From positions 288,001 to 352,000 of the forward strand of contig CAWBCJ010000029.1 in assembly GCA_963787255.1 (NCBI GenBank): a stretch of DNA of 64,000 nt, given 5' to 3'. This stretch comes from Methanobacteriota archaeon (GTDB lineage Archaea; Methanobacteriota; Methanobacteria; Methanobacteriales; Methanobacteriaceae). Numbering within the stretch: position 1 is the first letter of the stretch; each line of letters opens with the position of its first letter. Both the position numbers and the translations under genes were made by a program. Shown piece by piece: positions 1 to 64,000 of this stretch. The notes beneath the pieces were generated by a model, which saw only the letters and a list, made by a program, of their open reading frames with translations, did not search any database and was not told the origin of the DNA.

Positions 1-489
1 ATCAAAAGATTGCAGGAAAAATATGGAAATGTAATTCCTGCATCTGCAGAATCTGAATTAGCACTTGTAAAGGCATCAGAAGCAGGGTTAATTAATTACG
101 TGCCAGGAAGTTGTGATTTTGAAATCGTTAACAAAGAAAAATTAAATGATGCACAGAAAAAAGCTCTAAATTACATTAAAGAACATGTACTCGATAAATA
201 TGGAAGTACTGGCGTGCAAGAAGCGTTAAATAGAGTGATTTTCGATCTATTGGATATGATTGTTGTTTATCCTGTTGAAGATGAGCATAAAATGTGCGAT
301 AGTAAGGGAAATATTTTGCCAGATGCGATTTTAATCAGGCACGGTTCAAAGCCAAGAGATTTGGCTTTTGTGATTCATACTGATATCGGCGAGAGTTTCA
401 TGCATGCAATGGATGCGAGGAGCTGTAGAAGGGTAAGCAGTGATTATGAGCTTAAAAGTGGAGATATTATAAGTATTATTACTCGATAA
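1..489 (+). CDS. ychF: YchF/Obg-family redox-regulated ATPase (translation-associated GTPase), C-terminal part, truncated by window edge
   Basis: Contains SAESELAL and a C-terminal TGS domain ([21 protein letters not shown]...[10 protein letters not shown]) typical of archaeal YchF. The frame is open from base 1. Confidence 0.85.
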
Positions 490-505
490 ATTTATTGGTG
501 GTTTT

Positions 506-934
506 ATGGTTTCAAATGAAGAAATACAGAAAAGACTAGAAGCAAAAAAAAGGGGAATCAAACTCCCAGATGATGAAATGCCTTCCCTTGAAATAAATGA
601 AGTCTTAAGCGACTTTATTGTAGTTAGCTCAAATCATATTCCTGGCTATGAAATTCTTGAAGCCCGTGGATTCTGTTACGGTCTTACAGTCCGTAGCAGG
701 GGTGTTGGAGGTCAATTAGGGGCAGGGATACGTTCCATGTTTGGGGGAGAGATAAAAGAATATGTTAAAATGATGGAAGAATCTAGAGATGAAGCTCTTT
801 ACAGAATGATTGATCATGCGCAAGAAATGGGTGCTAATGCTGTTATAAGCGTTCGATATGACTCAGACGAGATTTCAAATGTCATGCAGGAAATCTTAGC
901 CTATGGAACGGCAGTTGTTGTAAGAAAGAAGTAA
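506..934 (+). CDS. YbjQ/UPF0145 putative heavy-metal-binding protein
   Basis: GLTVRSRGVGGQLGAGIRSMFGGEIKEY...GANAVISVRYD...EILAYGTAV family signature. Confidence 0.9.
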   Translation: MVSNEEIQKRLEAKKRGIKLPDDEMPSLEINEVLSDFIVVSSNHIPGYEILEARGFCYGLTVRSRGVGGQLGAGIRSMFGGEIKEYVKMMEESRDEALYRMIDHAQEMGANAVISVRYDSDEISNVMQEILAYGTAVVVRKK

Positions 935-973
935 ATTAAATTTAATTGAAACTTGTCTGTTTTTAAAAAAAAT

Positions 974-996
974 AGCGTTTAAATTAATTAAACGCT
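974..996. terminator. Hairpin between convergent genes
   Basis: AGCGTTTAA-attaa-TTAAACGCT perfect 9-bp inverted repeat flanked by A and T tracts. Confidence 0.6.
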
Positions 997-999
997 TTT

Positions 1000-1482
1000 T
1001 CATTCTATTTCAAACATTTTAAATATTCCAGTTATTATTAACCATAATCCTATCAAAATACCTAAATTAACTGGATTAAATGCGTAAGCACCTAATATTA
1101 TGTAGATTATACCTAATACAATACCTAAAATTCCAGCCCAAGCATATTTTCTGTTCATTCCGTCCAGTAAAGCTATTATGCCTGTTACTATTAAGAAAAA
1201 GCCGGCGAGATATAGTGTTAGTCCTGCTATAAAGCTGAATATTGCAGGGTTGATTATTAAACCAATTCCAAATATCAGAGCTATGATACCCAGTATCAGG
1301 TTCAAAATACTTGATGTTTTACTTATTTCAAATTCAGAAATTCCAGCTATAAACAGCCAGATGGCTATCATAAGCACTAAAAGACCGGCGAATAAACTTA
1401 TAGTCACAGTGGTTAAAAAAGGAAATGCAATTACTACGAGACCGAGAATTATTGCCAGTGCTCCTGCAACCCAATTTCTCAT
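1000..1482 (-). CDS. HdeD/DUF308 family membrane protein
   Basis: About 6 hydrophobic helices with the repeated G-x-x-x-I-x-x-G pattern (LIGLWLIITGI). Confidence 0.8.
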   Translation of the reverse strand: MRNWVAGALAIILGLVVIAFPFLTTVTISLFAGLLVLMIAIWLFIAGISEFEISKTSSILNLILGIIALIFGIGLIINPAIFSFIAGLTLYLAGFFLIVTGIIALLDGMNRKYAWAGILGIVLGIIYIILGAYAFNPVNLGILIGLWLIITGIFKMFEIE

Positions 1483-1669
1483 ATTATTCCCCCTATATTA
1501 TTCCAATTCTAAAATATATTATATATTTTTTTAATAATATAATATATAAATTTATGTTTTTTTTATCCGAAAATAGCGTAAAACATCTTTTATTGTTTGA
1601 AAACAGGATTAATAAGAGTTTTTTCATGACCAATTTTATAAAATTAATTATAATCTATTGGGATTAATT

Positions 1670-3053
1670 TTATCTAATTCTTCTCAAAATATCCTTTGCA
1701 GCTATGATTCCTGTTGCTGCTGCTCCCACAATTCCCCTGGAAACTCCAGCCCCATCTCCTGCAACATAAAATCCTTCAACCCGAGTTTTCATTCCACAGT
1801 CCACTTCTGCTCTCATTGCATACAGTTTTATTTCTGGAGCATAAAGAATGGTTGAATCAGATGCAACTCCCGGAATAACATCATTTAAAGATTCAAGACC
1901 CTCTATAATATCCGTAACCAATCTGTTTGGAAATGCCATAGCAATATCGCCAGGAACTACATTTTCAAATGTTGGAGAAACATTACTCTTTTCAATACGC
2001 TTCCAGGTGGATCTTCTCCCTCTTTTAAGATCGCCTAACCTTTGAATAATTGGTTTTCCACTTCCAAGAATGTTGGTTATATTTGCAATGGAAAGAGCAT
2101 ATGCAGATGTGTTTTCAGTTGGTTCTGTAAGTTCCACCCTCACTAAAAAGGCAAAATTAGTATTTTCAGATACTATATCTCTCATGGAATGCCCATTTAC
2201 TCCATTAAATCTGTCATATACTTCTTCAACAATGAAGCCCCTGGGACATACACAGAAAGTTCTTATAAAGTCATCGTAGGTTTTTGTTGTTATGTGAAAC
2301 TTTGGATCCCACTCTATTTTGGTTATATAGTCCATAACAATATGGGGAACTTCTACCCTAACGCCAATGTCCACAGGATTATATTTTATAGGTACATTAA
2401 GCATTTTTAGCTTATCTGAAAGCCAATATGCCCCTACTCGTCCCGGAGCGGCTATAATATACCTACATTTTATTTCAAAATCCTTCCTAGCTTTATCTCT
2501 GGCAATGATACCATTAACTTTTTTATCTGCAATTATATCCAGAACTTCTGTTTCCAGTAAAAAAACAACTCCCTTATCTTGGAGTTCATCTTTAATAGAG
2601 TTTATAATGTTAGGTGTTTTATCCGAACCCATATGCCTTTGAATTATAGGGATAAATTTAATTCCAGATGCTGCAGATTTTCTTAAAATTTCATCAATAT
2701 CTTCTTCGCTTGGTGCATATAACTCATCTGGCGCTCCATGTTTTAAAAAGAACTTATCAATCTTATCTATAATTTTCCAGGCTTCATCCTTGCTTACAAA
2801 TTCTTCAAGATTACCTCCTATGTCAGGTCTTAAGTTAAGTTTACCATCTGAAAGTCCTCCAGCACCTCCGAGACCTCCAGTTATATTACATGGCGAACAT
2901 TTTATGCATGTCCCTTTTTTAAGGTTAATGCACTTTCTTCCGCCCATGTCCTTTTCCTTTCTCAATTATAACAATTTTAAGATTATCAGCCAGCTCGGCT
3001 GCTGCAAATAGGCCTGCAGGCCCTGCTCCGATTATAACAACATCGCTTTCCAT
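1670..3053 (-). CDS. FAD/NAD(P)-dependent oxidoreductase with a +1 frameshift near 2951-2954
   Basis: ATG at 3053 gives MESDVVIIGAGPAGLFAA (Rossmann GxGxxG). An extra A in GGAAAAGGAC shifts it out of the 431-aa frame, which has GGLGGAGGLSDGKL and YVAGDGAG. Confidence 0.85.
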
Positions 3054-3205
3054 AAATATTACCTTTATTTATTTATGTTTTAAAGTCTATAAAAAAATAA
3101 TGAAATTTAGTTTATTAATTAACAAGAGGTAAATTTCAAGTGTAAATAGTTAAGTTGATTCTTTGAAATGGCAGAAAAATTTAAAAATCAGCCTTGTGTG
3201 TGATC

Positions 3206-5965
3206 ATGGATTCAAATAAGTCCTTTAAACAAGAATTAAATATTTACAAGCTGCCTCCCAATGAAGTATATTCTCTGCTTGGATCATCTAAAAAAGGTTT
3301 AAGTGAGGAAGAGGCTAAAAAAAGGCTTGAACAATATGGTCCAAATCAGATTGAAGAGATTAAACAGAAGCCATTAATATTAAAGTTTTTAGAGAATTTT
3401 TATAATATTTTGGCCTTGCTTTTATGGGGGGCAAGTGTTCTGGCATTTATTGCTGGAACACCTCAATTAGGTTTTGCAATTATTGCAGTGATTATTATTA
3501 ATGCTCTTTTTAGTTTTTGGCAGGAATATGAAGCGGAGAAAGCCACAGAAGCCCTTAAAAAAATTCTCCCTTCAAAGGTAAAGGTCATTAGAGAAGGTAT
3601 AGAAAAGGAAATACTGGCAGCAGAACTTGTTCCCGGAGATATTATTGTATTAGGCGAAGGAGACAATATATCCGCAGATTCAAGGCTGGTTGAAGCATTT
3701 CGACTTAAAGTGGATAATTCTACTCTTACTGGGGAATCAAGACCTGTTCGTAAAGATTCTGAAAGTATGGATGGTGAAGATCATGCTTTTGTGGAGATGC
3801 ATAATCTCATTTTTGCAGGTACAAGTGTCTCATCCGGTTCGGGAAAGGCAGTAGTTTTTGCAACTGCTAATAAAACAGAATTCAGCAAAATTGCAACGCT
3901 CACCCAGGCCGTAAAAGAAGTTCAAAGCCCTTTACAAAAAGAAATAGGTAAATTAGCCAGAATAATTGCTGCTGTAGCAATATTAATGGGTTTGTCGTTG
4001 TTTATCGTGAATATATTTGTAGTAGACTTTCCACTAGAACTAGCATTCCTTTTTGCAATAGGATTAACCGTTGCAAACGTGCCTGAAGGCCTCTTACCAA
4101 CAGTTACACTTTCACTTGCCGCGGCAGCTCAAAAAATGGTAGGAAAAAATGCCCTGGTAAAAAAGCTTTCCAGCGTGGAAACATTGGGCTCAACAACCAT
4201 AATTTGCACCGATAAAACAGGTACTCTAACAAAAAATGAGATGACTGTGCGTAAAATATGGATTCCTGACCAAATAATCAAAGTAACAGGGGCTGGTTAC
4301 ACTCCTGAAGGTAAATTCATCCATAAAGGTCGTGAAATATCTTATGATGAGATGGAAGAGCTTAAGCTTTTAATGAGAACCTCTGCATTTTGCAACGACG
4401 CTAAATTAATCCCTCCGAGTGATGGCAAAAAATGGAAGATAATAGGAGATCCTACAGAAGCATCACTGCTTGTTGCAGCATATAAAAGCGGTTTTAACCT
4501 GGAAGAAGAGATTAAAAGAATTCCAAGGATAACAGAACTTCCTTTTGACTCTAAACGGAAATCGATGAGTTCTATTCACCAAAAAGGGGATAAAAAGGTA
4601 GCATATATCAAAGGTGCACCTAAAAAGATTATTTCATTGAGTACTCACATTTCAGAAAACGGTAAAATTAGACCGTTATCTGATGAGGAAAAGGAAAAAA
4701 TTGTTAAAATACACGATGATATTGCAAGTCAGGGCTTAAGAATTCTTGGAATAGCTTATAGAAATTTACCTAATGATTTTGATGATTATAAGCCTGAAAC
4801 TGTGGAAAAAGATATGATATTTGTTGGTATGGTGGCTATGCAGGATCCTCCCCGTCCAGAAGTTAAGGATGCTGTTGCACAATGTCACCGTGCCGGAATA
4901 AGAATCTTAATGATTACAGGAGACTATGGGCTTACAGCTCAAGCCATAGCAGAAGAAATAGGAATTATAAGTGGGCCTTGTGAGATAGTTAAAGGTAAAA
5001 AGCTTAATGAAATGTCTGATAATGAAGTTATGCAGTTATTGAGTTCTGGATGTGATGTTATATTTGCACGTGCAGTTCCCGAACATAAAATGCGGATTGC
5101 ATCCATTCTTGAAGAAAAAGAAGAGATAGTAGCCATGACCGGTGACGGTGTTAACGATGCTCCAGCACTTAGAAAAGCTGATATTGGAATTGCAATGGGA
5201 ATAACCGGTACAGATGTTGCAAAAGAAGCTTCAGACATGGTTTTAACCGATGATAACTTTGCAACCATTGTTGAAGCCATTAAAGAAGGAAGGACAATCT
5301 ATGAAAACATAAGAAAATTCATTACCTACATTTTTGCACACGAAACCGCTGAAATTATCCCTTTTGTTCTCATGGTAATATTTAAGATCCCGTTACCAAT
5401 TACAGTTATGCAAATACTTGCAATTGACCTGGGAACAGATACACTTCCAGCACTGGCTCTTGGTGTTGGACCTACAGAATCAGATGTAATGGATAGACCA
5501 CCCCGGTCTCGAAAAGAACGTCTTTTAAACTTGGGAGTGATATTTAGGGGATATATATTTTTGGGATTAATTGAGGCGGCTCTTGTGATGTCAGGGTACT
5601 TCTGGACTTTGACAAATGGGGGATGGCAGTTAGGACAAGCACTTCCGTTTACTGACCCTCTTTACATTAAAGGTACTACCATGGTATTTGTAGGGATTGT
5701 AGCGGCGCAAATTGGGAATCTTTTGGCATGCCAGACTACCAGAACTTCTACATTCAGTATTGGGTTGTTTAAAAATAGATGGATCCCACTGGGAATTGTA
5801 TTTGAAGTAATTATAATGTTTTCAATAGTATATATACCATATTTACAGTCTATATTCAACACAACAGCACTTGAAATTAACGATTTGCTTTACGTTGCTA
5901 CATTTATTCCTATAATGTTCTTTGCAGACGAATTAAGAAAATATTTCATTAGAAGACATGATTAA
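3206..5965 (+). CDS. Type II P-type cation-transporting ATPase
   Basis: TGES, VPEGL, DKTGTLT, KGAP, MITGD and GDGVND motifs plus TM helices. Confidence 0.95.
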   Translation: MDSNKSFKQELNIYKLPPNEVYSLLGSSKKGLSEEEAKKRLEQYGPNQIEEIKQKPLILKFLENFYNILALLLWGASVLAFIAGTPQLGFAIIAVIIINALFSFWQEYEAEKATEALKKILPSKVKVIREGIEKEILAAELVPGDIIVLGEGDNISADSRLVEAFRLKVDNSTLTGESRPVRKDSESMDGEDHAFVEMHNLIFAGTSVSSGSGKAVVFATANKTEFSKIATLTQAVKEVQSPLQKEIGKLARIIAAVAILMGLSLFIVNIFVVDFPLELAFLFAIGLTVANVPEGLLPTVTLSLAAAAQKMVGKNALVKKLSSVETLGSTTIICTDKTGTLTKNEMTVRKIWIPDQIIKVTGAGYTPEGKFIHKGREISYDEMEELKLLMRTSAFCNDAKLIPPSDGKKWKIIGDPTEASLLVAAYKSGFNLEEEIKRIPRITELPFDSKRKSMSSIHQKGDKKVAYIKGAPKKIISLSTHISENGKIRPLSDEEKEKIVKIHDDIASQGLRILGIAYRNLPNDFDDYKPETVEKDMIFVGMVAMQDPPRPEVKDAVAQCHRAGIRILMITGDYGLTAQAIAEEIGIISGPCEIVKGKKLNEMSDNEVMQLLSSGCDVIFARAVPEHKMRIASILEEKEEIVAMTGDGVNDAPALRKADIGIAMGITGTDVAKEASDMVLTDDNFATIVEAIKEGRTIYENIRKFITYIFAHETAEIIPFVLMVIFKIPLPITVMQILAIDLGTDTLPALALGVGPTESDVMDRPPRSRKERLLNLGVIFRGYIFLGLIEAALVMSGYFWTLTNGGWQLGQALPFTDPLYIKGTTMVFVGIVAAQIGNLLACQTTRTSTFSIGLFKNRWIPLGIVFEVIIMFSIVYIPYLQSIFNTTALEINDLLYVATFIPIMFFADELRKYFIRRHD

Positions 5966-6126
5966 ATTAATATAATATACATTAATTAGACTTATTTAGC
6001 TTTTAGAGACTATATTATTCTTTTATTATTTAACTATTAAATGAATAATTTATTCTGCATGATCCAATCGATAAATATTTTTATGATTAATAATGATAGT
6101 AAATTTATGGTATAAGGAGGCGTTTT

Positions 6127-6474
6127 ATGAGGCTTAAAACAGGGATTTTAGCAATATTTTTATTTATTGGACTCCTTGGAGTTCCTAATTGTATTTTTGC
6201 ACAACAATATGAAGATTCAGCATCTGATGCTGTTATACAGAGTAATTTACAATCTACAATGCTTTTAAACAGTTTAAGTCCATTGGTTAAAGGAAGCAGC
6301 GGAGGCGGTAAAAGTTCTAGCAGTAGCGCCAGTAAATCTGCGAAAAAAGTTGACGGAGACGATGATACTGCCGATGATTCGGGAGGATGGAGTTGGATGA
6401 CCATTATAATCATATTAATCGTGTTGTTTGGAATTATAGGTGTTTTAGTGTGGTATTTCGTGCTGAGAAAATAA
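6127..6474 (+). CDS. Small hypothetical membrane-anchored protein
   Basis: GGAGG RBS, signal peptide, Gly/Ser and acidic linker, C-terminal TM helix with a basic tail. Confidence 0.7.
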   Translation: MRLKTGILAIFLFIGLLGVPNCIFAQQYEDSASDAVIQSNLQSTMLLNSLSPLVKGSSGGGKSSSSSASKSAKKVDGDDDTADDSGGWSWMTIIIILIVLFGIIGVLVWYFVLRK

Positions 6475-6512
6475 CTTCACTTCCTTTTTAAAATAAAATA
6501 AAGGTAATATTT

Positions 6513-7535
6513 ATGAATATAATATTTAGAGTTTTAAGGAAATCAGTGCCTCTAATAGTTAAAGAGCGGATGACACGTGTTTTTATCTGGATTTTAGGGG
6601 TTATTGCCTATGCAACCATTGGATTCCACTTTATAGAAGGGCAGCCCTGGACAGTATCTTTATACTGGACATTCGTAACTATTGGAACGGTGGGTTATGG
6701 TGATTACAGCCCTAAGACTACTCTTGGAATGTTTTTCACCATTTCAGTAATTGTATTAGGTATAGGAAGCTTTGCAATTGCAATTGAAGCCATAGTGGAC
6801 TTTTTATTGCAAAGGCAGCAGATGAGGTTAATGGGGTTGATTAATGTGGAAAAATCAAGACATGTAGTGATATGTGGCTGGACAGAAAGTACAATGGAGT
6901 GTATTAAAGAAATTGGGAAAGAAAATGAAATTTTTGTGATTGACGAAGACGAAGCAGTACGCCAGAAAGCTTTAAAAAATAAGATCAATTTCGTCCATGG
7001 AGATCCAACAAGAATTAAAGACCTTGAAAAAGCCAATGTTAAAGGTGCTAAAGCCATAATCGTGGACATGGAATCAGATTCCGAAACAATTCACTGTATA
7101 TTGGGTATTCGTAAAATAGATCAGGATGTTAGAATAATTGCTGAAGTTCAACGCTATGAAAACATAGAACAGCTTACTCTTGCTGGGGCAACACAGGTCA
7201 TATCCCCATTTGTAATCTCTGGAAGGCTCATGTACAAGAGCATTGACGACGGATACGAAGCTATGTTTGTACAGGAAGTTTTAGCAGAACACAAAAGCAA
7301 AGAAATGAAAGAAGTAATCGTAACCGAAGATAGTTACTTTGCAGGTAAAACAATAACGAAAGCAGATATACACGAAAAAACAGGTGTTATACTGGTGGGG
7401 ATTGGAGAAGTGGGAAATTTAACCATAGATCCATCAAGAGATTATGTTATTAAACCTGGAGATGTGCTTCTGGGAATTGGAAAGCCTGAAGAGTTTGAAA
7501 GATTAGAAAATGAGTGTATAGTTAAAAAAGTCTAA
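6513..7535 (+). CDS. mthK: Calcium-gated potassium channel MthK orthologue
   Basis: TVGYGD selectivity filter, two TM helices, and an RCK domain starting [17 protein letters not shown] that closely resembles MthK. Confidence 0.92.
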
Positions 7536-7544
7536 ATTATAAAT

Positions 7545-8246
7545 TTAAAGGCTTATTTCAACTCTTTTGAAAGGTTTTATTTCCAAAACCCCTTTTTTAT
7601 AATTACTTTTAAATGAATAGGCAATTATACTAACCCCTTCGATGTTTGCTTCTTTTAATGCATTTGAAAAATCAGGATCCATCTTAAAATTTGGAGAGAA
7701 GCATTTTGCATCTTCACACAATATCAAAAACAATATAGACGCTTCTAATCCCACATTTTTAGCGTTTATAAGCTCTTTAACATGTTTTTTGCCCCTTAAA
7801 GTTGGCGCATCTGGAAATTTGGCAAATCCATCTTCCACCAATGTGCATCCTTTAACTTCAACCAGCATCTTTTCACCTGCTTTGGAAAGCAGGAAATCAA
7901 TACGGCTTTTACCGTAAGTAAATTCCCTTCTTTCAACGGAATATCCTTCAAATTCATCTACAAGTTGCGAATCGATCAAATCATGGGCTATGTCACTGTG
8001 AAAACCAGAATTTATCAGTACCCATAAATCATCCTTTAAAACACCTATCACATCAAAACGAGTCTTTCTATTTGCTGTATTTAAAGCATGTCTTAAAAGT
8101 AAATCAACATTAGGCGTTAAAAGTTCAAGAAGCCTTCCAGGATCCCTTAAATGTGCATTTTCAATTTTATCATCGCTTTTAAATGTTACCATGAATCTGT
8201 TTGGCCTTTCCACGAAATTTCCACGTATAATGTTTTTAATTATCAT
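7545..8246 (-). CDS. sfsA: DNA/RNA nuclease SfsA
   Basis: RPNRF, DPGRL, SRIDFLL, VEVKGCTL and FPDAPTLRGKKH motifs. Confidence 0.92.
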   Translation of the reverse strand: MIIKNIIRGNFVERPNRFMVTFKSDDKIENAHLRDPGRLLELLTPNVDLLLRHALNTANRKTRFDVIGVLKDDLWVLINSGFHSDIAHDLIDSQLVDEFEGYSVERREFTYGKSRIDFLLSKAGEKMLVEVKGCTLVEDGFAKFPDAPTLRGKKHVKELINAKNVGLEASILFLILCEDAKCFSPNFKMDPDFSNALKEANIEGVSIIAYSFKSNYKKGVLEIKPFKRVEISL

Positions 8247-8258
8247 TTTTAACTCTTT

Positions 8259-8987
8259 TTAATTTAATTTAAGTTTATCAACGGCTTGAACAAAATCAAT
8301 TGCATGATTGACAGTTACATAATATGGTTCGTATCTATAACTCTCATAAATTACCGCCGGAGTTCCAGAGTTTATTAATGGAATTGTAACATATGAAGGA
8401 CTACTTGGGCCCGGTTCTTTAGGTGGCACATAATAAACAATCCATGGGATTTCATTTATTAAATTATTAGCAATGAACATTGATTTAGTCTCATTTTTAG
8501 GAACATAAACAAAATTTTCTTTTTGGAAATTTCCGCCCCTGTTGGAATGTACGTCCACTGCTAGATTAAAATGATTCTTTCTTATATCTGGAACAACAAA
8601 TTGGCTAGCTAATAACTGTCCATTCATTCTTCCATCATTATAAGAAGTTCTATCTTTAGTAACATCTATACTGTAAACATAATAAGATGAATTAAGTGAT
8701 TTGTTTAAGCTTAAAAGGGATGTTACAATGGCTCTGTGCGAATAACTTTCTAAGGGATGTACTCCTACTATAAAAGCAATTTTTTGAGTTCCATTAGAGT
8801 TTCCATAAGGTCCACTTTTAATAACTTTTCCATAATTTGTACTGCCCAATACCTGCGAATAATTTGTTTTAAGTGAATTAAGACTCGAATTATCCATGTG
8901 ATGATAATTTGAACCATAAAATATAGAGTAACCCGGCAATACAGATACTATAATGAGTATAACAACTCCAAAACATGTTTTATTCAT
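8259..8987 (-). CDS. Secreted hypothetical protein with M14-like Zn-peptidase motifs
   Basis: N-terminal signal or TM segment, GVHPLE (HxxE), DVHSN and YE near the C-terminus. Confidence 0.6.
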   Translation of the reverse strand: MNKTCFGVVILIIVSVLPGYSIFYGSNYHHMDNSSLNSLKTNYSQVLGSTNYGKVIKSGPYGNSNGTQKIAFIVGVHPLESYSHRAIVTSLLSLNKSLNSSYYVYSIDVTKDRTSYNDGRMNGQLLASQFVVPDIRKNHFNLAVDVHSNRGGNFQKENFVYVPKNETKSMFIANNLINEIPWIVYYVPPKEPGPSSPSYVTIPLINSGTPAVIYESYRYEPYYVTVNHAIDFVQAVDKLKLN

Positions 8988-9199
8988 CTCTAAACATTCC
9001 TTTAACTAAGAGTTAATGTTTTTAACTTAACTATTCAATCTTTAAAATAATTAATTCTTAAATCATATAGAACATTTAAATATAAATAAAAAACTGATCA
9101 ACAGATAATATATAAATGATTATTCAAAATCAGTTCATATTAAATTTTTTTATAAAATAAACGTGATTTATCAGTGAATTACTATTTAGAGGTGAAAAA

Positions 9200-10276
9200 T
9201 TGCATCCAAGACCAAGTCCTATTGCTGCGTCATTATATACACTAAGAGACATGAATGCTGATGTTGTTATACTACATGGCCCACATGGCTGCTGTTTTAG
9301 AACAGGAAGGCTCCTTGAAAACGACGGTGTAAGAGTTGTGACCACGGCCATGACCGAAAACGATTTTATTTTTGGAGCGTCGGCTAAATTGGAAGAAACA
9401 TTACATGAAGTTGATTCTATGTTCTCACCCAAACTAGTGGGAATTGTAGGAACCTGCGCCAGCATGATAATAGGAGAAGACCTTAAAGAAGCTATTCAAA
9501 ACGCAGGTATTGACGCTAAAGTGCTTGCAGTTGAATCTCACGGTGGTTTAAGTGAAGGAGACAATACAGAAGGTGCAATAGCTGTTCTAGAGGCTGCAAG
9601 TAAGGAAGGGATAATTTCTGAAGAAGAAAGCAAAAGACAGTCAAAAATGCTCAGATTAGCTACAAAGATCGAAAAAACAAGAGGAATGGCCAAGGGTGGT
9701 TATATAGCTCCCTCCTATGGGGATGATAAACAGGAAATTGCAAAAATACTCATTGAAAAATTAAATAACGGTGAAAAAGTTGTAATAGTGCTAAACGCGA
9801 AAAAAGAAACGTCATACCTGTTTTCAGATATCTTAAAAATCCCATTTAATGAAATAAACCCTGATAACATGCCTTTTATAATTGCAAATCTTGATGAAAA
9901 TGTTGGACTTCCAAGAATAAGACAACATGCCATAAATATCAAGGAAGAACTAAAAAATGACGGTGTGAAAGTTGACATTATCACAGGTGGGCTTGATGAA
10001 TATCCCGTGACTGGAAAGGAAGCTGTTAAGGCTATAAAAGATATTGATGCAGATTTCATAATTGCTGCAGGAGTACCTCATGCACTACCCATAGAAATGT
10101 TGGATATAGAAACTTTAGCAATAACAGATGGTCCTCGATTAGTAGAACCCCTAAAAGAGTTAAATTATAATTACGTTGTTACAGAACTTGACGCTCATTC
10201 CAAAACTTTAGGCGTGCGTAAAATAGTAGCTTCAGATTTTGGTGATGTTATAAGAAAAAAATTGCAGGAAGTATAG
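9200..10276 (+). CDS. cfbD: Ni-sirohydrochlorin a,c-diamide reductive cyclase catalytic subunit (NflD)
   Basis: [17 protein letters not shown]...HGPHGCCF...[11 protein letters not shown] nitrogenase-like signature. GAGGTG RBS before the TTG start. Confidence 0.92.
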
Positions 10277-10408
10277 ATTTCACCAAAGAGATGCAAATAA
10301 TTAAAATAAATAAAATTTAAAATCTTATTAAATCATTCAAATAGAATTACAATATTATTATAGATTAATATCCTATAAAAAATAAATGACATATTAACTG
10401 GTGATAAA

Positions 10409-11467
10409 ATGAGCAGTACAGCAGGTATGATACTTTGTGGTGGCTTTGGAAAAAGATTAAGACCCCTTACAGAGCGAGTTCCCAAGCCTTTAATAGAAAT
10501 TAAAGATAATTATTCCATTTTAGAAGGTCAAGAAAATTATACAATCCTTGATAAGCAAATTTTTGATTTTAAAAACGCTGGCGTAGAACGTGTGCTTCTT
10601 TTAACAGGATTTTTAAGCGAAAAAATTCAGGAAAGATATGGAAACAGCTACAATGGGATGGAAATTGAATATGTTATAGAAGAAGAGCCTCTTGGAACAC
10701 TTAATGCCATAAGATTAGGTATGGATCATATAAAAGCTGGTGAACAATGCGTAATAAGAAATGGAGATGTTGTTGCTGATTTAAACATTAAAAAAATGAT
10801 CCATCAGGGAGAAAAATCTGATTATCCTCTTTCTATGTTTATAACTAAAATGCTTTCACCATACGGTATAGTTGAAATAAGCGGGGATAAACTTGTTTCT
10901 TTTAAGGAAAAACCACTTCTTGATTATTATATAAATGGGGGAGTTTATTTTTCCAATGGGGAAATTAATTTCGGTGATTTTGAAGTTGGAGACATAGAAA
11001 AGACTGTGTTTCCAATGATGGCCAAGGAAAATCAGCTAGGTTATTACAAAGAAGATGGTCTCTTCTGGATGGCAATAGACACCTCAAAAGAGCTTGAAGA
11101 AATTAAAAAAGAATATAAAAACAGGGAAGATAAGCCTTGGGGCTATGAAAAAGTGTTGATTTACACAGAAAAGTACCTCACAAAAGAATTGTTTATAAGA
11201 GAAGGTTATCAGACTTCCTTCCATTATCACACTGAGAAAGATGAAACCATGTACATAATTAGCGGTGCGGGTTATATTGAGTTTGAAGATCGTAAAGAAT
11301 ACTTCGGAAAGAACGATACAGTTAGAATAGAGCCACGAGAATCTCATTCTATTGTTGCAATGGAAAATACAATCTTACATGAAGTATCAACTCCTCATCT
11401 TGACGATACCATCCGTGTAAATGATTATTACACACGAGCTGCGCGGGATAAATCTATATCACCTTAA
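10409..11467 (+). CDS. Sugar-phosphate nucleotidyltransferase with C-terminal cupin
   Basis: [20 protein letters not shown] at the N-terminus, then KPWGYE...SFHYH..KDE cupin motif. Confidence 0.9.
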
Positions 11468-11512
11468 ATTTCTTTAAATCAATAAATATTTTATTTTTTT
11501 AAAGGGGCAAGA

Positions 11513-12106
11513 ATGATAGTTATAATCAATTATGGTACGGGAAACCTTAAAAGCATTAGAAATGGTTTTTCAAAGATAGGGGAAGAAGCTGTTATCTCAG
11601 ATGACATTTATGAAATGGAAAAAGCAGATGCACTTATTTTACCCGGGGTGGGAGCATTTGGAAACGCTATGGAGCAGCTTGAAAACTACAAAGATTTAAT
11701 TCACGACCATATCAATGTAGGAAAACCATTTTTTGGTGTCTGTTTAGGGCAACAAATCCTTTTTACCAAAAGTGAGGAAAGTGAAGGAGTTAAAGGGCTA
11801 GATGTACTTAAAGGTGAAGTATTACGTCTTCCTGTAGACTTAAAAATACCTCACATGGGTTGGAATAACCTAGAAATTAAAAATAAGTGCAGTTTACTTG
11901 ATGGAATAGGCAATGATTACATGTATTTTGTTCATTCTTATTATGTAAAGCCTGAAGATGAAAATATAATTGCAGCAACTACCAGTTATGGAATTGACAT
12001 TCCTGCAGCCATATGCAAGGATAATGTCTTTGCTACCCAATTCCACCCTGAAAAAAGCGGAGAAATAGGACTAAATATTCTAAAAAACTTTGTAAAAATT
12101 ATTTAA
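11513..12106 (+). CDS. hisH: Imidazole glycerol phosphate synthase subunit HisH
   Basis: LPGVGAF, GVCLGQQ, PHMGWN, YFVHSYY and QFHPEKS motifs. Confidence 0.95.
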   Translation: MIVIINYGTGNLKSIRNGFSKIGEEAVISDDIYEMEKADALILPGVGAFGNAMEQLENYKDLIHDHINVGKPFFGVCLGQQILFTKSEESEGVKGLDVLKGEVLRLPVDLKIPHMGWNNLEIKNKCSLLDGIGNDYMYFVHSYYVKPEDENIIAATTSYGIDIPAAICKDNVFATQFHPEKSGEIGLNILKNFVKII

Positions 12107-12151
12107 GAGCAAATTATACCCTATTTTATAAAATACTAAAAGGTGTATCAA

Positions 12152-13513
12152 GTGGACATAGAAGGCTACGTAAGACATGCAATAAAAACTGATGATGAAG
12201 AAGATATTAGGAAAAGTTTAAAGGATAAAATTCTTGAATATAAGAATATAAATCCAGAACAGGCTTCTAAAATGGCAACTGCCGTGATTGAAGAGGTAAA
12301 ACATACACTTGAAATTGAATCATGTCCAGATGATTTTTTAAGAGAAATAATAGAGTATCCCCGGGCAGACGTAGCGATGGGAGAAATTGGAGTTGGCTCC
12401 CGAGGCGAAGGAGACTTCTTTGTTCACAGAAAAATAGCGGATATAGTTTCAAGTACTCATACTAATGCATTTATAACCCCTGAAGCTCAAGACGACGGTG
12501 GTGTGGTTAAAAAGAACGTTAATTCCAAGGATATATACGTAACCACAGCAATAGACGGAATACATTCCCGTTTAAGTGAATATCCGTTTTTAGGTGGATT
12601 TCACGTTGCACGGGCGTCCCTTCGAGATGTATGCGTTATGGGAGCAGATCCTGTTGCCGTTATAAGTGATTTACACCTTGCAGATGATGGAGACGTTGGA
12701 AAACTGTTTGATTTTACTGCAGGAGTTTGTGCAGTTTCAGAACTTGTAAATGTTCCCCTTGTTGCAGGCAGTACACTCCGAGTGGGTGGCGACATGGTAT
12801 TAGGCGATAGACTGGTAAGTGCAGTAGGCGCGATCGGTATATCCCAATATCCACCAACTGCAAGAAAAAGAGCTGAAGTAGGTGACGTTATTTTACTTAC
12901 AGAAGGCTCTGGAGGAGGAACAATAACCACAACAGCCATATATCATGGCATGTTTGACGTTGTTCGTGAAACAATGGACATAAGTTTCATAAAAGCATCC
13001 GAAGCAATATTTAACGCAGGATTACTTCCAAAAGTCCATGCTATGACTGATGTCACTAACGGGGGGCTTCGTGGAGATGCACATGAGATTTCAAAGACCA
13101 CAGGACTTGGTTTAACATTCCAAAACAATAGTATAAGGGAAATGATAAATCCAAAAGTCCTTCAAATGCTCGAAGAGTTAGATATTGACCCTCTTGGAGT
13201 TTCAATAGATTCATTGATGATAATAGCCCCTGAAGACATTGCAGAAGAACTTAAAAAAGCAGTTAATGATGCAAATGTTGCAATAACAGAAATTGGTTAT
13301 ATTGATGACAGTGGAAAGTCCAAACTTGTAAAGGATGATGCTGAAGTAGAATTAAAACCTTTATTTAGAGAAGCGGCTTATACAAAGATTAAAAAAATTG
13401 TCGGAGATACAACTCCCCATGACTTCGATTTAATGCGTCAAAAGGTTGAAAAAGCAGCCCTAAATGCAATAAAGAAAAAAGATGACGTAGTAAAGTCAAT
13501 ACGAGAAAAATAA
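12152..13513 (+). CDS. AIR synthase-related (PurM/HypE/ThiL superfamily) methanogen protein
   Basis: GVGSRGEGDFFVH, DDGGVV, DGIHSRLS and AMTDVTNGG. GTG start follows AAGGTG RBS. Confidence 0.85.
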   Translation: MDIEGYVRHAIKTDDEEDIRKSLKDKILEYKNINPEQASKMATAVIEEVKHTLEIESCPDDFLREIIEYPRADVAMGEIGVGSRGEGDFFVHRKIADIVSSTHTNAFITPEAQDDGGVVKKNVNSKDIYVTTAIDGIHSRLSEYPFLGGFHVARASLRDVCVMGADPVAVISDLHLADDGDVGKLFDFTAGVCAVSELVNVPLVAGSTLRVGGDMVLGDRLVSAVGAIGISQYPPTARKRAEVGDVILLTEGSGGGTITTTAIYHGMFDVVRETMDISFIKASEAIFNAGLLPKVHAMTDVTNGGLRGDAHEISKTTGLGLTFQNNSIREMINPKVLQMLEELDIDPLGVSIDSLMIIAPEDIAEELKKAVNDANVAITEIGYIDDSGKSKLVKDDAEVELKPLFREAAYTKIKKIVGDTTPHDFDLMRQKVEKAALNAIKKKDDVVKSIREK

Positions 13514-13783
13514 ATCTTTTTATTCTTATTTTTTGGAAATGCACCAGAAATAAATGTCTGGTAAAAATTCTTTTTTTTAGTTAATTATAAATATGCTGAT
13601 TTTATAGAAATTAATGAAATAATAATATTATGATAATTAGTATTCAACAATATCCCGCTTAATGCCCATTACGTTCTCATTTAATACCAATAAACATTTT
13701 ATGCATTAGTACCCATCCATATCCTTTTCATACACTAATAAAATTTAGATATGCCGCTTAAACAAATGATTTATGCATACTAA

Positions 13784-14977
13784 TTGATTATTATGGAGGA
13801 TAAAATGAAACAAAACACAGTTAATATGGTAAAAGAAATAATGATAGACTTTGCAAACATTACTGGACTTGAACCCGCCAGTGATCACCCAAAACGCTAT
13901 CTCTGGACTGATGCATTTGCAGTTTGCAATTATCTGGAGCTTTTCAAACAAACAAAGGATAAAAAATTCCTAGATCTTGCAATTCATCTAGTTGATCAGG
14001 TCCATCACATTTTAGGTAAGCACCGTGATGATGATTCTCGAAGTGGATGGATCAGCGGCCTTGAAGACCATGAAGCTAAAATACATCCTACCATTGGAGG
14101 ATTAAGGATAGGAAAAAAATTGAACGAACGTCAACCTGACGAACCATTTGATGACCGTTTGGAGTGGGATCAGGACGGTCAATACTATCACTACCTCACT
14201 AAATGGATGCATGCACTTAATAGAGTTAGCAAGGCCACTGGAGATGCAAATTATGTCCGATGGGCCATTGAACTCGCACAAGTCGCCCATAAAAGTTTTA
14301 CATATCTACCTGCTAACCGTGAAAGGAAAATAATGTACTGGAAAATGAGCATCGACCTTAGTCAACCAATTGTTCCTTCCATGGGACAACATGATCCTCT
14401 GGATGGATTTGTAACCTATAATGAACTTCAATTAACTGCTAAAAAAGAATTCAACCAATCAAATATTCCTGAACTTAACAATGAAATTTCAGAAATGGCC
14501 GATATCTGCAGAGGCATGAATTGGGTCACTAATGACCCCCTTGGAATTGGAGGCCTCCTATTTGATGCTGCAAGAATAACACAGCTCATTATGAATGGTA
14601 AAATAGATTTCAATGTCCTGCTTGAAGTAGTTTTAAACTCAGCCCTACTGGGCACAGGTTCATTTTTTAAGAGCAATCCCCTGGGAGTTCCATTGAATTA
14701 TCGTCTTGCATTTAGAGAATTAGGGCTTTCAATTGGGCTAAAAAGCATTGATAATATTCAAAAATGGTTTAATGATCATCCAAACAGTTTTAACAGAAAT
14801 AATTCTGTAAAAGAAATAATTGAGTCCATTAAAACTTATTTACCTCTCGGAGATGCAATTGAACAGTTTTGGACGCAGAGCAAAAACTGGCAGTTGGGAA
14901 AGTGGGCAGAGCACAGAGAGATAAATATGGTCATGCTGGCGACAAGCCTGGCACCAAATGAATTTATAAGGATTTAA
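13784..14977 (+). CDS. Conserved hypothetical protein, possible alpha/alpha-toroid fold
   Basis: 397-aa ORF with RYLWTDAFAV and DGQYYHYLTKWMHAL. The function is not recognisable. Confidence 0.7.
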   Translation: MIIMEDKMKQNTVNMVKEIMIDFANITGLEPASDHPKRYLWTDAFAVCNYLELFKQTKDKKFLDLAIHLVDQVHHILGKHRDDDSRSGWISGLEDHEAKIHPTIGGLRIGKKLNERQPDEPFDDRLEWDQDGQYYHYLTKWMHALNRVSKATGDANYVRWAIELAQVAHKSFTYLPANRERKIMYWKMSIDLSQPIVPSMGQHDPLDGFVTYNELQLTAKKEFNQSNIPELNNEISEMADICRGMNWVTNDPLGIGGLLFDAARITQLIMNGKIDFNVLLEVVLNSALLGTGSFFKSNPLGVPLNYRLAFRELGLSIGLKSIDNIQKWFNDHPNSFNRNNSVKEIIESIKTYLPLGDAIEQFWTQSKNWQLGKWAEHREINMVMLATSLAPNEFIRI

Positions 14978-15328
14978 ATCATGTTCTTATCTAAATAAAA
15001 CTCTTAAAAATTCAAAATATAACTTACAGAAGTTAATCAGCTTAATAAAAACCATTGAATCCAATGGAGATATTGGGAATGCCAATAACATTTCTGTTGG
15101 CTTTAAAAGCTGTGAAGACTACATTTTTCAAACTTTGTATAATGGAATTAATTGCAAATTTTATTAATTATGAATTAGTAAACTTAATTATATTAAAACT
15201 CATTTTTATAAAAATAGATTTAAAATTGAATGATCAATTCAAGTTATTAAAAATTAAAAGTTTAAAACATTGGTAACTAACTATAAATACTTTTTATATC
15301 TAATTAGTAGTTATTATAAGGTAATTCG

Positions 15329-15946
15329 ATGATACGCTATTTAAAAAAAACAGAAATTCCTAAAAAAGGATTTGCAGAGTTTATTTCAAATGCTGCCTAT
15401 GCTCCTTTAGTTTCAATTCCAGTATTTGCATTAATTAACATTTTTCTGCTAAATTTATATGATTTTATAATAATAACCAGCGTATGTGTTATTTTTGCAG
15501 GTTTGATGCCCATTTTACTTGTATTATGGTGGCTTAAAGGTAAACATGGAAATGGGGCAAAAATTGACATGGATATACCCGAAAGAACCGATAGGAATTT
15601 TCCTCTCTTGCTGGTAATTTCATCTTACTTAATAGGATTTATTATACTTTATATAATAAACGCACCTTTAATAACAACTGTTTTAATGTTCTGTTACTTC
15701 TCAAATACACTAGCTGTGTTTTTAATAAATCTCCGCTGGAAAATAAGTATTCACGCCATGGGAGTTGCTGGACCCGCAGTAGCCTTAATTTATGTCTTCG
15801 GACCTTTTGGAACAATATTTGCATTATTAATTCCTTTTGTGATGTGGAGCAGGGTTTACTTAAAAGAACATACTTTATCTCAGGTTATAATGGGTGCAAT
15901 GCTTGGATTTTTATCAACAGCTATTCAAATATACATTTTTATTTAA
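15329..15946 (+). CDS. PAP2-like integral membrane protein
   Basis: WKISIH and WSRVYLKEHT..QV..G PAP2-like motifs with multiple TM helices. Confidence 0.75.
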   Translation: MIRYLKKTEIPKKGFAEFISNAAYAPLVSIPVFALINIFLLNLYDFIIITSVCVIFAGLMPILLVLWWLKGKHGNGAKIDMDIPERTDRNFPLLLVISSYLIGFIILYIINAPLITTVLMFCYFSNTLAVFLINLRWKISIHAMGVAGPAVALIYVFGPFGTIFALLIPFVMWSRVYLKEHTLSQVIMGAMLGFLSTAIQIYIFI

Positions 15947-16155
15947 TTTAATCCGAACTAATTGATTTTTAAATAGTTTTAATTAAGAAATTAATCAAAA
16001 AAAACGTCCATAAATATGAGGGATATAAAAAAATCTCAAATAATTAGATTTCAGCAACGCTCCAATAAAATTTAAATACATAAAAAATTAATTATAGTAT
16101 ACTGAATATTAAATTCACTACCTTACTTCTTATTAATATGAATTTTTAATTTATT

Positions 16156-16227
16156 GCCCTGGTAGTGTAGCGGATATCACGTAGGATTGCGGATCCTATT
16201 ACCCGGGTTCAAGTCCCGGTCAGGGCA
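16156..16227 (+). tRNA. tRNA-Arg (anticodon GCG)
   Basis: Acceptor stem GCCCTGG/TCAGGGC, anticodon arm TAGGA-TTGCGGA-TCCTA, T arm CCGGG-TTCAAGT-CCCGG. TATA-like sequence upstream and T tract downstream. No encoded CCA. Confidence 0.95.
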
Positions 16228-16337
16228 TATCTATTTTTTTACTACTCTTTTTAAATTAGTGATATTCATTTCAAAAAAATATTAAAACGTCCCCCAAAAA
16301 TCTCATACCAAAATTTAATCCGTGTTTTTCATAAATT

Positions 16338-16877
16338 TTATTCTAATTTAGACATTTCAAATAGTTTATTTGTTGTTTTCCAATTTCTTGTCGTAGCTAT
16401 GGTTTTTAACTTTTTTTCAAATACATTATTTGTTAATTTTGATCTTGCATACCCATTTGGGCAATAAAGATACACTTCTCTACTAATAACTTCATACTTC
16501 TCATTTTTACCTTTCTTGATATCTAAACCTGAAACAGCTTTTAAATCGGGAATATCTAACAAAAAGGTTACATGTAACTTATCAATTTCAATGTTTTTAT
16601 CTTTAATTAACGGATTACTGCTAATGATGTTCTCCAATTCCTTTTCACTTCGAATAATCACATTTACATGAAATCTAAAGTTTTCACTTATCTTTTTTTC
16701 AATATTTCTGGCAATTTTTATGGTGTCAATAGAATCATGATCAAAAATAACATTACCACTTTGAACATAAGTTTTTACATTTTTAAAACTCAGTGATTCA
16801 AAAGCTTTTATTAAATCTGCCATTTTTATTCTTTTATTACCAACATTGATTCCTCTTAACAAAGCAATATATCTCAT
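16338..16877 (-). CDS. DUF1697 family protein
   Basis: MRYIALLRGINVG, TYVQSGNV and TTRNWKT signature motifs. Confidence 0.9.
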   Translation of the reverse strand: MRYIALLRGINVGNKRIKMADLIKAFESLSFKNVKTYVQSGNVIFDHDSIDTIKIARNIEKKISENFRFHVNVIIRSEKELENIISSNPLIKDKNIEIDKLHVTFLLDIPDLKAVSGLDIKKGKNEKYEVISREVYLYCPNGYARSKLTNNVFEKKLKTIATTRNWKTTNKLFEMSKLE

Positions 16878-16963
16878 AATTTCAAGTTCCTTTTTTTATA
16901 GATTCAAAAAAAAATAGTAATACTACACCAGAAACAGTTTTATTTATCCCCCTTCTGAGTATA

Positions 16964-17015
16964 GATATCACATAGGATTGCGGATCCTATTACCCGGATT
17001 CAAGTCCTGGTAGGG
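16964..17015 (+). repeat. Degenerate copy of the 3' three-quarters of tRNA-Arg (att-like direct repeat)
   Basis: GATATCACATAGGATTGCGGATCCTATTACCCGGATTCAAGTCCTGGTAGGG matches 16173-16225 with 3 substitutions and 1 deletion. The 5' acceptor and D stem are absent. Confidence 0.9.
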
Positions 17016-17041
17016 AATATTTTAATATTTTTGATCATTGA

Positions 17042-17228
17042 TTTTGCACCCATAACTCTAAACAAATCTACAAATGCTAGCCATTCTGATGTTCTATCAA
17101 CGTCCTTTTATTCAATTAAACTATGAGCTTTAGGATTTCTTATTTGCCATTACAGTTCCGGTAAATAACTACATGAAGTCAAGTTGTTCAGCTTTATCAT
17201 CTGAAACTTTTAAAATAGGATTATTTTC
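17042..17228 (-). pseudogene. Relic of a TIGR02391-like protein (RxxxxH motif)
   Basis: Minus-strand translation ENNPILKVSDDKAEQLDFM*LFTGTVMA/IRNPKAHSLIE*KDVDRTSEWLAFVDLFRVM, with two stops and one frameshift. Confidence 0.65.
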
Positions 17229-17233
17229 TTGTT

Positions 17234-18883
17234 CTATCTTTCAACAAATCTAATTTTTCCACTTTTATTAAAAACAATACTCTTTTTCCATTTATCGTCA
17301 GTTTCATGGAAATCTTCCCTGTAGTGAGCTCCCCTGCTTTCGCGGCGTAAAAGCGCAGATTTTGTAACAAGTTCAGCCACATTAAGCATTTTAGTTATTT
17401 CAAGGGCGTCGAGAAGGTCGTTATTATAACTTATGATATCTGGCACCCGCATATCTTTTAGCATATCTTTTAATTCATTTATTCTCTTCAATGCGGATTT
17501 TAGACCCTTTTCGTTTCTTATTATGGCCACGTTTTTCCACATTACTTCTTCAAGCTCTTTTTTTATCTCAAATGGGTAAACATCGCCATTTTTAAAGAGT
17601 TTTAAAATACGTTCTTTTTCTGCTTCGATAAATGCTTCATTTGAGTTTAATTCACTTTCAAGAGCATTTTTTGCAGCTGATTCTCCAGCACGCTTTCCAA
17701 ACACCTGAGTATCTGCAAGTGCATTTCCACCAAGCCGATTTGCACCGTGGACTCCACCAGTTACCTCTCCTGCTGCAAATAAATTCCTAACTGCGGTTTC
17801 CCCGTGTTCATTAATCATTATTCCACCCATAAAGTGGTGTGCTGTTGGTGCCACTTCCATCGGCTCTTTTCTAATATCCACATCCACATCAAGGAATTGT
17901 AGAAGCATGGTTTCAAGCTTTTCTTCGATTACATCATCTAGAAGATGGGTAACGTCCAGATAAACTCCTCCTTTTTCAGTTCCTCTTCCTTCTCTAATCT
18001 CGTTGTATATGGCTCTTGCAACGATATCTCTTGTTGCAAGCTCGCCTCGAGGGTCGTAGTTTTTCATAAATCTTTTACCTTCGGCATTTATGAGTTTTCC
18101 ACCTTCTCCCCTCACTGCTTCTGTAACCAGAACTCCTTTTCTTGATTCAGGGAAAATCATACCTGTTGGGTGGAACTGAACCTGTTCCATGTCCAAAAGA
18201 TCTGCTCCGGCATCATATGCCAAAGAATATCCATCCCCAGTTTTCTGCAATGTGTTTGAAGTTACAGGATAAAGCCAACCTGCTCCACCACATGCCATAA
18301 CAACTGATTTAGCTTTAAAAACAATTAATTTGGAGTCTTGAAGTGAAATACCTGTCGCTCCAATTACAGATTCTTTAAATTCGTCCATGATGAGTGAAGT
18401 TATCATTATTTCATCTAGAGTTTCAATTTCTCTTTTAATAACTTCTTCTTTAAGGGCTATCATCATTTCGTGACCTGTTCTATCGCCCTGAAAACATGTT
18501 CTTCTAAATGTCTGGCCTCCAAATGGCCTCTGGTTAATTTCCCCAGATTCTTGCCTGTCAAAAAGTGCACCATAATTCTCAAGTTCAATCAATCTTTCAG
18601 GTGATTCCTCTACAAGAACCCTTACGAGTTTAGAATCATTTAAATAGGCCCCTCCTTTCATAGTGTCTTCAAAATGCGCATCAGGGTTATCTTCACAATC
18701 CACAGCACCGAATGATGCATTGTAACCGCCTTCAGCTAAGGTTGTACATCCTGATTTAAATGATAATCCTTTTGATACTATTAAAGCACTTAGATTATGT
18801 TTAGACGCTTCTATTGCCGCCCTACACCCAGCTCCACCAGAGCCTATTACCAAAACATCATGTTCATAAATTTCACTTTCCAT
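17234..18883 (-). CDS. tfrA: Thiol:fumarate reductase (CoM/CoB-dependent) flavoprotein subunit A
   Basis: GSGGAG, QFHPTG, TEAVRGEGG, HHFMGG, HGANRLGGNAL and ESRGAH in a methanogen context. Confidence 0.9.
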   Translation of the reverse strand: MESEIYEHDVLVIGSGGAGCRAAIEASKHNLSALIVSKGLSFKSGCTTLAEGGYNASFGAVDCEDNPDAHFEDTMKGGAYLNDSKLVRVLVEESPERLIELENYGALFDRQESGEINQRPFGGQTFRRTCFQGDRTGHEMMIALKEEVIKREIETLDEIMITSLIMDEFKESVIGATGISLQDSKLIVFKAKSVVMACGGAGWLYPVTSNTLQKTGDGYSLAYDAGADLLDMEQVQFHPTGMIFPESRKGVLVTEAVRGEGGKLINAEGKRFMKNYDPRGELATRDIVARAIYNEIREGRGTEKGGVYLDVTHLLDDVIEEKLETMLLQFLDVDVDIRKEPMEVAPTAHHFMGGIMINEHGETAVRNLFAAGEVTGGVHGANRLGGNALADTQVFGKRAGESAAKNALESELNSNEAFIEAEKERILKLFKNGDVYPFEIKKELEEVMWKNVAIIRNEKGLKSALKRINELKDMLKDMRVPDIISYNNDLLDALEITKMLNVAELVTKSALLRRESRGAHYREDFHETDDKWKKSIVFNKSGKIRFVER

Positions 18884-19058
18884 ATATAAAATTTAGATTC
18901 ATGTGTTATTTAAATTTTGATAGTGGAATAAAATCAATTAGGACTAAATATAAAAAGGATCAATTCAAAATTCTTAATATTAATATAAAGTTTAGAAAAA
19001 TTAAATTTTAATTGAATTATGATTTATAATTACCTCAAAATAGTAAAGGAGGCATTAT

Positions 19059-20654
19059 TTGGATAAAAAGAAAGTTATAAAGCTTGCAAAGAAGGATTTT
19101 GAAGGGGCGTGGATGATGACCTCAAGAACTTTAAAAAGGCCCCATCATGATGAGGAATATCCTCGTTTAAAGCTTGAAACTGGTGAAAGTCACATGCTTT
19201 ACGATACTGTGGCACGGTTAAGGGAGGCATATTTAAATTTAGGTTTTAAGGAAACTGTTAATCCTGTTTTTATTGACGAAGAGCATATCTACAAACAGTT
19301 CGGCCCTGAAGCTCCAGCAGTTCTGGACAGATGCTTTTACATAGCAGGACTTCCAAGACCCGACATTGGGATTGGAATGGATAAAATAGAAAAAATTGAA
19401 AAAATAGGCGTTTCTTTAGATGAAAATAAGATTGAAAGCTTAAAAGATGTCTTTAGAGGATACAAAAAGGGAGATGTAAGCGGTGATGACCTTGTTCATG
19501 ATGTTTCAGCTGCTCTTGAGGTAAGGGATGATCTAGGACTCCGCGTACTTCAAAGAGTCTTTCCTGAAATTCATGAATTAAAGCCTATTCCATCAAAAAT
19601 GACTTTAAGGTCTCACATGACCTCAGGATGGTTTATAACCCTTAAAGCAATTAACAATAAAAGAAAACTTCCAGTTAAGATGTTTTCTATTGACCGGTGC
19701 TTCAGGAGAGAGCAGCGAGAGGATGCAAGTCATTTAATGACATATCATTCAGCTTCATGTGTGGTTATGGACGATGCAATACCTTTAGATCTTGGTAAAG
19801 CTATTTCAGAAAGTTTGTTGGAATATTTTGGATTTGAAAAATTTAAATTCACTCCTGATGAGAAAAAATCAAAATATTATATCCTTGGAACTCAAACCGA
19901 GGTTTACGGCTATCACCCCAAACTAAAGGAATGGGTGGAAGTGGCCACTTTCGGATTATATTCGCCAATTGCCCTTGCAAAATATGGTATTGAAAAAGAT
20001 GTTTTAAACATTGGTGTAGGGGTTGAAAGAATTGCTATGCTTCTTTATAACCAGATAGATGTAAGAGAAATGGTTTATCCCGAAACGTACGGTAAATGGA
20101 ATCTTTCAGACAGAGATATGGCTTCAATGCTTCGAATTAACTATTATCCCGCAACAGATGAGGGAAAAGAATTGATGAATGATATTCTCACCACATTAAA
20201 AGAGCATGGTGATGAACCTTCTCCATGTGAGTTTACAGCATTTGAAGGTGAATTTTTAGGTAAAAATATTGTTGTAAATACCGTTGAGCCAGAAAAGGGT
20301 ACAAAACTTTTAGGGCCCGCGGCATGGAATAAAGTTTATATAAATCAAGGCGACATTGTTGGTGTTCCATTAAAAGATGTTGATGATGAAAAAGCATTAG
20401 AAGCTCTGGATAAAGGAATATCAACCGAAATATGTTATATGGACGGTATCGCGGCTGATGCGGCTTATAAGATTGAAGAGATGGTGGTTAGCGGTAAAGA
20501 AGAGGTCACAGTTAGGGTACCAATAGTCAGATCCCTCTCCGATATTAATTTAAGACTTGATGATGTAGCATTAAACTATATAACCAGTAATAATAAGGCA
20601 ATAGATGTAAGAGGGCCAGTATTTTGTACAATTACCTGTAAAATTAAAGATTAA
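19059..20654 (+). CDS. sepS: O-phosphoserine--tRNA(Cys) ligase
   Basis: QFGPEAPAVLDRCFY, TLRSHMTSGWF, FSIDRCFRREQREDASHL and EVATFGLYSP. Confidence 0.95.
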   Translation: MDKKKVIKLAKKDFEGAWMMTSRTLKRPHHDEEYPRLKLETGESHMLYDTVARLREAYLNLGFKETVNPVFIDEEHIYKQFGPEAPAVLDRCFYIAGLPRPDIGIGMDKIEKIEKIGVSLDENKIESLKDVFRGYKKGDVSGDDLVHDVSAALEVRDDLGLRVLQRVFPEIHELKPIPSKMTLRSHMTSGWFITLKAINNKRKLPVKMFSIDRCFRREQREDASHLMTYHSASCVVMDDAIPLDLGKAISESLLEYFGFEKFKFTPDEKKSKYYILGTQTEVYGYHPKLKEWVEVATFGLYSPIALAKYGIEKDVLNIGVGVERIAMLLYNQIDVREMVYPETYGKWNLSDRDMASMLRINYYPATDEGKELMNDILTTLKEHGDEPSPCEFTAFEGEFLGKNIVVNTVEPEKGTKLLGPAAWNKVYINQGDIVGVPLKDVDDEKALEALDKGISTEICYMDGIAADAAYKIEEMVVSGKEEVTVRVPIVRSLSDINLRLDDVALNYITSNNKAIDVRGPVFCTITCKIKD

Positions 20655-20659
20655 ACCTT

Positions 20660-21292
20660 ATGTGTTCATGTAATTTAATGCAAAGTCTCGCAAAAATTCA
20701 AAGTAACCTTTCTAGGGAAATAGTAACGCAGGACAGCTTTGAAAAAATTCAAAAAGTTGCAGGAGTTGATGTTTCCTTTGAAAAAGATAATATTGCAACT
20801 GTAGCTGCGGTTGTTATTGATTTTAAAACCAATGAGATGTTAGAGGGAAAAACATTAAAAGTTGAGATGTTATTTCCTTATATTACAGGTTTTTTAGGGT
20901 TTAGAGAAGCTGATGCGATGATTTCAGTTTTAAAAACCCTGAAAAATAATTATGACGTTTTAATGGTCAATGGCCACGGTGTAATGCATCCTCGAAGCTT
21001 CGGTCTTGCATCTCATGTAGGAATGCTCATGGATCAGCCTGCCATTGGAGTTGCAAAAAGATTAAGCCCTGGAAAATATAAATTTAATGTTGAAAACAGG
21101 ACAAAATATGTCCTGCTCAATAATGAAACTGTAGGTGCCTATATTAAAGGTAAATACATAAGCATAGGGCATAAAATTTCTCTTAAAACTGCTATTGAAG
21201 TTGTATTAAAAACTTCTATATTTAAAATGCCCGAACCAATAAGAAAGGCACATATTCTAGCTACACATACCATGAAAAATGAATTAAATTAA
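20660..21292 (+). CDS. nfi: Endonuclease V
   Basis: AGVDVSF, FPYITGFLGFRE, HPRSFGLASH, IGVAK and PEPIRKAH. The usual VDG motif reads VNG here. Confidence 0.88.
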   Translation: MCSCNLMQSLAKIQSNLSREIVTQDSFEKIQKVAGVDVSFEKDNIATVAAVVIDFKTNEMLEGKTLKVEMLFPYITGFLGFREADAMISVLKTLKNNYDVLMVNGHGVMHPRSFGLASHVGMLMDQPAIGVAKRLSPGKYKFNVENRTKYVLLNNETVGAYIKGKYISIGHKISLKTAIEVVLKTSIFKMPEPIRKAHILATHTMKNELN

Positions 21293-21315
21293 AAAATAAG
21301 TTAAGTGTGATTTAA

Positions 21316-21696
21316 ATGGAAATTAAAGGAATTGTTATATCCGGACAAGGAAAAGGTGCTTATTTCATGTCCAAATCATTTTATAAAACTCAGTTCCTGG
21401 AAAAACTTAATTTCAAGCCATTTCCAGGTACTTTGAACCTAAAAATATCTAATAACAAAATTGAAACCATTCAGAGTATTAAAAAAGACAAACTGGAAAA
21501 AATTAAAGGTGAGGGGAATTTTGGAGATGTTCTACTTATAAAAGCCACTTTAAACAATGATGTAAGAGGAGCAGTAGTTTTCCCTAAAAAAACCACTCAC
21601 GGCGAAAATATTCTTGAATTTATAACTTCAATTAACATTAAAGAAACTTTAGGAATTAAAGACGGCGATGAAGTTAAAATAAGCCTTGAATATTAA
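21316..21696 (+). CDS. ribK: CTP-dependent riboflavin kinase (DUF120)
   Basis: GIVISGQGKGAYF and PFPGTLN motifs, adjacent to ribB. Confidence 0.9.
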   Translation: MEIKGIVISGQGKGAYFMSKSFYKTQFLEKLNFKPFPGTLNLKISNNKIETIQSIKKDKLEKIKGEGNFGDVLLIKATLNNDVRGAVVFPKKTTHGENILEFITSINIKETLGIKDGDEVKISLEY

Positions 21697-21809
21697 AATT
21701 TTTATTTTTAATGCAAAAATATTAAGTTTATAAATAACGTACCTTATAACCACATAGAAAATGAGATTTATATATAATTACAAAAAAATAACAATGGAGT
21801 TACGATTAA

Positions 21810-22487
21810 ATGATAAAGGACGCATTGAAAGCATTTAAGGACGGAGAGATCATTTTAGTATTTGATAGCGATAACAGAGAGCGGGAAACTGACATGATTA
21901 TTGCAGCAGAATTTATAAAACCTCAGCACCTTGCAAGGATGAGAAATGATGCTGGAGGATTAGTATGTGCCGCTGTATCCCATGAAGAAGCTGAAAAGCT
22001 TAGGTTACCATTTATGACTGATATAATGGAAGCAGCACAGGATACATACCCGTTACTGGCCGAACTTTCGCCAAATGACATTCCATATGATGAAAGATCA
22101 GCATTTTCCCTGACTATAAATCATAGGGAAACATTTACTGGAATAACCGATAATGATAGGGCTTTGACCATAAAAGAACTTGCAATGCTATGTAAAAATG
22201 AAGATTACAACCATTTTGGGAAGCATTTCAGAGCTCCAGGACATGTAACTCTCCTTAGAGGTACAGAAGGGCTTTTAACCAAGCGACAGGGACATACAGA
22301 AATGACCATTGCACTTACTGAGATGACCGGGCTAACCCCTGTTGGTGTTTGCTGTGAAATGATGGATGATAACACAGGAAACTCATTGCCAACAAGTGAA
22401 GTTGAAAAATACGCTGAAAAAGAAGGAATGCTCTTTTTAAGTGGAGAAGAAGTAATAAAAGCTTATAAACAATTTAAAAGTCAATAA
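21810..22487 (+). CDS. ribB: 3,4-dihydroxy-2-butanone-4-phosphate synthase
   Basis: DSDNRERETD, TGITDNDRALT, FRAPGHV, RQGHTE and CEM. Confidence 0.95.
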   Translation: MIKDALKAFKDGEIILVFDSDNRERETDMIIAAEFIKPQHLARMRNDAGGLVCAAVSHEEAEKLRLPFMTDIMEAAQDTYPLLAELSPNDIPYDERSAFSLTINHRETFTGITDNDRALTIKELAMLCKNEDYNHFGKHFRAPGHVTLLRGTEGLLTKRQGHTEMTIALTEMTGLTPVGVCCEMMDDNTGNSLPTSEVEKYAEKEGMLFLSGEEVIKAYKQFKSQ

Positions 22488-22541
22488 AAATTTTAAAATT
22501 ATACCCTATTTTTAAAAATTAAAAATATTAAATTCTTTTTT

Positions 22542-24041
22542 TTAACTGAAACCTTTAAGAATATCCTCATATGACATATATCTTTTAAATTGAGGAATTT
22601 CTGCCATTTCAAGAATTTCATGAATATTTAAGTGCTCTTCAACAGTTTTCATGGCGCTTAAACAGAAATCTTCCAGTCTAATTTCCACTTCAGGAGTATT
22701 ACCTCTTTCAGTCATCTTAATCTTTGGAACTTCACCAATAACATTAACATTTGTCTTTACAGTTATGAAAGAGGAAGTTGTTTTAGAAATAGACTTATCA
22801 TAAACCCTGTTAAGTATTACACCACTTGTTTTAACTCCAAGTTTGTCCAAAACTTCAATATGCCCTACAATATCAATTGCAGCAGTTTCTATTCCTCCTT
22901 TACTGCATGAAGTGACCAGAATAACTGGAATATTTGCTGCCTTTGCAATTTCAGCCGTTGAAAATGGAGTTTTTTCATTCAATGCACCTGTAAAAGCACT
23001 CATAACTCCCTCTATTAATACAATGTCGTAATTATGATTTCCAAGATCTATAATTACTTCCTCAAGATCCTTCCATCCAAGCGCTCCAATTTTGATGGAA
23101 GAGAATTTTTCCATATTTTCTTTATTAAGGTAAAGTGAAGGGACTATATCTCTAATATCTGGCCCTACTTTTAATACAGCGACTTTATATCCTTTTTTCC
23201 TTAAAGCTCCAACCATACCTGTTGTCAGGAATGTTTTTCCAGAATCAGATCCCGTACTAGCAATCATTAATGCTTTTGGTATTTTATGAGTTTTTTCTGT
23301 TGCAATAGGCGATTTTACGTAAATATTTGTATCTACACCAATTTCGGTCTTAATTTTAGTAATTAATGCTTTATTTTCATTTTTAATATCTAAAACGTCT
23401 TTTTTTGATGCATCAATATAATTAAGTATATTTTCTACAAGTTTTCTATTTTCATCCAGGCATCCGTGAACCATGGTTCCTATAACGTTTCCTTCATCGT
23501 TTCTGGCCCCAGATAATATTTTTCTAGGATTATTCTGATAATCAGTTCTTTTAACAGTGCTTACAAATAATTGTGGAGCATTTCCTTCAATTAAGCCATA
23601 AGTGTGACAGTGAAATCCTTTAACTTTCTCCCCAATCATTCCCTGAGTTAAAAATGAATCATCAAGAATTTCCGCTTCAACTTGATCTGTTCCAATCATT
23701 GGTTTGAAATGAACGTCCAGAATTCCAAGACCTTCTTTTTCTATGGGGCATGGTGAACGCCTTCCTATGTCTGTTTTATTTGCAAGAAGCTGGAAACCGG
23801 AACACATTCCCAAAATAAATTTGCCATCCTTTTCCATTTTCTGGATTTCAGATTTAAGAGTATCCTTTACGCTTTGTGATTCAATTATACTTCCGCCAGG
23901 AATAATTAATCCATCTAAAGCTTTATTTGCCTTCTCACCATTAACCAAACCATTTTCTTTTACAATATGAGTTGGTAGTTTCCCAAAGTTTTCAAAGACT
24001 GGAAGAGAACCTTTTACATAGAGAAGACCTATTTTTTTCAT
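22542..24041 (-). CDS. CobB/CobQ-related protein with N-terminal glutamine amidotransferase and C-terminal P-loop domain
   Basis: IIPGGS, GMCSGFQ and GTMVHG, followed by STGSDSGKT, KVGPD and IEGVM. Confidence 0.8.
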   Translation of the reverse strand: MKKIGLLYVKGSLPVFENFGKLPTHIVKENGLVNGEKANKALDGLIIPGGSIIESQSVKDTLKSEIQKMEKDGKFILGMCSGFQLLANKTDIGRRSPCPIEKEGLGILDVHFKPMIGTDQVEAEILDDSFLTQGMIGEKVKGFHCHTYGLIEGNAPQLFVSTVKRTDYQNNPRKILSGARNDEGNVIGTMVHGCLDENRKLVENILNYIDASKKDVLDIKNENKALITKIKTEIGVDTNIYVKSPIATEKTHKIPKALMIASTGSDSGKTFLTTGMVGALRKKGYKVAVLKVGPDIRDIVPSLYLNKENMEKFSSIKIGALGWKDLEEVIIDLGNHNYDIVLIEGVMSAFTGALNEKTPFSTAEIAKAANIPVILVTSCSKGGIETAAIDIVGHIEVLDKLGVKTSGVILNRVYDKSISKTTSSFITVKTNVNVIGEVPKIKMTERGNTPEVEIRLEDFCLSAMKTVEEHLNIHEILEMAEIPQFKRYMSYEDILKGFS

Positions 24042-24092
24042 TGTTTTTCACTTTAAGTTTCAAAATTGCCCTGAAAAATTAAAAAAATGAAT

Positions 24093-25472
24093 TTATTCAG
24101 TTCCTTCTAGTGCTGCCATCATCTGAATTATTTTAGCGTCATCCAGAGGCTTCCCTTGAATTTGAAGACCAACTGGAATACCTTTTACTTCTCCAGCTTT
24201 CATGCTTCCTGCCGGAATTCCGGCAAGGTTTGCTATAACAGTTAATATATCGTATGCATACATTTCCATTGGATTTAATGATTTACCAATTTTGTGTGGA
24301 AGTTTTGGAACAGTTGGACTTATTATGGCATCCACTCCGCTTAAGAGATTTGTAATTTCTCTTCTAATTAGTGATCTTGCCTGTAATGCTTTTTTATAGT
24401 ATTTACCACTGTATTCTTTCTGACTGATGTAAGATCCGGTATGTATTCTCCTTAAAACTTCCTCTCCACATACTTCTTCAATTCTGTAACCGTATTTTCG
24501 GCCATCGTACTTTCTTGTTGCAGAGAAGAATTCAACATAGTTTATGAGGTAATATGTAGGTAGGCATAAATCAACATAATCGAAGCTTAATTCTACTACC
24601 TCTGCACCCATACCCCTCATTTCATCAATCCGTTCTTCAATTATATTAACTATCTTGTCATCAGATACATCAAAGAATTCTTTTACTACACCCAGCTTCA
24701 TCCCATTCATAACATCTCGCGATTTTTCAGTTATTCCCTCAAAATCAGGAGTAGTTTTTAAAGTTGTACATTCAGTCGGGTCATAGCCCGCAATTGAATC
24801 AAGCATCAACGCAATTCCACCAGCGTCCCGGGCAAAAGGACCAATTTGTTCCAGACTCATGGCAAGATCCAGTAGTCCCTGTCTTGAAACTACCCCATAT
24901 GTTGATTTAAAACCCATAACCCCGCAGTGAGATGCTGGATTCCTTATAGATCCTCCCGTATCGGAACCAAGAGAGAGATCACACATTTCTGCTGCTACTG
25001 CCGCTGCACTTCCCCCACTTGAACCTCCAGGAATTCTCCCAGGCGCTGCAGGATTATCAGTTACTCCAAAATAGGAGGTTTCAGTTGAGCTTCCCGCTGC
25101 AAACTCGTCCATATTGGTTACTCCAATGATTATACCATCTTCATTTCTGATTCTTCTAATAACAGTAGCATCATAGCTCCCCATATAATTTTCAAGGGTT
25201 TTGGAAGCTGCTGAAATTATGAAATCTTCAATGTTGATATTACTTTTAACTCCAATAGTTAAGCCTGCCAGTTTTCCAACTTTTTCGCCTTTTTTAATTT
25301 TTACATCAATTTTTTCCGCCGCAGCCACAGCTTCTTCTTCTTTTATTTCCAAAAAGGCATTGATCTTATCGTTTTTACCCTTTATGTTTTTTAATGAGCT
25401 TTCTAAGTTATCTAATGCCGTTATTTCGTGATTTTTAATTGATTTTGATCTATCTAAAAGATTCATTGCCAC
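24093..25472 (-). CDS. gatA: Glu/Asp-tRNA amidotransferase subunit A
   Basis: Amidase signature TNMDEFAAGSSTETS, PGGSSGGSAAAV and GSDTGGSIRNPAS. Confidence 0.95.
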   Translation of the reverse strand: MAMNLLDRSKSIKNHEITALDNLESSLKNIKGKNDKINAFLEIKEEEAVAAAEKIDVKIKKGEKVGKLAGLTIGVKSNINIEDFIISAASKTLENYMGSYDATVIRRIRNEDGIIIGVTNMDEFAAGSSTETSYFGVTDNPAAPGRIPGGSSGGSAAAVAAEMCDLSLGSDTGGSIRNPASHCGVMGFKSTYGVVSRQGLLDLAMSLEQIGPFARDAGGIALMLDSIAGYDPTECTTLKTTPDFEGITEKSRDVMNGMKLGVVKEFFDVSDDKIVNIIEERIDEMRGMGAEVVELSFDYVDLCLPTYYLINYVEFFSATRKYDGRKYGYRIEEVCGEEVLRRIHTGSYISQKEYSGKYYKKALQARSLIRREITNLLSGVDAIISPTVPKLPHKIGKSLNPMEMYAYDILTVIANLAGIPAGSMKAGEVKGIPVGLQIQGKPLDDAKIIQMMAALEGTE

Positions 25473-25579
25473 ACCTAACTTTTTTGCATTTTCAGTAAAA
25501 TAATGATCTTAACTGACTAATTTTTAATTAATCTATTCTATATAGTTGAGGTTCTTATCTATAACTATTTTATATCTAT

Positions 25580-26374
25580 CTAAAAAACTAATGTCAAAAT
25601 ATTTAACAAACCTGATTTAATATTTGCAGGTGCCATTATTAGTAATAAAATAATCAATATTGGCTGGTGAATAATGTAAATAAGCAATGAATGTCGCCCT
25701 AAAAATCCCGAAACCTTTACAATTGCATGTTTTGAAAAATCAGGCAGTTTAAAACACCGGGTATAATCTTCATATAGTGCGTTTCCCAGAAATATCCCCA
25801 GAGATACTACACCTAACCATGGGAGCAACGGGAAATAATCAATGGTGTAAAAATTATAAGGCGTGAATCCAACCCATAATAATCCATAAAAATCAAATCT
25901 AAAGCTCATTAAATAAATTCCGGCTGCAATGAATATTATACCCAAAAATAAATTGGCGTACTTGCGTTTTAGAAAGGGATATTCTAAAATAATGGCCATT
26001 CCAATAAGATGGAGGATTCCAAATATGATAAATCCTTCTCCAATGAATACCCATGTTACTGCAGTTATAATGAGTCCATATCCAAATATTTTTAGTCCTC
26101 TTTTTAAATACTTGAAAATCAGATCTTTTTGGCTTCCGTAACTTGCAGATAGAGTAGTTCTTGAATAACTAAGACTTAAAGACACCCCCACTAAGAAAAT
26201 AAAGATAAATGCAGTTATACGTGCAAACCACCATAAAAATCCTGAATGAATGTTGAAACTGTAAATTCCAAAGAAATATAGATCAAATATAAGGTGAAAT
26301 ATGACCATCATTACTATTGCAAGACCTCTAAGAGAATCTATCTCCCAAAATCGCCGGTTTAAGTTAACATTCAT
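25580..26374 (-). CDS. DUF1624 / heparan-alpha-glucosaminide N-acetyltransferase-like membrane protein
   Basis: RFWEIDSLRGLAIVMMVIFH, FGILH, DYFPLLPW and GRHSLLIYIIHQP. Confidence 0.88.
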   Translation of the reverse strand: MNVNLNRRFWEIDSLRGLAIVMMVIFHLIFDLYFFGIYSFNIHSGFLWWFARITAFIFIFLVGVSLSLSYSRTTLSASYGSQKDLIFKYLKRGLKIFGYGLIITAVTWVFIGEGFIIFGILHLIGMAIILEYPFLKRKYANLFLGIIFIAAGIYLMSFRFDFYGLLWVGFTPYNFYTIDYFPLLPWLGVVSLGIFLGNALYEDYTRCFKLPDFSKHAIVKVSGFLGRHSLLIYIIHQPILIILLLIMAPANIKSGLLNILTLVF

Positions 26375-26403
26375 CTAAATACCTTGAATAAATTCTAAAT
26401 TGA

Positions 26404-26583
26404 TTAAAGGATGCTTAAAAACTTATCTGGTCTAATGTAACCTTCATATTTTCCTTTTTCTTTATAATTGGCATCTAATATTATTATTGTTGGAACTACA
26501 TCAGTTTTAAAATTTCTGGCGAGTTCTTGATTTCCATCAATGTCAATTTTTAATAAAACATATTTATTGTTGATTTTTACCAT
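26404..26583 (-). pseudogene. C-terminal half of a thioredoxin-fold protein, lacking CxxC
   Basis: 59-aa ORF MVKINNKYVLLKIDIDGNQELARNFKTDVVPTIIILDANYKEKGKYEGYIRPDKFLSIL with the cis-Pro VPT motif. Confidence 0.7.
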
Positions 26584-26713
26584 CTAAATACTCATTCATT
26601 GTATTGTAGTACTTAAACTCGTTGTCACACTGACATGTGTCAAAATATTCGGTAGATTCTCCTTCTTTAAGCTTTTAATATTCATTACATCTATTGCAGA
26701 TTAAATATGGCAC
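26564..26713 (-). pseudogene. Zn-ribbon peptide gene with premature stop
   Basis: AAGGTG RBS and GTG start, then MPYLICNRCNEY*KLKEGESTEYFDTCQCDNEFKYY (CxxC...CxC). TAA lies at 26675-26677. Confidence 0.65.
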
Positions 26714-26913
26714 TTTAGCACCTTTAACACTTTATTTAATTTCTATTTTCACCTATAAAAATTAATTAGATTGAAAAACATAAATTTAATATCAATTTTA
26801 ATGAAAATGATAAATTGATTAAAGAAGGCCTTAAACTTATTAAATAGAGCTTTTATCAAATTTAAAATCTAAAAGTGATATATTTTGTTGATAATTAATG
26901 GAGGCAGCTTGTA

Positions 26914-28452
26914 TTGGGATCTGATTCAAAAACAGGATGGCTGACGCTTATAATTATTACTTTATCAGTATTTACAATAGTTATCGATAAAACTTTCATG
27001 AATGTGGCAATTTATACTCTAATTAGAGATCTGAATACTAACATTGGCACCATACAGGCGATAATTGCAATTTATTCACTGGTCATGGCTTCTTTGATGC
27101 TTTTAGGTGGGAAACTGCAGAATGTAATGGGCAGGCGAAGAACGTTTCTTATAGGAGCTTCTGTTTATGGTATAGGAACAATTATTGCCGCTTTAAGTAT
27201 TAATAGCGCCATGCTTCTCCTGGGCTGGTCTATATTGGAAGGAATAGGTGCAGCACTTATGATGCCTGCAACAACTTCAATTATTTCTGGAAGCTACAGT
27301 GGAGAAAGAAGGGCTTTTGCACTCGGAATAATTAGTTCTATGGCCTCAGGTGCAGGAACGATAGGACCACTCATTGGGGGATTTTTAACAACTTACTACA
27401 CCTGGCGCTACGCCTTCGGCCTGGAATTATTTATAATCCTTATTATACTTCTATTTTCAAGGAAAATATCTGTATTTCCTCCAATTTTAAAATGGAAAGA
27501 TATTGACATTTTAGGAGCATTGCTTTCATCTTCAGGAATATTTGTACTTGTTGTAGGAATATTACTTCTCAATAATCCACAAAACTGGATAATTGCATTT
27601 ATTTCAATTATTATGGGAATTATCCTTTTAATGGTATTTTACTGGAGTCAAAAGCATAGAATAAACAGGAATATGTCACCTTTACTTGATATTTCGCTTT
27701 TTAAAAACCTTTCATTCACACTGGGAAACATAACAAGACTTATAATGAATTTCACTATTGGAGGTGTAGTTTTCGTTATTCCTGTGTATTTACAGGGTGT
27801 AATTGGGGCTAATCCATTAATTACAGGTTTGGCTTTGATACCTATGAGCATTGGTATTTTTGTAATGTCTTTTACTGCAGGTAAGGTCTCCTCACGATTT
27901 CAGGCACGTTATATCCTTGCTGTTGGGTTTTTAGCTGCATTAATTGGAAGTATTTATCTCAGTCTTATTTTTAGTTCCCAAACAACAATTATTGACATAT
28001 TACCTGGTGTTCTCTTTCTGGGAATTGGAATGGGAATTGTTTTTCCGCATTCTGCAAACGTGATCTTTGCAGTTGCAAGACGGGAACAGCAGCCAGACGC
28101 TTCCGGAGTGTTAAATACGGGTATTAACCTTGGATCATCTCTTGGAACTGCTGTTTTAGGAGTTATATTAATATTAGGCAGTTTTGGAACATTAGCTACA
28201 GGTGCAGGATATGATTTACCTGCAAAATATTCCGGCGAGCAGATTAATAACCATGGATTGTTTGAAAAACTTGATTTAAATTTAAAGGTCACAGAAAATG
28301 GTGAATTAAGTTCTAATGAGAAAAAATCAAACAGTATGAGAGATGCTTTTAATGTTGTTACAGCTATGCTAATTGTTGGTTTGATAAGCTCCTTATTGAT
28401 ACCTGAGAAGATACATAAACCTCGTGAACAAGGGGTTACTACTCATATTTGA
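26914..28452 (+). CDS. MFS transporter, DHA2 (EmrB/QacA-like) family
   Basis: About 14 TM helices, DKTFMNVA, GGKLQNVMGRRR and GPLIGG. Confidence 0.9.
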   Translation: MGSDSKTGWLTLIIITLSVFTIVIDKTFMNVAIYTLIRDLNTNIGTIQAIIAIYSLVMASLMLLGGKLQNVMGRRRTFLIGASVYGIGTIIAALSINSAMLLLGWSILEGIGAALMMPATTSIISGSYSGERRAFALGIISSMASGAGTIGPLIGGFLTTYYTWRYAFGLELFIILIILLFSRKISVFPPILKWKDIDILGALLSSSGIFVLVVGILLLNNPQNWIIAFISIIMGIILLMVFYWSQKHRINRNMSPLLDISLFKNLSFTLGNITRLIMNFTIGGVVFVIPVYLQGVIGANPLITGLALIPMSIGIFVMSFTAGKVSSRFQARYILAVGFLAALIGSIYLSLIFSSQTTIIDILPGVLFLGIGMGIVFPHSANVIFAVARREQQPDASGVLNTGINLGSSLGTAVLGVILILGSFGTLATGAGYDLPAKYSGEQINNHGLFEKLDLNLKVTENGELSSNEKKSNSMRDAFNVVTAMLIVGLISSLLIPEKIHKPREQGVTTHI

Positions 28453-28564
28453 ATATTTAAAAGAGATACAATTTATTCACGTAATGTGTTTTTATATACA
28501 CGAATAGTTAATTTTAAGAGGATATAAAGTCATAGAAATACAATATTAAAATGAGGTGTATTTG

Positions 28565-29557
28565 ATGCATGAGACAATCCTATTAAATCAAAGCCAAATT
28601 AGTGGCCTTATAACCATGAAAGAAGTTATAGAAAGCGTAGAAACTGCATATAAAGTTCATGCAGAGCGTAAAGTTCAAATGCCTGCTAAAAAATATTTAT
28701 TTTACAAAAAATTCAAGGGAGACCTCAGAATCATGCCCTGTTTTATTAGAGGCATGGACGAATCTGGAGTAAAAAATGTAAATGTACATCCTGATAACCC
28801 TCGAAAATTTGGCTTACCTACAGTAATGGCCATGATAGAGCTTGTAGATCCTCAAACTGGATTTCCAATTTCTGTAATGGACGGAACATGGATTACAAAC
28901 ATGAGGACTGGCGCAGCGGCTGGTGTTGCTACAAAATATCTCGCCAGAGATAATTCTGAAATCGTTGGACTTGTTGGGGCAGGAGTTCAGGCAGAAACTG
29001 GACTTGAAGCCATAAACGAGGTAATGGATATTAAAGAGGTTAAAGTTTCATGCAGGACATGCGAAACAAGGGAAAATTTCGCCGAAAAAGCCTCTGAAAA
29101 ATATGGAATCCCTGTAAAAGCAGTAGATACAATAAAAGAAGCTGTTAAAGGTGCGGATGTACTTCTTACCACCACCCCTGCACGTGAACCAGTTGTAAAA
29201 TCTAAATGGGTTGGTAATGGAACGCATATAAATGCCATGGGAGCTGATGCCCCAGGTAAACAGGAACTAAATAGCCATATACTTCAAAAGGCAAAAATAA
29301 TCATTGATTGCTGGGATCAGGCCAGTCATAGTGGTGAAATTAACATTCCGGTCCATGAAGGACTTGTTAGAAGAAGCGACATACATGGTAAAATTGGAGA
29401 CGTTATACTTGGCACCGTTCCAGGTAGAACAACTGATGAAGAAATTACAGTATTCGATTCCACTGGACTTGCTGTTCAAGACATTGTTACAGCCTGGAAT
29501 GTTTATGAAAAGGCTCTTAAACAAGGTATTGGCAAAAAAATGAACTTCTTGGAATAG
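28565..29557 (+). CDS. ala: Archaeal alanine dehydrogenase (ornithine cyclodeaminase/mu-crystallin family)
   Basis: GDLRIMP, VNVHPDN, TNMRTGAAAG, GAGVQA, GADAPGKQE and FDSTGLAVQD. Confidence 0.85.
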   Translation: MHETILLNQSQISGLITMKEVIESVETAYKVHAERKVQMPAKKYLFYKKFKGDLRIMPCFIRGMDESGVKNVNVHPDNPRKFGLPTVMAMIELVDPQTGFPISVMDGTWITNMRTGAAAGVATKYLARDNSEIVGLVGAGVQAETGLEAINEVMDIKEVKVSCRTCETRENFAEKASEKYGIPVKAVDTIKEAVKGADVLLTTTPAREPVVKSKWVGNGTHINAMGADAPGKQELNSHILQKAKIIIDCWDQASHSGEINIPVHEGLVRRSDIHGKIGDVILGTVPGRTTDEEITVFDSTGLAVQDIVTAWNVYEKALKQGIGKKMNFLE

Positions 29558-29647
29558 TTAAATCACTATACATCCTTTTTGAAGCGTGAAATATTAATAT
29601 ACAGTTAAATTTATTTGCATGAAAAACAAACTAAAAATGGTGTTGAA

Positions 29648-29815
29648 ATGTTCCAGGAAAAGAAAATAAATAGAAATGAAGTGATTAACAAAATGGGACA
29701 AGTTTTCGAACGATTCAGGTTTTTGATGCGGACAAAGTCCCTTAATAATGAGCAAATTGAAACCATTGATTATCACATATCAGAGATAATGAAGGTTTTA
29801 AATAAATGCAATTAA
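29648..29815 (+). CDS. Small hypothetical protein (55 aa)
   Basis: GGTG RBS before ATG and an amphipathic helical sequence MFQEKKINRNEVINKMGQVFERF. Confidence 0.5.
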   Translation: MFQEKKINRNEVINKMGQVFERFRFLMRTKSLNNEQIETIDYHISEIMKVLNKCN

Positions 29816-29866
29816 TATGAAATCCGCCATATTATCTTATTTTTTAATTAGTTTTCCGTGATTTAA

Positions 29867-30505
29867 TTGATTGAGACTGTATTATTTGCTTTAACCTCAT
29901 TCGGAGTTGGATTATCCGGTGCATTAGTTCCAGGACCCATGCTAACAGTTACCATATCAGATTCTGTAAAAAAAGGATTTAAGGCAGGGCCCCTAATCAT
30001 ATTAGGACATTTTATAACAGAATTGGCCATAATGCTTGCTATTTTAGCAGGTTTAGGATGGATTATCGGTTCACAAACTGCTGTTTTCATTATTGGTACC
30101 TTTGGAGGGCTTGTACTCATTTTTATGGGGTACAACATTTCAAAACCAGACAAAATTTTGTCGGATATTGAAAAAGAAGAGTACGGAACTCAAAAATATG
30201 GATCTGTTATGGGAGGAATAATAACCAGTCTCTCTAACCCATTTTTTTATATCTGGTGGGCTACAATCGGCTGCACATTCATGTTTAAGGGACTTGAACT
30301 TGCAGGAATCGTAGGTCTTTTAGGATTCATAATAGGCCACTGGTCTGCCGATCTTTCATGGTTTAGTGCAATATCTTTCTTTTCAAGTAGAGGGTCAAAA
30401 GTAATGGCAGATAGAACATATAAAGTCGTGATGATGATCTGCGGAGTATTTTTAGTTTTATTAGGTTTCTATTTTATCTTATCGCAAATAAATGTGTTTC
30501 TTTAA
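29867..30505 (+). CDS. LysE family translocator
   Basis: GLSGALVPGPML and SLSNPFFYIWW motifs with TM helices. Confidence 0.9.
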   Translation: MIETVLFALTSFGVGLSGALVPGPMLTVTISDSVKKGFKAGPLIILGHFITELAIMLAILAGLGWIIGSQTAVFIIGTFGGLVLIFMGYNISKPDKILSDIEKEEYGTQKYGSVMGGIITSLSNPFFYIWWATIGCTFMFKGLELAGIVGLLGFIIGHWSADLSWFSAISFFSSRGSKVMADRTYKVVMMICGVFLVLLGFYFILSQINVFL

Positions 30506-30529
30506 TTCATATTGTAAAAATTAATTTAT

Positions 30530-30682
30530 TCATTTCTTTTTATATCGAAAAACATGCTCTCCTTTTTTAGTATCTTGAGTTACAGATTGTAAAATATATC
30601 TGCCTTTCAAACCATTACTTAATAATTTCTGGATTTTTTCTGGCTTCTCGTCTTCTTCTTCAACTTTAATTCTAATCTCCAA
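30530..30682 (-). CDS. Small hypothetical protein (50 aa), below the ORF-track cutoff
   Basis: GGAGAGG RBS before TTG. Translates MEIRIKVEEEDEKPEKIQKLLSNGLKGRYILQSVTQDTKKGEHVFRYKKK. Confidence 0.6.
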   Translation of the reverse strand: MEIRIKVEEEDEKPEKIQKLLSNGLKGRYILQSVTQDTKKGEHVFRYKKK

Positions 30683-31082
30683 CGTATCCTCTCCATTTAA
30701 TTATAGTAATAGTTGTTTTCTTAATTATTTAAAATTTATTATTACTAAAATTTGCAAAAATTGACTGTAAATAAGATTTTTAGTATACAGGAGATGTGGA
30801 ATCACGTTTTAATGTTGTAAAATACATTTTTACAGTGTAATTATCCTGTAATGTCCCTTGAGGCATTTCTATTTGTAAATTTAATATAGATAATGGGTCT
30901 TTAACTTTTTATTTTCCTTAAAAAGAATTAATTGTCACTAGAAAATATATTTAAAAAGAAAAAAATTTGGATAATTTTCACAAATAATATCAAAAAATTC
31001 CAAAAACAATAAAAATAAGACTAATGTAATAATATAGATTAAATGGATTTTTATAATATCATATGTTAAAGGGAGCTCTTAA

Positions 31083-31883
31083 ATGCTTAATAAAAAGAAC
31101 GCCATTGTATTTGATAATTCAGGGACGCTCATAGAAAGATACCGCGCTTTAAAAAACGTTCAAACAGGATCAATATTCGATAATGTAAGTTCTCTTGATC
31201 TAGTTGATAATGGTATTGAAAGAGCATTAGTTGTTTTGCAAACAGACCCTGCAAAATGCATAATTAATGCAAAACCAAATCAAACCATATTTGAATTCAT
31301 TAATAGAAATAAAATAGAAATTGCTATAAGTTACTCCACAACAGAAATCAAAAAAGCAGAGATTATGGATGTTATCAAAAATGACAAGACCCAGGTAAAA
31401 GATATTCAAGACACAATTAGGGCAGTGATGGATAAAAAATATAATGTGCAGATATGCAGTGGATCTGGAATCATAGTAGCACTTAATATGCAAAAAATTG
31501 AATTCACCATATCATCAGGAGGCAAAATATTTCCAGAAGTGCGAGATGTAGTAAAAAAACTTCAAAATCGTGGCGTTGATATTTTTATTGCATCAGGAGA
31601 TAGAAAAGGATCCCTCCAAAAGTTAGCCGAGTACATTGGAATACCAAAAGAGAATGTATTTGACACTGCTGATGCATGGAAAAAAATGGAAATAATTAAA
31701 GGGTTGAAACGGAATTACAAGGTAGTGATGGTCGGGAACAGCGTGAATGACATATTTGCGCTAGAAGAAGCCGATATAGGTGTTTTAACAGTACAACAAA
31801 AGGAAAATAACCCTCAGAAAGTCTATGATGCTGCAGACATTATTATTGATAATATCAATGAAATTCTGGATATTGAATTTTGA
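31083..31883 (+). CDS. HAD-family hydrolase, soluble P-type ATPase-like
   Basis: FDNSGTL, IASGD and MVGNSVND motifs with no TM segments. Confidence 0.85.
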   Translation: MLNKKNAIVFDNSGTLIERYRALKNVQTGSIFDNVSSLDLVDNGIERALVVLQTDPAKCIINAKPNQTIFEFINRNKIEIAISYSTTEIKKAEIMDVIKNDKTQVKDIQDTIRAVMDKKYNVQICSGSGIIVALNMQKIEFTISSGGKIFPEVRDVVKKLQNRGVDIFIASGDRKGSLQKLAEYIGIPKENVFDTADAWKKMEIIKGLKRNYKVVMVGNSVNDIFALEEADIGVLTVQQKENNPQKVYDAADIIIDNINEILDIEF

Positions 31884-31885
31884 TT

Positions 31886-32104
31886 TTATAAATTATTTTT
31901 TAGTTTATTAGTTAATTCCTGTTTCTTTGTAGGTTCTTGAAGCCAGACTTTAACTTCTTTCCAGACTTCACCACATTTATCCCCACTTTTTTTACCTATA
32001 ATCTCTCTAATTGTTAAATCTATATGTTTTCTATCCTCTTTAGTCTGCGGTTCAATATTCATTTCATTTAAAACATTTTTCATATATCTAATGTAACAAC
32101 TCAT
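31886..32104 (-). CDS. Small hypothetical protein
   Basis: GGAG RBS and a 72-aa ORF MSCYIRYMK...CGEVWKEVK. Confidence 0.7.
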   Translation of the reverse strand: MSCYIRYMKNVLNEMNIEPQTKEDRKHIDLTIREIIGKKSGDKCGEVWKEVKVWLQEPTKKQELTNKLKNNL

Positions 32105-32185
32105 TCTTCATTCTCCTTTAACTCTTTTATTTATCTTGCATTATAATCTGAATCTTTATATAATTGTTTTTTTAAAATATCCCCC

Positions 32186-32951
32186 ATGTCACTTAAAAAA
32201 TATCTGCTTCCAGGAATTATTATAACAGTTTATTTTAGTTTTGGCTCTTTTTCACAGTAATCCAATCAGCTTAGATAACAATAATTCACTATTTCAGGTA
32301 TCAACCATGAATTCTTTATCTGCAGGCAATTTTGATGGTAATATCAGCACTGGAGAATTGAAAATGCATGGAAATACAGGTATGGGTACTTTTAACGGTC
32401 TTGACGGTGAAATGATTGAATTAAATGGAATTATTTATCAAGTAAAATCAAGCGGGGCGGTCTATGCTGTTAATGATTCTGAATTAATTCCTTTTGCCAT
32501 GGTTACTTATTTTCAGGCAGATAAAATTTTAATTGTAAACAAATCAATGAACTACACCGAATTGCAGGAATATTTAAATGCTACTCTTCCTTCTAAAAAC
32601 ATATCATATTCATTTAAAATTATGGGAACTTTTGATTACGTTAAGGCAAGAAGCCCCGAAGAACAATACAAACCTTACCCTAATTTAACTGAAGCACTCA
32701 AGACACAAAGCATTTTTAATTTTAACGATATTAATGGAACAATGGTTGGATTTTGGTATCCTGCATCTGCAAGCAGCTTAAATCTCAATGATTATCACTT
32801 TCATTTTATTGATGAAAAAAGGAATTCCGGAGGCCATGTACTGGATCTTAAATTAAAAAATGTAATAGTTGAGATTGACTACATCCCTGATATTTACCTC
32901 TTTTCGCCCGAAAAAGATGATTTTATAAAATTTAATTTAACAAATAATTAA
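32186..32951 (+). CDS. budA: Alpha-acetolactate decarboxylase with N-terminal signal or TM segment and a +1 frameshift near 32228-32231
   Basis: FQVST, GMGTFNGLDGEMI, YHFHF and GGHVLD. Upstream ATG 32186 gives MSLKKYLLPGIIITV, offset by one base from the main frame. Confidence 0.85.
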
Positions 32952-33169
32952 CATTATACATTATCTTAAAAAAAGATTTTATTTTACTTTTAACGCAATT
33001 TGGATAATAGTATTGGATTTTATTTATTAGGTTACTGGCGTTATAAAGAAGATATGGAGAGAATTCCGGGTAAAGAGGCAAAAAGAAGCATATCAACCAG
33101 AGTAACCATAACCACAACTATTGCCCTTTTATTCAGTTCCTTATTATCCTTAGCCTTACTTTATCAATT

Positions 33170-33780
33170 CTATTCTGCCTGATTCTTTTCCATAATTCGT
33201 AGTATAATTGGAATCAAAGCATAAGACAACCCGCTCCATGAAGGGCTGATAAAGGCCATTCCGATAGCCAGCAAAGAAACTGCAGGTAAAACTAAATTTA
33301 ATCTTCTTATGTTCCTTATTTCTTTGAAACTTAACTTATCCCCAATTAAATTCTTTTCTGTGGCATAATACCAGATTAAAGCCGATAAAGATCCAATTAT
33401 AAGTAAATTGATACTAAAGAATACCTGAGCAGATGTTAAATAACCATATTCTCCGGTTAAAGATGTTGAAAAAGGCACAAGTGCAACAAATAGAAGCCAT
33501 AGAATAGTTATCCATAAAAGAGACGTGTTAGCTCGTTTAATGTGGTAAAACTGGCTGTGATTAACCCTCCAAAAAATTGCAAGCAGAATGAAACTTAAAG
33601 CATAGGTAAATAACTTAGGCCCTAAACCAATTAAAATATTTTGCATGGCGGCATCAGGTACGGGATAGATCAATTGAGGAATATCAAGGTTTAAGACCAG
33701 TAAAGTCATTGCAATTGCAAATATTCCATCTACAAGAGTTTCGATACGTTTTGTGTTTTCCCAAGGGATTTTTGCGCCAT
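33170..33780 (-). CDS. TMEM175/DUF1211 family potassium channel with a frameshift at the extreme 5' end
   Basis: KRIETLVDGIFAIAMTLLVL signature lies in frame upstream of the listed ATG. The nearby ATGs (33780, 33787) are out of frame by one base. Confidence 0.85.
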
Positions 33781-33795
33781 TTTATCATCCAATGT

Positions 33796-34899
33796 TTATA
33801 TTTTGATTAATTCATAATCTATATTTCCCAGACCTATTTTTTCCCCGTATTTCATCTGGATGTCGCCTTCAATTTTATTATATAGTCCCTTGAATTTATC
33901 CTCTCCTTTTTCCAGATTATGTCTTAGAACTGAGCCTTTACATCCATGTTGCTCATTTACAAGGTGGTAACTTGCAGTATCCAGAGCTACGGGATCTTTT
34001 GAAGCTAATATTCCAATATCCGGAACTATTGGGGAATCACTCCATGGAACGCAGTCACAATCTGGCGTTATATCCATTAAGAAATTAATGTAACAAATCT
34101 TATTTTGTTTGTTTTTAACAGCACCATAAGCATATTCTGTCATTTTCTCAATGAAAGGCCGTATATCATTCCAATTCAAATCTATTACTGATTCAGGACA
34201 TGTTAAAAGGCAGTTGTTACATGCAATACATGCTTCATAATCAATTACAGTTTTTTCATTTTCGATATACATTGCAGAAACCGGACAGGATTTTATACAT
34301 TTACCGCAGCCAATACAGTTTTCATGAATTATTGGTTTGGCGCATTCATGTTGTTCTAATTTACCTACAGGCGATGCACATCCCATAGCAAGGTTTTTTA
34401 TAGCCCCTCCAAACCCACTCATTCCATGACCTTTAAAATGAGAGAGCACAACCATGGCATCCGATTTTTCTATATCTCCAGCAATTTTTGCTTTTTTAAA
34501 GTGCTTTAAATTGATTTCGACCTCAATTTCATTTTCTCCAGCAATTCCATCTGCAATTATTAGCGGTGCACCAGCAACGGCATAATCAAAGCCATGCATT
34601 ATAGCAGTATTTAGATGATCAACAGAGTTGTGCCTGCTGCCGTAGTAAAGGGTGTTGGTATCTGTTAAAAATGGCTTTGCTCCTGCTTTTTTCACTTGAT
34701 CAACAATTTGTCTTACAAATACTGGATTTATATAGGAATCATTTCCTTTTTCACCAAAATGAAGTTTAATTGCAGTTAGATCCTTTTTATTGAGGATATT
34801 TTCAAATTCTGCAGCTTTAAATAGTTTCTTAATTTTGCTTATTTTATTTTCTTTGCTGTTCCTTGACCTGAAATCTGAAAAATAAACCTTACTTGCCAT
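33796..34899 (-). CDS. DUF362 protein with two 4Fe-4S ferredoxin motifs
   Basis: IKLHFGE, SHFKGH, GGAIKNL, CIGCGKC..CP, CIACNNC..CP and PDCDC. Confidence 0.9.
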   Translation of the reverse strand: MASKVYFSDFRSRNSKENKISKIKKLFKAAEFENILNKKDLTAIKLHFGEKGNDSYINPVFVRQIVDQVKKAGAKPFLTDTNTLYYGSRHNSVDHLNTAIMHGFDYAVAGAPLIIADGIAGENEIEVEINLKHFKKAKIAGDIEKSDAMVVLSHFKGHGMSGFGGAIKNLAMGCASPVGKLEQHECAKPIIHENCIGCGKCIKSCPVSAMYIENEKTVIDYEACIACNNCLLTCPESVIDLNWNDIRPFIEKMTEYAYGAVKNKQNKICYINFLMDITPDCDCVPWSDSPIVPDIGILASKDPVALDTASYHLVNEQHGCKGSVLRHNLEKGEDKFKGLYNKIEGDIQMKYGEKIGLGNIDYELIKI

Positions 34900-34987
34900 T
34901 TAATCACCAAAAATCTATTAATATCTAAAAAATATTTAATTTCTCTTTTAATAAGTTGCCCTGAATAAAACTTTATTTAATTAATTT

Positions 34988-35744
34988 TTACATAAAACCA
35001 TTGGAAAGCAGTAAATTCCGACTTTTTAGTATGTTATCATAGTTATTTAATTCAATTATGCCTTTATCTATTCCATTAATTAAGTTTAGATCAAATGTAC
35101 CTTCACCTAACGCTAAATGTTGGTCTTTTTCTCCATCATTATCATTTAAGTGATAATAAGCTATTCTTTTCATTTTAAAAAAGGATTCTGTATCATCACT
35201 TGTATTTGCATGTCCTGTATCAACGGTAGCATAAGAGCCAATTTCTTTAACAAAAAATTCGTGTTCTTCGGAGGAATTACAGAAATATGCATATCTATTA
35301 GGCATGTTTTCTACTGAAAATATAATTCCCCTCTCTTCTGCATAATCATTGGCTTTTCCAAGGGTTTCAATAGAATATAGCTATTCCTAAATTTCTTATT
35401 CTATCTTCAAGCCTATGTATCATTCCCGGGTGCGTTGTAATGGCTTTTGCCCCAATTTTAGAGGCAAAATCAACAGTTTCATTAAGTTGTTTTAAAGTTT
35501 CCTCTCTTATTCCAGGGTTCAGGCTTGCAGGATTAAGATCTATAGTTGGAGCGTGTAAAAAAACGTCAATGGAGTATGAATTAAATATTTCAAATTCGGT
35601 TTTATCCATTGTTAACATGTTCCGTGGCCAGTAAGGGCCTTCACACAGCATTTCCATCAGTTGGAAGCTGTCATTTGAAGCTGTTTCTAAAAATTGTTCT
35701 ATTGAGCTCATAAAAAGTGCCAGTGTAGAGAATCCTATTTTCAT
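34988..35744 (-). CDS. Sugar-phosphate isomerase/epimerase (xylose isomerase-like TIM barrel), split by a +1 frameshift near 35380
   Basis: N-terminal half has MKIGFST, HAP, LNPAS and THPG. C-terminal half has VENMP, DTGHA, HLNDN, DQHL and IIE. The halves are joined by a single-base offset. Confidence 0.85.
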
Positions 35745-35830
35745 GATAATCATTTTTATGTTTAAGATACTTCTATGAATATTTTTTGTATTTGAATACT
35801 ATACAGCTATTTTTTATTATTACATTTTTC

Positions 35831-35904
35831 GATATAACCAAAATCTTTATATATAAAACAGATATATCCAAAATAACTATGTCAAAATTTGATATATTCA
35901 AACA
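35831..35904 (+). promoter_or_regulatory. Putative PadR operator repeats around a TATA box
   Basis: GATATAACCAAAAT (35831), GATATATCCAAAAT (35861) and GATATATTCAAACA (35891) at exact 30-bp spacing. TTTATATA at 35846 and near-palindrome TATGTCAAAATTTGATATA at 35878-35896. Confidence 0.6.
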
Positions 35905-35923
35905 GAAGAATGGAGGTGACTTG

Positions 35924-36440
35924 ATGGATGATGAAGAAGCGCGCTTAAATAATAATTCTAATGAATCAGACTCTGAAAACGATTTTGAAGATGACGAATT
36001 AGAAAAAATGCACGAATTAATGAAAGAGCGCGATGAAATCTTTAAAAACATGTCTAAATACGAAAAAAAATTAATGAAAGGCTTAATGAGAGGTTTTGCA
36101 AACACAATGATCTTATGGCTCGTTAGCCAGAAAAGACAGCATGGATACGAAATAATGACCAAACTTCACGAATCTACACCTTACGAGAATAAAATGCCCA
36201 GTGCCAGTAAAATATATCCAGTACTGCATGATCTGGAAAAAAATGGATTAATAAAGGGATCATGGGAATATCAGGGAAAGAGAAAAGTAAAGTACTATGA
36301 AATAACTGATGAAGGTAAAGAAACACTTTCCAGGTTCAGAGTAATGGCTAAATTCGCTAAGAATGAATAAATCAAATCTCTGGTTAGAATTCATGAAGGA
36401 TATGATACTAGATAAAGATAAGGGAGATAAAAGGAGTTGA
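35924..36440 (+). CDS. PadR family transcriptional regulator with a probable +1 frameshift near 36362
   Basis: HGYEIM, IYPVLHDLEKNGLI and KYYEITDEG, with GGAGGTGA RBS. Removing one base extends the protein as KMNKSNLWLEFMKDM to TGA 36440. Confidence 0.85.
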
Positions 36441-36444
36441 ATTT

Positions 36445-37546
36445 ATGAAATACGCTATAGAAACATTCAATCTTACAAAACAATACGACGACTTTATGGC
36501 TGTCGACTCTCTTGACATGAAAATTCGGGATAAGACAATATTCGGATTTTTAGGTCCAAATGGTGCTGGGAAAACAACCACCATAAAAATGCTTACCTGT
36601 TTAATCTTTCCAACAGGAGGAACAGCTAGTGTTGCAGGATATGACGTTTTAAAAAATCCTAACGAAGTTAGGCAAAAAATAGGAATGGTACCTCAGCTTG
36701 TTAGTTTATATGGTGACCTTACAGTCAAAGAAAATGTATATCTCTGTGCAGATTTCTATGGACTTTCAAGTGATCTTAAAGAAAGTAGGGCAGATGAATT
36801 GATGGAAATGGTTGATATAAAATATGCTGAAAATAAACTTGTTAAACAGCTTTCTGGAGGTATGAAACAGAAAGCTTCAGTAGTTGCAAGTTTAATACAC
36901 CAGCCAGATATATTATTTTTAGATGAGCCTACGATTGGTTTAGATCCAACAACTAAAAGAGTATTGTGGGATTTAGTCGAAGAATTAAACTCTGAAGGGC
37001 GTACCATAATTCTGTGTTCTCACGACATGTATGAAGTTGAACTGCTATGTGATGATGTGGGAATAATAAATCAAGGGAAGCTTGCTGCATTTGATACTCC
37101 ACAAGGGCTCAAAGATACTATGATTAAAGAAATTAAAGACGAGAAAACACCAGAAGATTCCAAGGTTTCTGAAGTAATAGAAAAAATACTCGAGGAAACT
37201 GATCCAGAGAATAAAAAAGCTGTTGAATATATAAAGGACAGTATGGGAAATAATGACCCTGATTTAAAAGAATTAAGCGTTATGATAAGTAATAAGGATG
37301 AAAAAATGCTGGATCATCTTAATAACTTACCTATAGTCTATGATGTCGACAGAACACGTATCAGGCAGGATTACTATGGATATAGAAGATTCAGATGAAG
37401 CAGTAACTCAAGTCATATCCGACATAATTGAACATGGAGGCAATATCACTTCTATAGCCACAAAAGACCCTTCCTTAGAAGACGTTTTTATGAGAGTTAC
37501 CTCTAAAAAGAAAGAAAAAGAAGGTGTAGATGATGGTGGAAACTAA
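36445..37546 (+). CDS. ABC transporter ATP-binding protein (DrrA-like) with a +1 frameshift near 37347
   Basis: GPNGAGKT, LSGG, LDEPT and SHD. The C-terminal PSLEDVF motif is in the shifted frame. Confidence 0.9.
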
Positions 37547-38740
37547 AAAAATCATGTGGATGTTTAAAAAAGACCTACTGGTCTTATGGAGACATAAACC
37601 ACGTTTAATTTCAATACTTCTCTTCCCCATAATCATGATAACCCTCTTCGGTTACGGTATGGGCGGAACATTAGAAAATATTCCAGTAGTTGTAGTTGAA
37701 CAGAGCCACGGCCAGGTAACAGATGCTACCCTTAACTGCAATGAAAGGGATGAGTCTGTATGATATTAAAGAAATAACAACGGATCCGGATAAAGCAAAA
37801 CAAATGGTTCAAAATGGGCAAGTTAAGGCTGCAATAATTTTACCGGCCAATTATGACAATTTACAGGATACAAAACCAAAAAGCGTGGTAATTGATGTTG
37901 ATTCTTCGGATCAAATGGCAACAAGTGCAGTTGTTCCGGCTACGCAGGCATTATTTAATCAAATAAATAATCAACTGGGAATGCAAAAGCTTCAAGCTAT
38001 GAATTTAACACCTTCCAGTTCTGCTGCAGCATCTACTATACAAGTCCAGCAAAATCAGGTTCAAGCACAACAACAGCCACTTAATTTCCAGAACATAATG
38101 AATACAATCAATTTCCAGATAAATAAAATGTATGGAGATATTAAATACATAGACTTCCTGGTACCTGCTATAATTGGTATGACTGTTCTATTTGGTTGTA
38201 TGTTCGGAATGGGAGAAGTCATTAGCAGGTGAAAGAGAACGAGGAGAACTTGCAAGGCTATTTATGACACCAACAAGTGTTGCAACTGTGGTCGGTGGTA
38301 AAATAATTTCTAAAGTGACTGTAGAAATTGTAAGAGCCATAATATTAATTGGAGCAGCCATAGTTCTATTTGGAATTGCAATAAATGGAAGTATGGCTCT
38401 TACACTTCTGGTTCTGGCACTAGGAGCATTGTGTTTTGTAGGTTTTGGAATAATGGTATCTGCAAGGGTTTCAACACAGGAAGACTACATGCAGATGGTA
38501 ATGCCAATTACAATGCCTATGATGTTCGTATCCGGAGTATTCTACCCAATTGAGACAATGCCGTGGATATTCCAAAAACTTGCTTACATCCTGCCATTAA
38601 CTTACGTAAATGACGCTCTAAGAGCTGTAATGTTAAAAGGAGTAGGCATTGGGGCTATATGGATAGATATAGTGGTGCTTTTAGGGTTTACAGCACTGTT
38701 CTTTGCACTGGGAGTTACTAGATTCAACAGAGATATTTAA
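37533..38740 (+). CDS. ABC-2 type permease with two +1 frameshifts near 37736 and 38217
   Basis: Three consecutive fragments give LFGYG, YIDFLVPAI, GERERGELARLFMTP, FVSGVFYP and PLTY. Confidence 0.88.
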
Positions 38741-38778
38741 AAATAAAAATAGTTTTTTTCATTTAAAGGTGATTAAAA

Positions 38779-40024
38779 ATGATAAATAAAAAGAATATAT
38801 TGATTGGATTTGTCATAATGTGCCTGTTAGCCGGCCCGGTTTCAATAGCACCAGTTTCGGCGCAGGATTGGAACATGTTTCATGCCAATCTGGATCATAC
38901 CGGATATTTAGATGAAGCAGCAGACTTTACTCCAGAAACATGGCTTTTTAAAGTTCAAGGAGCTATACAATCATCCCCTGCAATTGCAGATAAAACATTG
39001 TACTTTGGTTCTACAAACGGAACATTCTATGCTTTAAATTTGGATGATGGTACAAGAGTATGGACTTATAATACTGGAGGAAGCATAATATCTTCTCCTA
39101 TTGTTAACGGTGATAATGTATACTTCGGTTCCATGGACAATTACTTCTATGCTTTAAACAAGAAGAATGGAGATTCTGTATGGAAATATAAAACAGGAAA
39201 TGCCATTGAATCTTCGCCAGCAATAGATAATGGAGTGATTTATGTTGGTGCAAATGATAATCGTTTATATGCTATAACTGCCAGACGATGGTACAATGAA
39301 ATGGGAATTTGAAAGTGGAAATGCCATAAAATCAGCGCCATCTGTTTACAATGGAAATGTGTACTTTGGATCAGATGATGGAAAAATTTATTCAGTAAAA
39401 ACAAGTAATGGTGCAAAGGTATGGGAATTTGACACTGGAAATGCTGTAAAATCCTCTCCTGCAATTAAGGACAATGTATTATACGAAGGTACAGATAATG
39501 GAGTATTTTATGCATTAAATACAAATGATGGATCAGTTAAATGGTCTTACAACTTTGGAGATCCTGTTAAATCTTCACCACTTCTTGATTCAAATGATAA
39601 CAGCCTGTTTATAGGTGCTGATAACGGCAATATAACCTGTCTAGACATGAGAGATGGAAAGCTAAAATGGTCAGCAAATGTAGGAGATGTCAAATCAACT
39701 CCCGCACTAATGGGAGACAACATTGTTGTCAGTTCAGACAGTGGAACAGTCTACGTATTAAATAAGTTCAGCGGTAAAGAAGATTGGAGTTATGCACCAG
39801 GATATTATCTGTTCAATGCACCATTTACTTCATCACCAGCAGTATATGGAGATGACATCTATGTAGGTGGCGGTGATGGATATATGTATGCTCTGGACGA
39901 CGAGAAAAAAGGAGGTCCAACTTCAGAGAACCTTTACTACATAGTGGGAATAGTTGCTGTAATAGTAATAGCACTAATAGCATTTAGAGTGTTTAGAATG
40001 CGTAGAAAGAAGAAAGAAGAATAA
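38779..40024 (+). CDS. Secreted PQQ-like beta-propeller (BamB-like) protein with C-terminal membrane anchor and a +1 frameshift near 39282
   Basis: Signal peptide, repeated SSP...YFGS...YAL...G...W blades, C-terminal TM helix and basic tail. Confidence 0.88.
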
Positions 40025-40033
40025 ATCTGTAAA

Positions 40034-40054
40034 AGATGGAATTTATTTCCATCT
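40034..40054 (+). terminator. Hairpin after the PadR-ABC-PQQ operon
   Basis: AGATGGAA-tttat-TTCCATCT followed by a T-rich tract. Confidence 0.55.
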
Positions 40055-40149
40055 AATTTCTTTTTAAATACATAATTTTATTATTATGAAAATCTTTTTT
40101 GGAAATTTAAAATCAAATATAAATTAATTCTATTAATTAAAATAGAAAA

Positions 40150-40168
40150 TGAAACCTTTTTGGTTTCA
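40150..40168 (-). terminator. Hairpin downstream of albA
   Basis: TGAAACC-ttttt-GGTTTCA inverted repeat about 25 bp past the stop codon. Confidence 0.45.
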
Positions 40169-40191
40169 ATTTGGAGCTATTTCACTGAATA

Positions 40192-40464
40192 TTATTTGCA
40201 AAGCTGAATTTCAATAGCTGAAACATTTGTTGATGTTCCTTCGCTGCTTAAGATTTCTTCTGTACATATATCTATAGATCCTAGTTCTACGTCTGTTATA
40301 AACCTATTTCTGACTATTTCAGCAACGTCGACTGCTCTACTAATAGCTCTTCCACGTGCCTTTAAAATAACTTCGTTATTTCCGCCGTTCATTTGAGTTA
40401 CGACAGCTAATACATAGTTCATTACGGGTTTATTTCCAATGTATACAACATTTTCCTCTGACAT
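40192..40464 (-). CDS. albA: DNA/RNA-binding chromatin protein Alba
   Basis: [30 protein letters not shown] and VSAIEI, with GGAGG RBS. Confidence 0.96.
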
Positions 40465-40782
40465 CACTTTAACCTCCAAAGAATAACCATGCTAATTGGT
40501 TTATAATATTATTATAATCTTTCAATTAATATGATATATATAATTTATGTTTTGTATACTTTCATTTCTGACTTCAGGCAACTTAAAAAATGAATAATTT
40601 TCGTTATTTCTGATTAAAATTTAATTTAGCCATTAATAAATAGAATTGAAGCAATATATGAAGATATTAGGAAGTATAAATCCTTAAAATGTAATAAAAT
40701 TAATTAATAAATTAACTAGTATTAATAATATTAATTGAGTTTACAAACGTGAGGTCAATAAATTGAAATATTTAGTTAAGGT

Positions 40783-41544
40783 TTATTCAGCAATATTTGT
40801 AAAAACTAAGACTAAATCATTGATTTTTCCTGTTTCATTTTTAATTGGAATTACGCTTCCATCCACTGGCACTTCTTTCCCATCTTTAGAAGTGATTATT
40901 ATATTTTTAAAGCGTCCTGCCCTAAAATTGTTTGGATCCTGAGTTAATTCTGATTTATCTTCACTAAATCCCGTAAATATTTCATCCAGACTTTCTCCAA
41001 TTGCATCCATCTTAATCCAGCCAGTTACTTCCTCAGCCATGTTGTTAATTAATTTAATCTGTCCATTAGCATCGGTTATAATAACCGCGTCCCTTACGCT
41101 TTTAAGTATTGCTGAAAGCCACTGTTCGTGTTCTCTTAACCTTCTTTCAATTTTATGCCGATAAAGTGTAATTTCAATGGCAGTATTTAATTCACTCTCT
41201 TCAAAAGACTTATGAATAAATCCAAATGGTTCTTTAAGGATATAACCTGAAGGTTCAGTTATTTTAGCTCTTTGAACTGTACTAGAATCAGAATATGCAG
41301 TTAAATAAATTACAGGTATGCCTAAACGTTCCCTGATCTGTTCTGCCGCGTCTATACCGTCCATTTCACCTTCAAGCCTAATATCCATTAAAACAAGATC
41401 CGGATGAATCTCTCCTGCCTTTTTAATTGCATCTTCACCCGAATATACCACTGCAGGTACTTTATAACCCAAACTTATAAGCCCGTTCTTTATGTCCTCT
41501 GCTGTAATCCGCTCATCTTCAACAACCAGAATTTTTGCACCCAT
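40783..41544 (-). CDS. Response regulator with receiver and PAS domains
   Basis: ILVVEDE, DLVLMDI, IYLTAY and YILK, followed by PAS (DAVIITDANGQIKLIN). Confidence 0.88.
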   Translation of the reverse strand: MGAKILVVEDERITAEDIKNGLISLGYKVPAVVYSGEDAIKKAGEIHPDLVLMDIRLEGEMDGIDAAEQIRERLGIPVIYLTAYSDSSTVQRAKITEPSGYILKEPFGFIHKSFEESELNTAIEITLYRHKIERRLREHEQWLSAILKSVRDAVIITDANGQIKLINNMAEEVTGWIKMDAIGESLDEIFTGFSEDKSELTQDPNNFRAGRFKNIIITSKDGKEVPVDGSVIPIKNETGKINDLVLVFTNIAE

Positions 41545-41640
41545 AATAAACCATCTCTGCAAATATGCAATTTATTTTATTATTTGCACTTATTATGATT
41601 TTACCGTCCTAAATGTTTAAATTTAATTGATAAATATTCC

Positions 41641-43158
41641 TTATCTCAAGATAAGTATCTTGTTTATCGAATCTAGAACCGCTTCTACACTGGCCAGGAC
41701 TATATCCTCTGTTGTTGACCTTCCTGTTGCACGATTTCCCTTCATATCCCCCATTATAACAAAGACCTCTGCAAGAGCATTAGTTCCCCCAGTTATAGCC
41801 TCAATATTATACTCTTGAAGTTCAATATCTGCTGTTTCACCAACAACACTTTGGATAGCGTTTATTGCGGCGTCTACAGGTCCCACTCCAGTTTTAGCAG
41901 CTGTTTTGGTTTCTCCGTCGATTTTAAGCTTTACAGTTGCTGTAGGCATCACGCTGTTTCCAGTCATAACTGAAAAACCTTCAAGTTTTACGATCTCTTC
42001 TTTGGCCTTTCCAAGCACGCTTTCAGCTAAAGCTTTTAAATCAGCATCAGTAACACATTTACCCTTATCTCCAAGGGATTTAACCTGATTATAAACTTTT
42101 TTAAACTGTTTATCTGTTAATTCTATCCCATATTCATCGAGTTTAGCTTTAATGGCATTTGCACCCGTATGTTTTCCTAAAACAATTCTTCTGGTGTGCC
42201 CTACTATTTCAGGAGTTATGGGCTCGTATGTTTCCGCCTTTGCAAGCACTCCGTGAACGTGAATTCCTGCCTCGTGTGCAAAAGCATTTTCACCTACTAT
42301 AGCTTTGTTTGGGGGCATTTTTACTCCAGTAATTCTTGAAACAAATTGGGAAAGATTTACCAGATTTTCAGTTTTAATATCCATTTTAATTCCATATTCT
42401 GTGATTAAAGCCATCACAACTTCTTCTAATGATGCATTTCCTGCCCGTTCCCCTAGCCCATTAATAGTTGCATGAACTTGATTAGCACCAGCCTCTACTG
42501 ACACCAGTGAATTGGCTACTGCAAGTCCAAAGTCATCATGGCAGTGAACACTTATGGGAATGTTTAAATGCTCATTAAGATTAGTTATCAACCATTTCAT
42601 TGATGTTGGTACCATAACTCCAACAGTATCTGGCACATTAATGTAATCAGCGCCAGCATCTTCAACTGCTTTATATATTTCTTTAAGATAATCAAACTCT
42701 GTTCTTGTGGCGTCTTCTGCTGAAAATTCTGCTATTATTCCATGATCTTTTATGTACTCCACAGCATCTACGGATTTGCTTAAAATTTCTTCTTTACTCA
42801 TTTTAAGCTTGAATTCTCTGTGAAGTGGTGAAGTACCAATAAACGTATGTATATAGTCAACATCGCAGTCTAGTGCAGCGTCTAGATCTCCCTTTAAAGG
42901 TCTTGCCAAACCACAAATTTGGGCTTCTAGTCCCAGTTTTAGAATTTCACGAGCTGCTTCTTTTTCACCGCTTGAAGCTGCGGGGAATCCTGCCTCTATT
43001 ACATTTACACCAAGTTCATCAAGTCTTTTTGCAATTCGTATCTTTTCATCCACCGTTATTGCAACGCCTGGTGTCTGTTCTCCATCTCTTAGTGTCGTGT
43101 CGAATATTCTTACCGTTTCCGGTAGATTCATCGTTTCTTTCACTTTTTCTATGTACAT
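41641..43158 (-). CDS. leuA: 2-isopropylmalate synthase (LeuA/CimA family)
   Basis: [31 protein letters not shown] and regulatory domain GVGPVDA. LeuA versus CimA cannot be fully resolved from motifs. Confidence 0.78.
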
Positions 43159-43486
43159 AATATTTCTCCTTTTGGTTTGGCAATTAGGATAAGGATTTCT
43201 ATTTACTTATTTAATGAATTGTTATATTTTCATCAGATTTATAAATTCAGGTTTTTTTAAACTCCTTATTATCAGATTTAGTATTTTAATTAGCTAATTT
43301 TAAACAATAAATGTTTTTTTTAAGAGCTTTTTCAAATTAAATGCCTAAAAGTTTTTCGTCAGTTATTTAATTGATATATTTTAAATATTTTAATGAGTAT
43401 TTAGAAATCCTGTATACATTGTATTTGGAGTACTTTAATAAAAAAATATGGATATAAATTTATTTAACTACATGTAATCCATAAAA

Positions 43487-44278
43487 TTATGCGCCTATGC
43501 TGAGGCTCAAGAAATTTCTCAAACCCGGAGCAAGCCCCAAAATAAATATTGCAAGCTTTAACATATTTTTAATAGTATTATCATCAATATATTCATCTAT
43601 AACATAGAGTGCTGCTAAAATTACAACTATTTTTAGGGGAAACATTACAAATGCAGTTCCGGCAAGGCCCGTAAGCGCATTTGGAAGAACGTGCTGCTCG
43701 CCATATCCATAAAAGTCGACAGCAACAAATGTAGATGATGCATCGAATAAATGGGCCAAAAGTGCGCTTAAGTTAAGTTTATTCTTTAATAAATCCCATT
43801 TATTTCTTAAAAGCACGAAAATTGAAGATACAACTGCCCATGCACCTATAACTTCAAAGAATGCAATCCAATTAATGTGATTTATGTATAAAATATTAGG
43901 AATGCATAAAATAACTCCCATAATAAGCATTAGATGCTTGTAATCAAATTTAGTCTTCTTTTCAATGTAAATTGATATAAATAACGCTGCTATTGTTGCA
44001 ATACCTGTTAATATATAAATTCCCGGAGTAACTAGCCATAATGTGAGTGGATAAATTCCATTATCTACTAGGGCTCTTGCGCTTGATCCAAAGAATATAA
44101 AAGGAATTATTGGAATTAAAAGATCTGCAGGGTCCTTTTTAATGTATTTAAACATTTTTATAACCAATATCACTGCAATTCCAAGTATAATTCCAAAAAC
44201 TATGGTATTAAACAGCGTATACCCTGGATGTAGGTAAAGAAAGTTATCCTGAATGAATTGTGAAATTGAATCTAGCAT
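43487..44278 (-). CDS. DUF63 family archaeal membrane protein
   Basis: GYTLFNT, RALVD, VTPGIY, AHLFDASST, EQH and LGLAPGLRN. Confidence 0.85.
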   Translation of the reverse strand: MLDSISQFIQDNFLYLHPGYTLFNTIVFGIILGIAVILVIKMFKYIKKDPADLLIPIIPFIFFGSSARALVDNGIYPLTLWLVTPGIYILTGIATIAALFISIYIEKKTKFDYKHLMLIMGVILCIPNILYINHINWIAFFEVIGAWAVVSSIFVLLRNKWDLLKNKLNLSALLAHLFDASSTFVAVDFYGYGEQHVLPNALTGLAGTAFVMFPLKIVVILAALYVIDEYIDDNTIKNMLKLAIFILGLAPGLRNFLSLSIGA

Positions 44279-44416
44279 AGACTTAATAGAAATTCAGACA
44301 ATTTAAGCTTAACTATGCAATTAACATGATAAAAAACACATATTTATAAGTCTTTTTTGCTAAATAGAATAATTAAATTAAATATCATGAAAAAAAGGTT
44401 AATTAATGATTAAATT

Positions 44417-44860
44417 CTAAGAAATTACATTAACTGGAACTTTTGCTCCCCTAACTACCCGGTCTGTAGTGCTTCCAATAATAAATTTTTCTATCCTATG
44501 TTTACCCGATTTTCCCATTATTACCTGATCCACGCCTTCTTCATCTATTGTTTTTAGTATAACGTCAGCGGGCTTTCCTTCTTTAACCAATGGGATAAGA
44601 TTAACGTTTTTACAATAACCTTGACATTGAGCATCCTCAATTTTTTGTTTAAATGCCTCAATTGCATTTTTTCCTTCTTTCATTAATTGCTTTTCCAGGC
44701 TTTCCCTTAAATCTTGCTGAGGTAACGCTTTTAAGTAATCAGTATCTATTACATACAGCACAATTATATCAGCACCGCTAATGTCTGAATTGGCAATAGC
44801 ATATTCACCTGCAGCCTCTGCCTGTTTTGAACCATCTGTAGGAACTAATATTTTAGTCAT
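44417..44860 (-). CDS. Universal stress protein
   Basis: [23 protein letters not shown] and GSTTDRVVR. Confidence 0.92.
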
Positions 44861-44961
44861 AAATTTTACCTCCCCATAATATATTAATACACCAATTAGT
44901 TGTTTATGTAATTATAAGAATAAATAAGGAACTATTGATTTGAAGATATTTAATCACTAAA

Positions 44962-45609
44962 TTATTTCTTTATGATTTTTTTATTGATTACTTCCTTCAA
45001 TATGAGTGGAAGAGGTGTCCTATCACCAAAAACACGAGTTTTTCCCGATAAAATACCTTTTAAAATGTTATCCACAGACGAATCCGCATCTACTTCAGTT
45101 ATACAGCTTCCTATAGCTCCAATAAAATGCGCGTCACTTGATCCAATCTGAGGTATTCTCCTTTCTTCTGCCAGTTTTTTAGCCCTCCAGTTAGAATAAC
45201 CAAATATATATCGAGAATTTAAGGTTTCTATGGCATCAATGTCCAGGGTTTTAACGTAATCACATAGACCTTCCCTGTAACGTACGAAAGGATGTGGAAT
45301 TACTGCTATTCCTCCCTGTTCTCTTACCTGTTCTATTGTTTCTTCTGGTGACATTTTGGATTTAATTTCTTCCTGAATTCCAAGAGCAACTATATGGCCT
45401 TTAATGGTACTTATTTCCATTGCAGGGATTATAATAAGGTCTTCAATTCCTTTTGATTCTTTAATGCATTCCATTGATCCTTTTATGGAGTTATGATCTG
45501 CTATTGCAACTGCATCCAGACCTATCTTCCTTGATCTTTCAATTATCTCCTTTGGAGTCATTCGAGAATCGTTAGAATATATGCTGTGAACATGGGGGTC
45601 TATAATCAT
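44962..45609 (-). CDS. PHP-domain phosphoesterase
   Basis: DPHVHS, IADHN, GH, PHP and GSSDAH. Confidence 0.9.
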   Translation of the reverse strand: MIIDPHVHSIYSNDSRMTPKEIIERSRKIGLDAVAIADHNSIKGSMECIKESKGIEDLIIIPAMEISTIKGHIVALGIQEEIKSKMSPEETIEQVREQGGIAVIPHPFVRYREGLCDYVKTLDIDAIETLNSRYIFGYSNWRAKKLAEERRIPQIGSSDAHFIGAIGSCITEVDADSSVDNILKGILSGKTRVFGDRTPLPLILKEVINKKIIKK

Positions 45610-45630
45610 TTAAAAACCTCATATTATTAT

Positions 45631-46680
45631 TTAGGGATATACTTTCGTTTCTTTTAAGTTTGATATAATTGTTTTAATAAGCCCAGATGTGCCTGTCATC
45701 ATCACATCACCTGCAGGAGCGGCGTAATGAACATTTAAATCTGTTTTTTCTAATATCTTTCTGCGGGGTCCAGTGGCAATAACGACTTCAAAATCTCCTA
45801 TAGGTGTCAGTGACCATGCTCCATGACCATTATCGTTGTGAACTTCTTCATGAGTTATGGTTCCATCTGCAAGCTTCTTTGTTAAATCTTCAATCTTTGA
45901 AGGGGTTAATTTACCAGTGTGATGCTCAAAAACGCCGCATATTTTTCCTTTATTGAAGGATGCTGCCAATGTATGTCCATTTCCAATATCCATAACTATA
46001 AATTTATTTAATTGTTTAACATAGCGATCACATGTGGCTCCACATACTGAGGCAAATTTTGAATCCATTATTACAGTATTATATTTTTTAAAGGATCTAA
46101 ATACTGCATTAATTCGGGTAAAGTATTCTGGTGCTCTTCCAAAATAAGCAAATTCTTCTGGAGATCTTGGTCTATTTAATTTTTCCTTTATTTTCATGAA
46201 TCTAAAGTTTCTATCGCCCATACCTTCTTTATATCCATGGTCTTGAACTGCTATCCCCAAATAATCAAAATTTGCGTTCACATCAAATTTAGATAAAGAA
46301 GCTCTTATTGCGTCGATATCTACGTCTTTTAGTTCAATTTTTTCTAAATCTGAATATTGTTTTTCATTATTTTCATCAACAATTTCAATTCCAAGTGATT
46401 TTACGTAATCAAGGTTATCTCTAACTGTTCTGGCTGCATTTTTGGTCATTATTACTTTGTGTCCTTTATTTAGATGATCCTGGAGAGCTTTATTAATAGG
46501 TCCACCACCCATAGTTTCCCCATTTATGAAAATATCACTTTTACATCTTCTTATTCTATCTGCAATTATTTTTGTTGGGGAGGGCATTACCATTTTAACT
46601 GAATTTTCAATGTTTTGGTTTGAATCATAGAGCATAATATCTTGGGTACCTGAACCAACGTCAACTGTCAAAATCTTCAT
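45631..46680 (-). CDS. DUF1786 family protein (actin/ASKHA-like)
   Basis: DVGSGTQD, GETMGGG, AVQDHG, DIGNGHT, FEHHT and GDVMMTG. Confidence 0.8.
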   Translation of the reverse strand: MKILTVDVGSGTQDIMLYDSNQNIENSVKMVMPSPTKIIADRIRRCKSDIFINGETMGGGPINKALQDHLNKGHKVIMTKNAARTVRDNLDYVKSLGIEIVDENNEKQYSDLEKIELKDVDIDAIRASLSKFDVNANFDYLGIAVQDHGYKEGMGDRNFRFMKIKEKLNRPRSPEEFAYFGRAPEYFTRINAVFRSFKKYNTVIMDSKFASVCGATCDRYVKQLNKFIVMDIGNGHTLAASFNKGKICGVFEHHTGKLTPSKIEDLTKKLADGTITHEEVHNDNGHGAWSLTPIGDFEVVIATGPRRKILEKTDLNVHYAAPAGDVMMTGTSGLIKTIISNLKETKVYP

Positions 46681-46745
46681 GTTGTTATATTATAATTTTA
46701 TATATAATCAAATTTTAAGAAAATACGCTCAAGTTTAATATCTAA

Positions 46746-46781
46746 TGTATATATATGTACAACAAAGGTTTAAGTAGTACA
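46746..46781 (+). promoter_or_regulatory. TRP boxes (TrpY operator) flanking the trpB2 TATA box
   Basis: TGTATA-N4-TGTACA at 46746-46761, TTTAAGTA TATA-like box at 46769, and AGTACA at 46776. These match the TGTACA TRP-box consensus known from Methanothermobacter. Confidence 0.75.
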
Positions 46782-46821
46782 ATAAAGTCATATATATTAT
46801 ATTAAGAGAATGGTGATTTAT

Positions 46822-48117
46822 ATGTATAAAGTTACATTATCAGAAAAAGAAATTCCAAAAAAATGGTATAACATAGCTGCTGACTTACCAGTAGAACTTC
46901 CAGCACCAGATCAGACTGAAGAAGGGAAACAATTGGAAAGTTTACCTAAAATATTTTCTAAGGGTGTTTTAGAGCAGGAAATGTCTACAAAACGATGGAT
47001 TGAAATCCCTAAAGAAGTAAGAAAAGTTTACAAAATGATGGGCAGGCCAAGTCCTTTATTCAGGGCAAAAGGCCTAGAAGATCACTTAGATACTCCAGCA
47101 AAAATTTACTACAAAAGGGAAGATTACTCCCCAACAGGGAGTCATAAGCTGAACACGGCTATTGCACAGGCATACTACGCTAAAAAGGATGGTGTAGACC
47201 GCCTAACAACAGAAACTGGTGCAGGACAATGGGGTACGGCTTTATCACTTGCATGTTCGCTTGTAGGTCTTGATTGTACTGTTTACATGGTTAATGTTTC
47301 ATTTACCCAAAAACCCTACAGAAAAACAATAATGCAAATATATGATGGAGAAGTTATACCTTCCCCCAGTGAAAGGACCGAATTTGGAAGAAAAATGTTA
47401 GCTGAAGACCCTAACCATCCCGGATCCCTGGGAATTGCAATATCTGAAGCAATGGAAGAAGCTTTACAGTATGATAACGTTTATTATTCACTTGGAAGTG
47501 TTTTAAATCATGTTCTATTACACCAAACTGTTATTGGACTTGAAACCAAAAAGCAGATGGAAATAATAGGAGAAGACCCTGATGTAATCGTTGGATGCGT
47601 CGGTGGTGGAAGTAACTTCGGAGGAGCCGTTTTCCCATTCATAAAAGACCAGCTTGATGAGAAAATAGACTGTAAATTTATTGCAGCAGAGCCTTCATCA
47701 TGCCCAACACTAACAAAAGGAGAATATAAATACGACTTTGGTGACACTGCTGGTTTAACACCACTTTTAAAGATGTACACCCTTGGACACGACTTTATAC
47801 CCCCATCAGTGCATGCTGGAGGATTACGTTACCATGGAATGGCGCCTTTAGTAGCCCTTCTCCAACATGAAGGGCTTATTGAAGCTCGTTCAGTAAACCA
47901 GAGCGATATTTTCAAGAGTGGTACAACTTTTGCTAAATGCGAAGGAGTAGTTCCAGCTCCAGAAACATGCCACGCTATAAAAATAGGAATTGACGAAGCA
48001 TTGGAGTGTAAGAAGACTAAAGAAGAGAAAAATATAATTATCAACTTCTCTGGACATGGAATGCTTGACCTTAAAGGTTATGACGATTATATAAACGGTA
48101 ATCTTGAAGGTAAATAA
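46822..48117 (+). CDS. trpB2: TrpB2 stand-alone tryptophan synthase beta-like PLP enzyme
   Basis: [40 protein letters not shown] and PAPET. Confidence 0.93.
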
Positions 48118-48126
48118 ATTCCTTCC

Positions 48127-48426
48127 TTACATCTTTTTTCTTAATTCTTTTTTGTAATCATCTATAACAACTTCATTGATGGCTACATTATACCAATCAA
48201 TGAATTTTTTGACCTCTTTTTCCTTAATTTCCTCTTTACTAATTTCTGAAGGTTTTAATTCAACACTGATTAAAGCAGTTTCGTCTGACTCGTTGTATTT
48301 ATATGAGGTTTTCCTATTATAATGACTTACTACAACTCCAAGCATTTTCTTGTACACCGGATTAATTCCTTCATCTATAAACTGTAATTCTCCATTTTGG
48401 CTGGATTCTTTAAGATATCTTATCAT
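48127..48426 (-). CDS. Hypothetical protein
   Basis: 99-aa ORF with GGTGA RBS and a plausible globular composition. Confidence 0.6.
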   Translation of the reverse strand: MIRYLKESSQNGELQFIDEGINPVYKKMLGVVVSHYNRKTSYKYNESDETALISVELKPSEISKEEIKEKEVKKFIDWYNVAINEVVIDDYKKELRKKM

Positions 48427-48743
48427 TTTTTTTCACCATAGATTGAAAAATTTATTATGTATGCATTTATCTTTCATAATTATTATTATTTTGGAAGCAG
48501 TCTTGAACATGCAAACATTGTAAAACTTAAATTCAAAAATAATCAGCACAAGCACTTAAAAACTAAAACTATATTTCTATGAATCCTGCAAAAACAAAAT
48601 TTTTCTGGCATGCAAAATTTATTATTCTTTGACATGTTGATCCCAAATACAAAGTTATCCCATTTTATAAACATAAAGTAAAACTATATTTATACCGTTT
48701 AATTTATACATTAATTTAGATTATATAATGGAGGGTAAAATTT

Positions 48744-49964
48744 ATGTATCTCATAGGAGAAGCTTTAATAGGAAGCGGGAATGAAATAGCTCACGTTGAT
48801 TTAGTAATAGGGGATAAAAACGGTCCCGCAGGAACTGCATTCGTAAATAGTTTAACACAACTATCAATAGGACACACTCCTTTACTTTCAGTCATCAGGC
48901 CAAATTTACTAACCAAGCCAGCGACTTTAATAATACCTAAAGTAACAGTAGGATGTTTAGAGGATGCTAATAAGATATTTGGTCCAGCACAGACTGCTGT
49001 GGGAAGAGCGGTTGCTGATGCAGTGGAAGAAGGATTAATTCCTGTTGATAAGGCAGAAGACATTGTAATTCTTGCTTCAGTATTCATACACCCAGAAGCA
49101 GAAGATTTCCGTAAGATTTACCAGTACAATTATGGAGCAACCAAATTGGCAATAAGAAGAGCAATGGAAGGATATCCATCCGTAAATAAAGTTTTAGCTG
49201 AAAAAGATAGAGGAGCACACGCAGTAATGGGCTTTAAAGTTGTAAAACTATGGAATCCACCATACTTACAAGTTGCACTTGATTTAGACAACTTTGAAGA
49301 CGTAGAACGGATTATAAACAGTCTTCCAGACCGTGAAAGAATATTACTTGAAGCTGGAACACCACTCATCAAAAAATTTGGTGTTGGAGTTGTAAGCAAA
49401 ATAAGAGAACTTAGAAAAGATGCATTTATCATAGCAGACCTTAAAACCCTTGATGTTGGGAGAATAGAGGTCAAAATAGCTGCAGATGAAACTGCTGACG
49501 CTGTTGCAATTTCCGGACTTGGAACCATTGAATCCATTGAAAAAGCAATCCATGAAGCCCTAAAACAGGGAATATACTCCATATTAGACATGATGAACGT
49601 GGATAACTTCGTTGAAAAACTGCAATCACTCAGATACAAACCAGACATTGTACTTTTACACAGAAACGTTGATCTAGAAACAATGGCAGCCGAAAGAGGA
49701 GAAGCAGAAGTAGAAGTTACCGAATGGGGTAACATAACAGAAATTAAAGAAATCCTAGGTAAAGGAAAACGCGTGGCTGTTGCTGGTGGAGTAACCCCTG
49801 ACAAAGTGGATAAGGCCCTTACAAACGGTGCAGACATAATTGTTGTTGGAAGGTACATCATCGGTTCAAGAGATGTAAGACGAGCTGCAGAAGATTTCTT
49901 AGCACACATGCCTCAAGATCCAGACACAATGAGACTTGCACTTGACGAAGACGAGTCAATCTAA
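48744..49964 (+). CDS. fae-hps: Bifunctional formaldehyde-activating enzyme / 3-hexulose-6-phosphate synthase
   Basis: Fae domain ([29 protein letters not shown]) followed by HPS domain ([21 protein letters not shown]). Confidence 0.95.
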
Positions 49965-49982
49965 TAAATTAAACACACCAAA

Positions 49983-50006
49983 TAAGCAGGATATACTCCC
50001 TGCTTA
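49983..50006 (+). terminator. Hairpin after fae-hps
   Basis: TAAGCAGG...CCTGCTTA followed by a T tract. Confidence 0.6.
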
Positions 50007-50128
50007 ATCTATTTTTTATTTAAATTAACAAATTTTTATAATCAATACGTTATTCTTAATTCGAAATAATATTTTTAGGGAAGTTTTATTTATTCTTATT
50101 AACCATACACTAACTGGAGGATTATTTT

Positions 50129-50716
50129 ATGATCATTGGAATATGTGGAAGTCCAAGACAACAAGCTACAGATTATGTGCTACATGAAGCTTTAAACATG
50201 TTGGAAGAGAAAGGATTTGAAACTACCTTTTTCAGTGTCCGAGGAAAAGATATAGCAGGTTGCATGCACTGCGATTATTGTTTAAGGGAAGAAGAGTGCA
50301 TTAAAAAAGATGATATGTATGAAGTTTACAATTTAATACGTGATTGTAAAGGAATTATAATGGCATCTCCAAGTTATAATGGTGGAATGAGCGCCCAATT
50401 AAAAGCTGTTTTGGATAGAACACGTGCATTAGGCGCCGTAGATATTAATTTTTTAAGAAATAAGGTGGGAATGGCCATTGCCGTTGGTGGCGACAGAATG
50501 GGCGGCCAGGAACTTGTTATACAGCAGATATTAACTTATTACGTGCTTACAGGTGCGATACCTATAAGTGGTGGCGCATGGGGTGCAAATTTAGGTGCTA
50601 CATTCTGGTCAAAAGACAGTCTTGATGGAGTGAAAAATGATGAAGAAGGGTTTAAGACTCTTAAAAAGACTGTAAACAAATTTTCAGAATTTTTAGATAC
50701 TTACAGTGAAAAATAA
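50129..50716 (+). CDS. Iron-sulfur flavoprotein (Isf, flavodoxin-like)
   Basis: GSPR, CMHCDYC..EEC, SPSY and GGQE. Confidence 0.88.
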   Translation: MIIGICGSPRQQATDYVLHEALNMLEEKGFETTFFSVRGKDIAGCMHCDYCLREEECIKKDDMYEVYNLIRDCKGIIMASPSYNGGMSAQLKAVLDRTRALGAVDINFLRNKVGMAIAVGGDRMGGQELVIQQILTYYVLTGAIPISGGAWGANLGATFWSKDSLDGVKNDEEGFKTLKKTVNKFSEFLDTYSEK

Positions 50717-50970
50717 CTATTTATTTTTTATATTATAATTAAAAAAGATCATAAACCCTATTAAAAATGGGCACATTTTAATGTATTTCCTTAAAATTTA
50801 AAAAGTATTTAATAAAGTCTTTAAATACTATATTTCCCATATTAATGGAAGTATAAAAAAAATTCAATTTGACGAATTTTATTATTTAAACAAATAATTA
50901 TCAAAATTAAATAGTATTAAAAAATATTTAATAAGCTTTCAGTGAATGTTTTATTTTTTCGGTGATTTAA

Positions 50971-52518
50971 TTGGCAAGTTCAAAGATACTAAAGGGAAGC
51001 TTTCTCATAATGGTAAGCTACATATTCTTTCGAATAGGTGGCTTAATATATAGATTTTTAATGAGTAGATTGCTCGGCCCAGATGGTTACGGCCTTGTTG
51101 TCATGACATTACCATTTCAGGGAATTTTTCAGATTTTATCTGCTGCCGGGATCCCTCCAGCTGTCGCTAAATTCGTAGCGCAGCATAAAGCTGTTGGCGA
51201 AGATGATGTGGCAAGACAGGTCATTTTTACATCTTTAAAACTCATGTCAATTTTAGGTATTTTTTTTGCTCTTGTAATGTTCTTCTCTGCTGACTGGATA
51301 GCCCTTAACTGGTTCCATAAGCCAGAAGTTGCCTATCCCCTTAAAGCTGTTGCACTTATAACTCCTTTTAGTGTTATAGTAGGCGCATTTAGAGGAGCTT
51401 TCCAGGGTTTATACAGAATGGAATTTATAGTGGCCACAAGAGCTGCTGAACAGATTTTCACCATTATATTTGCCGTTGTACTTGTATCATTGGGTTTTTA
51501 TGCTGCAGGAGCAGTTATAGGTACTGCATTAGGATTTTTAGCATCTGCAATAACTGCAGTTATAATATTTAGAAAATATTTGTGGAGCTATTTCCCAGAA
51601 CCTACCCCTGAAAATAAATTAAGCTTCAAGGAAGAGTTAGGCCTTATTAGAATAATTTTAGCTTTTTCAATACCTGTTGCAGTTACAGGATTATCTGAGC
51701 TTGCCATATATGATGTTAGTACATTTATGATAGGTAGATACATGACTGCTAAAGATGCAGGATATTATGGGGTTGCAGATCCAATAGCAAGATTACCCCT
51801 CATAATTTCGCTGTCTGTAGCAGCAGCAATACTCCCTGCAGCATCTGAAGCTGCTAGTTTAAATGATAAAAAGCTGCTTGAAACATACATCAATCAATCA
51901 TATCGTTATGTTATTTTACTTGTCCTACCAATTTGTGTAGGTGTTTCTATATTTGCTCAACCTATCCTGGGATTATTATTTGGGTATGATTATATCTATG
52001 GTGCAGGTGCCCTAAGCATTCTCGTTATCGGAATGGCATTTTATACCTTATTTATGGTTTCATCAAGTATTACCCAGGGGATTGGACATCCGCGGCTTCC
52101 TATGACTATTCTCCTTATAGGAACAGCAATAAACATTGCTTTAAATTATGTTATGGTGCAGCTTTATGGACTTATAGGTGCTGCAATAGCTACAACTATG
52201 GCTGCTTTCGTCATAATGGTTGCAATCGTGTGGAAAACCTTCAAGATAACTGAAGTTAATCCTCCTTATCTGGATTTTGTTAGAATAGGGACTGCATCAC
52301 TGGTGATGGGATTAATCATATTTATAATACCTAAAAGTATTTCTGGATTAATAGCTGCCATAATTATAGCCCCAATTGTATATATAATTGCTTTCACACT
52401 CATTGGAGGGTTTAAAATGGACGATATTAGAATAATGAGAAAATATATAGTAAAATTTGGTCCACTATCTAAAGTATTAGAAAAATTAGTTAAATTTATA
52501 GAAAGGTTCGCAAAATAA
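50971..52518 (+). CDS. MOP-family flippase / polysaccharide exporter
   Basis: RLLGPDGYG, GIPPAVAKF, RGAFQG and AGYY, with about 14 TM helices. Confidence 0.88.
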   Translation: MASSKILKGSFLIMVSYIFFRIGGLIYRFLMSRLLGPDGYGLVVMTLPFQGIFQILSAAGIPPAVAKFVAQHKAVGEDDVARQVIFTSLKLMSILGIFFALVMFFSADWIALNWFHKPEVAYPLKAVALITPFSVIVGAFRGAFQGLYRMEFIVATRAAEQIFTIIFAVVLVSLGFYAAGAVIGTALGFLASAITAVIIFRKYLWSYFPEPTPENKLSFKEELGLIRIILAFSIPVAVTGLSELAIYDVSTFMIGRYMTAKDAGYYGVADPIARLPLIISLSVAAAILPAASEAASLNDKKLLETYINQSYRYVILLVLPICVGVSIFAQPILGLLFGYDYIYGAGALSILVIGMAFYTLFMVSSSITQGIGHPRLPMTILLIGTAINIALNYVMVQLYGLIGAAIATTMAAFVIMVAIVWKTFKITEVNPPYLDFVRIGTASLVMGLIIFIIPKSISGLIAAIIIAPIVYIIAFTLIGGFKMDDIRIMRKYIVKFGPLSKVLEKLVKFIERFAK

Positions 52519-52554
52519 TTAAATAGTAAATTTAAAAAGTATGAAGATGATATC

Positions 52555-53262
52555 ATGCCGGACTTTAAAAAAAGGCCAAAATATAAACTGGATATGGAAG
52601 TTGAAATTGGAGAAAGAATTGTATCTTTAAATAACAAAAAATCCCGGCTTCTTCAATGTATAGACAAATGCGGATCAATAGTTAATGCTTCAAAAGAAAC
52701 TGGAATACCCTACAGAACTGCTCTTAAAAATATTGAAATAATGGAAAAAGAGCTCGGTTCCCCAATTGTAACTACCAAAAGAGGCGGAAAAGGTGGTGGC
52801 GGTAGCAGCGAACTCACTGATAGCGGAAAAGAAATTCTGCAAAAATTTATCAAATTGAACAGAGTTATTAAAAAGCACGCCGATTTAAATGAAATAGATG
52901 GTGTTGTATCTTCTATAGATGAAGAAGAAAGAGTAATGATGGTGAAATTGGATAAAAAAGAAATAGTATTACCAATCATTGAGGACTTCAATGTTGGAGA
53001 CACTGTTCTTATTCTGATAGGTCCAAGCGACATATTTGTAACTTTGGAAGCTCAAAAATCCAGTGTTAGGAATATGCTTGAAGGAAAAATAACAGAGATG
53101 AAATTTAAAAAAGATATAGTACGTATGACTGTAAGCATTAATGGTATCGATGTTATTGTTGATATAACTGAATTATCAAGGAAAGAACTTGATTTAAACC
53201 TTGGAAAGCGTGTTTTTATAGGATTTAAAGCAGCTGCATTAGATATAATGAAACGAAACTAA
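52555..53262 (+). CDS. ModE-like regulator (wHTH plus TOBE domain)
   Basis: GSIVNASKETGIPY, RGGKGGG and SSVRN..G.I. Confidence 0.85.
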   Translation: MPDFKKRPKYKLDMEVEIGERIVSLNNKKSRLLQCIDKCGSIVNASKETGIPYRTALKNIEIMEKELGSPIVTTKRGGKGGGGSSELTDSGKEILQKFIKLNRVIKKHADLNEIDGVVSSIDEEERVMMVKLDKKEIVLPIIEDFNVGDTVLILIGPSDIFVTLEAQKSSVRNMLEGKITEMKFKKDIVRMTVSINGIDVIVDITELSRKELDLNLGKRVFIGFKAAALDIMKRN

Positions 53263-53289
53263 CAATATTTAAAAATAGGATTTGGACTA

Positions 53290-53496
53290 ATGAAAATACT
53301 TGTTGACAAAGAAAAATGCACCGGATGCGGAATATGCAAAGAAGAATGCCCTAAAGGAGCCAAAATCTGGAATGTGGAAGATAAAGCCATGGCCACAAAC
53401 CTCCAATTCTGTCATTTATGTACGTTTTGTGCTTCAAAATGTCCTGAACAGGCCATACTTGTAGTTAGAGACGATAATGAACCTCCAGAATCATAG
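53290..53496 (+). CDS. 2x[4Fe-4S] ferredoxin
   Basis: CTGCGICKEECP and CHLCTFCASKCP. Confidence 0.9.
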   Translation: MKILVDKEKCTGCGICKEECPKGAKIWNVEDKAMATNLQFCHLCTFCASKCPEQAILVVRDDNEPPES

Positions 53497-53524
53497 ATTT
53501 TGAGATATTCGATGGGATATAGAG

Positions 53525-54112
53525 ATGATACATATGAAAAGAAGCAATAAATTGAGTAGAAAAACCTCAGAAACAGATATTGAAATTTCACTTGACCTTG
53601 ATGGTAATGGAAAATCTGAGATTGATACTGGAATCGACTTTTTTGACCACATGCTTGATTCCTTTTCAAGGCACGGGTTTTTCGATCTCACTGTAAAAGC
53701 AAAAGGTGATATAAAAGTTGATGACCACCACACAGTTGAAGATATTGGTATTCTTCTTGGAGACGCATTTGCACAGGCTTTAGGAAATAAAAAAGGAATA
53801 AAACGGATGGCACATGCTATAATTCCAATGGATGACGCCTTAGCAACAGTAGCAGTGGATATAAGTGGTAGAAGCTACAGCGTTTTAAATTTTTCCTTTA
53901 AAAAAGCAAAAGTAGGGGATTTAAGCACTGAAAACGTGGAACACTTCTTTGAATCATTTGCAAACCATGCAAGAATAAACATAAATGCAAAAGTTGAAGG
54001 TGAAAATGACCACCACAAAATAGAAGCTCTCTTTAAAGCATTTGCACGAGCATTAAGCGACGCATCACGAATTGAACACGATATTATTCCCAGTACCAAG
54101 GGAATTTTATAA
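53525..54112 (+). CDS. hisB: Imidazoleglycerol-phosphate dehydratase
   Basis: [31 protein letters not shown] and PSTKG. Confidence 0.96.
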
Positions 54113-54128
54113 TTTTGTACTTTAAAAA

Positions 54129-54575
54129 TTAATACTTTAATTTACTTATTTTTTCACTAATTTTTTGAATTAACACATCTATTTCTAACTTCAACATTCC
54201 AAATTTATCATTTTCATCTTTTACGCCCAATAAATCTTTTTCTATGCCGTTTAATTCGTAAAGATCAATTTCAATATCCATTTCATAATAATCAGATATC
54301 ATTACATCAACTTGATGCAACATCTCGTCAATTTCCCGGTATTGATATAAAATTGACTTTATTTCTTCCTGTATTTCACTTAATCTGGATTTCAAACCTT
54401 CCAACGAATTTAAAGATACTTGAAGATCAGATATTTCTATAACTTCACTGCACGCTTTTTTTGTTTCATCAACTTCAAGGCGCATATTTTCTAATTTGAG
54501 TTTATTAGAACTTGCAAAAAGCATCATATGAGTATAATCATCGTACATTTGCTCAAAATAACTTTTATTCACCAA
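54129..54575 (-). CDS. Acidic coiled-coil hypothetical protein
   Basis: GGAGGT RBS before TTG and a heptad-rich acidic sequence. Confidence 0.6.
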   Translation of the reverse strand: MVNKSYFEQMYDDYTHMMLFASSNKLKLENMRLEVDETKKACSEVIEISDLQVSLNSLEGLKSRLSEIQEEIKSILYQYREIDEMLHQVDVMISDYYEMDIEIDLYELNGIEKDLLGVKDENDKFGMLKLEIDVLIQKISEKISKLKY

Positions 54576-54772
54576 ATACCTCCAAAAAAGGATGTAACCT
54601 ACATCAACCTTCTTTTAATATAATTATGTAAGCCATAATAAAAAAAATTATCCTATCATTTATTTTAGAAAAAGGACAAATAATAAATAAGCTAAGAAAC
54701 GCTTCAAGATTTTAACTATTAGGAATAATTAAAAATGATGCATGCTCTTCTTTAAATAATGGGAGGAATTAA

Positions 54773-55282
54773 ATGGAATTTCTGGATTTAGTTAAATCTA
54801 GGTATAGTGTGAGGGCCTATAAAAACGAGCCCGTTGAAGAGGAAAAATTAGGAAAAATACTCGAAGCAGCACGTTTTGCTCCAACAGCAGTGAATTATCA
54901 ACCTTTTAAGTTAATAGTAATTCATACAGAAGGGCGTGAAGAGGAACTTAAACGTATTTATCAAGCTGAATGGTTCAGCGAAGCGCCTATAATAATCTGT
55001 GTGTGCTGTGAGCCCCATAATGCTTGGGTACGCAGAGATGGTAAAAATTTCGCTGATGTGGACGCTACAATCGTTATGGACCATATAATCCTTGCTGCAA
55101 CAAGTCTAGGGCTTGGAACCTGTTGGATTGGCGCTTTTGACGCTGAAGCTGCGCGAGAAATTCTAAAAATACCGGAAGATGTCCAACCCCTGGTTTTTAC
55201 GCCGATTGGATACCCTGCAGACGAAATGGGTGAGAAAAAAAGAAAGGAATTATCTAAAATTGTTATGTATGAACACTGGTGA
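54773..55282 (+). CDS. Nitroreductase family protein
   Basis: RYSVRAY, APTAVNYQP and GLGTCWIG. Confidence 0.92.
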   Translation: MEFLDLVKSRYSVRAYKNEPVEEEKLGKILEAARFAPTAVNYQPFKLIVIHTEGREEELKRIYQAEWFSEAPIIICVCCEPHNAWVRRDGKNFADVDATIVMDHIILAATSLGLGTCWIGAFDAEAAREILKIPEDVQPLVFTPIGYPADEMGEKKRKELSKIVMYEHW

Positions 55283-55299
55283 AGAAACAGTATTATTGA

Positions 55300-56508
55300 T
55301 TACCACTGCTTTTTGTAGAAATAATCAAAAATCCTGCCGAAATCTGTTCCAGATACTTTTTTACCATTGTAAATACCATATATATTTTCTCTACCTTCTA
55401 AAAGAAATTTAGATTTAATACCATACTCTATTGAAAGATTAGCTTCCACAAATGCCGCTAATTTATCGCAAGCCTTAATAAGCTCACCATCAAGAGGCGA
55501 AAACTTATTAACATTGTAAGTTTTGTTTAAATCTTTGTATTTAATTCCTGTTTTTATAATATTTTTTTCATTGACTTTATTTTCAAATTCGTCCTCAAGG
55601 AAATACTTCATTTCATCATGCCACGGTTTAGGAAGTAAAGGCAATATTTCTTCCTTCATGCGTTCATTTTCATAATCTTTTATTAAAATATCCAGATCTG
55701 CAGCTCTTTTAATCGGAGATATAATATCTTTAGTTAAAACTTCAGGTAAATCATGGAATAATCCTGCAAAGAAGTTATTGTAGATTCTTTTCTCACATGG
55801 AGTGATTTCCATTTCAATAGTGCCTAAATAAGCAGTTACAGCGACAATTAACATATGCCCCAAAACTGATGTTTCGGGTATTCGGGGTGAATGAGCCCAT
55901 CTTTTTTGAAAACGAAGCTGGCCGCAAAGATCGACAAATCCAAAAGACTTTTTTCCAAGAAGGATTTTTTGAACACCTATTAAATCATAATGATCTTCAA
56001 TTTGATTTTCAATGTTTTCCTTTGTTTTTTCTATGCCGTATACAAAAGGAGCAGAGTTATATATGATTTTAAACTCCCAATTTGTTGCTAAATAGTGAGC
56101 AGCTCTTAGAATACGGCGCTCCAGCGTGTTAGGCGAATGCGTAAAATATTTTTTAAACTTATTCTTAAATTCTTTGTTTTCAAGCGCGTCTAAATCGTCT
56201 TTCAATTCTTTTAAGACATATTCGTTAAGTTCTTCACGTCTTTCAGCCATCATTCGGTGAAATACCGGTGGTTTAATGTCTGTTAAAACTAATCTGTAAA
56301 GAAAATCAAAAATGAATCCTTCTATGAGGTTTATCCAATTTATATGTCCCTCTCCTTTTCTATCTTCCTCAATTTTGGCTATAACGTATGCTATAGCTAT
56401 TTTATGTGCTTGTTTATCCAGTTCGGTTAGTTCTACAGGCCTTATGTGATCATTCCACCGCTGCATGCTTGCAGCTTCAAAGAATCTTTCGATTAGTTTT
56501 TCTATCAT
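55300..56508 (-). CDS. Tandem HD-domain protein (YfbR-like duplication)
   Basis: QRWNDH...TDIKPP repeated as KRWAH...SVLGH...FHDLPE..DIISP...CDKLAA. Confidence 0.82.
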   Translation of the reverse strand: MIEKLIERFFEAASMQRWNDHIRPVELTELDKQAHKIAIAYVIAKIEEDRKGEGHINWINLIEGFIFDFLYRLVLTDIKPPVFHRMMAERREELNEYVLKELKDDLDALENKEFKNKFKKYFTHSPNTLERRILRAAHYLATNWEFKIIYNSAPFVYGIEKTKENIENQIEDHYDLIGVQKILLGKKSFGFVDLCGQLRFQKRWAHSPRIPETSVLGHMLIVAVTAYLGTIEMEITPCEKRIYNNFFAGLFHDLPEVLTKDIISPIKRAADLDILIKDYENERMKEEILPLLPKPWHDEMKYFLEDEFENKVNEKNIIKTGIKYKDLNKTYNVNKFSPLDGELIKACDKLAAFVEANLSIEYGIKSKFLLEGRENIYGIYNGKKVSGTDFGRIFDYFYKKQW

Positions 56509-56627
56509 GAATTCACCAGTATAATAGAATAGATAGAAAGCAGTATATAATTATTAAGAATTAAATTGAAAAACGATAATCGAATTATGATACACCAAAT
56601 AGTAAAACTAAAAAAAAATAGAGATTT

Positions 56628-56647
56628 AAGCAGTCCGAAGACCGCTT
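56628..56647 (-). terminator. Stable hairpin with cUUCGg tetraloop after mtd
   Basis: Minus-strand RNA reads AAGCGGUC-UUCG-GACUGCUU, followed by a U9 run (A tract at 56610-56618). Confidence 0.75.
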
Positions 56648-56655
56648 TTAATCAT

Positions 56656-57486
<831 letters not shown>

Positions 57487-57702
57487 TATATCACCGGCTG
57501 TAGCTATTTTTTTAATCAAATAAGTATTTTTTGATTTAATTTTTAGGGATAATGTTTTTATAGGAGTATTTAAACTGGCTTTATAAAGAAATGCAAATTA
57601 ATGAATATATAGAAATGCTAATTTTAATTTTGAAAAATAACTAACCACATTAAAACTAATAAGACATACTAAATTCATTATTTTAAATTAAAAAATTTAT
57701 TC

Positions 57703-58773
57703 CTATCTAAATTTAGATCTTGCATTCCAGATCTTTTTGAAGCTTTTAATTCCACCGCTTTCACCTTTTTCAACTTCAAAATTATTAATCAAATCTATTA
57801 TATTAAAAACAGATTTTTCTCCTTTCTCAACAAGCCATTTACCCTTCGGTTTCTTTAAATCATTGATGACTTCAGTGATTTCTTTAATTTCTGCTACTTT
57901 AATGCCTAGTTCTCCTGCAAGTTCAACACTTGCATGCTGTCTGTGAAATCCGGCTAATTTAAGTGACGGCACACCAAGAACACCCGCTTCAATGGTAAGT
58001 CCCATTCCCGCGCCGTAAATCATTCCTGACGATGCATTCATCAGACTTAATAGATCCACAAAGCCATCTAAAACCTTTATTTTTGGAGATTTAACCAAAC
58101 TCTTTACATATTCTGCATCAAAACGAAAAGGAACAATTAAAACAGATTTTTCAAGTTTTTCAACTGCCTTTACTATCTTTGGAATGTCTTTTCCCTGCAC
58201 ATCCCCACCAAAGACAAGGAGTAAGAAATCATCTGTATTATGCTCATGTTTTAAAATATCAGGGTCTTTTAACTGCCTTTTATTCACATAAGAAGCCATA
58301 GGATATCCTCCAATTACTTTAGAATTATATATTTCGTAATTTTCCGATAAAAAATCCTGATAGTGTTTTGAAGGAGCTGTGAGAAGGTTGGAGAATGCAA
58401 TCATTTCTATGGGATTATAGAAATCCTGTTCTATGTGCAGGTCAGGAATTCTAAGAAATTTAGCTGCGGATATTCCCTTTCTAACATCTCCTGCATTCCC
58501 ACAGGTTAAGAGTAAATCAATTTTTTTGCCTCGTAGCGCTTTAATTGTGCTTATAATATCTTCAAAAACAAGAGATGCTATTTTCGTTTTGGATCTCTTT
58601 TCCGCGCCCTTACCTCTGCTTTCACCGATAGAGTGCATTTCTGTGCAAAAATCTTTTAATAATTCTTCTGCACCTTGACCATGAGTTAAGCCAATTATTT
58701 CAGCATTTAACCTCCCAAGTACCGGTACAAACGCTTTTGCAGGCGCTATTTCTGCTATGACCGCGATTTTCAT
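57703..58773 (-). CDS. Hypothetical protein with possible GT-B / UDP-GlcNAc epimerase-like fold
   Basis: LLTCGNAGD, GGYP, FGGD and GAGMGLTIEAGVLGVP. Lies directly downstream of cfbB. Confidence 0.6.
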   Translation of the reverse strand: MKIAVIAEIAPAKAFVPVLGRLNAEIIGLTHGQGAEELLKDFCTEMHSIGESRGKGAEKRSKTKIASLVFEDIISTIKALRGKKIDLLLTCGNAGDVRKGISAAKFLRIPDLHIEQDFYNPIEMIAFSNLLTAPSKHYQDFLSENYEIYNSKVIGGYPMASYVNKRQLKDPDILKHEHNTDDFLLLVFGGDVQGKDIPKIVKAVEKLEKSVLIVPFRFDAEYVKSLVKSPKIKVLDGFVDLLSLMNASSGMIYGAGMGLTIEAGVLGVPSLKLAGFHRQHASVELAGELGIKVAEIKEITEVINDLKKPKGKWLVEKGEKSVFNIIDLINNFEVEKGESGGIKSFKKIWNARSKFR

Positions 58774-58807
58774 AGAAACGACTTCCTCAAAATTTAAAGT
58801 TAAGATT

Positions 58808-60154
58808 TTATTTTAGGGCGCTGTTAATTAAATTTGAAGCAAATTGCGGGCAAGCTGCGGTGTGAGTGTGTATGTAGCTTGCAACAGTGTTCTTTTTCAT
58901 TAATCCATCCATCGAATTTCCAATCCCCCTTCCCCTAAGTATTTTAAATGCAAAATCGGGCTTAATTCCATTTAACAATACTTTAGAGTAGTGAAATTCA
59001 TGTCCCCTAAATTGTTCACCCTTTTTTGTAATTATATTATCTTTAGCAGCTTCTGCAATAACGTAACTTAATCCCTGAACTTTTTTGGTCATCTGAGATT
59101 CATAATTAAAAATTCCACACATTTTTTTGCTGTTTATCGAGTTTGTAAGGTACATCAACCCTCCACACTCTCCATAAATTGGGTTTCCATTTTGGTGGAA
59201 TTTAAGGATTGATCTTCTCATTGAAACATTATCTTCAAGTTCTTTTGCGAATATTTCAGGATATCCGCCACCGATATATAGTGCATCTACATCAGGGATT
59301 TCTTCATCTTTAAATGGACTAAATAGAACTATTTCAGCATTGTTGGCCTTTAGAGCCTCTAAATTTTCAATATAATAAAAATTGAACACTTCATCCATGG
59401 CAACTCCGATTTTAACTTTTTTACGGTTTTTTTGATGCCATGTTTCTTCCCTTCCTTCAGGAAGCTTTTTAGCGTTTTTCATTATTGAAATAAGTGCGTC
59501 GAGGTCTATATTTTCCTTGATCATTTCTCCCCATTTTTCAATATAATTCAATAAATTTTCACGCTCTACAGCTGGGACAAGGCCTAAATGTCTTTGTTCT
59601 ACTTTAATTGCATCGTTTCTTTGAATTCCACCAATTACGGGTGTTTTTGCAAGGGTTTCTACCGCCTCTTTTGTTTTAAGGTAATGTTTTTTGTTTTTTA
59701 CCTGGTTTAAAATGACTCCTTCAATCTTAATAGTTGGATCAAGTGTTTTAAATCCAATTACAATTGCTGCAGCGCTTTTAACAAGACTTCGGGCATTGAT
59801 AATCAGTATTACTGGAGCATCGAGTGCCTTTGCAATGGATGCTGTGTTTCCAACGTCCCCTGTAGGGCTAATTCCTTCATAAAGTCCCCTTACGCCTTCT
59901 ATTATGCCAAAATCAGCCTTTGAAGTTTTTATGCCTCTTTCAAATGCCGATCTAATCTGTCCATCAGACATAAAAAATGAATCAATATTTCGGGAACTAT
60001 TCCCTGTTGCAAGAGTGTGATATGATGGATCTATGTAATCAGGGCCTACTTTATAGGGTTGTATCCGGTATTCTTCGGATAATGCTTTCATTATCCCTGT
60101 TGAAATGGTTGTTTTTCCTACTGCACTTCCTGTTCCTGCTAAGACAATTCTCAT
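58808..60154 (-). CDS. cfbB: Ni-sirohydrochlorin / cobyrinate a,c-diamide synthase
   Basis: [42 protein letters not shown] and GHEFHY. The EGVRGLYEG variant favours CfbB over CbiA (inference). Confidence 0.8.
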
Positions 60155-60415
60155 ATTGTTTAATGAGTGATGATGTTATTTAAAATTTCATATCTAAATT
60201 TTAATGCAAGCTCATTCAATTTACAATGTAAATTAGTTAAATTAAAAGTAATCACACAACGCTTATTTTTTTTCTTTGAATGTTGTATTTTAAAGAAGTT
60301 GGGCCTTTAAAATATAACATGATCTATGAATTTGATCATGACCTGATCATTACTTATTTAATCTAAAATAATTTAAAAAAATAAAAAGTTAATATTTATT
60401 TAAATATTTTAGCAT

Positions 60416-60859
60416 TTATGCTGGTATTAAATGTGTTGCGCCTCTGTATACATGTTCTTTACCATGTACTGAGCAATAATCAGCATCACATCCCCCTTTA
60501 GCCATGTTACAGTATAACATCCCTTCAGGACATCCGCCACCTCTTGTAAAGCTTAGTGTTCCATATTTATGGCATTGAGGACAATAATTTACCCATGATT
60601 TACTATGAGATGCACAATTAGTGAACATACTACATGAACATTCACCTCTTGTAGATATAATTCCTCTTTTTTGAACTTTGGATTTAGCATTTACTTTTTG
60701 TTCAGATGGAAGTTCTGCGGTTGCCATAACAAGTGAAGACTGGGCAAAAGTAGATTCATCTTTTGATACATCCTGGCTATTTATGGTTCCTGAAAAAAAT
60801 AGACCCCCTATAGCCATGCAAAGCACCATTATAGATATATATAGAGATCTTCGCTTAAT
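60416..60859 (-). CDS. Secreted Cys/His-rich protein with a probable ATT start
   Basis: GGAGGAG RBS lies 5 nt before ATT (60859), giving (M)KRRSLYISIMVLCMAIGGLFF. C-terminal CSC, CPQC, C..EG..YC and CDADYC..HG.EH motifs. Confidence 0.75.
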   Translation of the reverse strand: MKRRSLYISIMVLCMAIGGLFFSGTINSQDVSKDESTFAQSSLVMATAELPSEQKVNAKSKVQKRGIISTRGECSCSMFTNCASHSKSWVNYCPQCHKYGTLSFTRGGGCPEGMLYCNMAKGGCDADYCSVHGKEHVYRGATHLIPA

Positions 60860-60918
60860 TTTATCTCCTCCACGTTTTTTAATATGTTAAATAATAAATT
60901 ATTACGTTAATATTTTAA

Positions 60919-60954
60919 TAGTAAATTTTACTACTTTTATTGTAAAGTTTATTA
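60919..60954. promoter_or_regulatory. Tandem palindromic operator-like sites
   Basis: Perfect TAGTAAA-T-TTTACTA at 60919-60933 and a 12/15 copy TTGTAAAGTTTATTA 21 bp away at 60940-60954. Confidence 0.45.
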
Positions 60955-61340
60955 TATTTAAATATTTTGATTTTAAATTCAAAAAAACGCCCATTTACAG
61001 CCTATTTTAAGATTTAAAGCCTAATTATAAGGAATCATATCATTGAAATAGAAATTCCCTTCCTCAGTTCTTATTTTTAATAGATTAGCTTAAAAAAGAG
61101 TTTGTTTCTTGAAAACTTACGTATTAAATATTTTTTCCCCATGAACGTTATTTCCTATAGATGCAATGGGCATAAGAATAAATTTAGTTTAGATAATATG
61201 CATGTATTTCCAGTAATATATCTAAAAAACACCGATTTATATGCTTAAATTTAATTTAAACCCTTAAAATTAATAATTTTCCAGTTTTTTCTTAAGTTTG
61301 TAAAACGAAAAATCTAATTATCATCATTAAATAATATAAA

Positions 61341-62465
61341 TTGATGAATCTAGAAAAACTCAGAGCTCTTGGGGATTCTGCAAAATATGATCTATGTAAC
61401 TATGTAAGTGGTAACATTGAAACTTACGCCGAAGGTAAAATACCCGGAGTTTATAACAGTACTTCACCAAGTGGGCACTGCATGCCAATATTTAAAGTAC
61501 TTATGACTAATAAATGCTCTAATGACTGCAAATACTGTATGAACAACACTAAAAATAAATTAGAGCGTTATGAATATGAGCCAGAGGAACTTTCAAGATT
61601 ATTTTTAGATTATTATAATAAAAGGTACGTTGAAGGTTTATTTTTAAGTTCAGGAATTAGAAATGAAATCGATCCCTCCATGGAAAAAGAGATCGAAGTT
61701 GCCAGAATATTAAGAGATTATGGATATGACGGCTATATCCACCTTAAAATAATTCCAGGAACGTCTTTTGACCTTATAAAAAGAGCAATGAAACTTGCAG
61801 ATAGGGTAAGTATCAATATAGAGTCTGCAACTCCTGATGGATTAGAGGAAATTACCACAACGAAAAACTTTAAAATCGATATTTTAAGGCGTATGAAATG
61901 GATTAACAATCTTTCTAAAAAAGACGCAACTCTAGCTCCTTCAGGCCAGACCACCCAATTCATTGTTGGGGCGACTGACGAAACTGATGAGGAATTTCTT
62001 AAAAGAACAAAGTGGCTTCACGATAAATTTGAAATCAGAAGAAGTTATTTCAGCGCATTTAATCCCCTGAAAGATACTCCTCTTGAAAATCGTGATGAAC
62101 CTCATCCTATGAGAACTGCAAGACTTTATCAGGCTGATTTTCTGCTTAATTCATATAAGTTCCGTCTTGATGAACTTATTTTTGATGAAAATGGAAATAT
62201 TGAAACAGAAATAGATCCAAAATATTCCTTTGCCATGAATAACCTAGATTTATTCCCGATAGATGTGAACGAATCATCATTTAATGAACTAATAAGGGTT
62301 CCAGGGATTGGAAAGATTTCAGCTAAGCGAATCATAACTCTCAGAAAACGTGGGATGAAAATCAGTGGATTAGAAGAACTAAAAAATTTAGGCGTTGCTG
62401 TAAAGCGTGCTGAACCTTTTATTAAGCTTAATAACTCTTATCAAAGTACTTTAGTAGGACTTTAA
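61341..62465 (+). CDS. Radical SAM protein with helix-hairpin-helix (putative DNA modification/repair, TIGR03916-like)
   Basis: AKYDLC, CSNDCKYC, EGLFLSSG, YIHLK, RLYQADFLL and VPGIGKISAKRI. Confidence 0.88.
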   Translation: MMNLEKLRALGDSAKYDLCNYVSGNIETYAEGKIPGVYNSTSPSGHCMPIFKVLMTNKCSNDCKYCMNNTKNKLERYEYEPEELSRLFLDYYNKRYVEGLFLSSGIRNEIDPSMEKEIEVARILRDYGYDGYIHLKIIPGTSFDLIKRAMKLADRVSINIESATPDGLEEITTTKNFKIDILRRMKWINNLSKKDATLAPSGQTTQFIVGATDETDEEFLKRTKWLHDKFEIRRSYFSAFNPLKDTPLENRDEPHPMRTARLYQADFLLNSYKFRLDELIFDENGNIETEIDPKYSFAMNNLDLFPIDVNESSFNELIRVPGIGKISAKRIITLRKRGMKISGLEELKNLGVAVKRAEPFIKLNNSYQSTLVGL

Positions 62466-62483
62466 TTCTATTTTTATACATAT

Positions 62484-62637
62484 AAGTTATATCTTCTTAG
62501 TTTTAAGTTAAAATTTATAACTGATATGTTATAACTTCTTAGTTTTAAGTTACAAGTTATATGTTAAAATTCATAACTAATATGTTATAACTAATAACTT
62601 CTAAGTAATTACTTATAAGTTATAAAGAATAAGTTAA
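62484..62637. repeat. Array of 22 contiguous 7-bp units, consensus AA(G/C)TTAT, candidate centromere-like parC/parS site
   Basis: Parses without gaps as aagttat atcttct tagtttt aagttaa aatttat aactgat atgttat aacttct tagtttt aagttac aagttat atgttaa aattcat aactaat atgttat aactaat aacttct aagtaat tacttat aagttat aaagaat aagttaa. G or C occupies position 3 in 19 of 22 units. Confidence 0.85.
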
Positions 62638-62703
62638 AATGATCTTCAAATCTTGCCATAAAACATATTTGTATTTTTTGTGGCATGCAAAAATCTATAA
62701 TTT

Positions 62704-62731
62704 TTAACCCTCAACACATTTTGAGGGTTAA
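62704..62731. terminator. Hairpin downstream of the parA operon
   Basis: TTAACCCTCAA-cacatt-TTGAGGGTTAA perfect 11-bp inverted repeat. Confidence 0.65.
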
Positions 62732-62758
62732 CATTTTTTTTTAATCATTAAAAAAAAA

Positions 62759-63115
62759 TTATATACGTTCTTCAAACAACTCCCAAATTTCAGGATATTT
62801 TTCTTTCACTGCTTTTTCAATTAAAAGAGACGCTTCACTGCTGATGCTGAATTCAGGCTCTGTTTTCCTTAAATATCTCAAAACAGCAGCCGATTTTGCA
62901 GACCAAAGTGAAATACGTGGATTTTTCTTTATTTCAGCTAAAACTCCATCAATAACTTCTTCATTTAATTCCAAAACATTATCTACAGTTAATTTTTCAT
63001 CATGCTCTTCATCGGGAATGACTGTTTTAGGATCATCTTCTTTAACGTATTTTTTACTAATTAAAGCATCGAGCCCCCGTCCAAGCGCGCCACCCTGTTT
63101 TTTATCGGTGCTCAT
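62759..63115 (-). CDS. ParA partner protein with ParB-like LGRGL peptide and predicted ribbon-helix-helix domain
   Basis: GGALGRGLDALI at the N-terminus and C-terminal RISLWS / AKSAAVLRYLRK / SISSEASLLIEKAV strand-helix-helix pattern. Overlaps the parA stop by 14 nt. Confidence 0.75.
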   Translation of the reverse strand: MSTDKKQGGALGRGLDALISKKYVKEDDPKTVIPDEEHDEKLTVDNVLELNEEVIDGVLAEIKKNPRISLWSAKSAAVLRYLRKTEPEFSISSEASLLIEKAVKEKYPEIWELFEERI

Positions 63116-63887
63116 TATTTCCCTCCATTTCTAATATCTCATCAGCAAGATCCATATAAGCAACAGAACCTTTACACTCTTCATCATAGATGATACATGG
63201 TTTTGCATGGCTTGGAGCTTCTGCAAGCTTAACATTACGAGGTATAGTTGTTTTAAAGATATTTTCTTTCTCTCCAAAGTATTCAATAACATTGCTGTAT
63301 ACTTCTCTTCCAAGCCTTGTTCTGGAGTCATAAAGAGTAAGAAGAATCCCTTTAATTTTTGAAGGACTGTCAAGACGGTTTGAGACGAGTTCCATAGCTT
63401 CTATAAGATCTGCCATCCCTTCAAGAGCATAAAATTCTGCTTGAATTGGGATAATAACACTATCTGAAGCTACCAACGAATTTATGGTTAGCACGCCGAG
63501 AGATGGAGGCACATCAATAAAAATATAATCGTAAGAATCTTTAATAGTTTCTAATTTTTCTTTTAATATGGAATGAAATCCTATTTCCCCACTTAATTCA
63601 ATTTCAGCACCGCTTAAAGATATATTACTTGGAACGATGCCCAATCTATCAATTCCCGTGGGCATTATAGCTTCCGAAATAGAGTTTTTTCCAGTTAAAG
63701 TTGTATATATAGTCTTTTCAAGTGTGTTTTTCTCTATTCCAAAGCTTGTAGTGGCATTGCCCTGAGGATCAATGTCTACAAGTAAAATATTTCTGTTATT
63801 AATGGCCAGTGCAGTTGAAAGATTAACTGCAGAAGTGGTTTTACCGCAGCCTCCCTTCTGATTTAATATTGCAATTATTTCACCCAT
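63102..63887 (-). CDS. parA: ParA/Soj family partition ATPase
   Basis: Deviant Walker A NQKGGCGKTT, DIDPQGNAT, IDVPPSLG, PIQAEFYALEG and IPRNVKLAEAPS. Confidence 0.95.
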   Translation of the reverse strand: MGEIIAILNQKGGCGKTTSAVNLSTALAINNRNILLVDIDPQGNATTSFGIEKNTLEKTIYTTLTGKNSISEAIMPTGIDRLGIVPSNISLSGAEIELSGEIGFHSILKEKLETIKDSYDYIFIDVPPSLGVLTINSLVASDSVIIPIQAEFYALEGMADLIEAMELVSNRLDSPSKIKGILLTLYDSRTRLGREVYSNVIEYFGEKENIFKTTIPRNVKLAEAPSHAKPCIIYDEECKGSVAYMDLADEILEMEGNNEHR

Positions 63888-63896
63888 TTTGAGCGC

Positions 63897-63943
63897 CCTC
63901 CAATTTACTTCTAAATTGTAAGTTATAAGTTATAATATTTAAA
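63897..63943 (-). promoter_or_regulatory. parA promoter with in-register heptads between TATA box and RBS
   Basis: Minus-strand TTTAAATA at 63936-63943 and GGAGG RBS at 63897-63901. Heptads tacttct aaattgt aagttat aagttat at 63906-63933 match the downstream array. Confidence 0.7.
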
Positions 63944-64000
63944 ATTTGTTAAGGTTATTACAGCCAAAGACCTCTTATTTGATTCCAAATTTAGGTAATG

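Follow-up and report, generated by a model that had tools for sequence, protein, structure and literature searches.

A probable chromosomal segAB partition operon of Methanobacteriales and its candidate heptad centromere

Organization of the locus

The window, that is the whole 64-kb stretch of DNA that was analysed, contains two overlapping genes, segA and segB, with tandem 7-bp units on either side (Table 1). According to the ORF listing the start of segB overlaps the stop of segA by 14 nt, and segA lies directly upstream of segB in all 29 orthologous loci for which there is upstream DNA. A preliminary description of this locus had proposed a parA gene overlapping a gene for a 118-residue protein, an array of 7-bp units downstream and further heptads in the parA promoter, and each of these elements was recovered in our analysis. 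Since the 118-residue protein is a homologue of SegB, the operon is segAB, and we consider it likely that a Methanobacterium-like archaeon has its chromosomal segAB partition operon here, accompanied by the cis sites that belong to it. Judged by sequence, SegA and SegB are the already known archaeal chromosome-partition gene pair rather than one of an undescribed kind. What we observed directly is the identity and homology of the genes, the conservation of the motifs, the statistics and genome-wide rarity of the repeats, and synteny; all steps of binding and activity described below for SegA and SegB are ones that we infer.

The operon is flanked by housekeeping genes, a radical-SAM gene and an ORF that resembles threonyl-tRNA synthetase (the latter assigned by reading its translation alone). 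segB and the radical-SAM gene are convergent, with the downstream array between the two. The arms of the terminator-like inverted repeat, identified in a repeat search, span 62699-62714 and 62721-62736 and are 88% complementary. A known RNA at 62300-64000 was rejected, as the Rfam scan gave only two chance matches.

Table 1. Positions of genes and cis elements at the segAB locus, numbered within the window.
Feature	Position	Strand	Basis
segA, 261-aa ParA/Soj-type deviant Walker-A ATPase	63102..63887	-	Pfam and PDB matches
segB, 118-aa centromere-binding adaptor (candidate)	62759..63115	-	phmmer against PDB
ParB-type ParA-binding motif L-G-R-G-L-D-A-L-I, segB codons 11-19	63059..63085	-	conservation
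Conserved C-terminal DNA-binding domain (predicted), SegB codons 51-115	62771..62965	-	homology to SegB RHH domain
Downstream heptad array, 22 in-register units TAA-G/C-TTA (= TTATAA-S), candidate segS centromere	62483..62636	.	
Terminator-like inverted repeat (16 nt) flanked by T/A runs, between segB stop and array	62699..62736	.	inference
GGAGGG ribosome-binding site, 8 nt before segA ATG	63896..63901	-	read from sequence, inference
Promoter heptads, four units, 18-45 nt upstream of segA ATG; candidate operator for SegB, or segS site	63905..63932	.	
TATA-box-like TTTAAATA on coding strand, just upstream of promoter heptads	63936..63943	-	read from sequence, inference

SegA resembles bacterial Soj/ParA

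The translation of segA carries the deviant Walker A motif (KGGxGK[ST]) as NQKGGCGKTT and matches the Pfam families AAA_31 (2.6e-63) and CbiA (1e-23). In the PDB it matches ParA of M. xanthus (8RAY, 8.1e-67) and the Soj proteins of H. pylori (6IUB, 7.7e-60) and T. thermophilus (3.7e-53), whereas the match to SegA of S. solfataricus (Sso; 7DUT) reaches merely 2.1e-19. The corresponding bit scores are 228.6 to bacterial Soj/ParA and 73.4 to Sso SegA, and in being far closer to the bacterial proteins this SegA departs from the Sulfolobales system.

We compared the residues that form the ParB-peptide pocket of M. xanthus ParA with their equivalents in SegA. In the alignment, Val-116, Leu-150, Leu-152, Leu-155, Leu-187 and Leu-192 of M. 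xanthus ParA correspond to Ile-96, Leu-130, Val-132, Ile-135, Leu-167 and Leu-172 of SegA, so that three of these hydrophobic residues are identical and three are conservatively replaced. Leu-130, Leu-167 and Leu-172 are invariant across 29 SegA proteins. The DNA-binding Arg-238 of M. xanthus ParA aligns with Lys-220 of SegA. SegA is a Soj-like chromosomal ParA ATPase that keeps the pocket for the ParB peptide.

SegB homology and DNA-binding domain

A phmmer search of the PDB with the 118-residue protein returned SegB (7DUV_A, E=1.4e-11) over residues 15-115 and SegB-delta33 (7DV2_A, E=9.2e-09) over residues 52-115. Sulfolobus SegAB, which had been brought in as a mere analogy, is thus a sequence homologue as far as the adaptor is concerned. 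The same match, 7DUV, limits the earlier claim of an undescribed system: the family is known, and what stands is that our literature search met with no characterised case in Methanobacteriales. The proposed hybrid anatomy, in which a ParA is joined by an adaptor that combines a ParB-type peptide with an RHH-type part, agrees with our results. Pfam and NCBIfam scans of SegB gave no family match, with neither a ParB_N CTPase nor an HTH domain, and the protein is not a member of the ParB family. Rap1a, the sole Pfam family at E<=1, was dismissed as a chance match. No omega or ParG chain occurs among the PDB matches at E<=10, and Pfam membership gave no such assignment either.

The C-terminal signature published for SegB reads K/R-D/N-P-K/R-I-G/T-V/L-W-S (bioRxiv 10.1101/2025.04.15.649018). 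Here it is found as Lys-64, Asn-65, Pro-66, Arg-67, Ile-68, Ser-69, Leu-70, Trp-71 and Ser-72, with a single deviating position, a serine where the published signature has Gly or Thr. Asn-65, Pro-66, Arg-67, Ile-68, Trp-71 and Ser-72 are invariant in 29 SegB orthologues. Sso SegB contacts bases through Lys-52, Trp-56 and Lys-75, and the counterpart of Lys-52 is an arginine in euryarchaea. By alignment these residues correspond to Arg-67, Trp-71 and Ser-90, and the protein thus differs from Sso SegB in having a serine in place of the base-contacting Lys-75. An AlphaFold2 model of the SegB monomer, built from a 29-row alignment, has a mean pLDDT of 64 and consists of helices only, with no β-strand at Arg-67 to Trp-71; a Foldseek search with it found no PDB match at E<=0.001. 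Because of the low confidence of the model and the missing Foldseek match, the RHH fold is predicted from sequence homology to 7DV2 alone.

A ParB-type motif in the SegB tail

The N-terminal tail of SegB contains a motif that fits the ParB pattern of four hydrophobic residues and a central arginine or lysine. LG[KR]GLDALI is present in 29 of 30 orthologous loci, and Leu-11, Gly-12, Gly-14, Leu-15, Ala-17, Leu-18 and Ile-19 are invariant in the 29 SegB orthologues. The central residue is lysine in 17, arginine in 12 and methionine in one of the 30 loci; this split mirrors the share of roughly 50% lysine that is reported for the central position in ParB. Leu-11, Arg-13, Leu-15, Leu-18 and Ile-19 of SegB moreover carry the same residue numbers as the residues named as essential in M. 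xanthus ParB.

Searches with the tail itself came up empty, because the motif is too short for them. The first 30 residues gave no phmmer match in the PDB at E<=10, and among 159 candidates from a large protein database none of the longer proteins matched residues 1-40 at E<=1. A profile of the motif matched residues 6-15 of T. thermophilus Spo0J weakly (E=0.85), which is not significant alone, and was outranked by a transposase (E=0.4). Modelling SegB residues 1-40 in a complex with a SegA dimer, two ATP and two Mg yielded no answer (score 0.01, mark 0.32) and counts neither way. No partition paper was among the matches listed in a full-text search of the literature for "LGRGL".

Heptad arrays at the locus and in the genome

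In the downstream array, 20 of the 22 heptads fit TAASTTA at >=5/7 positions, five of them are exact TAAGTTA, and at the centre 12 units have G, seven have C and three have another base. The promoter units read TTACTTC, TAAATTG, TAAGTTA and TAAGTTA, the last two being exact. Tandem Repeats Finder (TRF) reports a period of 7 at 62481-62636 (22.3 copies, score 88) and at 63919-63935 (2.4 copies, 100% matches). Identity at lag 7 is 0.57, compared with 0.36 ± 0.035 in shuffled sequences, a value reached by none of 2000 shuffles; at lags of 14, 21 and 28 it is 0.59-0.65, and at the remaining lags 0.25-0.37. Among all 175-bp stretches of the window the array has the highest lag-7 identity (0.583; runner-up 0.429). 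Across the window TAAGTTA as such shows no enrichment: it occurs 24 times where 19.35 ± 3.77 would be expected, and 24 is reached in 15 of 100 shuffles; seven of the 24 sit in the array and the promoter sites.

Only three in-phase heptad clusters exist in the 2.47-Mb genome, namely the downstream array, the promoter units and one cluster 21 kb away, and none of the three is further than about 35 kb from the main orc1/cdc6 gene. A heptad-run scan of three genomes simulated by an order-3 Markov model found 0, 1 and 0 clusters. When five complete genomes, each from a different genus, were searched with a four-heptad pattern, there were 2-9 forward-strand matches per genome, and the reversed control pattern had none in any of them. 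Chance low-complexity DNA as the source of the arrays is ruled out by the genome scan, the reversed-pattern control and the lag-7 shuffles.

Whether orthologous operons are accompanied by an array had been set beforehand as a refuting test in the preliminary description, and the outcome does not refute the proposal. TRF found an upstream and/or downstream array in 29 of 30 orthologous loci and none in one; with the unit TTATAAC or TTATAAG, arrays lie upstream of segA in 25/29 loci and downstream of segB in 15/30. A strict scan gave 22/29 and 17/30, respectively, and at this threshold four of the 30 loci had no cluster. Across genomes there are two to four clusters, for the most part no further than about 60 kb from orc1/cdc6, a gene beside which we take the replication origin of Methanobacteriales to lie. 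The heptad arrays are probably sites bound by SegB and a candidate centromere.

Could the heptads be bound by some other factor, or represent AT-rich DNA with a structural role (origin-associated, nucleoid-protein or bending) that merely adjoins segAB? A+T makes up 84% of the arrays, compared with a genomic G+C of 33%, and of the clusters in a complete genome, G029, the three strongest are over 250 kb away from segAB and nearer to a second orc1/cdc6 paralogue, as might be expected in such a case. The constant company of the arrays and the operon argues against it: TRF found just one period-7 array elsewhere within the 30 loci of roughly 3.3 kb, and two of the three clusters of the present genome bracket segAB. 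The unit is also built like published SegB sites, with a 7-bp spacing and a G/C-centred A-S-T core, and the residues predicted to read it, Arg-67 and Trp-71, are invariant alongside the invariant unit. We therefore regard an unrelated binding factor or structural DNA as improbable.

The heptads could instead be transcriptional operators only, with SegB as an RHH repressor of segAB, and perhaps of a small regulon such as uppP, and with arrays that have no part in a centromere. RHH partition proteins commonly autoregulate, and the promoter heptads lie between the TATA-like box and the segA start. In the present genome the distal cluster precedes the start of uppP by 115-177 nt and, because of this position, could equally be a transcriptional operator; in four of six genomes examined, from two families, a distal cluster occupies a common spacer between an aminotransferase-IV gene and the BacA/UppP gene, upstream of the latter. 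Repression would not, however, explain why the largest array, with 22 units, is placed between convergent genes and past the terminator-like hairpin, with no promoter to control, nor why downstream arrays recur in half or more of the orthologous loci (15 to 17 of 30). A ParA motor partner, the conserved ParA-binding motif on the SegB tail and the gathering of clusters near orc1/cdc6 also speak against a purely regulatory role, which we judge unlikely, if less so than binding by another factor.

Distribution and chromosomal setting

Of 151 Methanobacteriales genomes, 146 have a match to SegB, with 27 of 27 genera represented, and so have 284 of the 301 genomes in a wider sample. In six of six genomes a distance of 23-44 kb separates segAB from the orc1/cdc6 gene with the best score. 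In having a small RHH adaptor and heptads the cassette is similar to plasmid type Ib systems, and some genomes of one genus have two to four SegB-like matches; it might accordingly be a partition module of this type, derived from a plasmid or provirus and integrated in the chromosome. Its presence in every genus sampled, the kept distance to orc1/cdc6 and the housekeeping genes on both flanks oppose such an origin and leave it a very slim chance.

Comparison with known partition systems

SegAB has been characterised in Sulfolobales, and SegB homologues beside ParA genes in Methanobacteriales have been listed bioinformatically. The Sulfolobales publications describe an unstructured SegB N-terminus that stimulates SegA, an RHH domain, sites upstream of segA and 7-bp segS repeats; SegA stimulation is lost in Sso SegB that lacks residues 1-21. 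The present system shares with these the SegB sequence homology and signature motif, a segB that follows and overlaps segA, a disordered N-terminus (in Sso the part needed for stimulation) and an RHH DNA domain, here predicted by homology. It also shares sites, here candidate ones, just upstream of segA with a 7-bp build and a G/C-centred core. The Sso SegB site is given as TCTAGA-S-TCTAGA with the core AGA-S-TCT, and segS of S. acidocaldarius (Saci) as three 7-bp repeats just upstream of segA, of which the middle unit fits TAAGTTA at 5/7 positions.

The differences from Sulfolobales extend beyond SegA. The complete L-G-R/K-G-L-x-x-L-I motif is present here, while Sso SegB has no L-G-R/K-G half because its chain starts three residues before L-D-F-L-L. 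The unit is TAA-S-TTA instead of AGA-S-TCT, and the sites are strung in tandem, with as many as 22 units to an array, in two to four clusters, compared with about 32-46 dispersed 13-bp sites.

With bacterial ParABS (Soj/Spo0J; M. xanthus ParA-ParB) the system has in common the ParA subfamily and clustered, origin-proximal sites. Unlike ParABS it has no ParB_N CTPase domain, HTH or parS palindrome, and a small RHH-type protein would serve as the DNA anchor. In ParB, CTP-gated closure of the clamp juxtaposes two ParB tails; closure of this kind cannot apply to SegB, because its DNA anchor is the small RHH-type protein.

Type Ib plasmid systems (pSM19035 delta/omega, TP228 ParF/ParG) likewise combine a small RHH adaptor, a flexible tail, a ParA and heptads. 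The omega protein of pSM19035 recognises heptads arranged in tandem, in either orientation, both at the centromere and in its own promoter. In TP228 ParG's flexible N-terminal tail activates the ParA partner. The methanogen operon differs from these in being chromosomal, order-wide and origin-proximal, and its tail motif is of the chromosomal ParB type; the plasmid partners are without a typical chromosomal ParA-binding motif.

Our literature search returned no experimental paper on binding, ATPase activity or in vivo function of methanogen SegAB. It also returned no report of TTATAA-S heptad arrays, of the bacterial ParB ParA-binding motif in SegB at M. xanthus ParB numbering, or of a Soj-like SegA that keeps the ParB-peptide pocket. 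"Methano" and "TTATAA" are absent from three supplement files of PMC12284271; the figures and the preprint supplements lay outside the search and may list methanogen sequences.

Proposed mechanism and implications

We propose that SegB would dimerise via its C-terminal RHH-type domain and bind the tandem TAA-G/C-TTA units in either orientation. On arrays coated in this way the disordered N-terminal peptide, Leu-11-Gly-Arg-13-Gly-Leu-15-Asp-Ala-Leu-18-Ile-19, would be exposed in many copies and may stimulate ATP hydrolysis by SegA. Hydrolysis could then lead to the origin-proximal region being moved apart along a gradient or structure of SegA. SegB on the promoter heptads, between the TATA-like box and the start codon, may in addition autoregulate the operon.

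More tentatively, at slightly less than even chances, we suggest that the Methanobacteriales system is a chimera, in which a Soj-type ParA would be driven through the ParB peptide-pocket contact by a peptide carried on an archaeal SegB RHH domain, and this domain would polymerise on tandem TTATAA-S heptads, which would make up a centromere zone of several sites beside the replication origin. If this is true, the tails of SegB and ParB would be homologous, and the full motif and Soj-like SegA of methanogens may represent the older state, from which the Sulfolobales version would be derived. Such an older state opposes the published proposal of a transfer from Sulfolobaceae. The heptads would in that case be the first sequence-defined candidate centromere for methanogens.

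A review of 2016 listed the spread of SegAB in Euryarchaea and the look of archaeal centromeres as open, and in a study of 2025 the Sulfolobus motif found no SegB sites near segAB in a euryarchaeon. The locus supplies a conserved candidate site, (TTATAA-S)n, with a genome-wide map of its clusters, and a residue-level hypothesis for how SegB may switch on SegA. It bears on the question of whether the contact between the ParB tail and the ParA pocket predates the split into ParB-based and RHH-based adaptors. In archaea outside Sulfolobales chromosome segregation is largely obscure, and for these methanogens the locus offers a testable candidate centromere.

The segAB gene pair and its surroundings

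The preliminary description had proposed a Soj-like parA overlapping a gene for a 118-aa protein, and the ORF listing bears this out, with an overlap of 14 nt between segA and segB. SegA is a ParA-family ATPase (Pfam AAA_31, 2.6e-63), and its best matches among solved structures in the PDB are bacterial chromosomal ParA/Soj proteins, namely M. xanthus ParA (8RAY, whose protein identity was taken from a preprint; E = 8.1e-67, 228.6 bits), H. pylori Soj (6IUB; E = 7.7e-60, 205.8 bits) and T. thermophilus Soj (1WCV; E = 3.7e-53, 183.9 bits). S. solfataricus SegA (7DUT) is matched over residues 4-169 only (E = 2.1e-19, 73.4 bits).

The partner had been described as an adaptor free of ParB domains; SegB matches no Pfam or NCBIfam model and has neither ParB domains nor the sequence features of omega or ParG. 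In the PDB it matches the solved S. solfataricus SegB (7DUV, E = 1.4e-11, residues 15-115) and a truncated form of that protein (7DV2, E = 9.2e-09), and the published signature of SegB appears in it as KNPRISLWS. Because of this match and this signature, the gene pair is almost certainly a segAB operon. Sequence, signature and gene order all place the adaptor with SegB, and in operation it would resemble SegB, ParB and omega/ParG adaptors alike. A ribbon-helix-helix (RHH) fold is predicted for its C-terminal domain from the homology to 7DV2; an AlphaFold2 monomer model of low confidence (mean pLDDT 64) contained helices only, and a Foldseek search of the PDB with it returned nothing at E ≤ 0.001. 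Its close homologues in public records, from Methanobacterium, Methanosphaera and Methanobacteriaceae, are labelled “hypothetical protein”.

The convergent neighbour of segB encodes a radical-SAM and helix-hairpin-helix protein that scores 342.7 bits against TIGR03916, a model for putative DNA modification/repair radical SAM proteins, slightly below its cut-off of 343.5. A 73-aa stand-alone PG_binding_1 protein (1e-18) is encoded just past the window end, upstream of and divergent from segA. A further ORF of the window, with no obvious link to segAB, would encode a cysteine-rich protein of 137 aa that has several CxxC-like pairs and a hydrophobic segment near its N-terminus. Elsewhere in the genome ParB_N (PF02195) is matched three times, twice on one 14.8-kb contig (C17) and never close to segAB; they may be part of a mobile element, or else of nuclease or methylase genes.

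Coordinates of the segAB genes, heptad clusters and other features (window positions unless a contig or locus is named; G000, genome of the window; G029 and G106, other genomes)
Feature	Position	Strand	Remark
Cysteine-rich ORF	60416-60829	minus	137 aa
Radical-SAM gene	61341-62465	plus	convergent with segB
Downstream heptad array	62481-62636		period 7, 22.3 copies (Tandem Repeats Finder, TRF); segB/radical-SAM spacer
segB	62759-63115	minus	118 aa; ORF listing
segA	63102-63887	minus	261 aa; ORF listing
Promoter heptad array	63919-63935		period 7 (TRF); in front of segA
TATA-like box	63936-63943		candidate
PG_binding_1 gene	L031 103-324	plus	73 aa
Third heptad cluster	C29:372668-372730		L032 4668-4730; 21 kb away
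ParB_N match	G000:C17:1903-2100
ParB_N match	G000:C17:7856-8056
ParB_N match	G000:C1:9989-10192
Extra SegB-like ORF	G106:C1:2355370-2355615		example from genus g10
Heptad cluster, G029	G029:C1:1310246-1310280		L051-L053 (three G029 clusters)
Heptad cluster, G029	G029:C1:1340814-1340862
Heptad cluster, G029	G029:C1:2303813-2303854
segAB, G029	2,051,103
Second orc1/cdc6 paralogue, G029	1,290,455-1,291,504

Conservation of SegB and of the SegA pocket

SegB is matched in 146 of 151 genomes and in all 27 genera of the order, and a profile search of a wider sample found it in 284 of 301 genomes (215 of the 223 high-quality ones). Of the 30 best loci, 29 include the DNA upstream of segB, and all 29 have segA immediately there; the remaining locus (L026) is cut by a contig end. 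The occurrence of segAB throughout the order, at a fixed position, speaks against a mobile-element cassette, a reading that we regard as hardly credible. In genus g10, five genomes (G036, G068, G083, G086 and G106) have extra divergent SegB-like ORFs of 108-132 aa beside the main segB (34-40% identity, E about 1e-15), which are perhaps partition adaptors that arose as paralogues or are carried on an element.

Of the 30 loci, 29 encode the N-terminal motif LG[KR]GLDALI and the other (L029) has LGMGLEALI; the central residue is Lys in 17, Arg in 12 and Met in one. In a 29-row alignment the tail residues L11, G12, G14, L15, A17, L18 and I19 are invariant, as are N65, P66, R67, I68, W71, S72 and much of the rest of the C-terminal domain; the linker varies in both sequence and length. 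Schnabel et al. (10.1101/2025.03.14.642875) describe the tail of ParB and the pocket of ParA that receives it: M. xanthus ParB requires each of L11, L15, L18 and I19, and its R13 touches a second surface. SegB of the window reproduces this ParA-binding motif residue for residue (L11, R13, L15, L18 and I19). The M. xanthus ParA pocket residues V116, L150, L152, L155, L187 and L192 (chain numbering checked at the D60A position) correspond to I96, L130, V132, I135, L167 and L172 of SegA; L130, L167 and L172 do not vary among 29 SegAs. The DNA-binding R238 of M. xanthus ParA aligns with K220. According to the same preprint, S. solfataricus SegA and its activating peptide depart from this mode. In the alignment made here, the S. 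solfataricus SegB chain starts just three residues before LDFLL and thus is without the LG(R/K)G half of the motif.

Heptad arrays as candidate centromeres

An array of 7-bp units downstream of segB had been noted before, and TRF recovers it there. It comprises 22 heptads in a single register counted from 62483, of which 20 match TAASTTA (S = G/C) at no fewer than five of seven positions and five are exact TAAGTTA; 12 units have G at the centre, seven have C and three have another base. Since TAAGTTA and TAACTTA are reverse complements, the heptad is present in both orientations. Lag-7 identity within the array is 0.57 versus 0.36 ± 0.035 after shuffling, a value reached by none of 2000 shuffles and by no other 175-bp stretch of the window. 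TAAGTTA itself is not over-represented window-wide (24 observed, 19.35 expected); it is the clustering and phase of the heptads that stand out, not the frequency of the heptamer. The heptads previously reported from the parA promoter were likewise recovered by TRF.

The survey of orthologous loci that the preliminary description had suggested yielded, by TRF, period-7 arrays in all but one. Counting any cyclic permutation of TTATAAC or TTATAAG as the unit, TRF places arrays upstream of segA in 25/29 loci, downstream of segB in 15/30 and on at least one side in 29/30, with a single array elsewhere in the loci. A stricter score scan gave 22/29, 17/30 and 26/30 (four loci with none), respectively, and one cluster elsewhere.

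The whole 2.47-Mb assembly contains only three clusters of in-phase heptads, whereas three genomes simulated with an order-3 Markov model yielded 0, 1 and 0. Five complete genomes, each from a different genus, were scanned for a four-heptad pattern (up to three mismatches), which gave 4, 2, 7, 9 and 4 forward hits, grouped into two to three clusters per genome, and the reversed pattern gave none in any of the five. A chance origin of the arrays was rejected on the shuffles, the simulated genomes and the reversed-pattern control. Four of the five have a cluster in one of two places next to the operon, the segA promoter or the stretch immediately beyond segB, and others 16-25 kb to either side. 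The third cluster in our genome, outside the window, occupies the spacer between class-IV aminotransferase and BacA/UppP genes; G088, G005 and G013 also have one in the orthologous spacer, so that four of the six genomes examined, from two families, share it. A second distal position, beside TOBE-domain and MurJ-like genes, is common to G005 and G024. In 6/6 genomes, 23-44 kb separates segAB from the best-scoring orc1/cdc6 gene, and the aminotransferase/UppP site falls between the two. The heptads could act solely as operators, as the distal site upstream of uppP might suggest, but this is unlikely in view of the 22-unit array between convergent genes and of the existence of distal sites. We consider it rather likely that the arrays are a true centromere.

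The complete genome G029, which belongs to another genus, is an exception: more than 250 kb separates segAB from each of its three strongest clusters, two of which lie 19 and 49 kb from a second paralogue of orc1/cdc6; this layout may reflect a second origin-linked set of sites or a relocated centromere.

Probable DNA recognition by SegB

S. solfataricus SegB consists of an unstructured N-terminus and a ribbon-helix-helix (RHH) domain with base contacts by K52, W56 and K75; K52 is Arg in euryarchaea, and loss of residues 1-21 abolishes SegA stimulation (Yen et al. 2021, PMC8682754). In SegB of the window, invariant R67 and W71 stand at the positions of K52 and W56, and invariant S90 at that of K75, in keeping with a specificity that is related but shifted. 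Kabli et al. (2025, PMC12284271) report the SegB ChIP-seq motif TCTAGA-S-TCTAGA with core AGA-S-TCT, find no sites close to Thermococcus segAB and anticipate that Euryarchaeota use another motif; the string “Methano” is absent from their main text. In S. acidocaldarius, the SegB-bound site segS consists of three 7-bp repeats immediately upstream of segA (Charles-Orszag et al., 10.1101/2025.04.15.649018), and its middle unit agrees with TAAGTTA at five of seven positions. The methanogen heptad thus has the build of published SegB sites, a G/C-centred 7-bp unit with an A-S-T core that reads AGA-S-TCT in S. solfataricus and TAA-S-TTA here. This shared build and the corresponding base-contact residues lead us to infer binding of SegB dimers to successive heptads, and SegB very probably recognizes these sites. 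Binding of the arrays by some other factor would accommodate the G029 layout, but is quite improbable given how tightly the arrays are associated with segAB and how closely the heptad follows known SegB sites.

A model for partition and its implications

The explanation that we favour, and hold to be probable, is a segAB partition operon with heptads as its cis sites. SegB dimers would occupy successive heptads, and the arrays would therefore display many SegB tails. A Soj-type SegA motor would be switched on by a ParB-type contact between peptide and pocket, the peptide being supplied from an RHH-coated heptad array close to the origin. The promoter heptads, between the TATA-like box and the putative ribosome-binding site, would serve autoregulation.

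The preliminary description called the system undescribed, which holds in part. Published work already covers the SegB family, the overall architecture of its members and their occurrence in the order. Barilla (2016, PMC5120986) reports segAB cassettes in some Euryarchaea, including M. thermautotrophicus, and Charles-Orszag et al. (10.1101/2025.04.15.649018) count 22 euryarchaeal SegB homologues, Methanobacteriales among them, for which they propose transfer from Sulfolobaceae. Our literature search found no experimental work on methanogen SegAB. Nor did the texts searched mention the heptad or its arrays in methanogens, the fact that these arrays are few, lie near the presumed origin and are partly syntenic, or the match of the SegB tail to the ParB motif at the level of single residues, together with a Soj-type SegA whose pocket is retained. 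This combination of a ParB-like tail and a pocket-keeping SegA sits uneasily with an origin of euryarchaeal segAB in Sulfolobaceae.

Follow-up and report, generated by a model that had tools for sequence, protein, structure and literature searches.

Among described systems, the SegAB pairs of the Sulfolobales come closest to the locus analysed here. In both, segA and segB overlap in one operon, SegB joins an unstructured N-terminus to a homologous core that keeps W56 and P72, and the sites lie next to the operon as 7-bp units around a central G or C (S). The S. solfataricus site reads TCTAGA-S-TCTAGA (PMC12284271), and residues K52, W56, P72 and K75 of S. solfataricus SegB make base contacts or join neighbouring dimers (PMC8682754). 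A preprint describes S. acidocaldarius SegB as a different dimer with an intramolecular sheet (PMC12139799). SegB homologues from Methanobacteriales and other euryarchaea have already been published. SegA of a euryarchaeal clade is described as ~40 aa longer (PMC12284271), and near segAB of Thermococcus sibiricus the same source reports no S. solfataricus-type site and supposes a different euryarchaeal motif (Kabli et al., PMC12284271). In the preprint, 22 euryarchaeal SegB sequences are listed, homologues are called scarce, their N-termini are treated as domains of unknown function, and transfer from the Sulfolobaceae to the ancestor of the Methanobacteriales is proposed (PMC12139799).

Other systems resemble the methanogen operon in part. 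Bacterial chromosomal ParABS (Soj/Spo0J; M. xanthus, PMC12462528) shares with it a closely related ParA, the ParB pocket, an N-terminal motif and origin-proximal sites. However, methanogen SegB has an RHH (ribbon-helix-helix) fold in place of the ParB/Srx CTPase domain, the GxRR box and the HTH, and heptad arrays stand where bacteria have a 16-bp parS. The plasmid proteins omega (pSM19035, 1IRQ/2BNW) and ParG (TP228, 1P94) likewise combine an RHH with a flexible, ParA-stimulating N-terminus, and omega binds heptad repeats, as the title of 2BNW states. Unlike them, methanogen SegB is chromosomal and has extra helices, and the omega and ParG peptides are without the chromosomal ParB motif. HpaAB of Haloferax volcanii pHV3 is, by its description, an archaeal ParA of bacterial origin with a small disordered RHH adaptor whose N-terminus touches this ParA; in contrast to methanogen SegAB it acts on a secondary chromosome, and that description does not call the adaptor SegB (PMC13722703).

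The window, a stretch of 64,000 nucleotides from a member of the Methanobacteriaceae, contains a 118-aa ORF that carries exactly the segments quoted in an earlier note on this DNA; it lies on the minus strand, and the plus strand is closed there (Table 1). It has a ribosome site of the GGAGG type, and its start overlaps the end of an upstream parA, which we call segA. The setting is chromosomal, close to oriC on a contig of 1.09 Mb. Positions 62699-62758, after the segB stop and before the downstream heptad array, hold a 16-nt inverted repeat (88%) and T-rich runs, a candidate terminator region. On the far side, a radical SAM protein with a helix-hairpin-helix tail (61341-62465, plus strand; 342.7 bits against TIGR03916, cut-off 343.5) converges on the array. 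Farther off, in AT-rich surroundings, a 137-aa ORF (60416-60829, minus strand) has a hydrophobic N-terminus and a Cys-rich C-terminus with a weak zinc-ribbon match.

Table 1. Features of the segAB locus, in positions of the window.
Feature	Position	Strand	Remark
segB	62759..63115	(-)	118-aa SegB-family RHH protein, predicted centromere-binding adaptor
ParA-binding motif, ParB type: LGRGLDALI, residues 11-19, central R13	63059..63085	(-)	profile match
Linker, residues 20-50: acidic, predicted disordered, length varies across family	62966..63058	(-)	
Core, residues 51-115: helix 1, strand PRISLWS, helices 2-4	62771..62965	(-)	alignment and model
segA, 261-aa Soj/ParA ATPase, bacterial chromosomal type	63102..63887	(-)	14-nt overlap with segB
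Main candidate centromere (segS), 22 in-phase TAA-S-TTA heptads	62483..62636	.	between converging gene ends
Short run of 4 heptads, 2 of them perfect; candidate second site and operator	63905..63932	.	just upstream of segA ribosome site

The 118-aa protein belongs to the archaeal SegB family and is not a ParB. A phmmer search of the PDB returned S. solfataricus SegB (7DUV, E=1.4e-11), and a profile of 39 homologues aligned with 7DUV without gaps across the core (E=5.8e-14), at a core identity of ~35%. Of 1558 candidate homologues, 1535 score at E<=0.001, far beyond chance, and the closest named ones belong to Methanobacterium. The ORF matched no family in Pfam or NCBIfam, and an Atlas search with a segB homologue gave only unnamed archaeal clusters. 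Modelled as a full-length monomer, the protein gave a poor structure (pLDDT 59) with no match in Foldseek, and a model of the core (residues 48-118, deeper alignment; pLDDT 94) was used instead. This core folds as helix-strand-helix-helix-helix, an RHH with extra helices, and superimposes on SegB 7DV2 with a TM-score of 0.79 (rmsd 1.9 A, Foldseek E 1.7e-3). The PRISLWS strand is unpaired in the monomer model; by analogy with 7DUV, SegB would dimerise through an intermolecular beta-ribbon. The earlier note had proposed a structural comparison with SegB, omega and ParG, and in a VIA search SegB came out closest (7DUV, Z 8.9), ahead of omega (Z 4.7) and ParG (Z 2.8), both of which are 6-14% identical to the methanogen protein with no PDB sequence match.

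The earlier note was thus right about an RHH C-terminus, and right that a ParB core is missing: no ParB/Srx domain is matched in Pfam, the GxRR box is absent from this protein and from all of its 120 closest homologues (G.RR in 0/120), and the sole folded domain is the SegB RHH rather than an HTH parS-binding domain. The parts that it recognised are confirmed, but the protein is a euryarchaeal member of a published family and no orphan chimera; the note had overlooked that family identity, the helix before the strand (residues 52-64) and the heptad arrays that flank the operon on both sides. In the alignment, R67, W71, P87 and S90 correspond to K52, W56, P72 and K75 of S. solfataricus SegB, whose K52, G54 and K75 are replaced by R67, S69 and S90. 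The change of K52 to R has been noted for SegB of euryarchaeal genera (PMC8682754). The 11-position SegB signature used as a filter in PMC12139799 is matched at 8 positions (KNPRI.LWS) and differs at positions 6, 10 and 11.

A bacterial ParB-type peptide at the N-terminus, also claimed in the earlier note, is borne out by profile searches. Among 177,635 PDB sequences, the best match to a profile of 46 SegB N-termini is residues 6-18 of Thermus Spo0J (E=0.011). The same profile matches the N-termini of all three Soj-linked ParB ORFs recovered from four bacterial loci, with no match to the Noc paralogues of those loci. In M. xanthus ParB, the motif likewise occupies residues 11-19, and R13 is critical for ATPase stimulation (PMC12462528). 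The motif of residues 11-19 recurs in 118/120 close homologues, 69/70 loci and 77/80 further loci, and a looser form in 78/148 distant representatives. In those 77 loci the central residue is mostly basic (K 42, R 27); M (5) or L (3) in the other eight counts against a strict copy of the M. xanthus mechanism. S. solfataricus SegB has only an LDFLL remnant, whereas methanogen SegB has the full peptide. Searching longer proteins with residues 1-40 gave none at E<=10 among 159 candidates, and tblastn of a 22-aa peptide against plasmids gave none; the peptide is too short for such databases. Of the 31 linker residues between peptide and core, 10 are acidic and 5 basic, and the full-length model gives pLDDT <50 for residues 25-47, in agreement with the acidic, probably disordered linker of the earlier note.

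The partner ATPase is of the bacterial type. Against the PDB, SegA scores E=8e-67 with 8RAY, 8e-60 with 6IUB and 4e-53 with 1WCV, but only 2e-19 with S. solfataricus SegA (7DUT), and it is 45-50% identical to four bacterial Soj proteins. It has 261 aa, compared with 220 aa in S. solfataricus. When residues are equated through the alignment to 8RAY, the equivalents of M. xanthus D60, Y81, E117, L150 and R238, of the signature lysine and of R189, presumably DNA-binding as in B. subtilis Soj, are invariant in 65/65 SegA sequences. The catalytic aspartates are kept. At the acidic pocket positions E82 and D110, SegA mostly has S/T and S/A, respectively, and bacterial Soj also varies there. With the residue roles given for M. 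xanthus ParA in PMC12462528, SegA, judged by alignment, keeps the residues of the bacterial ParB-binding pocket. The coupling to segB is tight, with parA just upstream in 68/70 loci. The own genome also holds three ParB_N matches (L079-L081, on two other contigs), which we rejected as SegA partners: none lies beside segA and two lie among phage-like genes. Those two adjoin methylase-like and terminase-like ORFs and read as prophage-like by sequence.

Flanking the operon, we find tandem pseudo-palindromic heptads of the form TAA-S-TTA. Of the 22 in-phase units downstream of segB, 16 deviate by no more than one mismatch and 20 by no more than two; in 2000 shuffles of the region the count with at most one mismatch never exceeded 5. 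The array is unique in its genome, where the next best stretch has four such heptads. The short run upstream of segA is weak alone, as 176/2000 shuffles reach its count. Runs of three heptads nevertheless occur upstream of segA in 67/68 loci and downstream of segB in 42/68, against 0/68 inside the segA ORF, a control that is lenient because it is coding. When all 64 palindromic heptads are ranked, TAA-S-TTA comes first in 68/70 loci and ties in the other two. Divergent homologues have other heptads in the same position: TGA-S-TCA (L181), AAG-S-CTT (L202), AAA-S-TTT (L172) and ATA/AAA types (L176, L177, L179); at L175 and L178 we did not find a clear promoter array. The Sulfolobales unit, by comparison, is AGA-S-TCT, and the methanogen arrays further differ from the Sulfolobales sites in being long, phased and confined near one origin. 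On this evidence the TAA-S-TTA array is likely to be the SegB centromere, and it is a concrete candidate for the motif supposed for euryarchaeal SegB.

In some distant homologues, the DNA that encodes the segB linker is itself a heptad array. The genes concerned are those of L181 (1048-1863), L202 (1303-1758), L175 (1228-1878) and L174 (706-1746; coordinates with segB oriented forward), and further cases are L203 (1692-2468) and L091 (1-80). Identity at lags of 7, 14, 28 and 35 is 0.40-0.47 in this linker DNA, compared with 0.25-0.27 after codon shuffling (0/1000 shuffles reach it), and in L181 and L202 the linker unit is identical to the unit of the segA promoter array. The 7-residue repeats of distant SegB linkers would then be translated candidate binding sites, and the 14-aa repeats (42 nt) reported in Metallosphaera SegB may perhaps have the same origin. 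For the present SegB and the Methanobacteria linkers tested, we rejected this reading of the linker, as 7-bp periodicity is not above background.

A segB match is present in 239/251 genomes of the class (202/210 of good quality), in 14/121 genomes of the Thermococci phylum and in 18/401 of the phylum that holds the Methanotrichaceae, six of the last not counted as SegB, although these and the other survey counts are not independent because the genomes are kin. The six weak matches (L182-L187) were set aside, with no parA found alongside and no heptads. Named loci include Methanotrichaceae, Thermococcaceae and Archaeoglobaceae. The 70 loci of the class comprise the 30 best matches and 40 chosen for spread over genera among those listed with coordinates. 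In the Thermococci phylum, heptad arrays are found in 13/13 SegB-positive genomes, with 4-14 matches each and many far from the operon, and in 0/20 SegB-negative genomes, a co-occurrence that amounts to one or a few events because the genomes are kin; the 13 may be one clade. The negative set is the first 20 listed; the positive set excludes a 14th genome, whose SegB is divergent.

The survey also turned up variants of the cassette. One or two additional segA-segB cassettes are present in some genomes of the class (L211-L214); their N-terminal motif is degenerate and their strand ends in FWD, and L211 has a different 7-bp tandem array upstream. These cassettes may be orthogonal systems that belong to integrated elements. 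Where one chain holds two SegB-like matches (L174/L188; P0194, P0195, P0205, P0207 and similar), the protein is possibly a single-chain RHH pseudo-dimer. A viral scan gave one locus, L203, where a segA-segB cassette with a repeat linker lies on a 22.7-kb contig filed as viral, which suggests that the segAB module can ride on mobile elements.

In the own genome, runs of three heptads (<=3 mismatches) occur at only four places, at 350.5, 351.9, 372.7 and 384.3 kb of the contig that holds segAB; the two distal ones are intergenic, ~140-180 bp upstream of a gene start. On the same contig, cdc6-1 lies at 386.3-387.4 kb and ten clustered ORB-like repeats at 387.5-388.2 kb, so that cdc6-1 and the ORB cluster are 35-37 kb from segAB. 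The heptad arrays are distinct from the ORB repeats. GC skew has no inflection at this place and does not mark the origin. We took cdc6-1 as a proxy for oriC, with repeat support in the own genome only, and surveyed 23 near-complete genomes (22 on single contigs and one on four). A 21-base heptad pattern gave 214 matches, compared with 11 for its reversed control, and was present in 22/23 genomes, G037 having no three-heptad match at two mismatches. In 21/23 genomes segB lies within 5% of chromosome length from the best cdc6 (cdc6-1), and that 10% of the chromosome contains 75/88 array clusters, or 44/55 of those more than 3 kb from segB (chromosome lengths rounded for eight genomes). Departures are G027, with six of seven clusters 180-716 kb from cdc6-1, and the segB to cdc6-1 distances of 309 kb in G003 and 117 kb in G087. 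A distant class member (G001) has six near-perfect arrays 30-94 kb from segB (contig C1, 1073.6-1136.5 kb) and none at the segAB operon at the stringency used.

Family, fold, operon, motif, pocket conservation, arrays, their position and their co-occurrence with segB were all computed directly. Taken with the analogy to described systems, they lead us to propose that SegB is probably the centromere-binding adaptor of a euryarchaeal system in which a ParA drives segregation of the chromosome's origin region. Residues 51-115 would dimerise as a ribbon-helix-helix, and one dimer would read one pseudo-palindromic heptad through R67 and W71. Using the P87 loop much as S. solfataricus SegB uses P72, dimers would form a coat on the phased arrays, of the kind that omega also forms. 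Loading by such coating would therefore need no CTP clamp. N-terminal peptides, held out in large numbers on the acidic linkers, would occupy the pocket at the dimer interface of SegA in its ATP-bound and nucleoid-bound state and, like bacterial ParB, stimulate hydrolysis. As the arrays are clustered around oriC, we propose that a diffusion ratchet draws sister origins apart. Autorepression of the operon is the likely role of the short array at the segA promoter.

Given how much is shared with the Sulfolobales, SegB might instead coat the arrays to compact or organise the chromosome, with SegA as a non-sandwich dimer or an elongated structure and no nucleoid gradient. Both groups share the DNA-binding core and sites with 7-bp geometry, and compaction and bipolar SegA structures are what has been seen for SegAB. 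We nonetheless consider this mode unlikely: methanogen SegA is ~40 aa longer than that of the Sulfolobales and much closer to bacterial Soj, it retains the signature lysine of sandwich dimers together with the arginines for DNA binding and the pocket for ParB, and in S. solfataricus the pocket region and the peptide differ (PMC12462528).

RHH proteins are often repressors, and the heptads could simply be operators of segAB and a few other genes, with no centromere. The promoter run is indeed the most conserved site, and in the own genome both distal arrays are intergenic and precede a gene start by ~140-180 bp. Against this, the largest array has a gene 3' end on either side and so sits where a promoter has no use, the arrays cluster near the origin and not at functionally related genes, and a plain repressor needs neither a ParA-binding peptide nor strict coupling to parA; repression alone therefore seems to us very improbable. 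Least probable of the three is that another protein binds the arrays, or that the system serves chiefly to time replication, with SegA acting on Cdc6/Orc1 in the way that Soj does on DnaA, rather than to move DNA. The proximity to cdc6-1 fits such a role, as does G003, in which one array is 5 kb from cdc6-1 although segAB is 309 kb away. However, the presence of arrays follows that of SegB, their sequence changes with the SegB lineage, and they are not ORB repeats. Segregation of the origin region by SegB and SegA thus stays our preferred reading.

More tentatively, and with somewhat less than even confidence in the whole, the data can be joined into one account. Euryarchaeal SegAB would be a true hybrid ParABS: its motor would be a bacterial Soj, its RHH reader would bear the activation peptide of bacterial ParB as a graft, and its heptad centromere, close to the origin, would be common to lineages from Methanobacteria to Thermococci. 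It would be the near-universal segregation machine of Methanobacteria. It would also be the older form of the family and Sulfolobales SegAB a trimmed derivative, opposite in direction to the transfer that PMC12139799 proposes, and in several lineages centromere repeats would have invaded segB and been translated as linker. New here, relative to the literature searched, are the ParB-type peptide with its pocket and the candidate euryarchaeal centromere. We did not find the peptide match or the kept SegA pocket in the literature on SegAB, whose supplements or first description of 2012 might show the motif in alignments, nor the TAA-S-TTA arrays and their association with segAB and the origin in the published SegAB literature searched.

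How Methanobacterium, Methanobrevibacter and Methanothermobacter segregate their chromosomes is not established in the literature that we searched. The literature on Sulfolobales SegAB proposes a link between SegB and round cells, whereas the hosts of methanogen SegB are mostly rods. The near-universal presence of segB in the class, with an N-terminus that carries a ParB motif, contrasts with the scarcity and unknown function given in PMC12139799. Here nature would offer a ParA motor that works with a ParB peptide and no CTP clamp, and the heptad arrays provide an origin marker for these genomes. If the array is the SegB centromere, then chromosome segregation in methanogens becomes directly testable.
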